DNA from: Podarcis pityusensis
Taxonomy: Eukaryota
Reading direction: 5' to 3' (one strand)
Length of the DNA stretch: 64,000 bases
Assembly: GCA_964106645.2 (NCBI GenBank)
Contig: OZ067039.1
Part shown: positions 1-64,000 of the stretch, piece by piece
Position numbering within the stretch: position 1 is the stretch's first letter
How the letters are laid out: each line of letters begins with the position of its first letter
Translations under genes and position numbers: made by a program
The notes under the pieces: generated by a model
The model's input: the letters and a program-made list of their open reading frames with translations, nothing else
Database searches by the model: none
What the model was told of the DNA's origin: nothing

Positions 1-1183
1 GACAGACCTAGAGGGGGAAGCAGAGATTAATAGCCAAGATTGGCTTTCTTCCTGCAACATTGTAGAAAAAAAGATGTCAGTGCCCCAATCCATGGGTGTC
101 AGATAAACAGTTCAACACGTCAGAGCTGCAGTGTCTGAAATACAAAACATCTGTCCTGTTGGGCACAGCTGTCATATTTCAAGATAAGCAGCAACTTTTA
201 AGAATGTCTATCGAGATAAAGAGATCTGGCTCCTACACACAGTACCTGCCTCTTCCCCTATCTCATCACAATATCCCAAGTGTGGAGAACCTCACCCCCC
301 CAAGGTCAATTGTGGCCCTCCAGGCCTCTCTATGTGGCCCTCAATACTTTCTCTAGGCCACACCCTTCCTTTGCATTGCTTCACACCCTCCTTGAATGTT
401 TATCCATGGATGGAATGTGTCCTTGAACTCTGATGATGCCTCTTGCTTTTCTGGAAGGGGAACGGGGGGGTGGGGTGGGCGAGGATGTTTAGAAACTACA
501 TTGCTGTGTACAAAGGAACAAAATGACATTCGTTGCTCTGCTCACTTTTGCCTCTGCATTCCCTCTGCATTCAATATGAGCTGGATTTTGCTGGGCAGTG
601 ATATTCTTCATTAGATCACATTTCAAGTGCCTGTGTTTATTTCTTCTGTTTTGATCACACTGCAACCTGCTACGAGCCCTGAGGACTGGGCGGGAATTAA
701 TAAACTAATTCAACAATCGATGTCAGTCTCTTGTTCCTGCCTCGTGTCCTGTGGCTTGCCTGAATCTTGCACACATACATATAGTGCAAGGATCTTCATC
801 ATGGGATGAGGGGCTCCACCTGCCATTATGTCTGCTGGGAAAAGACAGGGGGCAGAAGGACAGTGAGGTGTGGCTGCTGTTGATGCTCAGCAGGGATGTA
901 ATTAGGGGATCCAGATTTGCAAACAGGACGCCAGTGTCTGTCTCTGGAGCTCCCTTTAATTTCCCAGCCCCGCTCTGCCTTTAACCTAATTAGCACTGCT
1001 GAGGCTTTGCGTGTGGCACCACCATGGAGCCTTGCTCGGGAGGACGCCTTCTCCCCTTGCATTTGGCAAACACAATCTCCCACACTGGGCCATATTGCCT
1101 GTCTTCACGAGGGATTTGCTCACTGCTGTGGAGTTCTTTTTTCTTTTTTTTCACGAGGGATTTGCTCACTGCTGTGGAGTTCT

Positions 1184-1311
1184 GTTTTCGAGGTTACCAG
1201 CATGAGTTTGACCAAACTGCGGGAGGCAGTGGAGGACAGAGGTGCCTGGCGTTCTCTGGTCCATGGGGTCACGAAGAGTCGGACACGACTAAACGACTAA
1301 ACAACAACAAC

Positions 1312-1357
<46 letters not shown>

Positions 1358-1358
1358 C
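1184..1358 (+). mobile_element. Short BovB 3' fragment with (AAC)n tail and 10-bp TSD
   Basis: Matches the 3' end of the 15.8 kb copy; gtggagttct at 1174-1183 and 1359-1368. Confidence 0.9.
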
Positions 1359-1710
1359 GTGGAGTTCTTTGCGTTTAAAGGATTAGCACAGAGCCACACA
1401 GTCTCAGCCTACTGAGAGCAAAAAGGCCTTAACGTTGCCTTGAGAAGAGCCACTGGAAAACATATTCCATTCTCTTGGCTTGGTACAAAGGCTGTGTACA
1501 CACTGCCAGCTTAAAATGCAGCTAGGTCAGTCCTTTTCTCAATTCAGATGGAAGCTGATCTGGGGGGAAACACATCAGTACGTGCAGGTCCTGTTTTACA
1601 AACATTCGCTATGCAAAAATTCACTAAGCTGAACGTGAGGAATTAGTACCTTGCTATGCACACTGCAGATTCAGATATCCTAACAGAGAGCATTTTTTAC
1701 TTCTTTGTTT

Positions 1711-1836
1711 CATGGGTGTAGCCAGGATTTTTGTTGGGGGGGGGGGCAGAACCTTAGTCTGCAATGTATTTTTATTGATTTTTATTGATTTGGGGTGGGA
1801 AGCTGCCCCTCAATGCCCCCCTTGGCTATACCCATG
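1711..1836. mobile_element. hAT-type MITE
   Basis: TIR catgggtgtagcca / tggctatacccatg; degenerate 8-bp TSD. Confidence 0.65.
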
Positions 1837-2474
1837 CCTTGATTACCTCTTGCCGGTTGGCTGAGGAATGGAAGGCGGTCGGGAGCGATTGGACAAATCA
1901 GAGAGCATTTTTCTACTGGTCTCGCCAGTGTTTTTTGAGTGGAGGGGGGCAAAATTCCATGTTTGGGAACATATTAGAATTTTCCCCATAAGAATCAATG
2001 GAAATCATTGACTTGTTATGTGAACACATGCCTAACATACCATTTGTAGGGAATGCATTGTGTTTAGCATGTGGGACCTGCATGTATTTCACAAGAAATG
2101 ACAAAATAGAGACAGGATAGATGGATTGTGGTTAACATCATGAGTACCCCACTTCCCAAACTAGCAGTAGGAATGCCAGATCAGCTGCTCATAATGATTT
2201 AATAATTAATAATAATTAATAATATAATTGTGTAAGTGTGATCTTTAAAAACGGATAAACAATTTTGGCTGCAAAATAAGGAAACCAGCAATTAAAGCAC
2301 CCTTGCCCTAGGCAGAGGGTAGAAACTAAGTAAGCTCCAATTAAGGAATTTCATGGAAGAAAAGGGTTAGGGAACTAATTAAAGGGGCAGAAGCCAAAAA
2401 GCAGAAGTCATGTTAAAAAGAAAGCAACCATGTGGGAAGCAACTAACTAAAGGGCCAGGGGAGATGCCTCAGTA

Positions 2475-2699
2475 CAGTGGTACCTCAGGTTACATACGCT
2501 TCAGATTCCAGACTCCACTAACCCAGAAATAGTACCTCGGGTTAAGAACTTTGCTTCAGGATGAGAACAGAAATCGTGCTCCGGTGGTGTGGCGGTAGCG
2601 GGAGGCCCCATTAGCTAAAGTGGTGCTTCAGGTTAGAACAGTTTCAGGTTAAGAACGGACCTCCGGAACAAATTAAGTACTTAACCTGAGGTACCACTG
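2475..2699. mobile_element. Tigger/mariner-like MITE
   Basis: TIR cagtggtacctc...gaggtaccactg, TA TSD. Confidence 0.88.
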
Positions 2700-2963
2700 T
2701 AATGTTTTGCCAGTCCACACTAGGCACAGCAGACAGGAAGTGCAGCTACATTTTAAGAATCACCACAAATCAAATCTGAAGGGGGAAGAGAGGGCAACAC
2801 AGAAGAGTTTGGGTGGCATTCTGTTATGTTTTACTTGGAGTAGACCCATTAAGATGAATGAATATGACTATGTAAGGGCCATCAATTTCAATGGGTCTAC
2901 TCTTGAGTAAAATTTAGTTGAATATCATCCACTGGAATGCAATAGGATGGCAAGGATGTTGCC

Positions 2964-3315
2964 CAGTGGCATAGCCAACTGCTAGGGCGCCCAGGGCGGT
3001 GCACATACCCTGTGCTTGGGGGCAGGGCGAGCCACCCTTGGGGGGTGGGGCAATCTGGGAAAGGGCATGCTGTGTGGAGCCTCTGTGGAGTCCACCTGCC
3101 GCTTCCCCCTCGGCTGTAGGGTGGCTGAGGGAGAGGCGGCAGGCAGTCACAAGCCCCACGCTGTCGTTTTTGAGCAGCGTGGAGCCTGCAGGTGCCTGAG
3201 CCACCACATCACTCCCAGGAGAGACGCTTCGCTTGGGTGCGCTGCAGGCCCCGCAGTAAGTGCCACCCCCACGGTGTGGCATCCAATGTACCCCGCTGCC
3301 CCAGCTACGCCTCTG
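2964..3315. mobile_element. hAT-type MITE
   Basis: Ends cagtggcatagc / gctacgcctctg; perfect 8-bp TSD atgttgcc. Confidence 0.82.
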
Positions 3316-3922
3316 ATGTTGCCTAGATTCTCTGGAAAAACAAACATGAGTGAATGAAATATGCCCATTCTGGGAGAAAGAGCTAGCACTGAAGCAATCT
3401 GAGAGAACTGGGAAGCCACAGAAATGTTCAGCCAAGTCTTACTAATTCCAACTTTTTTAAAACAACAACAACCCTGAAAAAGCTGTGAAATGGTTATGTG
3501 AACTGGTTTTGCTTCACATTTCCCTAAACTGCTCTCTGTGGCCACTCACATGTGATGATGTGATTTTACCGAAGCAAAATATTTGTCACTTGACCATTCG
3601 GCAGGACAGTGTGATACATCTTCTGCCCATGAATGCAATAATAATGTCCGATCACCCCTTCCAAAGGGTGGGCGGGGTTTGCGACACCATGCGGGCTTCC
3701 TGGGACTGGGAGCCACCTACCTTGCTACAGGGGGCCATCGCCCCACCCCCATCTCAGCAGGCCTATGGTCTGCCAGCTGGGGGTGGGGTGAGGGCCAGCA
3801 AAAGGGCCAATGCTCTTTGGCACAGGCTCCCCTGAAATTAAATAAAGTTGTGGCCAAATTTAAAGCCATACATTGTTGTCATGTCTCATTTCTGGGGAGG
3901 GGGCATTTAGCGTGGGGGCTCG

Positions 3923-3930
3923 TGATAATG

Positions 3931-3962
<32 letters not shown>

Positions 3963-4068
3963 TTATTTCTACCTCGCCCATGTGGCTGGGTTTCTCCAGC
4001 CACTCTGGGCGGCTTTCAACAGAACATTAAAAACAGAATAAAACGCCAAACATTAAAAACTTCCCTAA
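3923..4068 (-). mobile_element. 3' tip of L2-type LINE with (GATAAT)n tail
   Basis: Shares ccagccactctgggcggct...attaaaaacttccctaa with 58960-59057. Confidence 0.75.
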
Positions 4069-7000
4069 GACCCAGTAGCACTGTAGGCTCTGGGTATGGA
4101 GTGCTAACTAGTAAGATGCACAGCATGTGAATCGCTCTGGGCAACTATCTGCAGTGGAGCTTCCAAGTTCTGATGCTCCACCCCCCACCCCGTTTGGTTG
4201 TGTGGGGAATACAGCCTACTGCTTGAGTCCCTAAAGCTGAAGATTAAGCAATGAAGGCTTTTCTTGGCAGAGCTTCTCCCTACCACTATCACAGAGGAAA
4301 GGTCACCTTTCCTTCCTCTGGAAAACCCCTGTTCTACAACTGTGAGCCTTAGGCAGTGGGAAGGGGCAAGTAAGTGGCCAGTGGAGATGGAGAATAGTTA
4401 TTCTCCCCTATTATCTGGTGACTGTCCAGCACCCAAAACTCAAATGATCCGGTATCCTTCTCATCTGGCACTTCCGCAGGGAAATTAATTTCCTTCTTGG
4501 CTCAACCACCAGATTAGTTTTGCAGAAAATGAATCCTGCTTCCAATTTCTTTCCACTCTCCCTCTCCATCTCTTCTGATTTGCTTGACCCTGCCCTTCTC
4601 TTCTCTTAAACCGCTTTCTCTCGTCTCTCTCCTTGCCTCTTCTTGTCCAGCCACAGCATTACCATGAGTGCAATTTTGATATTAGATGTTTAATTCCTCC
4701 TTTCCATCATTGGCTCTGCTCCAGTTTCAGCACTGCTTAGCTAGGACAAGGACAAAGGAGGCTGAAATGCATGGCTAGCTGTCAATGGCAGGCTCAATCA
4801 GGAGAGTCACAGCTTGCAGCTCATCCAGTATTCTTAGGAGAGGAAGAAGAGGAATGCAAGAATAAAGGATCGTTCATAACTCTAAACCAATACATTTCAA
4901 CGCCATTTTAATGCAGCCATGGCAATTAGGCCACCCTATCCACAAGGTTAGAAATATAGGAACATAGGAAGCTGCCAAGTCAGACCAATGGACCATCTCG
5001 TCTAAACAGTGGCTCTCCAGTGTTTGAGACTTCCTCAGCCCTTCCTGGAGATGCCGGGAATTTAACCTGGGACCTTCTGTGTGCAAAACAGATGCTCTGC
5101 CACTGAGCGATGGCCCTTCCCAAAAGAGGATTCCTGCCAAGACTCTCTTGGTGTTTCCTCTGTGGGAATGAAAATATAATAGAGACCACCCATGTGGAGT
5201 AAGTAATAAAAGAATACGCTGGACACATGTCCTTTGCCTAGCATGGAGCTGATTTAAGGGCAGAATTGGCAATGGGATGGCCTTGAAATGTGTCCCTAGG
5301 CATTTGTGTCCCCACTGGGTTTCCACTGGGACAGGTGGTCACCACCTGTGATCCTCAGCATCCCCTTTCTTGAGTTATGCTGCTGTCTGTGTCTCCACAT
5401 CACTGCTGTGTCCATAGAGACAACAAAGTGATGTCTGTGAGGTGCCTGCAGCCTCAGATTCCTGAAGTTCCTCTCTTAAAGAGGTTCCTGAGAGAAAATG
5501 CATTTCCTCTTGGTGGGGGGATGACTGGAGGGCTTCTTTAGAATGACACCCACTCACCACCCCCAACCCCTATCTTTTCTTGCTGGCTTATGTATTAATT
5601 AGAATGGGAGACGAAGGGCTTGTATCTTATTCACACCTGGTGAGCTCTCTCAATAGAAGGCAGTCATTCTGCCTGGGGCTGGGATGGAGGATTCCTTTCT
5701 AAGCACAGGTATGTGAGAGATGAAGCATTTGATGGATTGAAAACAGCCAGGATTGAAGGAATTGTTTGCTGTTCCTTTTTTTTTTTTTTAAGGAAATTTG
5801 CAACAGTGAGGTCACTTTCATTTTTCTTACCTTGAAAGCCCAGCCTTTCCCTCTACCTCCCCTCCACTTAAAGCCAAAATTGCATGTCACTTTAGGAAAC
5901 CTCACTGTGCACTCAAGTGTTCATGACCACCATTCACGTTTTGTCTCTTTAAATGCCACCACCGCCAATACTCATTGAAATACGGTACATGAGCACCATT
6001 GCCGACTCTGGATGGTGCTGGCCCATACTGCTCTGTGACTGGGCTCAGGGGCAACCCTGTCATGATGTGGCTAGTCAACGTCTGACAGTGTGGACCTCCT
6101 CTTTTACCTGCCCGCCCACCCACCTATACCACTGCAATTTTCCTCACCACCAACCCTTTCTCTAATCTTGAAACTGACAAGGTGGAAGCGAAGTCCTTTC
6201 AGTTTCGCAAATGCCATTGATGCGTCCTTCTGCCTCTCTTTTTGGTCCAGTGAAAAACTAAGCTAATAACTTTACCAATTTCACAATGCCCCTTTTTTTA
6301 AAAAAAAGTATTATTATGTTAGCATGTTGAAACTGGCAGGGTTTTCTCACAATATTGCACATTTCCCCCAGAGATGTGGAGTGGGAATGTGACATTTCTG
6401 AGCTTCTAGTGCCCCAGTTGGAGGGCACTATCTGTTCAAAAATGGCAGTGCTTTCATGGAATGCAATAGGATTACTTCTAAGTTTTGGAAGATGAAAGTG
6501 TTTGTGCAAATAAGAAAAATACAGACGTCTTTCCAACCCCCCCCCCCCCAAATTAAGCTTCCGTCCATTGTTTCCCACATAATTAAAGTGTGACAACTAG
6601 AAAAGCCAGAACAACGAGTTCATTAGTTTTTAATTGTGTGGCTTTTGGTTGATTTATAACCTATCAATTAAATTTGCATAAATTGTCATGTGCATTAAAA
6701 AAAACCACACCAATTATTCTGAAGTAAGAAGCATAATTTGTTTTTAGATGCTGTGCAAATGTCATCATCTTAGAAGAGACAAAATGCGAGAGAAAAGCAA
6801 GACCAGTTCCTTTAAGATGGTGCCGTCTAAATTTTTATGAGTACTTGCATTAAATGAGGTATGTTTTAAAAGATCTGTTGCTTTGTTAATTGAAGGTGCC
6901 TCTTTAGTAACTAAAAGTTTTTTTAAAAGTAATTTACTAATTAAACACTGCAGTCCTTTAAAAGATAACCATACTTAAGAGGGGAGATAAGGAAGAGGGC

Positions 7001-8146
7001 ACATCTACAGTATGTGTTACACACACGTTTCACAAAGTTCCAGGAAATCTGACCAGATACTGTGAAATTTGGCCCTTGCTTCCTGCCTCTCAGAAGTTGT
7101 ATGGTCTATTCCTTTACTAAATCAAGATTCTCAGTCCAAGCCTCCATATGCAAGGCATAAGCAGCTTTCCAATGTTGCAACAGCAGTCTTCTGCCCACAA
7201 TTATGGCCCTCAAAAACCACAAGTGTTTGAAGAAATCATGGTAGGAGATGGCTGGCAGTAAGGCATACAAATGTATCCAGGACAAATTTAATTCTGTGTT
7301 CTACTAATTTCCAGAACAAGGTGATGCTCAGGTAGCAGCACAACAGGTATTATTTTGGGTGTTTCTCCTGACCACAGTACAACTATGTTTTTTTTACAAT
7401 AAAAACCACTTTTAAAATGTTAGACCAGACTGTTGTGTGGAATATGCATAGTGAACCATTCACAACTAGCCATGTTTTCATTATTTTATTCAGTTGTATT
7501 ATTTCCTAGTAGCAAAGTCCTGGGTTCAAGTCTACAAGACAAGTGAAGGCTGTAATCATAGACACACATATCAGAGTACATTGCCTGCCCTAGACAGCCT
7601 TGGATCTGAGCCCTAACTGAGCGAAGCTCTGTTCTGATTCTTTTCTCTGAAATAGAACATGGATATGGAATACATTCCACCCAGGATCTGGGTATATCTA
7701 ATTCCACAACAGGATTCAAGACTTCTCCTACTGCATTTCCCCAACAGCTATACTTGAAGACTATCAAAGCAACACATCCACATTTAGGGGACCCCCAGAC
7801 TGGTGTCTTATTGTGGGTGCATTCTGCAAGATGTTCTGGACACACAAATGGTGCATTTGTGGCGGGTTTATTCTGCGTTATTAGTTGTTCTGCAATGCTT
7901 CCGCAGTGCTACCACATTATTGTTGTCCGGAGGATCTATAGCTAAACAAAAGTGAGATAAAAATAAATCAGAACATTTGTCACATAAAAAGTAATAGGAA
8001 TTAAGAAGCATTATAGGACATAACACCAATGGGAAAAGAAGCAGCGTGACAGCCCCAAAACTTTTGCAGCTCCAAGCAGTATTGAAAGCAGGATCTCATA
8101 TAATAATAATAATATAACTGCCCTGATAGCATCGTGAGCACAAATA

Positions 8147-8378
8147 CAGTGGTACCTCGGGTTACATACGCTTCAGGTTACAGACTCCGCTAACCCAGAA
8201 ATAGTACCTTGGGTTAAGAACTTTGCTTCAGGATGAGAACAGAAATCGCGCGGCGGCGGCGGCGGCACAGCAGCAGCAGGAGGCCCCATTAGCCAAAGTG
8301 GTGCTTCAGGTTAAGAACAGTTTCAGGTTAAGAACAGACCTCCGGAACGAATTAAGTACATAACCAGAGGTACTACTG
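8147..8378. mobile_element. Tigger/mariner-like MITE, same family as 2475-2699
   Basis: Near-identical sequence, TA TSD. Confidence 0.88.
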
Positions 8379-9940
8379 TAATCATGCATGCCTAATAAAA
8401 AGGACATCTGGGCGAGGGGGGGGTCTTCAGTCCAGCGTTGTGTTGTTGGGATAAGTCCCTGTTGCTTGCTTCTCAATTTATTGTAGTGGTAGCCATCTGA
8501 AAAAAGCAGAGTTGGTCTGACGAGAGAGGCAGATATGAAGAAAACTCATTTGTGTCAAGATCCCAGCTGATGCCTTCAGATAAATTTGCTCTCAAAGAAC
8601 CCTACACTCCAGCCACTCCGTACACTCTAGGCCCGAGGCCAGATCCCAAACTCTTGGCAGTCCCATCCATTCTTTTTTTTAATGAACTTCCCTCATTTAA
8701 TTGGGACAGGCTGCCCTTCCTTTGTTAATTACACTTCTGAGCAGGAGGCTGTTTCAGTTTGGATGACCGGTCAGAGGAAAGCGAGGAGGTTGTTTCCATT
8801 ACAGAACTCAGAAGTGTGTGTGTACTGTGTATGCAGGCTGGCAATCTATGTGAAGGAAGCTGAAAGTTATTGTAAGTGTGTGAGCCTGTGGAACATTATC
8901 CTCCTCCAGAGGAAAAAAAAGATGATGATAGTCCTATGCAAGCAAAAACTAATGAGTTACCAGAATATGTTCTTAAGGGTGGATGGGATGTTGCACTACT
9001 GTCCCCCTTTTATGGTACAGCCCTCTTTCCCCAGTGAAATATCTTGATCCACCTTACCCTTTAATAAATAAAAATAATAAAGTATGAGCATGCCATTTAG
9101 ACACACTTTGACAAAATTGCCTGCCTTAACATGATGCATTCTAACAACATAGGTTGGGTTTCCTAGATGCAGAATTTGAGATAATTAATAGCATAGGGTT
9201 CTCGACACCCCAATGGCACTGATGTTTTAATGGTTGGTTTTTACCATAGCTTATTCACTGCAATGCATTCCAATTTGCCAGTCTTGCAAGAACTTCTCTC
9301 TGCCCTGTTATTATTGTGCAACCAAGTTTTTCTTCATTCTTGCGCTAGAGGAAAATGGAGAGGAAGGCCAACTTCTTGTTTCCTTCTCTTTGTGAACATT
9401 CTCTTCTCTCAGGCCACGATGGAAATGGAGCAGTCTGCAAATCCCCATGTCTTCCTGTTTGTTTTCTTTCTGGCGGTTAGCTCCTGAACAACCTCTTAAT
9501 TCAACTCTGGAGCCATTTCCCACAGCATTCATTGACTAAGGACATTTTCTTTGTCTCTGGTGTCTCAACCTTTGCCACACTTTAAGCTGGACATGCTAAA
9601 GTTCCCCAGATACCCTTGCAAAATGCATGGGAACCAGGATGTGGCAGAACAACTGAGCTCAGTTCTCTTTTGACCATATCATCTTGCTTCTTTAGGACAG
9701 GGATGGAGAACCTGTGCCCCCCACCCCGATGTTGTTGGACTCCAACTCCTGTCTTCCCTTAGCATTGGTCATGCTGCAAATTCAACATCACCTGGAGAGC
9801 CACAGGTTCCACACCCCTGGTGTGCATTCTATTCTCATACTTATCCAGACAAGAGCAAATGATGGAAGAAAGAACTCTCATCAGTTCAGCTATATCTATG
9901 TTCACAACCAATTTCATTTATACTTTGGGTATCCCTGATG

Positions 9941-10030
9941 CATAGCTGTCAACTTTTCCCTTTTCTTGCGAGGAATCCTATTCGGAATAAGGGAATTTCC
10001 CTTAAAAAAAGGGAAACGTTGACAGCTATG
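9941..10030. mobile_element. 90-bp hAT-type MITE
   Basis: TIR catagctgtcaac / gttgacagctatg; flanks ccctgatg / ccatcatg (6 of 8 match). Confidence 0.72.
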
Positions 10031-11079
10031 CCATCATGGAACAGCTCTGTCTGGTGAAATGCCACTCTTGGAAAAGCGATAAGCACTGCTCCTGCACATC
10101 CATAGGATAACATTATTTATGCTGCATGGCGATGCAGTTGGAAAAATTCCACCATCTCTTGCTTTCATATTCAAAGTCACTAAAGTGGATTGGAGTACAC
10201 ATTTCATTCACAATAAATTCTGAACTAGTTGAAAATGAAAATACTTTTGCAAGTCTGGTAGTGGATTCCAGATAATGTTAAGGAGCTTACCATTAATCCA
10301 CTTTAAATGACCACAAATGCAGCACAATTACTTCTTAACACATCTTAACCTTTTGTGTGCATGGCCAAGAAAGTTAAAAGGATGGTTTCTCACTGTTATT
10401 AATAAAGCACCACCAATACACATGGCACATCGCAAGTGGACAGGTTTCTGACTTCAGGGTTGTTTTTATTAAAAAGCCAAAGTGACATGGATATTTCCTC
10501 CTTCCTTCCTAAGCCCAACCCACCATTTTGCCTTTGTGAAACATTTCCGGAAAGCTTCTTTCATTCTGTTTCTCTCTCCCCGCCCCCTCTCTCTCCCACA
10601 CACACCTGGATCACTAAGCAGCCCCAATTTCTGTTTTATCATTACAGATCTTTCAAAATTCTGCTGACTGGTGAAAACACTAAAGGGTGGAATAATACCC
10701 TTTTCCAGGTAAAAACAAATATGCATATTCACATATTGGGAGGGGGGATACCTGGATTATGTAGCAAATGCATGAAAGCCATGCAGCTATCATACAAAAA
10801 AAAAGAGAGGATTGTTTAGAAAGACTCTGAATGATAGTTCTCTGTGGCAGGAAGTAGCAGTATTAAGGTCGCCTTCTTTACAATGAAGGCTAAGGTTAAG
10901 CCTAATGAAGGTTAAGGTCTGGCTACTGAGTGCAAGCCCTTACACCCTCTGCTGGTTGTACCGTGTCAGGCTTGCCTATAGGTAGAGGAAAGGAGGGAGG
11001 AGTGCTGTACCCCACCACCATGAGCTGAAATGTTCCTCCTCCTCATGGCTTCCAGGACAAACATCTGTCCTGCTGGGAT

Positions 11080-11405
11080 CATAGGAAGCTGTCAGAGCAT
11101 CATCCCATCTATCTCAGTATTGTCTATACCAGGCATCCCCAATCTGCGGCCCTCCAGATGTTTCGGCCTACAACTCCCATGATCCCTAGCTAACAGGACC
11201 AGTGGTCAGGGATGATGGGAATTGTAGGCCAAAACATCTGGAGGGCCGAAGGTTGGGGGGTGCCTGGCCTATACTGATTGGCAGCAGCTTTCCAGTGTTT
11301 CAGGCAGTGTTCTCTCCCAGTACCAGCCCTACCTGGAGATGCCAGGGATTGAATCTGAGACCCTTGGCATGCAAAGCAAATGCTCTGCTCTCATATGGGA
11401 GCTAA
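11080..11405 (-). mobile_element. tRNA-derived SINE (Squam3-like) interrupted by a hAT MITE
   Basis: ctggagatgccagggattgaa...tgcaaagcaaatgctct motif, also at ~4960-5115, 18510-18850, 28692-28900 and 57795-57965; family name from memory. Confidence 0.55.
11130..11266. mobile_element. hAT-type palindromic MITE
   Basis: TIR caggcatcccc / ggggtgcctg; TSD gtctatac / gcctatac. Confidence 0.82.
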
Positions 11406-12746
11406 GTGTTGACACCTTAGAGCAGAGACCTGCATGGGTTGTCACCCTGGATATGTCCCTTGACTTCTGTCCCACCAAACTGAATGGAGCCCACCAGCCA
11501 TGCATGATTGGCAGGCCATGTGCTTGATAAGCTGCTGCCGCACGTGGCTGGGGGCTTGCGTTCGACTTGCAGGATCAGAAGTTGTGCAGGCCTGCCGGAG
11601 TTCTGCATGGCTGGTTTGCATAACTGAGCAGGGGCGATGAGTCACACAACATGACAATTTATATGACCATTTTCAGTGCAAGCAATGGCTCTTTCAAAAA
11701 CAGATCTCCCCCCTCCCAAATCTGGCTATGATACAAGGTCAAAAGGACCTAATGGAACTGCCTGTTCCCTAGGAAGCTGCAGCTCGAGATACTAGCTCGT
11801 CACAATCCTGGTGTACTATTGACTCTAGAAGACTGAACCATTATCTAAGTTTGGGCGGTTCTTTGCATTTTCTGAAGTAGGCTTGAATGTCTACCTTGAG
11901 GGCACAAATGAGGTTTTTTTCTGTCTTAAGTGCAAAAAATGGAAATTCTGACAAGGTCTTAGGCGAGCTAAGACAATACACCAATGTGAAGAAGATGCAA
12001 GATATGTTACTCCATGTGGCTAGCAACACTAAGTGAATTTTGTGAGTCTTCCTGGAGCCCAGGAAGACTTGGGATCATGTCGGTGCCTAAAACAATTGAA
12101 AACTGTTTCAGCAGGTTTTACTCATTTACAAATACAAAACAAAATTTAGTTGTGAGCAAAGGAAGCAATCAGCAATCAGTAAAATATTTTTGAGGTGTTA
12201 GGGAACAGGAAGAAGTTTACATTTCTTCTCTGGGCTCAATCTTAGATTCAGCTCTATTTCACAAAAGCAGTTTTTTCTGATGTCAACTCACATCTTCTTT
12301 GGAACACACAGAGAGAAGAAAACTTTAACATTCCATTGCTTCTTATAATATTTTTACATTGAGACAGGCATAGTTAATTTTAATCTTGCATATGGTAATC
12401 TTTACATGTACCGTAATTGGTACTTTATTATTTCTTAGATTTTTTTTCCTTCTGCCAAGATTTATTTATGTATAGTGTGCTGTTTATTTCTCTTTGATAT
12501 TAGTATGATTATGTCTTTTATAAACCAAAATACATTCAGAGGTCTTCTGCTGATGCGTTCAAAATAAATATTTCTAAACCCATTGTAGCCTCTCAGGTTC
12601 TGCTTGGTCACTCACTCTCTCACCCACTGGGGGAAATTATGAATCTCACTTTCACTCATGGTGAACCTGTTTGTGATAAGCAAAGAGATGCCAGAGGAAA
12701 GGATAAGGGGTAAATTAGCAAAAAAAGATTATAACCATGTGCATTA

Positions 12747-14009
12747 CCGTATTTTTCGCTCCATAGGACGCACTTTTTCCCCTCCAAAAATGAAGGGGAA
12801 ATGTGTGTGCGTCCTATGGAGCGAATGCAGGCTTTTGCTTAAGCCTGGAGAGCGAGAGGCATCGGTGCGCACTGACCCCTCTCGCTCTCCAGGCTTCAGG
12901 AAGCTATCCGCAAGCCTTGCAAGCCCGGTGGGAGTTCCCGCGGGCTCACAAGGCTTGCAGGCAGCAGCCTGCAGCCCCGGCGAGTGTCCGCAAGCCTTGC
13001 GCGCCCGGCAGGAGGTCCCACCGAGCGCACGAGGCTTGGGGCAGCAGCCTGTCGCCCGAAGCACGGGGAGCCCTCCGGAGGGCTCCCCGTGCTTCGGGCG
13101 AGTGTCTGCAAGCCTTGCGCGCCCGGCAGGAGGTCCCGCCGAGCGCGCGAGGCTTGGGGCGGCAGCTTGTCGCCCGAAGCACGGGGAGCCCTCCGGAGGG
13201 CTCCCCGTGCTTCGGGCGAGTGTCTGCAAGCCTTGCGCGCCCGGCAGGAGGTCCCGCCGAGCGCGCAAGGCTTGGGGCTGCAGCTTGTCGCCCGAAGCAC
13301 GGGGAGCCCTCCGGAGGGCTCCCCGTGCTTCGGGCGAGTGTCTGCAAGCCTTGCGCGCCCGGCAGGAGGTCCCGCCCAGCGCGCAAGGCTTGGGGCTGCA
13401 GCTTGTCGCCCGAAGCACGGGGAGCCCTCCGGAGGGCTCCCCGTGCTTCGGGCGAGTGTCTGCAAGCCTTGCGCGCCCGGCAGGAGGTCCCGCCCAGCGC
13501 GCAAGGCTTGGGGCTGCAGCTTGTCGCCCGAAGCACGGGGAGCCCTCCGGAGGGCTCCCCGTGCTTCGGGCGAGTGTCTGCAAGCCTTGCGCGCCCGGCA
13601 GGAGGTCCCGCCCAGCGCGCAAGGCTTGGGGCTGCAGCTTGTCGCCCGAAGCACGGGGAGCCCTCCGGAGGGCTCCCCGTGCTTCGGGCGAGTGTCTGCA
13701 AGCCTTGCGCGCCCGGCAGGAGGTCCCACCGAGCGCGCAAGGCTTGGGACGGCAGTCTGTCGCCCGAAGCACGGGGAGCCCTCCGGAGGGCTCCCCGTGC
13801 TTCGGGCGAGTGTCTGCAAGCCTCGCGCGCCCGGTGGGAGGTCCCGCCGAGCGCGCGAGGCTTGGGGCGGTAGCCTGCAGCCCGAAGCACGCGAGGCTTG
13901 GGGCGGCAGCCGCGGGGGGGGGGAATAATTTTTTTTATTCATTTCCCCCCCCCCAAAAAAACGAGGTGCGTCCTATGGGCCGGTGCGTCCTATAGAACGA
14001 AAAATACGG
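12747..14009. mobile_element. Tc1/mariner-superfamily (Tc2/pogo-like) non-autonomous element carrying an internal minisatellite
   Basis: TIRs CCGTATTTTTCG..ATAGGACGCAC / GTGCGTCCTAT..CGAAAAATACGG with TA on both sides. Confidence 0.88.
12968..13900. repeat. 118-bp GC-rich tandem repeat (about 7.5-8 units) made of palindromes
   Basis: 50-bp perfect palindrome starts at 13052, 13170, 13288, 13406, 13524, 13642 and 13760. Confidence 0.95.
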
Positions 14010-15824
14010 TAACTTGCAATTGCCAGCCAAGGAGCAATGGACACATTCTTTGCTGGAACTAAGATACTGTATTTTTCCATGTATAAGACTAAGTTTTTCC
14101 CCTAAAAAACAATGTCAAAGATTAGGGGGCATCTTATACACCAATAGTGCCAAGGGTGGGTTGGCGATTCGTGAGTCCCCCCAAATATACATGTGTGAGT
14201 GGGGGTGGGTGGGTGCTTTTGTATCAGGTTAGCCATATTGATTTGTATGCTGTTGGTGGATTCTTGTCGTTGTCTTGTTGGGCTGTGTATGTGATAAAGA
14301 TGCTTAGAAAATTCTGAGACATTTTCCTGGCATGCCAAAAAGTGCTTAGATTAAAAATCCAAGTGAAAATTAAAGAGTACATTTTGTGATTTTTACTTCT
14401 GTGCAGTTGTTTTCCTTTACCCTGACCCACCCCAGTCTGTACCTTAAACTGTTATTGAAGGGATGATGAATGGAGATGAAATAAACAGTTTGGGGTGCCC
14501 TGCCTCTATAGAATCAACAAACCTTAAATATTTGTGTTGTGTCCCAGTAAGGCTTAAAAGAGCTCTTGCTGTTCTAAGCTTGACCTGTGAAAATCAAAAG
14601 TGGGAGTGGGAGTGATGTTGGCCCAAAGTAGGGTTGCTTCATGCTTAAAGGGGGTGGGGTTGGGGCTAGAACTGCACATCTAGGTAAGTGCATTTACATT
14701 ATAGGTAAAATGAGGGTCTTCATACACGAAAGTGAGCATGTGCATGGAACCAAGAGATAGTTATTTCAGATGAATGAATAACATGAAAGTGATTTTGCAT
14801 ACATGACCAGAAATAAGGTCATTCTATTCATTGAATTTGCTTAGGTAAAAACCACTAGAATGTGATAAAGATCTTTCTGTTGTTTTAGAAAAAGGAGAGA
14901 ATCCCTTAAAAAGACTCTGAAGGGGTTGGGCGATTCTCTCCACTGTCCAACTCAAAAGAATTCATTACATTTTCTACACAGTTTATTAAGGGAACCCATC
15001 AAAGCAATGCAAACATCAAGTTACAGAGAACACTTGTTGCTCATTTATGATTTGAAAGAGATCACGCCTCTTCAGTCGTTTTACAACACTGGATCCCAGA
15101 ATCTAGAAGCCTGTGAATTAAGCACAACACTCTCAAATCCACAGTTGAGCAATACTTTCCTTTGGTTCCGCAGCACCAGCATTCAAATTCTCCAGAACTC
15201 TTCACTGGGCTGATGAGAGTTCTAGTCATAAATGCCCTGAGAGCACCAGGTTGATGTTAAAAGTAGCAGATGGAAACCAGCAAAGGAAGGAGAAAAACTA
15301 GGTTGGATGCTGAAGCCACTATCTGCATCAGAACCCATTCAATGATCTCTATCCCGTGTGAAAGGTTCAGGGGTGAAAGCCGAAAGGAAATCCCCTTGTT
15401 GCCGGTCATCCAATTTGATTTGCATGTTGGCTACTAATAAGGTACTAATGCACTGTTGTGATGATTTGCTCCTTTGGCACATAGGGAAAAATAACTTTTA
15501 TGACAAGAATCATGATTTCCAGAAGCACATACCTTGCTTGTTACAGAAAACCTGGTCCAAAGGTCTCGTGTTGTGGCTGGGAACAAGGGGTTTATCCTAC
15601 ACCTGAGTTTCCCCACTGCAAAGTTAAACCTGACTTGTACACAGAAAGGCAGAGTGGTCTGATATGCAAAGAGCTAGGTGTGCATCTCAAGGACCCGAGT
15701 GTTAGTCTTGCCTTTGCTGGGACCTGCATGCATGGTCTTCCAAAGCAGCTCACTACCGTTATTCCCCTCCTTTGTGAAACTGAAATAATTATAGCCTATT
15801 CCCCTGGATTGTTGATATCTGTAC

Positions 15825-16378
15825 TTGTTGTTGTTGTTTAGTCCTTTAGTCGTCTCCGACTCTTCGTGACCCCATGGACCAGAGCACACCAGGCACTTCT
15901 GTCTTCCACTGCCTCCCGCAGTTTGGTCAAACTCATGCTGGTAGCTTCGAGAACACTATCTAACCATCTCATCCTCTGTCGTCCCCTTCTCCTTGTGCCC
16001 TCCATCTTTCCCAACATCAGGGTCTTTTCCAGGGAGTCTTCTCTTCTCATGAGGTGGCCAAAGTATTGGAGCCTCAGCTTCAGGATCTGTCCTTCCAGTG
16101 AGCACTCAGGGCAAATTTCCTTAAGAATGGATACGTTTGATCTTCTTGCAGTCCATGGGACTCTCAAGAGTCTCCTCCAGCACCATAATTCAAAAGCATC
16201 AATTCTTCAGCGATCAGCCTTCTTTATGGTCCAGCTCTCACTTCCATACATCACTACTGGGAAAACCATAGCTTTAACTATACGGACCTTTGTTGGCAAG
16301 GCGATGTCTCTGCTTTTTAAGATGCTGTGTAGGTTTGTCATTGCTTTTCTCCCAAGAAGCAGGCGTCTTTTAATTTCG
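15825..16378 (-). mobile_element. BovB (RTE) LINE 3' fragment
   Basis: RVPWTARRSN...LKLRLQYFGHLMRREDSLEKTLMLGK...RRRGRQRMRWLD...VHGVTKSR; (CAA)n tail. Confidence 0.92.
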
Positions 16379-16515
16379 TAATAGAACTTTGGGAAGTATT
16401 GTGTGTGTGGCAGTACATCTTACAAGTTGCTGTCCCTTCCCGATTCGATTTGCTCTTGGAGCAAGAGGAAAAACTTAAGAGGCGATGAAAATAAATCAAT
16501 AAATCAAATCCTTAC

Positions 16516-17300
16516 CAAAGAAGAGAAGGCAGCCCCACATCAAGGGGGAAGCTCTTGGGTGTGGCCTCGCCAGCTCCACTCCCAGCCGCCTGACACGCGA
16601 GAAGAGAAGCCGCCTCTTCCACCTGAGAGGGTCGGAGGAGGGGCTGACGGGAGGTGCGGCCCGCCGGCTCTTCGCCCGCTCCCCATTTTCCGACAGCCAG
16701 CCGGGGAGTGCTTGAACTTAAGGGACTCCGGGGGAGCAAAAAGGCCGGAGCGGCGGCGGCGGCAGCAGCCAGAAGGAGGGGCGGACCCTCCGCACACACA
16801 GCCCCTTCGCGCCCCCCGCCCCCCTTGGCAACAGCGCCGCTGGGACTCCGTCCAGATTTCCTCTCGGCTGCCTGTGGAGAGCCGCTTGGTTTCCTTGTCT
16901 CTCCGATGTGCATCGCGGAAAGCGCTCAGGCGGGCTCCCGCTGAGGAGAAGGAGGAACTGCAGCGTTGCAAGGGGAGTTGGCAGATTATGCTCACAAGCG
17001 GCGGCGGCGGCGGCACCACCACCACCAGCAGGTAACTCCCGCCTTTCGAGGGGGAGCGAATTCCCCAGCAAGCGGTGCAGGAAGAGCAGCCGCTGCTGCT
17101 GCTTTTTCTTCCTTCCTTTCTGTGGCTCTGCAAGCCAGGTGGTGGCCGGTGCAGCTTTGGCTCCGGAGCGAAGTGATGCCGCGGCGTCCGGGCGCTCTCC
17201 CTGCCTCGTGCCGGCGGGGTGTCCTGCTGCCCCTCTCCGCCGGGGTTTGGTTCGGGGGTGCGCGCGCGCGTTGCCTGGGCTTCGTCCCCGCGCTCCTCCT
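16516..17300 (-). other. Candidate first exon of an unidentified divergent gene (5' end approximate)
   Basis: Strong minus-strand donor TTG|GTAAGG (GT at 16515-16514) exactly at the island edge; no recognisable protein. Confidence 0.5.
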
Positions 17301-17520
17301 CCCACGTGTTGCGCCAGCCGGGCCGCCTCCTCCTCCGTCTTCCCGCGCTGAGGATCCCGCGGCCCTCCAGATGGTGGCTGGACTGCAAACTCCCATCACT
17401 TGCCTGACCATTGGCGGTGCCGATGGGAGCTGAGGTGACGTCTGTCAACATCTGGAGGGCCGCAGGTTCCCTGCTCAGCGCGTTTACTCGGCAGTAAGTC
17501 CCGCGGAGTTCGGTAAGAGT
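16550..17520. promoter_or_regulatory. CpG island / probable promoter
   Basis: About 1 kb of very GC- and CpG-rich non-repetitive sequence with (GGC)n runs, in an otherwise CpG-depleted background. Confidence 0.85.
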
Positions 17521-18587
17521 GTTTACAATTGCAGCCTAATTGCACTTACTGGAAAGCGCGTCCCCTTGAACGGAAAGGTTCAGTTTTGCTAGTGAGTGAC
17601 GTCCAGGGTCTATAATGGGAGGTGCTGGGTCTGAAGAGACTGGCATCTTTGCAACTTCTCTGCAGTCCTACATGCATGGAGCTGGTTTGGTGGTAGTTAC
17701 TAAGTAGGAAGGAAAAGGCACTCTGCATGTGTTCAGAGGCACTTCACCCTCTGCATTCTCGCTGAAATGCTTCCCAGGATAAGTGGTGGCAACTCAGAAG
17801 AAGCCCTCTCTTCATCCATTTTCTTTCACAGTCTGCTTCTACTTCTCGTCTGGTTTTGTCCTCACCTGTACACCAGCTGTTAATAGTTTTTTTTAAAATA
17901 ATAATAATTGTTCTTCTTCTTGTGGATGTTCTCATGCAGCCAAAGGAATGTCAGCCCTCAGGCCACTCCAGGCAGGGAGTCCCTTCTGAATTCTATAATA
18001 CGTTGCATTGTCAACCAGCTGTTAAGCCCCCTGGGCCTGTCCTTTTGACAGCTCGCCCCCATGGAGCAGGGAGGGCAGAGTAAATGGATGATTGCAGGGG
18101 GTTGTCCTAGATGACCCTTGGGGGTCCCTTCCAATTCTATAATTCTATGATGGTAAGTTCCCCCCCCTCCCGTGGCCCATAATTTGTACAACACCTTTTA
18201 AGGCTTGAGGCACACTGTCACCATTTTATTCTCCTTTTACAGATTGGAAACTGAGGCTGAGGCCTTACCCAGATGGCCAATCAAAACACATGCTACCCAC
18301 ATTTCAGCCTTTGTGGGATTCTCCTGCTACAAGCCTCACATTAAAGGCAATGAAGTGATAGCCAGTCCATGAATAAGATGTAGAGGTGTGGGAGCCATAT
18401 TTTAACATCTGTGCAGATGTACCATCTGGCTGTGGAAACAGAGGGAACAGCCTTCAAAGAACTAAGGAAATCATCATTTTTAAAGCAAAAAGTACATGAA
18501 ATGAAAGAGGAACATAGGAGGCTGACTTCTGCTAGGCCAGATTATTTGTTGTCCGGTACTGTCTACAGGCACAGGGTCTCATGCAGA

Positions 18588-18747
18588 CAAGGGCGTTCAG
18601 AGGGGGGGTGGGGGGGCAGTCCACCCCAGTTACCATTCCGGGGGGAGGGGAGTTTGACAAAATGCCGACCCCCAATTGGCGGCACCCCCGGGACGCGTGC
18701 CATGCCCCCTGGGACTCCGGGTACTGGAGCAGGTTGCTTCGCCTCTG
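18588..18747. mobile_element. hAT-type MITE nested in a SINE
   Basis: Perfect 8-bp TSD catgcaga at 18580-18587 and 18748-18755. Confidence 0.72.
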
Positions 18748-21700
18748 CATGCAGAGGTCTTTCCCCATCATGTAATACTAGCTGGAGATGCCAGGGGTTG
18801 AGCCTGGGACCTTCTGCATGCCAACCACATGCTCCACCCGTGAGCTGTGGCTCCACCCTCCATCCCATACACCAATGCTGCAGGGTAGAGGGAAGCTTTG
18901 TTCACTATAATTAGAATGAATGCAATAACTTTTTTAGGTGGTGGTGTGGAAATTACATTTTTCCCTGTGGTGTGACAAAAAAAACAACACCAGAATCCAA
19001 GCTGCAGAAATGCAATAACTCTGCAACACATAAGGAACAATAATGCTAAAACAATCATGCATTTACTGTGGAAAGGACCCTGAAAGTTAGCAACTTTCCA
19101 AGACTTATCTTGTGGTTTGTGGCTGAGCTGGAGCTTCAATCCGACATCATATGGTAATGCTGTCCACTGAATGCACTTGCTCTTGCCAAGTCAAAAGTGG
19201 TTTCCTGAGGCTATGAATATTAGGCCAAGGTGACCCACCTGTTCATGCATATTGCTTTCAGGACTCTAGTGGAAGACTGGAGTAAGTAGCAATTAGTTAG
19301 GCAAAGAAAGTGGAAGGACTCCAGAGTGACGCTCTGATGATTTGAAATAACTTTCTGGCATGGTTTTGCTCAATGTCGAAAGGGGAATCCCCATATTCTA
19401 TCTAGAGGGTGGGTCCCATTCCTGAGTCTCTGCTCACTTCGGTTACTTATCTTGCATCTTTCAAGGTCCAGAAAGCCTCGCACAAAACCCAGAGCTACTC
19501 CAGTGAAGTATGCCTTGGCACCTGTTTTAACAGTAAAGTGTCAGATGAAATATGTGCCCAGGGGGAGCTTGGAGGCAAAAGGAAAGGAAAATCCAAGGCA
19601 CTAGAAAACCCGGGAACTTAGGAGTAGAAGCACAAAACAGTGAGCAAAAAGCAGCTGGAGGAGAGAGGTGCTGTGAAGGGCTGGGCAGCTGTGCCTAGGG
19701 TGGCAGGTTTTACTGTCTGTACTGTACACACCTTTTGCCCCAAGGCTGAGATCTTTTCTCAGCTCCTGCAAAGCTATTCAAAGACACTCATTTGTGAGCT
19801 TTGTTTGCCTTTCACAAGGGCTGCAGGGGATTAGTCTGAAGATGTGTAGTGAACACGGACTCCTCTGGATGAGCAGGACATGAAAGGGGTGGGAGACATA
19901 GAAAAGCACAGTTTTTACACTTATGTCTGTGTCTGTTCTGTCACACCTACACAGATGTATGTGCTCAGTCTGTTCTGTGTGCACACGAAGCATCTTAGAT
20001 AGTAATATACGCCGTTTGCATGCAGTGAATCTCCTGACACTGCAGGCACTGTGATCTCCGGCACAGTTAGAATTGCATGTGGATAGTGATGTGTGTGCAA
20101 CTTGCTGTGAGGCTGGCCCCAAAATTACTCAGGAGAACAACATAGTCCTGGCACTCTACTTGAGTCATGCATATGTCATTGTGTACAATGGTGCTTCCTC
20201 TTTGATGAGTATGCCTGGTATTAAAATGGAAAGAATCCCCAAATGTGTAAATGTGTGATACTTGGGAGCTTAATCCCTTGGCACGAGAGCGAGCAAGCAG
20301 TTCCATGAACGGATCACCGGGCGTTATTTCCTTTCCTTTTTTCCAAAAAGTGGCTTGGGATGCATGTAGCTTGGAGTAGGACTATGGGGCAGAGGGAGTT
20401 TTAACTCTTTGCCCCTGCACCAACCATGCAGTGCAAATGTATCGCTTTCCTAAAGCTGCTGTTAGCATCAGAGGGGGAAAACATACAGACACACAAACTG
20501 TACCTGTATCTCTTTCTCTCTCCCTCTCCTCCTCCTCCTGCCACAGCTCCAATCCAAATTTGGGCATGGCTGTTTTTTAGAAGAGGAAAATTGCATTGGG
20601 ACTTCTGTGACTGACAGTGTAATCCTATGCAGAAGTAAGTTCTATTCAGTTCAGGGAGATTTACTTTCAGGAATATGTGTACAGGATTGCAGCCTGAATC
20701 TCCCATGTTGGCACTAGTTTAGCCTTCTGGTGCTTCTGTAGGATGAGAGCAGTAAAGCCAGGGCTTAAAAATTTTTTAGACCATCTAAATTCTGAGCAAC
20801 CAAATTCTGTGCTAAGAAAAGCTGAATTCTGTGACTAGTATGAATTATGAACATTTTCATAATCTATCCTATTCTCCTTAATTTGTTCTGTTGTTTTTTT
20901 CCCCCTCTTGCGAAAAAAAAAAAATGGTTTGATGGAAGCCCTGACCTCTGAGCACTGCAACTTTTGTCCAGTCACCTTCTGATATTTCAGTAAGCGTTTC
21001 CCACGTTCCCTTGAGCATCTTTACAGTCAAAAGGGCTGGGAACTTGCAGTTTTAAAAAGGAAAGCTAAGATTGTCGGCACATTCAGCCAAAGTTACATTT
21101 TTCTGCACTCTTGTAAAACCGCATAGTAGGCACAGCACTGAGTAAAGCTCTCAGCAGCAGGCGTGGTTCTGGCTTGGCACGTAGGAGACTTAGGGTAGTT
21201 CAAAGGGGGGAAAGTATTCGACTCTGCTGCTTACCTTTCTTTTTTGACAGGGAAGCCCTATCAAAGTGTGCTCCAAACCAGCTGAACAGCTATGATGCAT
21301 TGAGCCTGTTGCAAAAAAAGAGAGGATTGATATCTTTTGTGCAACATTCTTTGAATGATCCAATCCAGTATAATAGGTGTGTGTTTGCAGATCTTGGGCC
21401 TGAAGGCTGATGATGACTGTGGCCTCATCTGCACAGTACAGTTAAAGCAGCATTATGCCACTTTAAACAGCTCCCCCCCCCCCCCGAATCCTGGGAAGAG
21501 TGGTTCATTAACAGTGCTGAGAGTTCTTAAGAGATTCCCTGTTCCCCTCATAGGACTACAATTGCCGGAGTGGTTTTGCAGTTAGTCCCTTTTCCCATGG
21601 AACCCTGCGGCAATTGCGGCAGGAATGGGGAGTCTCCTAATGACTCTCAGCACCCTTAATGAACTACACTTCCCAGGATTCTTTGGGGGAAGCCATGACT

Positions 21701-22011
21701 GTTGAAAGTGGTATGATGCTACTTCAATTTATAGTGCAGACAGGGTTTATGGGGCATAATCCACAACACTGAAGAATGTCAATAGGCATCTTAATTCATT
21801 GGTCTTATGCCTGTTATAGCTCAGCTGCAGAGCTTGGGTTGCCATAGGCATCCCACTTACAATTAATAATATTAACTATGCAAAAACAAAGTACAAGGAG
21901 GTCTCTTGTCTGACTCTTCCAGGAGTACTTGATTGCTGCAAAGTAGCACATGGCTGGCCAGGAAATTGATGGTCTTGGAATTGAGACAGGCTTCCGGGAG
22001 GTAGGGTGGTA

Positions 22012-22252
22012 GGGAGCCAGTGTGGTGTAGTGGTTAAGAGCGGTAGTCTCGTAATCTGGGGAACCGGGTTCGCGTCTCTGCTCCTCCACATGCAGCTGCT
22101 GGGTGACCATGGGCCAGTCACACTTCTCTGAAGTCTCTCAGCCCCACTCACCTCACAGAGTGTTTGTTGTTGGGGAGGAAGGGAAAGGAGAATGTTAGCC
22201 GCTTTGAGACTCCTTCGGGTAGCGATAAAGCGGGATATCAAATCCAAAATCT
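22012..22252 (+). mobile_element. tRNA-derived SINE with L2-like tail
   Basis: A box tggtgtagtgg, B-box-like gggttcgcgtc, tail gttagccgctttgag resembling the L2 3' end. Confidence 0.75.
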
Positions 22253-22358
22253 TCTAGGGATTTCCAAGCTGCAATTGTACTGCAGGAGCTGAATGCAGCG
22301 CTATGACAATTCTCTGTGCAACTGACACCTCCAGAGTGCCAGCCCTTTCCTATTTATA

Positions 22359-22584
22359 CAGTGGTACCTCGGGTTAAGAACTTAATTCATTCTGGTGGTC
22401 TGTTCTTAACCTGAAACTGCTCTTAACCTGAGTTACCACTTTAGCTAATGGGGCCTCTTGCTGCTGTCGCGCCGCCGCCGCCCGATTTCTGTTCTCATCC
22501 TGAAGCAAAGTTCTTAACCTGAGGTACTATTTCTGGGTTAGTTGAGTCTGTAACCTGAAGCGTCTGTAACCCGAGGTACCACTT
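22359..22584. mobile_element. Tigger/mariner-like MITE, same family, inverted
   Basis: Reverse complement of the 2475 copy, TA flanks. Confidence 0.86.
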
Positions 22585-22655
22585 TATGTCTTACCAGGAT
22601 TTTCATTCTGTTCTTTGGTCATCTCCTGTTGAGGTACTACATACTTCCTCTAGGT

Positions 22656-22790
22656 CAGCCTTTCTCAACCTGAGGGTCCCCAGATGTTGAACTACAACTC
22701 CCATCACCCCCAGCTAGCAAGGCCAGAGCTCAGGGATGATGGGAGTTGTAGTCCAACAGCATCTGGGGAACTACAGGTTGAGAACTGCTG
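22656..22790. mobile_element. hAT-type palindromic MITE about 200 bp upstream of coding exon 1
   Basis: Ends cagcctttctcaacctg / caggttgagaactgctg; perfect TSD ctctaggt. Confidence 0.85.
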
Positions 22791-23004
22791 CTCTAGGTGT
22801 TGCTGTACTATAGCTCCCATCATCCCTGAGCACTGGTCATGTCTTTATCATGCTTGCAGTCGCCAATACCAGTGTGGATGACTAGAACTAGGACTGTCAA
22901 GTGAGGTGTTGCCGTGATTTTGAAGCAACTTGCAACTGCTCATGTTACGTTCTTGCCTCCTGAGCCATCATCTTCTCTCTTGTTCTCTTTTACAGACTCC
23001 CACA

Positions 23005-23089
23005 ATGAGAGGGGAGATGCTGTTCCTCACTGCGCTCCATGCCACGCTCTTTGCTTCAGCGCAAGTTATGGCTCAGAAAAGGGAGAGAG
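23005..23089 (+). CDS. COL7A1: Coding exon 1: signal peptide MRGEMLFLTALHATLFASAQVMAQKRER
   Basis: ATG at 23005, hydrophobic leader, donor G|gtagg at 23090, 85 coding nt, phase 1; polypyrimidine tract and AG at 22994-22995 upstream. Confidence 0.85.
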
Positions 23090-26000
23090 GTAGGTGGATT
23101 GTGACATGTGTAACACTATGGAATGGTTCCATAGCTCAGAGTACGTGCTCAGCATCTGAAAGAGCAGGGCCTGGGCCGGGGGGTGGGAATCCTCCAGTGG
23201 AGACCTTTAGGGCCACTGTCAGTCAGAAGACCAGGGCTGGTCTACCTCAATGTAAGGCAGCTTTGTGTCTTCATCTGTGCATGCTAAGAACATGAAGAAA
23301 AAAAAACCCACACGGGTGCTATGCAACTATATGGTTGCACAAGCACAAGGATTAGCAGTAGCACAATGTTTCCCCCCTCTCCTCCAACCCTGTGCACCCT
23401 GCCCCATACCCAAATCTGTTGCAGAAGGTTGGAGGAACCCTCAGAATACATTTGGGAAAGGGAAAAGTAGGAGAATGTTCTGTTGTGCAAAGAGAATTTT
23501 TTCTTCTGATGGAATGTTCTCCTTAGCACTACTTTGAATACAACACCTGCCAGAGTCCTGTCCCAAGGATCTTAGTCTGCATTCCAGCAAGAGAGAGTGA
23601 AGGGAGAGGAGAGGGTAGCAAAAAGGGGGGGAAAGGGTGAAGGAATGGAATAGGAGAGGTGATGCTTCCAGCACCACTCGGAGGCTCATGCTAAGGGTGA
23701 ACTTGGTTTGGCTGCATTGCCCTGCTGGAATGAAGATAGAGGTGGCATATGCATAGCTCTGACTCTCTCTGTTTACCAGAGACAGTCCCTGTTTTCTGAA
23801 TTCTTTTTCCCTGGTGAAGCATTATCTCTGCATTGCAACCTTTGGAAGATGACAAAGATGGCTACCTGCAATGCACTAGGTCCCTTAGACACCAGAGAAG
23901 CTGCGAACAGAATGGAACTGCTTGCCATGCTAAGTTGTGCCTTCCCCATTCCTTTATCATGGGAATGCAAGGGACATGGTGTTGTGGAAGCAACTCTTTT
24001 GCGTGCGTAACCGTACTGCCTGCTGTGCCTTCATTTATTCATGCCTTGAGGAGAGCTGTGTATTGCCTGCTGTGCCTCTGCTTATGTATCATTTGCATAT
24101 GTATCATACTGATTTGAGCATTAAAACTTTTGGAAAGAATCAGCACCTGAGTTCGTGGACTTTAGCTAGGATAAGCCAGGATACCTGGTGTAAGCAGCAG
24201 TGAGGCTGCTGGCAGGAAGTTGGGTGCACAGGTGCTCCTTCTCACCCATCTCTCCCGACCCCTTCCTGTCCTACTTACAGTCTCCAGGCATTTAACATCC
24301 TGGCTTTGAAATAAGCTGGGATTTGTTAGGCAACTTTAAACCATGGTTTAATGCTGGCTTCTGGCCCTCACTTCTTTAGAAGCATTCAACCATAGTCGCT
24401 AGCTCGTGTAACAGAAATATATGTTCATGTCATGAACCTGTCATGCAGGGTGCACACTGCTTGCGCTACCTAGAGCTACCCACCTGTCAAATGCGTGACT
24501 TTGCAAGTCTCCCTTCACTCCCATTTTAAACATCAAAATCTCTGGTCCAGAGGTTTCCCACCCATGCTACAGCATGACAAGCGGTTTGATGGTTCCACCT
24601 ATCCTAACCACAACTTAACACTGATAATTGCTCTGGCTTTGCTTCGAGATAGTTTGCCAAAGGTTTTGTTTCATGTTGGAGTGTTTATTTTGCTGAGAAA
24701 GGTCTATTGCACTTAGTGACCTTTCCTCTTCCACCTTTTCTCATCCTTCTCTCTTGCCTGAGAGCTTCCAGATCAAAGATAAACATGCAAATGTTCTTGG
24801 CTACCTATCTAAAGTTTCTCTGTTCGCATTCATGTTCCATTCAGTGTCCCATTGGTACCAACACACTCACTTCCTCTTGATATCCAAGGAGAAGGAGTTC
24901 ATAATTTTAAAAACTGATTTTCCCCTTGAGGAGCATATTGTGGCTCTATTGAGTGGAAACTGAGCATCTTATAGCTCCACTGAGGTCACAGAATCATAGA
25001 ATCATAGAACTGTAGAGTTGGAAGGGACCCTGGGGATCATCTAGTCCAACCCCCTGCAATGCAGGAATATGCAGCTGGTCCATACAGAGATTGAACCTGC
25101 AACCTTGTGTTAAGGACTGGCTTCTCTGCAAGTGTTTGCAGATAGCTTGCACTTTACTATAGCACCTGGCAACAGGAGAAAAAAAACAATTAAAAAACCA
25201 TCTTCAAAAATGTTGGGCCCCACTCCCTAACTGTGTGTCTGGGATGAAACAAAGGAATTTACCATGGTCCCTTTGTTACAGAAAAAGACACTCCTTCTCT
25301 ATTCACCTCCTAAATCAAATATCATGATTCTAGATAGCATTTCTTTCCCCATTTCAGCTGTGCCAGTTATTAAGCCAGGACTTGCTGTCTCTTCTTTCCC
25401 CTCCAATCCTTCCATAGGATGGAGACTTGGGAATTTAGAGGGCCACTTATGGACTTGATGCACAAAGAGGGAACGAGTCTGTCACCCTCTTGGAATAGGA
25501 ATGGTTCTGTCTACCCCTGTGGGAGCTGGAGCCCCAAGCTATCTCTTTCTGATGACTTAACTCTAAAGGAATGTGGTGTGTATGAGGCACTGAAGTAACT
25601 CCCAGTGTAAAGGACACTTGATTGGTGTGCAGATACGTTTCTGTCTGCTTTGTGAGTGGCTGCGAATGGCAGCAGTGAATGCAACGCTAACCTGAGAATA
25701 CACAGCCCTTTCTGTAAAAGGCTTCTGGTACGGGCTTTTGGCCTGTATAGAAGCAGGGTGCAAGGCTGGCCATACCCAGCCTCTGACCCCAAAATGGAAT
25801 GCCTATCATGTTTCTGTATTTCATGCCATAACGAACCATCTGAGCCATGGGTTGCTGTTTTACAGTGGTCTGCTCCAACGTCTACACGGCCGACATTGTG
25901 TTCCTGGTGGACGGATCCTCTAGCATTGGAAGAGCCAACTTCCAAATGGTCCGGAACTTCATGGAGGGGCTGGTTGCCCCTTTTGTCAATGTGGTGGGTG

Positions 26001-28396
26001 AGAGAGGGGTGCGCTTTGGAGCTGTGCAGTACAGTGACGAACCCAGGTGAGTCCCAGTCTCTCTGTCCTCCAGCAGTATTTGCAGGAGCTGCAAATTCAT
26101 GGTAGATGGGTCTATCCAATGGCTGCGGCTGTCATATGGGACCTCTCTGATCAGAGGCAATGTATTGATGAATATCAGGTGCTGAGGAGGAAAAACCACA
26201 AGGGAGGATCCTTGCCTTCGTGCCCTGCCCATAGGCTTTCCAGAGGTGCCTGATGGATGACTGTTAAAAAGAGCATGTGCGCTGGCCCTCAGCCTGATCC
26301 AGCAGGGCCTTTCTCATAGTGCAGGTGGCTAACTTGTGACCCTTCAGGTCTTTGTAGTTGGACTCCTACCAGCCCTAATCTATATGGCCCAATAGTCTGG
26401 GATGATGGAAGTTGGAGTCCATCAACATCTGGATCTGGCACCCCTGTCTTATAGGCTACTATAGAATAGCCTTCCTCCAACCTGTTGGATGTTGTTGGAC
26501 TCCAGCTCACCTCAGACCTAGCCAGCCAATGGCCAATTGTTGAGGATGATGGGAGTTTCAGACCAACAACATATTGAGTCCACCATGCTGGGGGAAGTGT
26601 TCTAGAGCTTTCCATTGTCATAATGTAGATTTGTGCTCAAAGTTCTCTGCATTCCTGCAGTATGATCCTCACAATGCCCAAGGGAGAGAAGGTGCTTCTT
26701 ATTCACAGAGCTGACTAATTTAATAGAACTTCTGTACAGAGCTTCTTTTCAAATAGGCATTTGGCTGATTAACATTATATGGCCTTTTAAATGTGTCTGT
26801 GGGAGGAGGGATATTTGTTTGTTTTGCCTTTGTTTTATTATGCATTTTGTGTTTTCATTTTGCATGTTTATGTTGTGAATTGCCTTGTGGTTTTTGGATG
26901 AAAGGCGTTATACAAATTCAGTAACTAATGATGATAATAGTAATAGCTTAAGCTGGCTATAAAAATGGCTAGGGTGTCTTTTTTTTTTTACTTTCAACTT
27001 GAGACTTTAGCTCTTTTTTCAAATATAAAAGAAACCTGGATTCACAGCATGGTCTCATTTTCCTTTTCTGAAGAGCCAACCACTCCACTTACACCTGGAG
27101 AAACTCCTTAAGAGCACCACTGGGAATTTCTGAAAAACTTTTTGGTGATGCACAAAGCTGCCCATGAAGAAATGGTGGCTCATTCGGTGGACTCCACTCA
27201 AGAGATGGGCTGGCAGGTCCTGTGACTTCTGCTCCTGCCTCCTCCCCTGACCTTTCCTTTCGTTTTGATCCCAGGACCGAGTTCACGTTCTCCACATACC
27301 GCAATGGGACAGCGGTGATGAGGGCTGTCCGAGAGATGGCCTACAAGTCTGGGAACACGCGGACAGGGGCAGGCTTTCGCCATGTGGCAGATAACTTCTT
27401 TGGAGCCAGTCAGATCCGGCCTAATGTTCCAAAGGTACCGTGAGAGAGTGTCTTCTGCTAGATCAGAGAGAAGGGTGGCTGGATGGGTGGGAAGTCAGTG
27501 GCCAAAGCAGCAGGGTAATATGCTGATGGGACTTCTTAGCCTCCTGGTGGCCTCTCTTTTGGCTTCTGGCAGTGTTGGAGCATGCATGTCATGAAGCTGA
27601 ATAATTAGCTATCACTCTCTTTGGGAAGGTTGAGAGAGACAGAAGGGGGGTGCTACCCCCAGGCTGTGATGATGCACATTCCCTTAAAATAGGTCGCATG
27701 CGGCAACCCCTCACCATTCCCTCTGCATCTGAGCTACCCAGCTTAGGTGAAGGATCCAAAAAGTTTGCACCAATGTAAATTCAGAAAGAGGCACTTTGCT
27801 ACAACCCCTTGTTGAGGGTACCTCCATGGCTTATAGCTTTCCCTTCTCTGCATCAGATCTGCATCCTCATCACAGATGGAAAGTCTCAGGATGAAGTTGA
27901 GGGGGCAGCTGCAAAGCTGAAGGATCAAGGCATTAAAGTCTTTGCTGTGGGTGAGTGGCTACTGCATTCAGGTCCCGTGAGAGATTGGGATCCAGGAAGG
28001 TCAACATTCGCGAGAACTTCTCCCTTCCTCCATCCCCCATACAGTCGTATCTTCCTGTAATCTCTGGCTCCTACCATCTGCTCCCTCACCCTGCCGCTGG
28101 TTCTCTGTATGAAAAAGCAGAGCTCGGTGGGTGATGCTGGTTAACATCTATACCAGTTCCTACTTGCCACATGAGGAGGCCCAGGTAGGGAACAAGGACT
28201 TTGCAAGCAAGCAGCCTCCTAGTTTTGTTATCCCTGGCAAATCTTCCCTCTCACAGATGGCACATATACCTGGGGTGAACATGTGGACGTGGTTGGCTCT
28301 TGTGAGAGCAGGATGCTGGATTAGATGGGCCATTGGTCTGATCCATCAGAGCTCATATTAAGCATTTAACATTTTCAAAAAACCCTAATAAGAACA

Positions 28397-28432
<36 letters not shown>

Positions 28433-31400
28433 CTCCCCAAATGTTATATTTCAACAGTGGTGAATTAATAAATCACATATGATTTTGAATGTTGAACACG
28501 TGCAATTGTCCCTTCTTCAACAAGCCATGAAATATCTTGTGTTGCAGTCTTGGCTGTAGCATTGCATGAGGGTACAATGCTAGCCTGTTTGGGTCCGTTA
28601 CAATTAGGAGAGAAATTGGCACAGTCCTTGTGTGGGTTGCAAGCACTATCTGTACCTGTCACTTACAGCAGTGCTCACATGGTGGCAAGGGGAGGGCTGT
28701 AGCTTGGTGGTAGAACATCTGCTTTGGATGCAGAAGGTCCAAGTTTTAACTCCTGGAATGTAAGGAATTGAGGAATGAGAATCTCCTCTGTCTGAGACTA
28801 GAGAGTAGCTGCCTGCTCATTGTAGGCAATAATCATCTGCCCTTCACTGTAAACAATACTAAGCTAGAGTGACCGATGGTCAGATTTCCTATGTTCTTGC
28901 CTTAGCCTATAATCAAGGGCCATTATGTATCCCAACACTCCAGTGCATGGAGAAGACAGAGGGTTAGGAAACCCCAAAGAAGGGAGAAATGTAGGTCTGA
29001 AGGTGGTTGAAGACGATTGCTACCAGAGTCCTCTGTTTCCCACTCAGGCATCAAGAACGCGGACAGCAGCGAGCTGACCAAAGTGGCTTCCACCCCCACG
29101 GAGGATTATTTCTTCTTTGTCACTGACTTTAAAATCCTCTCAACTCTCTTGCCGCTGGTGTCGCGGAGGGTGTGCACCAGCACCGGGGGCATCTTACAGC
29201 CAGCAGGTAAAAGGTTCGGGGTGGGGTACAGGTGCCGCTCAGCTTTGAAGTGCTGCTTCGGTCCTGATTCTCTCTCTCTCTCTCTGGCAAGGGTTGCAAG
29301 GGGTTAATTCCCAGCCTGCCCTGTTTCCATGGAAATGCATCAGCAAATCCTGGAGGAAGCTCCTGATCTAATCAATGTGATACTCCACCAGGAACCCTGA
29401 CCTAAGCTCAGTGTTGGTTTAACCTCACCCTGCGGGTGGGTAGCATTCAATCTTCTTACCCTCCAGTGCTTGCTGGTGTCAACATAAGTTGCTCATCATT
29501 CTACAAATCCTTCCAGCTTTTTTGTTTGTGTGGGTTGGGGGGGGGGGGAGAAAGGAACTGCTTTTCTGAAATTCTTGGCCTTTGCTCACCTTACCTTCTG
29601 GGCCTGTGGTGAGCTGCATGTGCCAGCAAGGATCTTGATTTATTCTCTCTGTTTCCTCCCCTCCACTTTAAGGTACAGAGACATATGGTGGCCCCTCGAA
29701 TTTGGTCTTCCTGGAGCAGGGAACAGATATGCTGAGGATCCGCTGGACGGCGGCTGGTGGTCCTGTAATAGGCTACAAAGTCCAGTATGTGCCTCTCACA
29801 GGCTTGGGGCAGCAAATAACAGCTGAGAGGCAGGAGGTGAGGCTTCCCATTTCAGCGCAGTCCTATGTGTCTTTACCTAGCTGTAAGTCACAAAAGGCAG
29901 GCTAATCCTAACTCCCCACTGATGGGGACCCTGTGGAGTGGTGGAAACCAGCACCACATCCACAGCCTGGCCACTCATGGCGGGGAAGGGGCGGGGAAAG
30001 CCTGGAGTGGATGCAGGGAATGGGACCAACTCCAACCCTGTGAGAGCAGCTTGGGAGCCAGCAGATCCCAGACCAGCTCAGCCCTTCTCTTGGAACACCC
30101 TGTTGTAGCGCTTTGTGGATACTGCCAGCAAGTTTTTCCGCCTGGCTGCATGTTTGGCAGGCAGAAGCGGGGAAATCTGCGCTGACAGAGTGACACTTGT
30201 GTCTGTCAGTCCACCGGCAGCAACTAGAAAGAGGCCAGCTCAGCTGGCAGAAGCGAGCCGAACAACATCTCTGCTCAGTCCAAGCCCTCCTCCCCAAGCC
30301 CAGTATAAGGAAGGCTTGGATTGTAGCTTAAAACATAAATGGTGCATTTTATGTTGTTACCTCTGCCCTCCAGAGGTTTAAACTTAGGGTTGATAAGGAA
30401 GTAAATGTTGCAGATATTTTAGTCCAACCATCCCTACATATTGCCATCTTCCCTGGGGGGCGGAAATGAAATGGCTTCAGAATTTGTGGAAATTTTACTT
30501 TTTTAAGCACCCAGGAATAAACTTGACCAGAGCTGTGTGTGCATTTACATTTTACTTTTGCACTATTTACCCAGTTTATATGCCCTCCCTTACAAGCTGC
30601 AGTTAACTCCACAGAGAGAGAAAATAGAGAGGTCCATGGATCTTGCCTGTGTTTCCCCCCACAACTTTGGGGAGTTTGTGTGATTGGATAGAGATAAGGA
30701 AACCAGTGAAGAGAAATGGGTTAACCTGGGCTTGGTGCCTTCCAGATGTTTGGGGCCAACTCCTGTTAGGGGCTAGTCGGTGGGAGTTTGGGTCTGAAAG
30801 ACCTGGAGGGCACCAGGTTGGCAAAGGCTGGGTTAGACACTCCTTCCTCAGTACCGTTGCTCCAGTTGAAACTCAAGGTTCTCCCTCTACCTGTCTTCTG
30901 TTGTGGCCCTTTGGCTGCTTCACCCAGGCTTTACTGTCCAGGTGCTAATTTAGTGTGAGAAGTCCCCCACACAGTTCACTATGTTATAGGAGGCCACTGG
31001 TAGTCATGGCTTCCTCCTTCATGTGCACACAGTTAAAATGGATACAAGTGTTTTTGTCACACATGACTAGGGACTGATGCATTCGTCATACTATCTGAAG
31101 CTATTTTTTCCATTCATTCCTGCTGTTGGACAGGTTAGTTTGGGACCTGGTGAGACGAGTACCGTGCTACGTGGTTTGAGGGGAGGCACAGATTACCTGG
31201 TGACTGTTATTGCTCAGTATGCCAACAGCATTGGAGAATCCGTATCTGGCAAAGGACGTACTCGTGAGTAACGACTTCTGCCTCTGATAATCCCATATTT
31301 CCACAACTTCTTGGAGACGTTCTGTGTATGTCTCTCTGTGGTGACTCTTCACAAGAGCGTGATTTGTTTGGGTTTCCTTGTATGCATGTGGGCTTTGTGC

Positions 31401-32354
31401 ATTTTCCTGTGTGAGGATTGCTTTCTGTGTGGGAACATGGCAGTTGGTATGTGAGTTAGTGTGTGAGGTGGCCGCATTTGGGACAATTGCAGCAGTAGGA
31501 GGTTCAATGAATGGTGCTTAGTCTGTGCAGTTGTAGCCTATTTTTGAGGAGGCTCAGGGAGGAAAAATGTAAGGAGTTGTATCCAACTAAATTTCACTCA
31601 GAGGAAACCCATTAAGTGTCCATTTATTTTAATGAGCCTACTCTGAGTTGGACTATATGTGTATGCAGCCCACAGTTATTGAGGCTGACATTACTTTTGA
31701 TCTTGGCATCACCATTAATACAGAAACCTTGGGTCTTTGGTGTCAGGCTCCAGATCCACCTGCTGCTTCCCTCCTTTTTAGAGCTCACATGCACCTTGCA
31801 TGTACGCTGAGTTCATCATTGGAGACCTTTCTATGGGTGCCCGCACCTTCTGAAGTTAGGTACTTGGCAACTGATGGCTGTGTCTTTTTGGCTGTGGCAC
31901 CCCTTGCTTGGAATATTCTCCCCAGATAGGCTTACCTAACTCCTACTTACATGTCCCTTTGGCAAAGACCTTTTTATTTCCCTGGGCCTCCTTAAATACT
32001 AGTTGAATCTGGTTTTTCACTGCTTTTGTGATGCTCATGAGTTGTTCTTTTAACTGCTGCTATTAAAATCAAGTTGCCACTGTTGTGTTATATTTACACT
32101 GCAGGTACCAACTGTGTCATTACCAGTGGTGTCTTAAATGGTTTTTATGCACAGTAGTTTTATTGCTCTGTTAGGACTCGCTTTGGGAAGGAAGGACTGA
32201 TTATAAAGTACAGATTCCTGTACTGCAGGGGGTTGGGCTAGATGACCCTTGTGGTCCCTTCCAACTCTACAGTTTTGTGATTCTATCATTTGTTTTTATT
32301 GACTTAACTGTGTTTGTGTTCAGAGCCTATTACTGAATATTGTGTTATATATAC

Positions 32355-32392
<38 letters not shown>

Positions 32393-34025
32393 GTATATGT
32401 GTGTGTGTGTACACACACACACACACACACACATTCCCAGGGGAACTGAAGGAGGCAGTGGTGCGCCCACTCTTAAAGAAAACATCATTAGATCCCTTAG
32501 ATCTATCCAATTACCGCCCGGTTTCGAATCTTCCGTTCCTGGGTAAGGTGATTGAGAGAGCGGTTGCTGAACAGCTTGGTGGGTTTCTGGATGAAACATC
32601 GGCTCTGGATCCATTCCAGTCCGGCTTCCGCGCTGGTCATGGGACCGAGGCGGCTCTGGTTGCCCTAACAGATGATCTTCGTAGACAGCTGGATCGAGGC
32701 GGGTCGGGGCTGCTGATTCTTCTAGATCTGTCAGCAGCTTTCGACATGGTCGATCATGAACTTCTGGACCACCGCCTTGCCGACGTGGGGATCCAGGGCA
32801 CAGTCCTTCAATGGCTGCGCTCGTTTCTCTCTGGTCGGGGACAGAGGGTGGCGCTTGGGGGGGAATTGTCATCGCGCCACTCCTTGGTGTGTGGAGTACC
32901 TCAGGGTGCGATACTCTCCCCAATGCTTTTCAACATCTTTATGCGCCCCCTCGCCCAGCTTGTTCGGAGTTTCGGGCTGGGTTGCCATCAGTATGCCGAT
33001 AACACCCAACTCTATCTGTTGATGGATGGCCATCCTGACTTGGCCCCAGACACACTGACCAGATGTTTGGAAGCTGTGGCTGGATGGTTACGTGGGAGCC
33101 GGTTGAAGCTAAATCCTTCGAAGACAGAGGTCCTGTGGCTGGGACGGGGCGATATGGGATTGGGGGGGCAACTCCCATCTCTTGCAGGGGTGCAATTAGT
33201 GCCAGCGCCGTCCGTTAAGAGTTTGGGTGTAATCTTCGACACCTCCCTTTCCATGGAGGCGCAGATTGCAGCTATAACAAAGGCGGCATTTTTCCATCTC
33301 CGCCAAGCTAAGCAGTTGGCTCCTTACCTCTCTCGCCCTGACCTAGCCACTGTGATCCACGCGACGGTCACCTCCAGACTGGATTATTGTAACTCGCTCT
33401 ACGTGGGGCTGCCCTTGAGACTGACCCAGAAACTCCAGCGGGTGCAGAATGCTGCAGCGAGACTCCTTACGAGGTCTTCGCTGCGAGATCACATACACCC
33501 GGTGCTATACCAGCTGCACTGGCTCCCGGTGGAGTACAGGATCAGGTTTAAGGTGCTGGTTTTAACCTTTAAAGCCCTATACGGCCTAGGACCCTCGTAC
33601 CTACGGGACCGCCTCTCCTGGTATGCCCCACAGAGAAACTTACGGTCTTCAAATAAAAACATCTTGAAGGTCCCAGGCCACAGAGAAGTTAGGCTGGCCT
33701 CAACTAGAGCCAGGGCTTTTTTGGCTGTGGCTCCGATCTGGTGGAACACTCTGTCACAAGAGACCAGAGCCCTGCGGGACTTGACATCTTTCCGCAGGGC
33801 CTGCAAGACAGAGCTGTTCCACCAGGCCTTTGGCCAGGGCACAGCCTGACTCCCTCCCTCGGCAATCTTCGCGGAGCTCTGGCCCAATGGTTGCCAGTGG
33901 CTTGAATTAATTAATTTTATAATGAATGATTTTAGAGTGTTGTTTATCCTGTACTTTTGTATTGTTTTATTGTTGTTAGCCGCCCTGAGCCCGGCTTCGG
34001 CTGGGGAGGGCAGGATATAAATAAA

Positions 34026-34065
<40 letters not shown>

Positions 34066-37000
34066 TATGTGTGTGTGTGTATACACACACACACACAGTG
34101 GTACCTTGTTTTATGAACTTAATCCCTCCTGGAATTGCATTCTTAAACCAAGGCGTACTTTCCCATAGCCGTGGGGGACTCAATTTACAAGTGGAACACA
34201 CTCAACAGGAAGCCAACCATGTTCTGCTTCCAAGGCAAAGTTCACAAACCAAAACACCTACTTCCGGGTTTGCAGCGTTCTTAATCCAAGTTATTCATAA
34301 GCTAAGCTGTTCTTAAACCAAGGTCCCACTGTATATTATGTATTAGTGCTGCCATCTTGGATTTTGTAACTGATGGTAGCAATAGGGAGGCTATTGATAG
34401 AATATGTCATATTCTCATTTGTGCATCCCACACAGCTCTTAACTCTAGGTTGTGGTGGATATAGCAGTACAGTTTGAGACAATCTGAAATGCAGGGAGCA
34501 GGACTCACCTAAATTAGTTTATGACAACAGTTGCATGTTGGCTTTTGGTGTTACTCAGTTGCTCACTCTTACTCTTAACTTAGCAAACTCCTATTGTTTT
34601 TCTCCTCTCGACACCTGCTGGTAACTGAGGCAACTGCCTTCGTTTCATCTGGCACCCACTGTGTGCCTCAGTCCCACATGAAGGGCACACAGACATATCT
34701 TCTTTCTCTTACAGAGGCTGTGTCTGGAGTGGCAAATTTCCAAGTGTTGGATGCAGGACCCACCTTCCTTAGGCTGTCATGGGCCCCTGGTCTGGGTACC
34801 CTACAGGGCTACAGGCTCACGTATCTGGGCAGAGGTGAGTGAAGATCATGGCAGGGTTGGCACGTACGCATCAGAAATACCAATCAGTCCTGTTGTTAGG
34901 TGGAAGCGCTGCAGAACAACTGTAAGACTGACTCTGAATTCTTTCAAGAGCTGAAAGGCTGCTGCTTTCACCTACATTGTAAAGCATCATTGGACACAGT
35001 GTTTCCCACCCACCCCTTAAGCAGCTGCCGACTAAGCAGAGTAAATGCTGAGGGTGATGATGTTGTGCCTGAATTGTTGCCAAGAAGTACCAGGAGGCAA
35101 CACGGGCTCTGGGCAGCCGTCATAGGTTATAAGCTAATTTGGTCCTAAGAGGATACTGAGAAGCAACTCTGGAAAATCTTTAGAATGCCTCCTGGTTTTA
35201 TATCTGGGATAAGAATGTAAGAAGAGCCTGCTGGATCGGGCCCATAGTCCATCTACTGCAGCATCTTGTTCTCACAATGGCCAACCAGATGGTTGCAGAA
35301 AGCTTGCATGCAGGACCCGAGTGCAGTAGCGCTCTGCCCACCTGTGATTCCCAGAAACTAGAATTCAAAGACATCTTGCCTCTGACAGTGGAGATAGAAC
35401 ATAGCCATTGTGGCTGTTGGGTGGGTGCTGTTGTCATGTTTTCCTTGCTTTTCAAGGCTCCAGCTGCAGCAGGAGGGCAAGCAGTGCTCTTTGGTGGAAG
35501 GCAGGCTGTTGATCAGAAGAGAGAAGCTCAGCCACGCTGTAATTTTCAGAAGCACAGCTCAGCCCCGCTCTTGTGGCAGGAGCTCTTGTTGACGAGGCTT
35601 ACGCTCTGTGTAATAGCACAGTTTGAAAACAAAGCCTTGAGACAGCGTGGGGTGGAGGAACAGCTTGTGCCAGTGCGTGGAGTCCCTCCGTGCAGCTGTG
35701 AACGTGCTGCCTGAGCATCTCCTCGTGTGCCTGAGTGTCGCAATACATGCGCGTTGTTGCCACAGTTTAGGTTGTGCTGCGAGAGAGAGTCCAGGCTTGG
35801 GGGAGTGGAGGCTGTTTGGAAGATTCCCTCTACCATTTCCTGTGTTTTGTACCTGTTGGAAGCTGCACCTGGAGCTGCTCCTCCCCAGCCTGCAGCCATC
35901 CCAGTGCTCAGAGCCCTGGCAGATCTCCCAGAGCCTCACCCACTGGGTGGCCACACCTGTTGCCATGGCAATGCAGAGAATGCTGGCCCTGTGGGCACCA
36001 ACATGCTGCTGAGCTCAGCAAAAGCAGCCACCGCTTGGATGCTGTTTGGCTCTGCATGCAGGAGCCAAATGGCTGCAGTGTCAGCCACAGTGGAACCAAA
36101 CCATGTCTACCCATGCCCCCCCCCACAAGTCCTTTGTCTATCATTGTTGGAGAGGTCACCCCTGGCACCCATTTTCAGCCCCCGTGCTCAGGTCCCTGCC
36201 CAGTGGTTTAGACTCCTGCAGTTGGCTGCAGTGATCCAGAAACTCAGAGATGTGTGTATCTGCTGCTAATTTGAGAGATGCCTACATAAACAAGTGGGGG
36301 CATGCAAGAATTCATGGTGGGGCAGGGATGGACCCCAGCTAGATGGACCACCTCTACCTGCTGCCATCAGCCATGCACACAGACATTTTCTCTCTCGCGT
36401 GCATACCATCTATTGCTCAGGAAGTGCTGCCTAGGTGAGACTTGGAGGGGGCAGTTTGACCCTCCACCATGAACCTGTAAGACTAGGTCGTATTTACCAT
36501 AGGCAAAGACCCTCTCTGAACCTGCACAGCCCTCCAGTGTGTCTCCTTGGTTGTCCACATGTGGATTGATTGGATTCTCAAATAGACTATAGATTCCTCC
36601 AGGAAATGGAAGGAAGATCATAAGAGCATAGGAGGAGCCTTGCTGGGTCAAGCCAGGAACCCATCTAGTGCTGCAGCATTCTCTCTACTTGTGATTCACA
36701 TGGGTATGCGGAGGTGAAACATAATCATGTATAGCCTTACCCTCCATAATATCACATAGAAGCTGACATGGCCACCAAATTAAAAGCTGGGGTTGCATCA
36801 TGAAACTGTGATGCATATTCTGTTATGTATTGAAGATGGAGGAATATTCTGAAAGAAGGAGAAGTGCTTGCACCTTGCAGTGGCTTCAGTATGTATGTGC
36901 CCCTCAGGTCAGTGTGGGTGCTTTGACTTAGAGCTGTGAATCTCCTCACCTTTCAGTCATTAGACTTGGTCATGTTCTTGACTACATGCGGGCCATTAGC

Positions 37001-40000
37001 TTAAAATTTCAAAAATAAAAGAGCCAGTGAGGACTTGCTTGCCAGAAGTGTTTTGAAATAAGAAGCAGCTCACATAACCAATGATGTCATTTATGTGTGG
37101 GATCTCTGGTAATGCTGTGTGCCTTCACACTTCTGTTATTTGTGTCCCTGAAGTTCTCCTTGTTCATTTCCAATCAAAGGTGAAACTCAGCCCGAGGAGA
37201 TCAGTCTTGGGCCCAGTGCTACTTCAGCCTTGCTCAGCAACCTTCGTCCCAACACTGACTATATGATCACACTCTACCCGATCTACCCCCGTCAGACAGT
37301 GGCACCTGCCGTGATCAATGGCCGAACGTGTAAGTCCCATCTCAGTTAAGACCATCAGACTTGGAGAACTGAGAAGAGAGAGATGGCAAACGAAGATTGT
37401 ATTCATGCTTTGATTTTTACATTTTCCCCCTGCAGGTAGAAATAATTTCCTCGGCCAGTGATTCTGACAATCGCTGTGTTTTTAATACGTTAATATTCTT
37501 ATTGTATTTATGAAACACTTTAATTTTTATTGCATCTGTTGCCCATTTCACGACTTTGGATGCATGACCCACAGCCATGATTCATCCTTGTTTCCTAAGA
37601 TGATAAATCTGCATGTTGGGATCTGTAAACCTATACTTATTTGTGCTATATGAATTGTTTGTGTTATTTATTTAAACAGTTTAGTGGCCAGTGCATGGAC
37701 AGGCAACCCCGAGTTGCCCCAGACAATCGCCAAAGTTGCTTGTCCCTAAACCTAGCCCCAGTGAGTTCCTAAGGAATTGCAGTCTCTCCCATGTTTTACA
37801 TGCGTTTGTAGATTTTGAGAGATGTAGGCTGGCAGTGCTGTAGCACTTTTCAATCGACTGCCTATTTATCTTTAGCTGAGGGTTTTAAACCGATGTTTTA
37901 GTTCAGAGGAGGCATCCCATTTTAGATATTATTTGGTGCATGCTTAAAACATCAGTATTCATGCACCATGTTTAAAATACAGCTGTAAATACTGGGAACC
38001 ATTCCCTTCATTCAGTTTGTGCTGCAGTTAATTAAGAATTAATTCTGTGAGGTTGTGGTGCACCAGCATCTAGACTATAGGGTTACTGGTAAATGGCACG
38101 TCTAATGGACATGGTAATGGGACAAGGGTAGCGCTGTAGTCTAAACCACTGAACCTCTCGGGCTTGCCGATCAGAAGGTTGGCGGTTCGAATCCCTGCAA
38201 CGGGGTGAACTCCTTTTGCTCGGTCCCAGCTCCTGCCAACCTAGCAGTTCGAAAGCATGCCAAAAAGTGCAAGTAGATAAATAGGTACTGCTCCAGCAGG
38301 AAGGTAAACAGCATTTACATACACTGCTCTGGTTTCGGTGTTCCGTTGCCCCAGAAGCGGCTTAGTCATGCTGGCCACATGACCCAGAAAAACTGTCTGC
38401 GGACAAACGCCGGCTCCCTCGGCCTGTAAAGCGAGATGAGCGCCACAACCCCAGAGTCGTCTGCGATTGGACTTAACTGTCAGGGGTCCTTTACCTTTAA
38501 TGGACATGGCATGTCTTCACATTTTTCAGTGTTGGGTTTTTTTTACCCCTTCTCTATCCTCAGTGGGTTTGTCAGGAGTGCAACAACTGTCTGCCCTGAA
38601 CATCTCCTCCCAGGGCATGCTGGTGACCTGGCGGGGCGTGAGTGGAGCAACGGGATACCGTGTTACCTGGGGCCTCCTCTCAGGTATGTCTGTTCAGCTG
38701 ATCCATTTTCTTCCTGTGCTCCAATATCAGGATGCTAGAGCACAGCATGATCAGTCAGATCTGTCACTGTGACTCCACAGATGAATTGACTGTCCCAGAA
38801 TGCTATGAAAATACACTTTTTTACATGCCCAGTGGGACCTAATCAACTGTAATGATGCCTTATGAAAATACAGGGGTGTTTTCACTTTGCAAATAGCACT
38901 ATTTGTGAGATGATGGTGTTTCAGCTGCCAGAAAAGAGGGATGCAATTATTTAATTCAATAGGTATATTTGAAGGTTTTTGCGGATGAATATGGAAAGTG
39001 CGGGAGGTGGTGTTTTGGGTAGTAAATGTGTTGATCTTAGCTGTTCAGAACAAGACTTCAAAGCAGCTTGGCCTAGGGCCTAATCAGATGGCTGGCTAAA
39101 AAAGAAGCAAGTGACTGGTCCAGACAACTCCTTACACACAGACACACACACACAAAGAAGCACCACTGTCTGTGTAAAAAGTATAACTATCATTTATCAA
39201 AAACCAATATGATACTAAACATAAACATTAAGCCCACAACTTAAGCTCATTCAACTTGTGCACATTCAGCTTTATGTGCATGGCTAAAAATAAATAAAAA
39301 ATTTAAAGTGGGTAGACATCCAGGGGAAAGAAGGACTTTAACATTCTCACCAACCATTGCACCTAGTGTGTTTTGACTATATGCAATTTTGGCTTAAGGC
39401 ACAATCCCCGGAATATGACCCCCGTTTAAGTTGCGAGCTTAAACTGTATATGAAGACCCACTCAATGTAGGATACATGACTATAAAATTTGTTCTAGATA
39501 TGTGATAGAGTGAACTTTCATAATAAGACTATGTGGGACTTTCCTTGCGCAGTGTGGCAGCACCTATACTTTGGAATTCCCTGTCTATTGACATCAGGCA
39601 TGCACCTTCATTGCACTGTTTTTGGTGCCTATTAAAAACATTTTTGTTTAGTCAAGCCTATTCAGACCTATAAAATGCTGACATGTGGTGTGTGTGTTTT
39701 TGTAACATAGTTTTATTCCCGTTCATCTTTAAACTGTTTAACATGGTTGCATTGATATATATCTTTGTTTACAAAAGAGCATATGGGATGCAACAATTAC
39801 ATAAAATTTAAATTAAAACAAACAGTCGGATAAACGTTAACAAAGTTGTGTTTCACATGTGTTTTAGTCTGGTTTTTTTTAGCTTATTAGCAGCTGATCT
39901 TGCCTTTATTGAAAGCCAGTCTCCTCAACTCTTTTAATGGGTAAACTTTCATGTGTGTTAAGAAAATTCCATGAGGAACCAGAAATTACTGTATTTTTGC

Positions 40001-42311
40001 TCTATAAGACTCACTTTTTCCCTCCTAAAAAGTAAGGGGAAATGTGTGTGCGTCTTATGGAGCGAATGCAGGCTGCGCAGCTATCCCAGAAGCCAGAACA
40101 GCAAGAGGGATTGCTGCTTTCACTGCGCAGCGATCCCTCTTGCTGTTCTGGCTTCTGAGAGTCAGAATATTTTTTTTCTTGTTTTCCTCCTCCAAAAACT
40201 AGGTGCGTCTTGTGGTCTGGTGTGTCTTATAGAGCGAAAAATATGGTACTCTGGATCGTGGAATCATAGAATTGTAGAGTTGGAAAGGGCCACAAGGGTC
40301 GTTTAGTTCAACCCCCTGCAATGTGGGGATCTTTCACCCACAACCCTGAAATAAAGAGTCTCATTCTCCACAGCTGTAGAACTTGAAAATGATAACTAGC
40401 CGTATAAACTGTTCCAGCAAGCTGTCAAAATCTCTGCTTTTAAAAAAGAATGTCAGTTATCAAAAGTATTACATCACATCCCTTCTAATAAATTATATAA
40501 TTAATACCTTAATTACATCATGGCTATATTATATAATGAATTACATAATTCATAGCTTCATCATTATATAATTATCTTCCATTTAAAGCAGCATTCAAAT
40601 GCTGTTTTTATCTGAAACTTTATCATGAAATATGGTACCACATCTGCATATGTGGTCACACTTAGTAAAGTGGATAACCCAGAACCAATTCGCAGGATCT
40701 GTTGCGTCACTGTTGGGTTCCAGTTCTCTTGTTAACTCATTCCACCTATTGACTGTAGCCATTCCATGCATTGCTGGGAGCCCTTGTGATATAGTTGACG
40801 GAGAGTGTTGCACTTGGACCAGAGAGGACGGAGTCCAGAGCTCTGCTCCACTGCTCACCTAGGCTACCAGACTTAAAAAAAAAAAAAATTATTAAGTTTT
40901 CCATTTTAACAATCCAATAAAAAACGCATTAAAGCATTCCAAATTAATATAATAAAAAAGTCAAATTTTATGCCAAATTATACATCTTCCCATGCTCTGA
41001 AGTTCAAGGAGTGATGATCTAATATTGTACTGCATTTCTTAATTAGTCCCAGTAGTCCCAATAAAACATTTCCGATGTTGATCCTCTGAGTTCGTTTAGC
41101 AAGTGGGTTAGTCCTTTGTAGTTCTGTGTAAAATATTTTAAGTTTCTTCTTTTTTATCTGCCACCACACTTAACCCTTTGTGAAATGGACAGGATCCAGA
41201 CATGATATATATTGTAAAATAATCAGTTTGTTCCAGGGGAACTTTTTTCCTTGTTATTGTCGATACTCAGTATTGATGTGTGTCCATGAAGACGGCTGTA
41301 TTTGTTTAGATGGGACATTGGTCACTTTCAGGGAGACTGCTGATGGCATCCTGTCTGCTAGGGACCATCCTCTCATTTCTGTTTTCTTAGAGTTTCCTAT
41401 GTCCCTGTGAAGATTAACTTAGTAGATAGCCTCTCCTCCCAATTAAGCCAAGTGTGAGAAGTCCGCAGGCCATTTGAATGCAGACCACTCTAAGGTTCAT
41501 CTCCGCACGCAGTGAACATCTTCACATGCATTAAATACTCTGCTGTCAACTTTTGTTTGTTTGTTCTGTGCTTTCTCAGGTCAGGATGTGCAGAGAGCTG
41601 ATGTGGATCCCAGCAAAAACTCCTTCTTGTTGACTGGACTGCAGCCTGATAGTGATTACCTGGTGACTGTTGCTCCAGTCTTTGGGCAGGTGGAAGGGCC
41701 AAAAGCCTCCATCAGGAGGAGAACTGGTGTGTGTTGTGTGCCCGAGGGAGTATTTGTGGTTTGTTTGTTTTATTGTTGTTATTAGCAGTAAATCGTGCTA
41801 GTAGTGGCCAGGCAAAGTGAGGCCTGTGGTTTAATCATTATTGGTCTGTTCAGCATTCCGTTTATAATGCAGTGACTCAAGTTTAAACTAGCTTTACACA
41901 GAGGTACCAGAATTGTTCAGGGCACAGTTCTGTGGTACAAGTTTGATTACCAGCTCACCCCCTCCCCTCACACCAATACAGTCATACCTTGGTTGTTGAA
42001 CGCCTTGGTACTCATCCATTTTGGCTCCCGAATGCCAACAACCTGGAAGTCAGTGTTCCGGTTTGCGAACGTTTTTCGGAAGCCGAACATCCGATGCAGC
42101 TTCCACGGTTTCCAATTGAGTGCAGGAAGCTCCTGCAGCCAATCGGAAGCTGCACCTTGGTTGTCAAACATTTTTTGAAGTCAAACGGACTTCCGGAACA
42201 GATTCTGTTTGACAACCAAGGTACGACTGTATTCAAAAGGGGGAGGAGAATGCAAAATACAGTGCACTGTTGCAACTCTGCTGAAGATTGAGTGAGACAC
42301 CAGTAAAGATT

Positions 42312-42344
<33 letters not shown>

Positions 42345-45300
42345 TGTATGTGTGTGTGTGGCAAGATCCCATTATGCATCTCAAAGGCAAAGCCCCTCCT
42401 TTTTAAAGAGTGACAGAGCTTGTCATAGTGGGTGTTTTGATTCAGATTGGCTCCCTACCCACCTCCACAAATGAACTTCTCCCATAGTCACAGGCATATG
42501 TGGAAAGTGAAGTACTGAGTACTGAGTGGTTCTCAAGCCATTCTAAGAGTCTCAATCCTCCTGAGTCCAGTTTCTCTTTGCTATGTTTAGAAGCCATTAT
42601 ACTCCAGACTCTGAGAATTGTCACTATTGATCCAACGTCTATCCAGTTGGCCTGGAACATCATCCCTAACATCCGAGGTTATCGGCTGGAATGGAGAAAA
42701 GCAACAGGTAACCCAGCCTGATTTCAACAATGAGTGGAAGGGAGGTTGTGGGGAAGGCTAAGACAGTGTGGGTAGACTGGGGAAGCTGTCTCTCACAAAC
42801 TCCTTATGGGAAGGAGTGTGAAAGCTGATTCTTTTCCAGCCACTTCCAGATTTGCCTGAGACGTGATTTCTGAGGGTCCTCCATAGGCATGAGGCCCCTC
42901 TCTATAGAACAAGGCTTAAGAAGAAGAGTATAGGGTTGTTGCTGCAAAGCCTGGACAAAACAGGAAGATCTGATGAAGTTGGTGGGCTGGATGTGCAAAC
43001 GATTGCTGTGACTAAGACGTGATGAATTTATTTCTGCTCCATGCCATTTTCACAAGTGTTCTCTTATAAATCTGTTCCGTTCCACCTTTGCATTAATCTC
43101 CAATTTATTTATTTTTAAAGCCACATGGAAATTCACATGTAAATATTTATTTATACACTTTTATGTATATTTTTTCTATCAAAATACACATTTCTAAACT
43201 CCTCCCCCCAATATGTGTGTTTTAAAAATGTATTTGACTACATTAAGGAAGGAAAACCTGTGTCAGGGAAATGCAAGTGCTTGTAGAGAACAAAGTTTCA
43301 ATCCAGGCATTAGTCCAGGAGGTGAAGATCGGGTCAGCCAGACCAGAGCTCATAAATTCCCTAGCATCTTTAAATGTGATTTTGTGCTGATCTCCAGGTT
43401 TGGAGCCCCCCAGGACTGTGACACTGCCCACCAATGAAAACAGCTACACTCTGACAGGGTTGCAGCCAGGCACTGAATACCACATCACTCTCTTCACCTT
43501 GTATGACGGCAAGGAAGTGGCCACCCCAGTTACCATCTTGCAGACTGGTGAGTAAGTGATTAATGACTTGCAGCATGTTTAGCCCTTGCCACCTTGCTTT
43601 CACATCTGGAGAGAAGGAAGGGCCCTTGCAGTAGAGCTGCCAAGTTTATCTCTCTCAGCAGTAGGCTAATATTAGGATAAAGCTGCCTCTTCTGAACCTT
43701 GCTCTACATATTGATGAGATGTTTGTCTTTGGGTCAGTTTTGTTTAAAGTGCCAGGAAATGTTTATACCTTTATACAGAAGAAGCTTTTTTTTAATGATC
43801 AAAATAAGGAAAATGTCCTTGCAGAAGCTGGGTGGTTAAATGGTGGAATTCTGAATATCCAAGTTAATTTAAATTAAGTAGAACTAAGCCAAAATGCGCC
43901 TCCCACTTTAGATAATAATATGAGGCCGGGTGGGGCTTCAAAAGCAGGGGAAATGAATTCATTTGCTCTGTGTGTGGTGTTGTCATGTAAACAAAACAGA
44001 ATGACCCTGTGCTGCCAAAATGTTATTTTGGTGACTGCATGACCCCTGACTGGCTAGACCACAAAGCATTGAAAATATGTCCCCACCTCTTTTTTAAAAA
44101 GAGGGTGAGATCCCCCTTTAAAAATATACCGATGCAGAGGAGTATTGAATGGGAATAAAACAATGCAAAGTACGATAAAATCCTGGGGAATCTTTGGGAA
44201 ACCAAACCCTCATTTTTGTCACCAAAAACGATTGCTCACAGGAGGTTACTTTGCAATTAAGATTAGAAATCAAACACTGCAGAAAACCAATCTTAAACCA
44301 ACAGTTCTCCCCTGTAATGTAATTTTTCAAAAATTTATGTAGACATTTCTGCCCCAGATGTGTTGCAATGCTTTTGCTTTCAACATACCTTTAGCGAATG
44401 GGATGTGAATGAATATAAACATTAAAGATGCCTTCCTCAGCCTGTTGCCCTCCATATGTTTTGGACTACATATCCCATCAGCCCCATCCAGCATGGCCAG
44501 TGGTCAGGGATGAATGGGAGTTGTAGTCTAACAACACCCAGAGGAGGGCACCACATTAAGGAATGATGGAGTAAAGCTTCTGAGCGTGTTTTATGGATGT
44601 TTCTTTCATTCGCCATATGGGACGCGGGTAGCACTGCGGGTTAAACCACAGAGCCTAGGACTTGCCGATCAGAAGGTTGGCGGTTCGAATCCCTGCGACG
44701 GGGTGAGCTCCCGTTGCTCAGTCCCTGTTCCTGCCTACCTAGCAGTTCAAAAGCACGTCAAAGTGCAAGTAGATAAATAGGTACTACTCTGGTGGGAAGG
44801 TAAACGGCGTTTCCATGCGCTGCTCTGGTTTGCCAGAAGCAGCTTAGTCATGCTGGCCACATGACCTGGAAGCTGTACACCGGCTTCCTCAGCCAATAAA
44901 GCGAGATGAACACCGCAACCCGAGTCAGCCACGACTGGACTTAATGGTCAGGGGTCCCTTTACCTTCATTCGCCATGGGTGTCAGGTGTAAGAGAGAGCA
45001 GGGAGCTTAAGGTCCTTGGAAGAGCCCAAGCCTTCCTCTACTAGGCTCCCAAATGCTGAATGGCTGTAGCTTGGAAAGCCAGGGATGATGCAAGTGGCAG
45101 GAGTCCTCTTTGCACTGGGCCACCAACCTGTTTCTTTGACTGCAATACATGTTTATTTCAAGCAGGGGCAGGAGACCCACAGGTGGGCAGGGAAGATCTC
45201 TGCAGGTCTGGGATGTTCACATGTGCTGCCTTTGTTTCCCCTTCTCTTGGGAACTGATCCCCATGGTTTCCTCCAGCCAATCAAGTACTAGAATTGTGGA

Positions 45301-48300
45301 CTTGAACCTTCCACACCAGCAGTCACGGCTCATAAGCCAAGTTGGTTGCATAACGTTATGAAAAATCCCTATTTTTCTGCGGCAGAGCTCTAGGCCCCTG
45401 GTTGGCCTTCTACATACATCTGTTCCATGTTGATCAGATCTGTACATTATAGCCACTTCCGCCCTAAGGAGAAGGTGGGGTTGCGGGCTTCACGGCCCCT
45501 CCACGTGCCCAAGGGGTGGGAAACTAGCCCCCGCACGATTGGGGGATTCCCGGCTGCGTCACCCCCTGGCCAGCCAGTTGGGTTGCGCAGGGGTTGTGGC
45601 CTGCCCCTTAAAAGCAGGACGCAGCAGGGGATCTCCCTCTTTGTCCGCCCCCCAGCTGCTCCTGTTTTTCCCACCCACCCGCCCTCTAAGGTTTGCTTTC
45701 TCTGACCTTGCTATGGACCTTGGTTGGTCACTGTTGAGGGGCCTGGTAGGAATTTTTTCACTTGGCAAATTGGCACCAGCCACTTGGTTTTCGCCTACCT
45801 CTTACCAAATCGTCACAACTTTCTGGTTAGGCATTGGAATAGTTCTGTAGATGGAAAATGGGGAGGTAACGCCATCACCTGCCCCACATTTTGAAGGGTA
45901 GTCCGGTAAAGGATTCCGGGGTGGGCGTGGCCCTGTCCGAAGCCTAGGGCCTAAGGTACGCCCCCTATCGGTGACCCTGGGGGAGCTCCTAGTTGATGTG
46001 CATCAGCAGGACTCCCCCTACTGGTGATTAACCCTTCCTGGACTTCAAGCAGACGGGCTGGAGTCAGATATAGTCGGTTAGGTCCAATGCCTAAGCCAAT
46101 ACCGCTCATCACCTGTAACCAATAAAGTTGTGGCCTTTTCTAGCCCATTAACCTTATAACTGTGTCATGTGTCATTATTTCTTCCCGGGCGGGGGGGTCG
46201 GGAACTCGCCATGCAATAAGCTGTATGCTGCTTTTTTGTTTTTGCTGATGTTCAAAGTTCAATATGGGGGTCCTCTACCCCAACCCTTCTGCTGCAAGTA
46301 AATTATGGCTTTCCCTGTAATGAGGACCTGGTGCAACCACTCTGTCTGCTGTGGCTGGTCCTGCTGCTTGTCATGCTGGCACCTTGGCTCCCTTCACTGG
46401 CTTCCTTGCATTTGAGCTGTGATTTGTCTTGCAGGGGTGGCACAACCCGTGGGCAGCATCTCTGACTTGAGGGTCACTGAGACTTTGGGGAACAGAGTCA
46501 GACTGGCCTGGACGGGTGTCCCTGGGGCCACAGCATATAAAGTTGTGCTACGCAACACCCAGGGTGAGTATCTAGGAGAAGCGGAATTGTGGGGTGAGAT
46601 TGCTTCACAGTGGTCCTGGTGCTATTGAAGATCCAGATTGCATCCTCAGTTAATAGGAGCAGGGATGCGGGGGGAAGCAGAAGAATTTGGTCCATTAGGG
46701 AAAATGGGGCAGTATCACATCAGCCTCAGCCAGAGCTCAGCCAGCACCCACCTACCTGCCTTCTTACTTGCATTCAGTCCAGGAGGACTGTCTGTGTCAT
46801 CTTCCTCCTTCTTAATGTGAGTGTTGCCACTGTCAGAGTCAGAAGAGCAGAGAAGGGCAGTGAAACCCAAATTATATAGCTCGGCCTGTCATGGCCTGTC
46901 ATGGCCCTGGCCCCACTCACTGTCAGCCTCTCTGCCTTCCACCCTACCAGTCCCAAATGGCAGCCATAGGAGAGGAGGCAGAGTTGTGCAGTGCAATGCA
47001 ACAGCATTTGTTGACAGATGGATGCCCTGCCCAGAAATTCTTCCTCAGCCAACTCCCAATACTGTCTTAAATGTCTCTCAGTTTTACCTCACAACCAAGA
47101 GGGCTAGGAACTTTTCTGCCCTAGAAAACCAATGTGAGTGCCTCATTTGCAAGTGAAAATCGTGAATGTGTAGCACGTGGTTGCTTTGGTCTCTGCTGCA
47201 GATGGCACGGAGAAGACACGGCGTATCCCAGGCTCCCAGACCACCGAGGACCTGACTGATCTGAAAGAGGACGTTGTTTATGTGGTGCGCATATCAGCAG
47301 TTATTGGCAACCGTGAGGGTAGCGCTGTTCCTCTCAACATCCGAATCCGTAAGTGTCAACCGACTCATCCCAGATAGTCCTAGGCCCTTTTCAGAAATTA
47401 GCCTCCATGCATATGGAAGTAGGAGCAGGGCCACATATGCTAGCACCATCGCCACCAGCTCCACCCTGAGACCTTGGTGCAATGGGAGGGAGAGCCTGTG
47501 CCAATTAGGTAGAACTCAGGTGGGTCTTGAGAGTCTTGCCCTGCTTCCACAGCCAGAGGCAGTAATGCTTCTAAATATCAGTTGCTGGAAACCACAGATG
47601 GAGAGAGTGCTCTTGTGCTTGGGTCCTTCTGGAGAGTTTCCTGGTTGGCCACTGTAAGAAAAGGATGCTGGAGTAGATGTGTCATTGGCCTGATCCAGCA
47701 GGTCGTCTTGTGAGAAGATTTAACAGGTCACTTCCCATCTGCAGTATGGTGATAATAATTCCTCCCTGAGACAGGAAGCACTTCAAAAACTCGCAAGGCA
47801 AGAGGGGAGAACATTTTCCAGCCAGAGAGCCACATACTTTTATGGGTAGCTTTCTGAGGGCCACATATCAGTGGTGGATGGGGCCAGAGGGAAATGTGGG
47901 TGGAGCCATAGATATGACTCTTTGGTGCCATAGGCTGCATCACAGCCATGCAAATGCCAGGGGTTTCTTCATAGATGCACTCACTCCCATATCCCATTCA
48001 GACAAACCAAGGGCATCATCACATGTCAAGGACACATTCCAACTAGGCAATAGCACTTCAGGAAGGTGTGGAGTAGGGCTGGTGAGGGACATGGCCTGAG
48101 GAGGGGAGGGATGACCTGAGGAGGGGCGTAGTCTGGGGGCAATATAGACACCCTCTGGGCCTGAAGTTCTCCACCCCTGCTCCAAAGTGGCATGTAAGTG
48201 TTTGTGTGTGACCAGTTTTTCCTAGCCAACCCTCTCAATTCTGTCTTTGGACTTGCAGAACGCCCATCTGTGGGCAGCATCACCAACCTACAAGTGGCTG

Positions 48301-51300
48301 CCCTTGGACCCAGCCAATTGCGGGTGACGTGGAATCCAGTTGCCGGGGTTACCGGATATAAGGTGACGTGGCGGCAGAGAGATGGTGAGTTGTTCTGTGT
48401 GTGACAAAAATAATATATTCTGGCTTCAGAATTAGGCTTAATTGGAACTTGGGGGTCTGCTGTATTTAAGGACTAATGTGTAGTGTCAAAACTAGAGAGA
48501 TGAAATATATCAGGGGTGGGATAGGGCAGGAAGGAAAACTAGTTTAGGACTGCTGCCCAGTTACAAAAGTGACAGCCCATTGGAACTCTGTAGACTCAAT
48601 TAGCCTGATTAATTCGGGGAAAGTCTCCACATAGGTTAATTCTAAAATGCAATGCCATTTCGGACAGGGTAGTTTAATGAAGCTGTTTTGAACCATTTTT
48701 AATAATTGTGTTTTTATGTTGTAACCTGCCCTGGGACCTTAGGGTGAAAAGTGGAAAATAAATAAATAAATAAACAATCAACCAACAGGAGTCTAGTTTA
48801 ATCAGCAGTCTAGAAATCTCTGAGTTTGTCTTTTATAACCAAGCAGGGAAACAGTTTTGTATTTCAAAGGTGAAATACAATAGCCAGGAATTCTTAGCTT
48901 GGGTTTAGCTTATATATAAAAAACCCCCACTCCAGTTGGAATTTGTATTCCTTTGGGCAGCAAAATCTCTCTCAACTGGTCTCTCCTTTTTTAAAACACA
49001 CACACTCAGTGTTGCTGTTATGAAATACTTGTCTCAGAAGGATGTAGACTGGTTTTGTGGTATGCCTGGAAGCTGTTCTGTTGAAGGATACCTTGTTTGT
49101 ACTAAGATATGCTGTTTCTGTTGGAAATTTCTGTCTGGACTCTTACTTGGCAATTGTGGCAGAAAAAGATTCCCAGAGCTGCTGTCTGGTAGCTTTCAGC
49201 TGAGGGATTTCTTGCCGTAATAGTCCACCCTGTTTTCAGCCCTGCTTTATGGAATACGCTTCCTCCAGCTTGATGTTGTCTTCTCCCCCAGGTCAAGAGT
49301 TCTCTCAAGTCCTTCCAGCTAATAGAAACTCCTACACTATTGAGGGCCTGAGGCCTGGGTCTTTCTATCTCATTGGGGTCTCAGCCTTGGTTGGCAACAG
49401 AGAAGGGAGTCCGGTTACCGCCACAGCTACAACAGGTGAGGTCAACTCTGGCTGTAGAACAGGGATGCCCACAGCAAGTCCATCTCAATGGCACTGCTCT
49501 CAATCATCCTTTTCCGTTCTTTTGTTTTGCAGCCCCTGATCAAGTGGGAATGGTCACCAGCTTACAGGTCCTGGAGTCTCGGAGCACGGATGTGCGAGTC
49601 ACATGGGTTGGTGTGCCCGGAGTTACAGCCTACAGAATTGTGTGGGGCCGCAGTGATGGTACAGTAGCTGCTCAGTTTATCAGTAGTCTGCCTCCATTGG
49701 TGCTGTTTCTGATGCTAATGTTTCTCCCAGAAAGTGAGATAGCAGAACCTTTGCAAGTCCCAGAATCCAAAGCCCATTTGTTTTTCCCAAGTATGAAACA
49801 GGTTAAGACAGGGTTTAGAAACCTCTAGCCTTCCAGATGTTGCCAGACTGCAACTCTCATCTTTCTGACCATTGGCCATGCTGACTGGGGGCTGATGGAG
49901 TCCAACAATCTTTGGAGGGCTACAGATTGCCCATCCTGGTTGTAGGGCAAGGATAACCTTTTGTCTGTGAATAGTATCAAGATTTGCTCTTGTGAACTGG
50001 GATAGACTGAAATGATTTTGCCCATCCTTTTAAACTCTGCTCTGCTTCGAAGGTGGACCTGAAAACAGCAAGCTGGTCTCGGGAAGCACCAATTCCTTTG
50101 ACATCCAGAACCTGGAAGGCGGAGTCAGCTACACTGTGAAGGTCACTGCACTGATTGGCAACCGCGAAGGAGACCCCGTGTCTCTCATTGTCACCACACG
50201 TAAGACTTCAATGGATTTGTGTGCCACATCTCTGTCTAGTCCTCATTTCAAGGAGCTCTGGACACTACTCTGGCCACTCTGTGAGTTAGGCTGGGGGTCT
50301 GGAGACGGTGATTTGCCCAAGGTTGCTGGTGAGCTTCATGGGCAAGTGAGTGAGGGGTGTGAGCATCAACTTACTCCTTTTAGGTGGGGTTTGGCACCCT
50401 GGATTAGGCAGCGGCTACATTTGTAGCTGTCATCCCAGAAGCTCCCTGGAAGCAGAGGCTGTGAAACAGGGTGTGGACAGGGGTTTTCCGGATCTTTGGA
50501 ATGCCCATCTATGGGAGAGTGCTGGCTGTAGTACCTAAACAAAAGGTGAAAGGCCTTGTATTCATCCCACATTAAATACCCAAATGGACTCCTGGAGCAC
50601 CCTACAGGATGAGTCCAGGTGCATTCTTCAGTTCCCCTCAGCAAGGTTCACTCCCTTTATCCCGGACAAATAGTTCCTACTACAGTGCCTTCTCCTATCC
50701 ATAGCAGCAATTAACCTCCCTGGATCCTCTTCCTTTGCTAATCCTCCCAACCTTTCCTCTCAGCGACAGTCTCAGTTCAGCCAGTTGGGAATCTGCGTGT
50801 GACCGACTCCTCTGAAAAGCACATCCGGGTCGAATGGAGCCCAGCACCAGGAAGCACAGGCTATCGGCTTGTCTGGCAGCCGGCAGATGGCGAGTATTGT
50901 CTACACCAGAGATGGGGAACCTCAGGTCTGGGGGCCTCTCTCTCTGGCCTCCTTGCCCTTAGGACTCTCCTCAGCCACCCCTGCTTTGCACCCTCTTAAA
51001 TGTTTCCTTCCTCCCCAGCTAGAACTCTGCCTGGGTGTGTGTGAATTTGCATTTGTTGCTCCACCTACTTTCGTTTCTGGACCCACCCACCTTTGGCATG
51101 TGGCCCTTGTAAGGTTGCCTATAAGGGAATGTGGCCCTTGGCCCAGAAAAGGTTCCCCAGCCCTGTTGTGCTACCTACACCTCTCTTCCGCCCAGCACTC
51201 AGGAAATTAACTCCCTCTCTCACCCGGGGCAGGCGGACCAGAGAGGAGCCAGCTGCTTCCGGCCAATGTCAACACCTATGACATCAGAGACCTGCAGCCA

Positions 51301-53859
51301 GGAGGGCGTTACGAAATCCGCATCACCAGCCTGGTGGGCAACCAGGAGAGCAGAGCTGTGGCTGTTGTTGCCAACACTGGTAAATCCTCCTTCCATCTTC
51401 TACTAAGTTGGCCAGCCTCTGCAGGCACAGAGATCAGCTAGAAGGCACATTCTGCCTATTTATGAATTTGGGAGATAGTCAAAACGTACCTCGCTCTCGC
51501 AGGTGGCCTTAGGTTGCCTCTTGTCTCCTGTGGGGCTCTGTCTCAGGCCTGGCTCTGCTTGGGGTAAGGTAGCCATCTCATGGCGGCATCTTCAAATTAC
51601 ATTTCATCGGAGCTAAAAGGCTTCGTTCACTGTGCTCTCCCGTCTTTCCTAAGTCTCACATATGTGACCTGATAAACGATGGTGGTTGGGAGTTGTGTGT
51701 CTTTCTTGTTATTTATTTACTTATTTGATTCCATTTATGGACCCTTTCCCATGAACTATGTCAAAGTGATTTCACAGTAAATTTCTTGGGTGTGTATACC
51801 CTGCCAGAGGAGTGGATTGGAGGGCTTATAACTTCAGACAATATTAAGGTGTTTGTATGTTGTCCCCAGAGATAATGTGATGTATAGGTTCTTCTGTTTC
51901 TGCCTTGTTAAATGTTTTAAACCCATCTTGCTGTTTTTTCCTTAACTTCTAAAGAAAGAGTTTTTTGTTTTGTTTTTACATCTACAGTGGTGTTTATATA
52001 CTATATTTTTGTATTGCCTTTCCATGGAAAATGCTGAATGAATCACTGTAACAAACCAGTGGTGGCTAGTTGTGTATATGGCGCTGTTCTCACATCTGCT
52101 GTGCTGTGAAAACATCTTTGTGATGAGAACACTCTCACTTATACATGGTAGTTATAACTACTGCAAAGGACTTCTGCAAAGCTCGGGGATGTAAGTGCTT
52201 CCATGAGGAGTCAATGGCACTGGGGAGAATGTTTCACTAGTGTGGTAACTACTGTAATTGATCATGATTATGGAGGCTCAGTTGCTTCTCTTGGTGGAGG
52301 CAAAGATTGTCTGAAGGCCCCAAACAACTGCCTCACCTTTTTACCTCTGCTTGTTCAGCAGCAATGGGTCGTGTGACCAACTTTCGGGTGGCAGAGATTC
52401 AAAGGGATACTGCGATTTTGACCTGGACTCCTGTTCCTGGGGCCACTGGCTATCTCCTCACTTGGAAATCTCCACGAGGTAATGGCAGAGGTTGAGGACC
52501 AAACTACTGGGCCATTGAGGGGTGGGTGGGTACGAAAGAGGAAATATTGGCAGTGTGTCCTAGTGCCATCACCTCCTCCAGCTCTTGCACAGCTGAAGAC
52601 TGGGTGAGGAAAGGCAGCTTGCAGCTAGCTAGCAAGAACAGATCTTGTTATATCTTGGCCTTCGTCCAGCGACCTCAGGGCAGCGTGCATAATTCTCCTC
52701 CCCCGTTTTAATCCCCCAACAACCTTGTGAGGTAGACTGAGGCTGAAAAACAGTGATTGGATCAAGGCCACCCAGGGAACTTCGTGGCTGAGTTGAGATT
52801 TAAACTGGAATCCATAATCCAATACTTTTTAAGTACTGCCCCACACTGGAAGATTATTCCTTCCTTGGCAGATGTAGCTGGTTCCCCCACCCTCCCCACC
52901 CCTCACTTTTCTCCTTTGTCCAGAGGTCATGCACAGGCCGAATCTCCCCATGGCTTATCTTCTGCCACTGGTTCCAAGACCCACTGCAGGCTTGAGATGT
53001 GTTACATGGGCACGGCGTCTGTACTGGGTCATCCCCTTGTGGATTTGCCCTTGTTAACTTCCTTCATGCTCTTGCTTTCTTCCAGACGAAGTGGAAGCAC
53101 AGAGAACGTTGCCTGGGTCTGCCACATCGCACCAAGTGTCTGGCCTCCGCCTGGGCAGGAGCTACACCTTCACCATCCGCCCGCTGTTTGGGAGCGTCAC
53201 AGGTCCTGAGACTTCTGTGACTGACCCCACAGGTGAGGTATCCTTGCACCTGGGAGGGAAATGCAGGACCTCTCCTATGTTGGAGGGCTTTCAAAGAGGA
53301 TTGGACAAATTCAGGGAGGTTGCTGTCAGCAACAGCTATTAGCCATGATGGCTCTGCCTCTGCTTCAATGGTCAGAAGCAGTTTCTGGAAACCAAAGGAG
53401 GGAGACCACTCTTGTGCTCGAATCCTGCTTACGGGTTTCCCACAGGCATCTCCTGGTATGTCCCACGGAGGACCTTAGGGTCTTGAAACAAAAACATTTT
53501 GGAAGTCCCAGGCCACAGGGAGGTTAGGCTGGCCTCAACCAGAGCCAGGGCTTTTTCAGTTGTGGCCCCGATCTGGTGGAACGCTCTGTCACAAGAGACT
53601 AGGGCCCTGTGGGACTTGACATCTTTCCACAGGGACTGCAAGACCCTGTTCCACCAAGCCTTTGGCCAAGGCACAGTCTGACCCCCTCCTTTGGTAATCC
53701 TCACAGAACTCTAGCCCAATGGTTGCCATTAATTTGATTTTGAACTGATTTTGAAACAAATTGATTTTAGAATGTTGGTTTCTTTTATTGTTGTTAGCCG
53801 CTCTGAGCCCGGCTTCGGCTGGGGAGGGCGGGATATAAATAAAATTTTATTTATTTATT

Positions 53860-53900
<41 letters not shown>

Positions 53901-56900
53901 CTGGTTGGCCACTGTGAGAACAGGGATGCCGGACTCGATGGGCCATTGGCCTGATCCAGCAGAGATCTTCTCATGTTCTCATATTGTGCCCAAGGTCTCT
54001 CTCCTCACTCCCTGTTATGTGTTATGTTCCCAAGGAAAACAGGTGGAGCTAAGTTGGATCATTTTTGCTTGGGCTGTTTCTGCCAGGCCTTGACATGCCA
54101 CCTGGACCCCTTCTGTGCTCTGAATCAAAAGCCATTTGGCTGTGCATAACCGTTGTGCACAAGGGCAGCTTCTCATGTGGGTGGGTGGAGAAAAGTCTCT
54201 TTGTTTTTATGTCCCTGACCTCTGCTTTGACACCAACCCTACTCATTTTGAAACGTTCCCCTCTACAGTCTGCCGAGACGCCCGCAGAGACGTTGTTTTT
54301 CTCGTGCATGCCACTCGAGACAACGCCTACAATGCAGAGGCCGTGCAGAGCATCCTCTCCAACACTGTATCTGCACTGGGCCAGTTGGGTCCTGGTGCCA
54401 CCCAGGTAATGACTGGCATAAAGGGGCTGCAGCTCTTCCTTTTGGCTCAGTTTGCATGTGCTGTGGGTGTTGGGCCACTTAGTAAAACACCCATGCCAAG
54501 CCTCTGCTGCATGGCAAGCCATTCTGGTGCCAAGGCTCCCACTGCGGTCCTGGTGATTTTCACCTCTCTCAGTGCAAAACCTCATTTGCTATGGTTTGTG
54601 TCTGTAAGGCAAAAGTGGATGGAGCAGCATGGGAAGCCAGTGGCCAGCCACACAGTGTTTCAGGTGGCTGCCTTGCTGGCCTTCGTGCACCCTAAAGTTG
54701 GTCCTCAAGTACATTTCCTGTCTTGGCTGCGGAGTGTCTTGGCTGCAGTGCCCTCTTCCATACAACTCTCTTGCTCTATCTCAAGGGTGGGAAACCCCAT
54801 TCAGCCTAAGCACTGCAACCCCTTATTAGTGGTAGTGGGCGGGACCAGAAACAAAAGAGGGTGGAGCAATAGATGTAAATTTTTAGCTTTGTGCAGTATG
54901 CCTGTTTCTACACAAACTCTCTCACACACACATACAGTACATCCCTTTGGCCATATCCAAGTCCAAGCACACACTCAAGCCTGGCAAAAATACCCAAGGA
55001 ACATGTGAAGTAGGCTGAGGAGGGGGTGTGGCCTGGGGAGAGTCCCAAGGGCCAGGTGGAGAGGCCTGGAGGGCCACATCCAACCCTGGGCTCGAGATTC
55101 CCTACCTCTGCTCTGACTTTTTTTTTCTTTTTCTCCCCCAGGTGGGCATCGTGCTTTATAGCTACCGAGGCCTCCCTTTACTCCGGCTCAACCGCTCTAG
55201 TGACTTGCCAACAGTCCTGCAGTTTATCCGCTCGCTGCGCTATGATGAACCCAGTGGCAATGCCATTGGTAAGTGCAGGGCTGGGGGACTGAGTCGTGTG
55301 GTGCAAGTTTCATCGGTTCAGAGACTGGGGAGGGCATCACTGTAAGGACAAAACACACACACACACACAAAGGGGGCTTTACTCTAGTTGAAATCCAGAG
55401 CTGCGTGTCAGGAGTTGCTCTGTCCTCTGGGCCTGAACATCATCAGCTGCTCTTCTCTGGGATTTGATCTGGAGCAATGTGGGGCTGCTTCCAGTGTGGG
55501 ACTGGTCTTTATCAAGGGAAAGATAGCCAGAACTGCCACTGGTTTTGACTGTAACTTTAAGAACTGTAACTTAAAGCACATGTGTTTGAGCTTGTTTCTT
55601 CCTCCTCCCTCACATTCCTTTTTTCCTTGTGTGCCATGTCTTTGTAAGCCCTAAGGGCAAGGGCAATCTTAAAACTGTTTTTTGCAAGCTACTTTGTGAG
55701 TCTTTTCAGCTAAAGGGCAGGGTATAAATGTTCTAAATAATAATGATGATAATAAATCTGTCCATGGAGTTGGCCAGTTACTTCTGTAAAGCCTGAACAA
55801 AGTAGTGGGCCAGATCCCAAATAAGAGGTGGCCACTTCCACTCCTGCAAATCTCTCTTGACAATGAACTCTCCCGCACATGCTTGCTTTCTGTGAGTAAG
55901 TGTATCTTGGGTCCTTTGCTTTCTTCACTGCAGGAGCTGCCATCAATTTTGCCAAGAGCGACATGCTGAGCCTCGCTGCAGGGCGCAGACCTGGTGTGCC
56001 TGGGACCCTGGTGATCCTGGCGGATGGTCCATCCAGCGATGATGCCATTGGGCCAGCCAGGGACCTCAAGGCCGCAGGTAAGGCACACAGGCCCTTAGAG
56101 TGTGGAGGGGGGCGGGAATATAAGAGCACCGGAGGACAGGAAACTTTCCTTGCATCTTTTGCCTGTCCTGAATCTTCCAGCATTCAGCTTCATTGGGTGG
56201 CCTGGGTTCTATGAGAGAGGGAGAATAAACTTATCTCTGTTCACTTCCCCCACATCTTGCCTAATTTTATATACCGCTTTTGTATGTGTCCCCACCACTG
56301 GCACCTATTTTTTGAACAAGATAGCTCCAGATATTGTAACCTTTCCTCATAGGGAAGTTGCTCCAGACCCTTGATTGTTTCGCTTGCCCTTGTCTTTGCA
56401 GCTAGAAAAAAAACTTTTCCAGAAAAAAACCTATCCCTGTAGGCCTGACTGAAGGTTCTCTTGGAAAGAATTAGTCAAGCTGCCAGTCTCCTCTTCGGAA
56501 CTGTTAACGTGCCTTGCCCAGGGAATGGCCAAGCCACAGAACCCCTCGGTGGGCTTACTTTCTCATTCTGTACCTTGCAGGAATCCAGGTGCTGGCTGTT
56601 GGCATGAACGGGGCTGACCGTGAGCAGCTGCGCCGCCTGGTGACCAATGAGGACCGGCGCAATGTTTTCTTTGTGAGGAGGGATTTGAGCACTCTGCCAG
56701 AGGCGGAAGAGGGGCTTGTCAATGCCCTCTGCAGGGCAGCCGACACTGAAGGGGTAAGACTTTCCTCACAAAATGCAGGGGAGGGATTACCTGCAGTTTG
56801 CTAAGCCACTGAATGGAGGGAGGTGAATGGAAGAGTGTTTGCTCTGCCTGTTCAGGTAGCACCGTTGCAACACAAGACGTCTTGAAGCATAGAAGGACAG

Positions 56901-58903
56901 CCGCGCCTCCTGTTTGTACGTGGCCTGGATTCCTCACACACAAGGGTCTTGTCTTAAGTCATGGGTAGACAAACTAAGGCCTGGGGGCCGGATCCAGCCC
57001 AATTGCCTTCTAAATCCGGCCTGTGGATGGTCCAGGAATCAACATGTTTTTACATGAATAGAGTGTGTCCTTTTATTTAAAATGCATCTCTGGGTTATTT
57101 GTGGGGCATAGGAATTCGTTCATTTCTCCCCCCCCCCCAAAAAAAATACTCCGGCCCCCCACAAGGTCTGAGGGACAGTGGACCGGCACCCTGCTGAATA
57201 AGTTTGCTGACCCCTGTCTTAAGTGGAAATGCCTTGTGGCGTGCATATAACCACATATTAATGTTTAAATGTTTTTTAATTACCTCCAATTTTTTAGCAG
57301 TTCTCACTTTATCTGTAAGCCACCTTTAATGGAAGTATAAATAACATCATCATCGCCACCATCATTATCAATAATAAAAATAACCACTTGGTAAAGACCA
57401 TCCCCTGGAGCACTCTGCCAAGTGGTGGAGGAAATTCACCTCTGGTTTTACATGGTAAAATGTTTGCATCTTGGCAGGACATCACAGGCCACTGGTTGTA
57501 CCAATTGGTTACAAGCACACTGTGGTAAATTTTATCCAACGTCCAGCACAAAATGTTTTCATGCACCCACAGCAGCATTATAACTATTCTAACACTGGTC
57601 TTTTTATCCTTTGTGTTTCCCCACTTCCTCCCTCCCTCAGCCTAGACCAGAGCCCTGTACGGTGCAGTGTCCTAAGGTAAGTCACAGGAAGCTCCTGTTC
57701 AGCAGGACTAAGCCAGGACAAGGAGCCAATGCTCTTTCCTGTAACAGGCCAGATAAGAGTAGGAAATGGATACCAGGGGTGTGGCTTTTTTGAGGGGAGG
57801 GCTGTACTTCCATGGTAGAGCACATGCTCTGCGTGCAGAAGGTCCCTGGGTCTTCAGGTAGAGCTGGGAAAGTGACCCTGATCACAAACCCTGGAGAGCT
57901 GCAACCAATTAGTGTACTCAGCATGGAGCTAGGTTGACCCACTGGCCTGACTCCCTGTGTTCCTAAGTGGGCATTGGCAGATAGAGACCTGGTCAGAAAT
58001 TGAATTGGCGGTGAAGCTGTAGACAAGTATTTCCAACCTGTATTTCAGACACCAGAAAAGGGTTCTGAGCCTGGGGGGAGATTCACACCCACACTCCCAC
58101 ATGGATAGAATATCTGAGGGGGAACTGTGGGACTAGTTCTGCACATGCCAGAAATGGGTGCTGTGTCCACAACCACCCATGTGCTTGGGCAGGGTGGGGA
58201 AGGGCTCTAGGGCATGCTCTGCTGTATGAGGAGAGCTTCTCTGGGCCAGGCCAGGCTAGGCCTAATCAGAGCTTCTCCTTGCATGGAATGAACTCTAGAT
58301 GTGCATATCAGTATTTCTCCCACCAGTCAAATATGTGGATGGAATGGCGGGGGACACAGGGCAGAGTGTCCTTCCATGGCTTGAGGGCGTGGGAGTATCA
58401 GCTGGAGTAAATGAGAGATGTGGTGAGAGCCACCAGAAGGCTTTCTTATCTTGGACAGGGGCTGTACCAGGCGCTCTGACTCTAGGGGGCCAAAGGCACC
58501 TCAGCCCCCTTAATATTTGTTTCAAGGGGACAAGCCCCCCTCAATCTTTAGGTGGTCCTGTGCACCACAGGCCCAGGGGTCAGCTCCTCCAGAGCTCTCA
58601 GTCTCCTGTGACGTGTGCACAGTGTCACACATGCGCGTGGTGTTGCCCCCCCCCCAAAATTGGGGTCATTCCTGTGCCTCTGGGTTCTACAGTTTATAGG
58701 CCAAGGCTGGGGGGGAACCTGCGGCCTTCCAGATATTATTGTACTCCAGCTCCATCAGCCACAGCCAGGGTGGCCCGTGGTCAGCTTTTGACACTTGAAG
58801 GGCACATTTTTAGGGCCCACCTTATTTATATGTTTATATTTATTTATATTTATATGTTTGCAAGTTATTTTAAATTGTTTTTCTATTGTGTTCTAATGCT
58901 GTG

Positions 58904-58944
<41 letters not shown>

Positions 58945-60269
58945 TATAATTTATTATTTATACCCCACCCATCTGGCTGAGTTTCCCCAGCCACTCTGGG
59001 CGGCTCCCAATCAAGCTTTAAAAACAATACAGCATTAAATATTAAAAACTTCCCTAAACAGGGCTGCTTTCAGATGTCTTTTAAAGATAAGATAGCTGCT
59101 TACCTCCTTGACATCTGATGGGAGGGCATTCCATAGGGCAGGCGCCACTACTGAGAAGGCCCTCTGTCTGGTTCCCTGTAACCTCACTTCTCGCAATGAG
59201 GGAACCGCCAGAAGGCCCTTGGCGCTGGATCTCAGTGTAACCTGGCCTTGGGCCTTAGTGTGAAGAGCAGGTAAGAAAGACAGAAAGAAAGAGTAGTCCA
59301 GCAGTATTTGCAGTGCCACGCATTAGCCAGCTCTGTGCTAGGCTGGCACAGCATGTGGAAGTGTGTTCAGTTCCGCTTAGAGACAGGATGGAGGGAGTCG
59401 GCAATGGTGGAGTCAGACCAATGATGACATGCGGTTTCCTAGGTGACGTAAGGCGGGTGGAGAATAGGAGGGACTTTGGCAGGCGTGGAAATGGCTCTGC
59501 ACTGTTTCCCACTGTAGCTGTAGGCCAATCCCAAAGCTATTATTATTCATTGAGTTTATATACCACCCTATACCTGGAGGTCTCTGCACCATTTGAGCAC
59601 TTCCCAAGAGTTTCTTTCCTTATAAGTTGCCCAGAGAGAAGCAGGGAAATGTTTTGAGGTATTTCTTCTTGCATGCAAACTGGGGCTTCTCTTTTCTTTT
59701 CCTCCAGGGTGAGAAGGGCGAGCCTGGTGAGATTGTGAGTATCTGAGATTTCCCAAGGAAGGTGATCTCACACTGAAGTCCTTTTAGGGCCTAAAGAGGT
59801 GTTGGTCCCTGGGGGTGGAAACAGCAGTTAATCTCTCTGATCGTTTTTGCAGGGACGGAAAGGACGCATGGGACTTCCTGGGCCTTCTGGAGAGCCGGTA
59901 ATGTCTGCTCTTTTGTGTGGGTCCCTGGGCTGTATGGCATGGAGTAGAGCTCATCTTGTTTGTTAGGGTGCTGTTGGTTTGACTAGAGCCCTTTCCTTTT
60001 CAGACTATTGGGGGCGAGGCAGGTGGGGGGGGGGACATCCCTTGGCAGCATCCCAGCCTGTATTTCAGGCAGGTTATAGCTCCCACCACCAAAAGCATTT
60101 GGGGAAAAACCACAACAGCAACCAGGCAGGTTGTAAATAAAACAAATCCTATTATTTGTCTTTGGTTTTTTTTCAGGGGCGCAATGGGATCCCAGGTGCT
60201 CCAGGCCCAGTAGGACCTCGGGGTCCTCCAGGTGATGTCACTGAGCGGCGGGGTGAGAAAGGAGACAGG
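23005..60269 (+). CDS. COL7A1: Collagen alpha-1(VII) chain or COL7A1-like gene, coding exons 1-31 (whole NC1 domain plus start of triple helix); 3' part lies beyond the window
   Basis: 31 exons with consistent phases join into 3918 nt without stops. Peptides such as [65 protein letters not shown] and GEKGEPGE match collagen VII, and many exon sizes (85,181,160,94,164,130,137,127,173,36,27,45) match human COL7A1 as I recall it. Orthologue versus paralogue is not resolved. Confidence 0.93.
25866..26046 (+). CDS. COL7A1: Exon 2: vWA1 start with MIDAS DGSSS
   Basis: tacag|TG...CCCAG|gtgagt; [26 protein letters not shown]...VQYSDEPR. Confidence 0.95.
27275..27434 (+). CDS. COL7A1: Exon 3: vWA1
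   Basis: ccag|G...AAG|gtaccg; TEFTFSTYRNGTAVMRAVREMAYKSGNTRTG...RPNVPK. Confidence 0.95.
27857..27950 (+). CDS. COL7A1: Exon 4: vWA1
   Basis: atcag|ATC...GTGG|gtgagt; [31 protein letters not shown]. Confidence 0.95.
28398..28430. repeat. (CA)n microsatellite
   Basis: Direct reading. Confidence 0.95.
29048..29206 (+). CDS. COL7A1: Exon 5: vWA1 end
   Basis: ctcag|GC...GCAG|gtaaaa; GIKNADSSELTKVASTPTEDYFFFVTDF...VSRRVCTSTGG. Confidence 0.93.
29673..29836 (+). CDS. COL7A1: Exon 6: FN3-1 first half
   Basis: ttaag|GT...GAG|gtgagg; PSNLVFLEQGTDMLRIRWTAAGGPVIGYKVQY; alternative in-frame AG at 29677-29678. Confidence 0.9.
31134..31263 (+). CDS. COL7A1: Exon 7: FN3-1 second half
   Basis: gacag|GTT...ACTC|gtgagt; VSLGPGETSTVLRGLRGGTDYLVTVIAQYANSIGESVSGKGRT. 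Confidence 0.94.
32346..32433. repeat. Compound (TA)n/(TG)n/(CA)n microsatellite
   Basis: Direct reading. Confidence 0.95.
32432..34066 (+). mobile_element. 5'-truncated L2-clade LINE with open RT ORF (to 33849), 3' UTR and (TTA)n tail
   Basis: NYRPVSNLPFLGK, QSGFR, LDLSAAFD, GVPQG, YADN, SRLDYCNSL, LHWLPV; ORF-track residues before ~32432 are translated microsatellite. Confidence 0.92.
34096..34331. mobile_element. Tigger/mariner-like MITE, related subfamily
   Basis: TIR cagtggtaccttg...caaggtcccactg followed by TA. Confidence 0.78.
34715..34834 (+). CDS. COL7A1: Exon 8: FN3-2 first half (no counterpart in human COL7A1 as recalled)
   Basis: tacag|AG...AGAG|gtgagt; AVSGVANFQVLDAGPTFLRLSWAPGLGTLQGYRLTYLGR; phase 1-1. 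Confidence 0.88.
37180..37329 (+). CDS. COL7A1: Exon 9: FN3-2 second half (no counterpart in human COL7A1 as recalled)
   Basis: caaag|GT...ACGT|gtaagt; GETQPEEISLGPSATSALLSNLRPNTDYMITLYPIYPRQTVAPAVINGRT; read directly, not in the ORF track. Confidence 0.88.
38119..38497 (+). mobile_element. Sauria SINE
   Basis: tRNA-like head with B box ggttcgaatcc, (ACCTTT) tail, flanking direct repeat taatggacatgg. Confidence 0.88.
38564..38683 (+). CDS. COL7A1: Exon 10: FN3-3 first half
   Basis: ctcag|TG...TCAG|gtatgt; LSALNISSQGMLVTWRGVSGATGYRVTWGLLS. Confidence 0.93.
39989..40246. mobile_element. Short Tc2/pogo-like MITE, same family as 12747-14009
   Basis: Related TIRs, TA flanks, shared ggggaaatgtgtgtgcgtcYtatggagcgaatgcaggct; 25-bp internal stem. 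Confidence 0.85.
41580..41726 (+). CDS. COL7A1: Exon 11: FN3-3 second half
   Basis: ctcag|GT...ACTG|gtgtgt; LLTGLQPDSDYLVTVAPVFGQVEGP. Confidence 0.92.
41979..42229. mobile_element. Tigger/mariner-like MITE
   Basis: TIR cagtcataccttggttgt...acaaccaaggtacgactg, TA TSD. Confidence 0.82.
42314..42360. repeat. (TG)n microsatellite
   Basis: Direct reading. Confidence 0.95.
42591..42707 (+). CDS. COL7A1: Exon 12: FN3-4 first half
   Basis: tttag|AA...ACAG|gtaacc; QTLRIVTIDPTSIQLAWNIIPNIRGYRLEWRKAT. Confidence 0.93.
43398..43547 (+). CDS. COL7A1: Exon 13: FN3-4 second half
   Basis: tccag|GT...ACTG|gtgagt; GLEPPRTVTLP...GLQPGTEYHITLFTLYDGKEVATP. Confidence 0.94.
44619..44964 (+). mobile_element. 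Sauria SINE
   Basis: Same family; TSD ttcattcgccat at 44605-44616 and 44965-44976. Confidence 0.88.
45354..46215 (+). mobile_element. Solo terminal-repeat-like retroelement remnant (LTR or DIRS/Ngaro type, family uncertain)
   Basis: CpG-rich 0.86 kb block with TATA-like ccttaaaa (~45605) and AATAAAGTTGTGGCC (46121-46135); the same 15-mer ends a similar block at ~3640-3920. Confidence 0.55.
46435..46563 (+). CDS. COL7A1: Exon 14: FN3-5 first half
   Basis: tgcag|GG...CAGG|gtgagt; PVGSISDLRVTETLGNRVRLAWTGVPGATAYKVVLRNTQ. Confidence 0.93.
47202..47348 (+). CDS. COL7A1: Exon 15: FN3-5 second half
   Basis: tgcag|AT...ATCC|gtaagt; EKTRRIPGSQTTEDLTDLKEDVVYVVRISAVIGNREGSA. Confidence 0.93.
48259..48384 (+). 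CDS. COL7A1: Exon 16: FN3-6 first half
   Basis: tgcag|AA...GATG|gtgagt; ITNLQVAALGPSQLRVTWNPVAGVTGYKVTW. Confidence 0.93.
49292..49435 (+). CDS. COL7A1: Exon 17: FN3-6 second half
   Basis: cccag|GT...ACAG|gtgagg; QEFSQVLPANRNSYTIEGLRPGSFYLIGVSALVGNREG. Confidence 0.93.
49533..49658 (+). CDS. COL7A1: Exon 18: FN3-7 first half
   Basis: tgcag|CC...GATG|gtacag; APDQVGMVTSLQVLESRSTDVRVTWVGVPGVTAYRIVWGRSD. Confidence 0.93.
50053..50199 (+). CDS. COL7A1: Exon 19: FN3-7 second half
   Basis: cgaag|GT...ACAC|gtaaga; IQNLEGGVSYTVKVTALIGNREGDPVSLIVTT. Confidence 0.93.
50764..50889 (+). CDS. COL7A1: Exon 20: FN3-8 first half, ending in a GC donor
   Basis: ctcag|CG...GATG|gcgagt; VGNLRVTDSSEKHIRVEWSPAPGSTGYRLVWQPAD; phase 1 is required by the next exon. 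Confidence 0.85.
51233..51379 (+). CDS. COL7A1: Exon 21: FN3-8 second half
   Basis: ggcag|GC...ACTG|gtaaat; GPERSQLLPANVNTYDIRDLQPGGRYEIRITSLVGNQES. Confidence 0.92.
52359..52478 (+). CDS. COL7A1: Exon 22: FN3-9 first half
   Basis: ttcag|CAG (NAGNAG)...CGAG|gtaatg; RVTNFRVAEIQRDTAILTWTPVPGATGYLLTWKSPR. Confidence 0.9.
53086..53232 (+). CDS. COL7A1: Exon 23: FN3-9 second half
   Basis: tccag|AC...ACAG|gtgagg; RTLPGSATSHQVSGLRLGRSYTFTIRPLFGSVTGPETSVT. Confidence 0.93.
53275..53980 (+). mobile_element. CR1-type LINE 3' end split by the L2 insertion
   Basis: Translates LEGFQRGLDKF; the UTR reads through the insertion as ...cccacaggcatct|ggttggccactgtgagaac...; similar pieces at ~26090-26320, 35210-35410 (-) and 47540-47710. 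Confidence 0.65.
53448..53899 (+). mobile_element. 3' fragment of the same L2 family, nested in a CR1 3' end
   Basis: Closely similar to 33614-34063; (TTTA)n(TTA)n tail. Confidence 0.9.
54269..54405 (+). CDS. COL7A1: Exon 24: vWA2 start (degenerate MIDAS, VHATRD)
   Basis: tacag|TC...CAG|gtaatg; VCRDARRDVVFLVHATRDNA...LGQLGPGATQ. Confidence 0.94.
55142..55268 (+). CDS. COL7A1: Exon 25: vWA2
   Basis: cccag|GTG...ATTG|gtaagt; VGIVLYSYRGLPLLRLNRSSDL...YDEPSGNAI. Confidence 0.94.
55934..56077 (+). CDS. COL7A1: Exon 26: vWA2
   Basis: tgcag|GA...GCAG|gtaagg; GRRPGVPGTLVILADGPSSDDAIGPARDLKAA. Confidence 0.93.
56581..56753 (+). CDS. COL7A1: Exon 27: vWA2 end
   Basis: tgcag|GA...GGG|gtaaga; GIQVLAVGMNGADREQLRRL...GLVNALCRAA. 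Confidence 0.94.
56960..57216. mobile_element. hAT-type MITE
   Basis: Ends catgggtagacaaact / agtttgctgacccctg; perfect TSD tcttaagt. Confidence 0.85.
57641..57676 (+). CDS. COL7A1: Exon 28: cysteine linker [12 protein letters not shown]
   Basis: ctcag|CCT...AAG|gtaagt; 36 nt. Confidence 0.93.
58903..59240 (-). mobile_element. 3' fragment of a second L2-type LINE with (TTA)n tail
   Basis: Encodes LRSS...RAFSVVAPALWNALP...FKRHLKAALF; related 3' tip at 3923-4068. Confidence 0.85.
59708..59734 (+). CDS. COL7A1: Exon 29: first Gly-X-Y exon GEKGEPGEI
   Basis: tccag|GGT...ATT|gtgagt; 27 nt. Confidence 0.9.
59853..59897 (+). CDS. COL7A1: Exon 30: GRKGRMGLPGPSGEP
   Basis: tgcag|GGA...CCG|gtaatg; 45 nt of Gly-X-Y. 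Confidence 0.9.
60177..60269 (+). CDS. COL7A1: Exon 31: GRNGIPGAPGPVGPRGPPGDVTERRGEKGDR
   Basis: ttcag|GGG...AGG|gtgggt; 93 nt of Gly-X-Y with one interruption. Confidence 0.88.
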
Positions 60270-60669
60270 GTGGGTACTCACAGCATCTCATGTGGTCTTG
60301 AATATTTTACTCAAAAGGGAGCAGAACGCTAAGAATGATGGAGCTTTTATGGGCAGGAAGCCTTCCTTGTTCCTCCTCATCAATCTGTTCAAGATCAGAG
60401 AATCCCTCTGGGTTCATCTTAAATTAGAGAATTTAGCTTTATGGTGCCTCTGTTGATGAACTCCCTTTCCTGCAAGATGAATAGACTATGGGAGCTTGTT
60501 GCAATAACTTGCCTGCTTGGGTTACCTGGAGCTATCTGCTCTGCAGTCCTTTTGCTTTTGTTATTTGGATCTGACTGAGGGCCTGGCGAGTAACAGGCCC
60601 TTCCTTTCAGGTAAAGAACAAATTAGATGATCTGTGATCCCTTTCATTTCTAGTCTTCTAGGACTGTGT

Positions 60670-61102
60670 GATGATTATGAGTTACTCGTGCGTAAACTGG
60701 TGCTTCTCTAGGCTCATTTGCCTTGTTAAACCTTTCTGACTGCACAGCCCTTTCTCATCATGACTGTCTCAGTCACTAGCAGAATCCGTCAGTGGGCGTT
60801 TCTTGAATCTCTTCCAACATAAGAGTTGTTTGACACCCAATCTCCTCCGCCTCTCACTGCGCGGGAGCCTTCTGCGCAGGGTGGGCGTAGGTAGCGGAGG
60901 ACCTGTCCCCTCCTCACTGAGTTCCAGTGAAGAGTCCGTGAGCCCTCTCTCCGATTTCCCCATCAGCTCACTTTTGTTCCTGGTGTTGCGCTTAAATGCT
61001 TCCCCCTCCACTGAGCTGCTTCTCCCCCTGCTGCTGGGTCCTTCTCCAGCATCATCTAGGAGCCTCCCCTTCGCCTCCCGCTCTGATGTCAGTTCCCTGA
61101 CA
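60670..61102 (-). repeat. 3' LTR of the Gypsy element (distal end approximate, possibly truncated)
   Basis: Starts TGTCA immediately after the PPT; no AATAAA or clear TGACA terminus found. Confidence 0.6.
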
Positions 61103-63999
61103 TCCACCTCCCCCCCAGAATCCCCTCCACCCCTGGACCGACCTGTGGGACCAACTTCGTCCCCTTCGTCGGTCGAGGAGGCGGGGAAACCCCGGAAGGA
61201 ACTGTCACCATCTTCTGTGGATTCGAAACCCGCTTCCCAATCGCTCTTCCACCTACCAACGGGGTGGTCTTCCCCGTCTGACGCTTCTTCCTCCGAAACC
61301 TCTCCTCCCTCCTCCTCGGAGTCAGAAAATCCCTCAAAAACCTCTTCCTCATCTGTGGTTCCAAATTGCTCCTCCCAGAATCTCTCCAGGGGTTTGGGTT
61401 TGTCCGGGAACCGGCGGTGGAATACCTCCACCAGATACCTGTCCTCGACGGCTTCCGTGGGGACCCACGTGTTTTCGGACCTGGGTTCCCCTTCCCACGC
61501 TACCAAATACTCCACCCGGCGCCCTTGCCACCTGGAGTCCAGTATTTCCGTGGCCCTGTGGTGGTGTTCCCTTTCTTCTACCTGCGGGTGTGTGGTGACT
61601 TCTCCCTCTTGCCCCTGGAATTCCCGCCCTTCCCTATGCGGTGAGAGCAGGGACCTATGGAAAACCGGGTGTATTTTCATGCTATCAGGCAACCTGAGCT
61701 TAAATGCCACGGGATTAACTTGCTGTGTTACCTCAAAAGGTCCCAGCCGTCTGGGCTGCAACTTCTTGCACCCCCCTTTGAAAGGTAGCCCTTGGGTGGA
61801 CAACCACACCCGGTCCCCCACCCGTATGGTCTCCCCTTCCCTGTGGTGCTTGTCTGCCTGCCTCTTGTAAGTTTCCTTGGCCCGCTCCAAGTTCATCTTA
61901 AGTTGCTGGTGTAGGGCCTCCATTTCTTCCACAAACTGCTCTGCAGCGGGTACGCTCCAGCTTTCCTCCCCACTCCCCGGGAAGGCCCTGGGATGACACC
62001 CATGGTTGGCCATGAATGGGCTCATTCCCGTGGACACGTGTTCCGCGTTGTTGTACGCGAATTCAGCCAGCGCTAGTTTTTCTACCCAATCGTTCTGCCT
62101 CTCGCTGACATAGCAGCGTAGGTATTGCTGGAGTATACTGTTCACTCTTTCTGCTTGCCCGTTGGTCTCTGGGTGTCTCGCCGTCGAGAAACCCACCTCC
62201 ACCTGCAGTAAGCTCATGAGCTTCCTCCAGAACCGGGAAGTAAATTGTTTTCCGCGGTCGGAGATAACCCTCAAGGGGGCACCATGCAGCCGGAATATGT
62301 GCTCCACAAACAACCGGGCTGTTTCCTCTGCCGTTACAGCATGTGAGCAAGCTATAAAATGGCACATTTTTGTCAGTAGGTCGACCACCACCATGACTGC
62401 TGTCTTTCCCCGGGACTTGGGCAAATCTGTCATAAAATCAATGGATACCACCTCCCAGGGTTTCCCCAGCGTGGGTAAGGGTTCCAGCAATCCTGTGGGG
62501 GCAGCCCGCTCCCCCTTTGCCCTTTGGCAGCGGTCGCACCCCCGTACATATTCCCGTACATCCTCCCTCACCCTGGGCCACCAGAACTGCCTGGTCACAA
62601 GCATCATGGTTTTGTGCTGTCCAAAGTGCCCTGCTGTGGGGTTGTCGTGGAGTTGTTTGAGTACCTTTCCCCTCAGGGTCTCCCCCGGTACGTACAGCGC
62701 TCCCCTATAGTACAGTACCCCTTCCTTCTCCTCAAACCCTTCTTGGGTCCCTCTTCCGTCTCGTAGTTCCCGGATTTTAGTTTGCGCGAACACGTCGTTT
62801 CTGGTCAGCCCGGCTAGTTCTCGTTTCCCCACCAAAGTTCCCCCACACACCCATCGGTCCTCGGGGATCACGTGTCGTTTCTCCGGCGGCCCCTCTCCTT
62901 CCAGGTACTCCGGTTTACGCGACAGAGCGTCTGCTCTTACGTTTTCCTCTCCGGGCACGTAGCGGATTTCAAAGAAAAACTTGGAGAACTCCTGTGCCCA
63001 TCGAATCTGTCTCTGGTTGAGTACTCGTGCGGTTCTCCAGTACTCCAAGTTCTTGTGATCTGTGCAAACCTGGATCTGTTGTTGCGCTCCTATCAGTAGA
63101 TGGCGCCAACAACGAAAGGCCGCGTAGATTGCCAGCAGTTCGCGGTCATACACTGTATAGTTTTGCTCCGACTTGCTCAGTTTTCTCGAGAAAAAGGCAC
63201 ACGGTTTCCATTCCTGCTTGCTCTTCCCTGGCTGCAAAAAGACCGCCCCTACGGCTCTGTCGGATGCGTCGGTCTCTAGCCTCAGTGGTTTCTCCAGATC
63301 CACGTGCAGGAGTTGCTCTTCCGATGCGAACGCCTTCTTCAGCTTTTCGAAGGATTGTTGGGCCTCTTCTGTCCACACAAACTTCTTTTTGCTATTGAGA
63401 CAATCCGTGATGGGCGCTGTCAAGTGGGCGAAGTTCTTGATGAACTTCCTGTAGAAGTTGCTGAACCCTAGGAACCTCTGTACGTCCTTCCGTGTTTTGG
63501 GAGCCTTCCACTCCAGCACTGCCTGCACCTTGCTTGGGTCCATCGCTAAGCCTTTGTCAGACAACTTGTTCCCCAGAAACTCGACTTCTCTGGCGTGAAA
63601 CTGACATTTTTCCAGCTTGACCCACAACTGGTGCTTCTGCAGTCGTTGTAACACTTCCCTGACGTCTCTAACATGTTGTTCCTCATTGTCTGAATAAATT
63701 AAGACGTCGTCCAAGGAGGCTACGCAGTTCTTGTACAGCAGAGACCCCAACACGTGGTGCATGAAAGCTTGAAAACAGGCGGAGCCCGACTGTAATCCAA
63801 AAGGCATAACTAAGTACTCAAAGGCACCTAGGGGTGTGAACATTGTGGTCTTCCATTCGTCCCCCTCCCTCATCCTGATCAAATTGTATGCGCCCCTGAG
63901 GTCCAGCTTGGTAAAAATTTTGCCTTTCCTCACTCGCGTTAAAATGTCGTCAATCCTGGGCATTGGGAAGGTCACGGGTTCTGACACCAAATTGACAGC
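60769..63999 (-). CDS. pol: Gypsy pol polyprotein, 5'-partial: RT, RNase H, integrase with GPF motif, chromodomain, acidic/basic tail
   Basis: KLDLRGAY, MPFGL, SLDD; TDASD, RELLAI, TDHKNL, ADALSR; H-H-C-C zinc finger (LHD..GHFG..CDRC); D,D35E (SIDF, ISDRG, QAERVN); RLGPF; ILDSR..YLVAWEG..ENTWVP. Frame stays open to the window edge. Confidence 0.95.
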   Translation of the reverse strand, partial: AVNLVSEPVTFPMPRIDDILTRVRKGKIFTKLDLRGAYNLIRMREGDEWKTTMFTPLGAFEYLVMPFGLQSGSACFQAFMHHVLGSLLYKNCVASLDDVLIYSDNEEQHVRDVREVLQRLQKHQLWVKLEKCQFHAREVEFLGNKLSDKGLAMDPSKVQAVLEWKAPKTRKDVQRFLGFSNFYRKFIKNFAHLTAPITDCLNSKKKFVWTEEAQQSFEKLKKAFASEEQLLHVDLEKPLRLETDASDRAVGAVFLQPGKSKQEWKPCAFFSRKLSKSEQNYTVYDRELLAIYAAFRCWRHLLIGAQQQIQVCTDHKNLEYWRTARVLNQRQIRWAQEFSKFFFEIRYVPGEENVRADALSRKPEYLEGEGPPEKRHVIPEDRWVCGGTLVGKRELAGLTRNDVFAQTKIRELRDGRGTQEGFEEKEGVLYYRGALYVPGETLRGKVLKQLHDNPTAGHFGQHKTMMLVTRQFWWPRVREDVREYVRGCDRCQRAKGERAAPTGLLEPLPTLGKPWEVVSIDFMTDLPKSRGKTAVMVVVDLLTKMCHFIACSHAVTAEETARLFVEHIFRLHGAPLRVISDRGKQFTSRFWRKLMSLLQVEVGFSTARHPETNGQAERVNSILQQYLRCYVSERQNDWVEKLALAEFAYNNAEHVSTGMSPFMANHGCHPRAFPGSGEESWSVPAAEQFVEEMEALHQQLKMNLERAKETYKRQADKHHREGETIRVGDRVWLSTQGLPFKGGCKKLQPRRLGPFEVTQQVNPVAFKLRLPDSMKIHPVFHRSLLSPHREGREFQGQEGEVTTHPQVEEREHHHRATEILDSRWQGRRVEYLVAWEGEPRSENTWVPTEAVEDRYLVEVFHRRFPDKPKPLERFWEEQFGTTDEEEVFEGFSDSEEEGGEVSEEEASDGEDHPVGRWKSDWEAGFESTEDGDSSFRGFPASSTDEGDEVGPTGRSRGGGDSGGEVDVRELTSEREAKGRLLDDAGEGPSSRGRSSSVEGEAFKRNTRNKSELMGKSERGLTDSSLELSEEGTGPPLPTPTLRRRLPRSERRRRLGVKQLLCWKRFKKRPLTDSASD

Positions 64000-64000
64000 T

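Follow-up and report, generated by a model that had tools for sequence, protein, structure and literature searches.

The integrase of a chromovirus in the lizard Podarcis pityusensis ends in a tail with two motifs laid out like those through which host proteins such as MLL1 and JPO2 are recognized by LEDGF. We propose that these motifs, TIM1 and TIM2, would bind the integrase-binding domain (IBD) of LEDGF or HRP2 and tether the integrase to chromatin, likely in place of a chromodomain that has lost its aromatic cage, and we put the probability of this reading at about 0.6. Because the cage residues have been lost and a LEDGF-type motif has been conserved, the lizard clade to which the element belongs likely borrows LEDGF to reach chromatin.

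The element and its setting

The window analysed here is a stretch of 64,000 nucleotides (contig OZ067039.1 of assembly GCA_964106645.2). Its relevant features are:

60177..60231, plus strand: host collagen exon, 5' of the intron that bears the element (Pfam and flanking exons)
60662..60666, minus strand: 5-bp target-site duplication, CAGTC
60667..61102, minus strand: 3' LTR, 436 bp, TG...CA, five differences from the 5' LTR
60769..63999, minus strand: pol frame with RT, RNase H, integrase, SH3, chromodomain and a 207-aa tail; runs open into the window edge
60783..60792, minus strand: LTR positions 311-320, which can pair with the 10 bases that follow the 5' LTR
61103..61116, minus strand: polypurine tract, read through in frame by pol
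61186..61239, minus strand: TIM2, with W-x3-F, a 9-aa acidic Ser/Thr linker and FRGF; W-x-x-V-F in most relatives
61327..61380, minus strand: TIM1, with the helix FWEEQF, an 8-aa acidic linker and FEGF; the position common to basal families
61411..61548, minus strand: chromodomain (PF00385, E 8e-08), cage residues 1 and 3 absent, Trp alone kept
61636..61818, minus strand: Tf2-type SH3 (GPY/F) domain (Pfam)
62170..62460, minus strand: integrase core (Pfam rve)

Together with the neighbouring genome stretch, the window contains a complete Gypsy element with two 436-bp LTRs, the target-site duplication, gag (capsid and zinc knuckle) and pol, and the order RT-RH-IN with a chromodomain at the integrase C-terminus identifies it as a Ty3/Gypsy chromovirus. 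Pol is 1361 aa long from stop to stop once the neighbouring stretch is added, and Pfam finds in it, from the N- to the C-terminus, RT, RNase H, the integrase zinc finger and core, the Tf2-type SH3 domain and the chromodomain. Its last 111 codons lie inside the 3' LTR and encode an acidic stretch, a basic patch and LLCWKR (60825-60808). LTR positions 311-320 would be a primer site of the self-priming type, the pattern of the Tf1/sushi group, to which we assign the element. The family is young and large, all 150 of the 150 scored genome matches listed falling at 77-100%.

The initial annotation placed the element in an intron, and the host exons agree with this. Collagen exons flank it on both sides, those upstream are joined at GT-AG in four probable-RNA runs of a relative, and the element lies antisense to the host gene, which also has a vWA exon and is probably COL7A1 or a COL7A1-like gene. 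Contigs from runs guessed to be RNA also cover parts of the element, and one spans the motifs at ~92% identity; we make no claim of expression from them.

Two motifs in the integrase tail

What does the tail share with host TIMs? A TND-interacting motif (TIM) combines a helix that bears hydrophobic anchors with an acidic, Ser/Thr-containing linker 8-16 residues long and, optionally, FxGF; the FxGF matters specifically for recognition by LEDGF and HRP2, other TNDs are bound by helix and linker alone, and host proteins that bridge TNDs may carry two motifs in series (PMC9987994). In the minus-strand pol frame the tail reads FWEEQFGTTDEEEVFEGF at 61380-61327, which includes DEEEVFEGF (61353-61327), and WEAGFESTEDGDSSFRGF at 61239-61186, which includes FRGF (61197-61186). 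These re-read sequences agree exactly with the coordinates first reported, and the duplicated unit of W-x3-F, acidic residues and FxGF described there proves to have the full TIM layout in both copies: a helix with an aromatic residue at −4 and Phe at 0, an acidic Ser/Thr linker within the 8-16 range, FxGF and a setting predicted to be disordered. The first motif begins about 10 codons behind the end of the Pfam chromodomain. Asp, Glu, Ser and Thr make up 75% of the 8-aa TIM1 linker and 89% of the 9-aa TIM2 linker, and the 98-aa tail contains 11 S/T-x-x-D/E sites, in keeping with the CK2-like setting that had been described; phosphorylation by CK2 raises the affinity of TIMs for TNDs.

The tail is unlikely to have acquired this arrangement by composition. 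When the 98 residues from the chromodomain to the LTR were shuffled 200,000 times, the frequency of two FxGF was 0.002 and that of two helix-F...FxGF units 5e-6. The full layout was found in none of 141 FxGF from 1.16 million six-frame control residues and in none of 86 FxGF from 105 other chromovirus proteins, by a layout filter that was defined after the motifs were seen and that the Gly-rich MLL1 motif would itself fail. A single-chain predicted structure shows a helix at residues 147-154, the start of TIM1, and pLDDT <50 at residues 155-164 and 166-224, so that the tail is predicted to be disordered beyond the TIM1 helix. The tail has no Pfam match and, searched alone, no match among PDB sequences; the chromodomain profile finds only chromodomains there, and the ESM Atlas returned generic SH3+chromo clusters at 0.87-0.89 and, for the tail, nothing above 0.83.

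We compared the lizard motifs with four host motifs taken from fusion-construct sequences and scored in the same way. The distance from the helix Phe to FxGF is 8 residues in JPO2 M1, 10 in JPO2 M2, 8 in PogZ and 14 in MLL1, and 8 and 9 in the window. The helix −4 residue is hydrophobic in the window motifs and in all four host motifs, and the MLL1 anchors Phe129 and Phe133 (PMC8022399) form an i, i+4 pair with the spacing of the lizard W-x3-F. The helix −1 residue, by contrast, is hydrophobic in all four host motifs, whereas the window copy has Gln or Gly there; in most relatives of the element it is Val, Ile, Met or Leu. The strict IBD-motif consensus D/E-x-E-x-F-x-G-F (PMC8022399) is matched by TIM1 of the window, P0131, P0134, P0148 and P0283 and by both motifs of P0290. 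It is missed by TIM2 of the window, P0001, P0003, P0004, P0131 and P0283, and by family G. Thus the fit to the consensus noted at the outset holds for the first motif, whereas the second falls outside it.

Conservation and selection

Three genome searches yielded 90 loci, of which 87 could be parsed for motif conservation. Both helix Phe residues, both Gly residues and both last Phe residues are kept in 87/87. In TIM2 the first Phe is kept in 86 of the 87, as is the Trp, the one exception there being a stop. The first Phe of TIM1 is present in 57 loci and replaced by Leu in the other 30, which are all the subfamily C copies; this subfamily is very active, with many intact copies, and its TIM1 has decayed to LxGF.

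Comparison between subfamilies shows strong purifying selection on the anchor residues. Across the ten anchor codons pN is 0.02 and pS 0.90, and pN is 0.31 in the spacer, 0.44 after TIM2 and 0.17 in the chromodomain (8 copies compared in between-subfamily pairs, which are kin rather than independent). Since synonymous changes have reached saturation in the anchor codons, the constraint acts on the protein, and constraint on the motifs at the level of DNA is ruled out.

Range and origin of the motif

Profile searches added the distant motif-bearing families F, G, P0004, P0134 and P0290. The motif of family F reads LQEIF-9-FIGF and that of family G DWLF-TPTLSAST-FxGF-DSDEE, in which the 8-aa linker contains Ser/Thr and no Asp or Glu. 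Outside the motif the tails of these distant families cannot be aligned, and the integrases of F, G, P0004 and the window's group are 48-67% identical. Every family of the TIM clade seen has at least one intact FxGF, P0004 retaining TIM2 only. The conservation of FxGF that the initial annotation asked for is thus found across families at ~50% integrase identity. In families F and G the motif aligns with TIM1, which therefore seems to be the ancestral copy, with TIM2 its likely duplicate. The window's genome also contains families F and G, the latter with numerous long open frames.

In an integrase tree of 44 rows the 12 TIM rows, which are kin and not independent events, fall on one branch (SH-aLRT 100) with a single change, a gain, under midpoint rooting; the Rhineura rows are joined gene models and allow no judgement of the tail. 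The TIM clade was recovered again in a second integrase comparison. Its sister (support 98) consists of squamate elements, including family H, which has an intact cage and no FxGF. The TIM carriers that bear an organism name are all Podarcis, and because databases hold few squamate retroelement proteins this observed range is a lower bound. The motif is no general property of vertebrate chromoviruses: it is kept across one squamate clade and absent from the fish and frog relatives.

Loss of the chromodomain cage

We classified chromodomains after PMC3059260, where type II is characterized by the absence of the first and the last residue of the cage. Among the 129 of 130 chromodomain proteins that could be parsed, 108 combine a full three-aromatic cage with a tail devoid of FxGF, and three have a partial cage and no FxGF. 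The 18 FxGF bearers all lack part of the cage: seven keep none of the aromatics, ten keep one and one keeps two. The chromodomain in the window retains one of three and so falls outside type I, the methyl-lysine-reading type; across the TIM clade zero to two are kept, and in family G the Trp, too, is gone. Cage loss and motif gain share one branch, which suggests, without proving it, that targeting parts were swapped.

Proposed host partner and insertion pattern

The partners that we propose are encoded in the host. The IBD exons of PSIP1 and HDGFL2 are present in its genome, and a lacertid IBD is identical to the human one at 89 of 98 positions. Four of the five helix-pocket residues named in PMC8022399 are unchanged in the lizard, the fifth, Thr394, being Ala (mapping by alignment). 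The sequence also points to LEDGF/HRP2 over other TNDs through the FxGF itself (PMC9987994).

The initial annotation further suggested that such binding would favour gene bodies, and composition and chromosome proxies lend this no support; these proxies are weak, and only copies that have survived selection are visible to them. We compared the top 150 matches each of TIM family C and family H, which were ranked by score and not drawn at random; family G was left out of the distribution tests, its tied scores having been listed in contig order. The share on small as against large autosomes does not differ (26/115 for TIM family C, 38/130 for family H, p 0.25). Contig C19, which may be the W chromosome, holds 30/150 TIM family C matches and 16/150 of family H (p 0.036). 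A preference of TIM families for AT-rich flanks was rejected: flank GC was lower in a first set (67 TIM and 29 H flanks, p 3e-5), and the difference failed to replicate in 20+20+20 new stretches of 8 kb (p 0.14 against H, 0.82 against fixed control places). CpG, repeat cover and strand skew show no difference between C and H in the same stretches. New LTR insertions in flies favour genes, and this bias has disappeared among germline copies (PMC10018349).

A proposed mechanism and its alternatives

We propose that the disordered integrase tail would dock on the IBD of LEDGF or HRP2, the helix aromatic and Phe entering the first pocket, the acidic linker, probably phosphorylated by CK2, lying on the basic patch, and FxGF filling the second pocket. 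We hold this mode of docking to be quite probable. The host PWWP domain would then keep the integration complex on H3K36-methylated chromatin, the borrowed reader standing in for the element's own chromodomain. That binding to LEDGF/HRP2 acts at integration is somewhat better than an even bet. We would only tentatively suggest that insertions are thereby drawn to H3K36me2/3 gene bodies, and we are equally guarded about the fuller scenario, in which the clade exchanged a heterochromatin-type cage for a LEDGF/HRP2-recruiting TIM and integration moved to H3K36-methylated gene bodies. The motif mimicry first suggested is upheld at the level of sequence by the host TIM layout, the selection on anchors and the retention across families; LEDGF/HRP2 binding is a prediction from it.

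The absence of an insertion bias in every proxy would also be expected if LEDGF or HRP2 were bound and the benefit lay in integrase stability, a hold on chromatin through cell division or efficiency, with little choice of site. LEDGF shields HIV integrase from degradation (PMC8303831). However, the proxies have little power and register survivors alone, fly genic bias is likewise lost among germline copies (PMC10018349), and that this very clade has lost the cage points to an exchange of targeting parts; we regard this alternative as unlikely, if the least unlikely of those considered. It is also conceivable that the tail serves another TND partner (TFIIS, ELOA, PNUTS, MED26 or IWS1), or partners specific to each family, and steers the element to promoters or elongating polymerase. 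Helix and linker suffice for other TNDs and serial motifs are known in TND-bridging host proteins (PMC9987994), and it is helix and linker that vary between families, most of all in G. Against this, no part varies less than the FxGF, which is linked to LEDGF/HRP2 and of which at least one is intact in each family seen, and a different TND is correspondingly improbable.

Finally, a short motif within low-complexity acidic sequence invites the suspicion of convergent noise, whether the tail has a non-TND partner, makes an intramolecular contact with the chromodomain, directly behind which the TIM1 helix lies, or harbours a nucleic-acid signal near the polypurine tract, which is close to this region. 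Saturation of synonymous sites in the anchor codons argues for constraint on the protein, the unit has been duplicated away from the chromodomain, and the background FxGF never show the full layout (0/141 and 0/86), all of which makes this explanation the least credible of the three. We therefore retain binding of LEDGF or HRP2 as the preferred reading.

If the fuller scenario is true, the clade would provide the first known case of a mobile element that employs the linear FxGF motif of host proteins, and LEDGF-guided integration would have arisen twice independently, once here and once in lentiviruses. The case is cheaply testable, since peptides of 20-30 residues can be set against an IBD 91% identical to the human one, and the genome itself supplies a natural control in family H, a young sister with cage intact and motif absent. 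Should binding hold, a retrotransposon would have traded its own chromatin reader for a borrowed one, the naturally selected TIM variants would be useful for learning TND specificity, and the result would bear on where young insertions lie in lizard genomes.

Comparison with known systems

No TIM or FxGF in a retrotransposon was found in the literature searched, although proteome-wide motif scans in subscription journals or supplementary tables may list such elements; the papers listed that pair FxGF with transposition concern host proteins, judged by title and abstract. The TND review names lentiviral integrases as the only viral mimics (PMC9987994), and LEDGF binding is called limited to lentiviruses in PMC8303831. 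A LEDGF link has been proposed, without data, for fly LTR elements that favour H3K36me3 (PMC10018349), and the passage of PMC5053271 on chromoviruses concerns their chromodomain only.

The closest relatives of the element in structure are the Tf1/sushi-group vertebrate chromoviruses, which have, as here, gag, RT-RH-IN, SH3 and chromodomain, a 5-bp target-site duplication and an LTR-complementary primer site. Fish, frog, fungal and sister squamate relatives differ in having mostly a full cage and short basic RGRGRP or plain tails from which FxGF is absent. The plant type II and CR-motif chromoviruses likewise lack cage residues 1 and 3, and their coding region likewise enters the 3' LTR; however, no TIM is described for them, and the CR motif, which is associated with centromeres, takes the place of the chromodomain (PMC3059260).

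Host TIMs (MLL1, JPO2/CDCA7L, PogZ and IWS1) share the helix, acidic linker and FxGF of the lizard tail, and JPO2 has two motifs in series as the element does. They sit on host proteins, whereas the lizard motif is part of a mobile element's integrase; even PogZ, which is transposase-derived, is a host gene. Several lizard copies also deviate from host TIMs at helix −1 and before FxGF.

With respect to function, the nearest parallel is that between lentiviral integrase and LEDGF/HRP2, in which the same host domain that we predict and the same borrowed PWWP reader are used. HIV integrase binds LEDGF through a folded surface and is not known to use a linear FxGF motif. On the IBD, it overlaps the FxGF site (PMC8022399). 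Tethering by LEDGF is established for lentiviruses, whereas for the lizard element binding is predicted from the motif and the proxies reveal no insertion bias. In Ty1, integration is directed by a short stretch at the C-terminus of integrase that contacts RNA polymerase III of the host (PMC7459421, PMC10050235). The partner and the motif differ from those proposed here, and the tether, which has been demonstrated in Ty1, is inferred in the lizard element, yet in both a short segment at the end of integrase would link the element to its host.

A possible slot for targeting peptides in the integrase tail

Where lizard Gypsy families of the TIM clade carry the TND-interacting motif (TIM; helix, acidic Ser/Thr linker and FxGF) behind the integrase chromodomain, fish chromoviruses (relatives' proteins P0184, P0295, P0301, P0317 and others) carry an AT-hook-like RGRGRP or PRGRP motif at the same tail position. 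Judging from these sequences, the slot behind the chromodomain thus seems to be a site for interchangeable targeting peptides. The tail of family H, a squamate sister family with an intact chromodomain cage (protein P0308, locus L135), contains Trp followed by a short acidic stretch (MAWDSDSEDETEES) and lacks FxGF; it is possibly a helix-only or precursor motif. Family G has the most altered TIM among the families, its linker being devoid of acidic residues, and its chromodomain lacks the cage Trp.

Genomic distribution of the copies

In the genome searched (G000), those members of family G that have long open frames are concentrated at the ends of chromosomes, as read from a match list biased by tied scores:

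Contig C2, 0-1.7 Mb; contig C5, 100.2-100.8 Mb; contig C6, 98.4 Mb: family G clusters (same biased match list)

Element copies are strongly built up on the 38-Mb contig C19 of this genome, which may be the W chromosome, and at 0.5-0.97 Mb near-identical copies form an array, one per ~20-25 kb. Loci L007-L009 (C2, 1.54 and 1.67 Mb) hold tandem copies with an LTR in common: immediately after the 3' LTR of one copy comes the primer site belonging to the next.

In the collagen gene, the adjacent intron contains a different sequence, presumably a Penelope-type element:

L031 7248-8000, minus strand: two tandem fragments resembling GIY-YIG endonuclease

A pol terminus encoded by the LTR

In every TIM-clade family examined (the window's element, L095, L127 and P0004), the pol frame stays open through the polypurine tract and extends into the 3' LTR:

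Window 61102-60769, minus strand: LTR-encoded pol end, the reading frame continuing past the polypurine tract

In the families examined this end comprises an acidic stretch followed in the list of its features by a basic patch, and its terminus includes Trp, reading LLCWKR in the window's group and in P0004 and LLNWCR in family G. It may serve as a nuclear-localisation signal or overlap with promoter sequence. In its position, the LTR-encoded end resembles the CR motif of plant chromoviruses.
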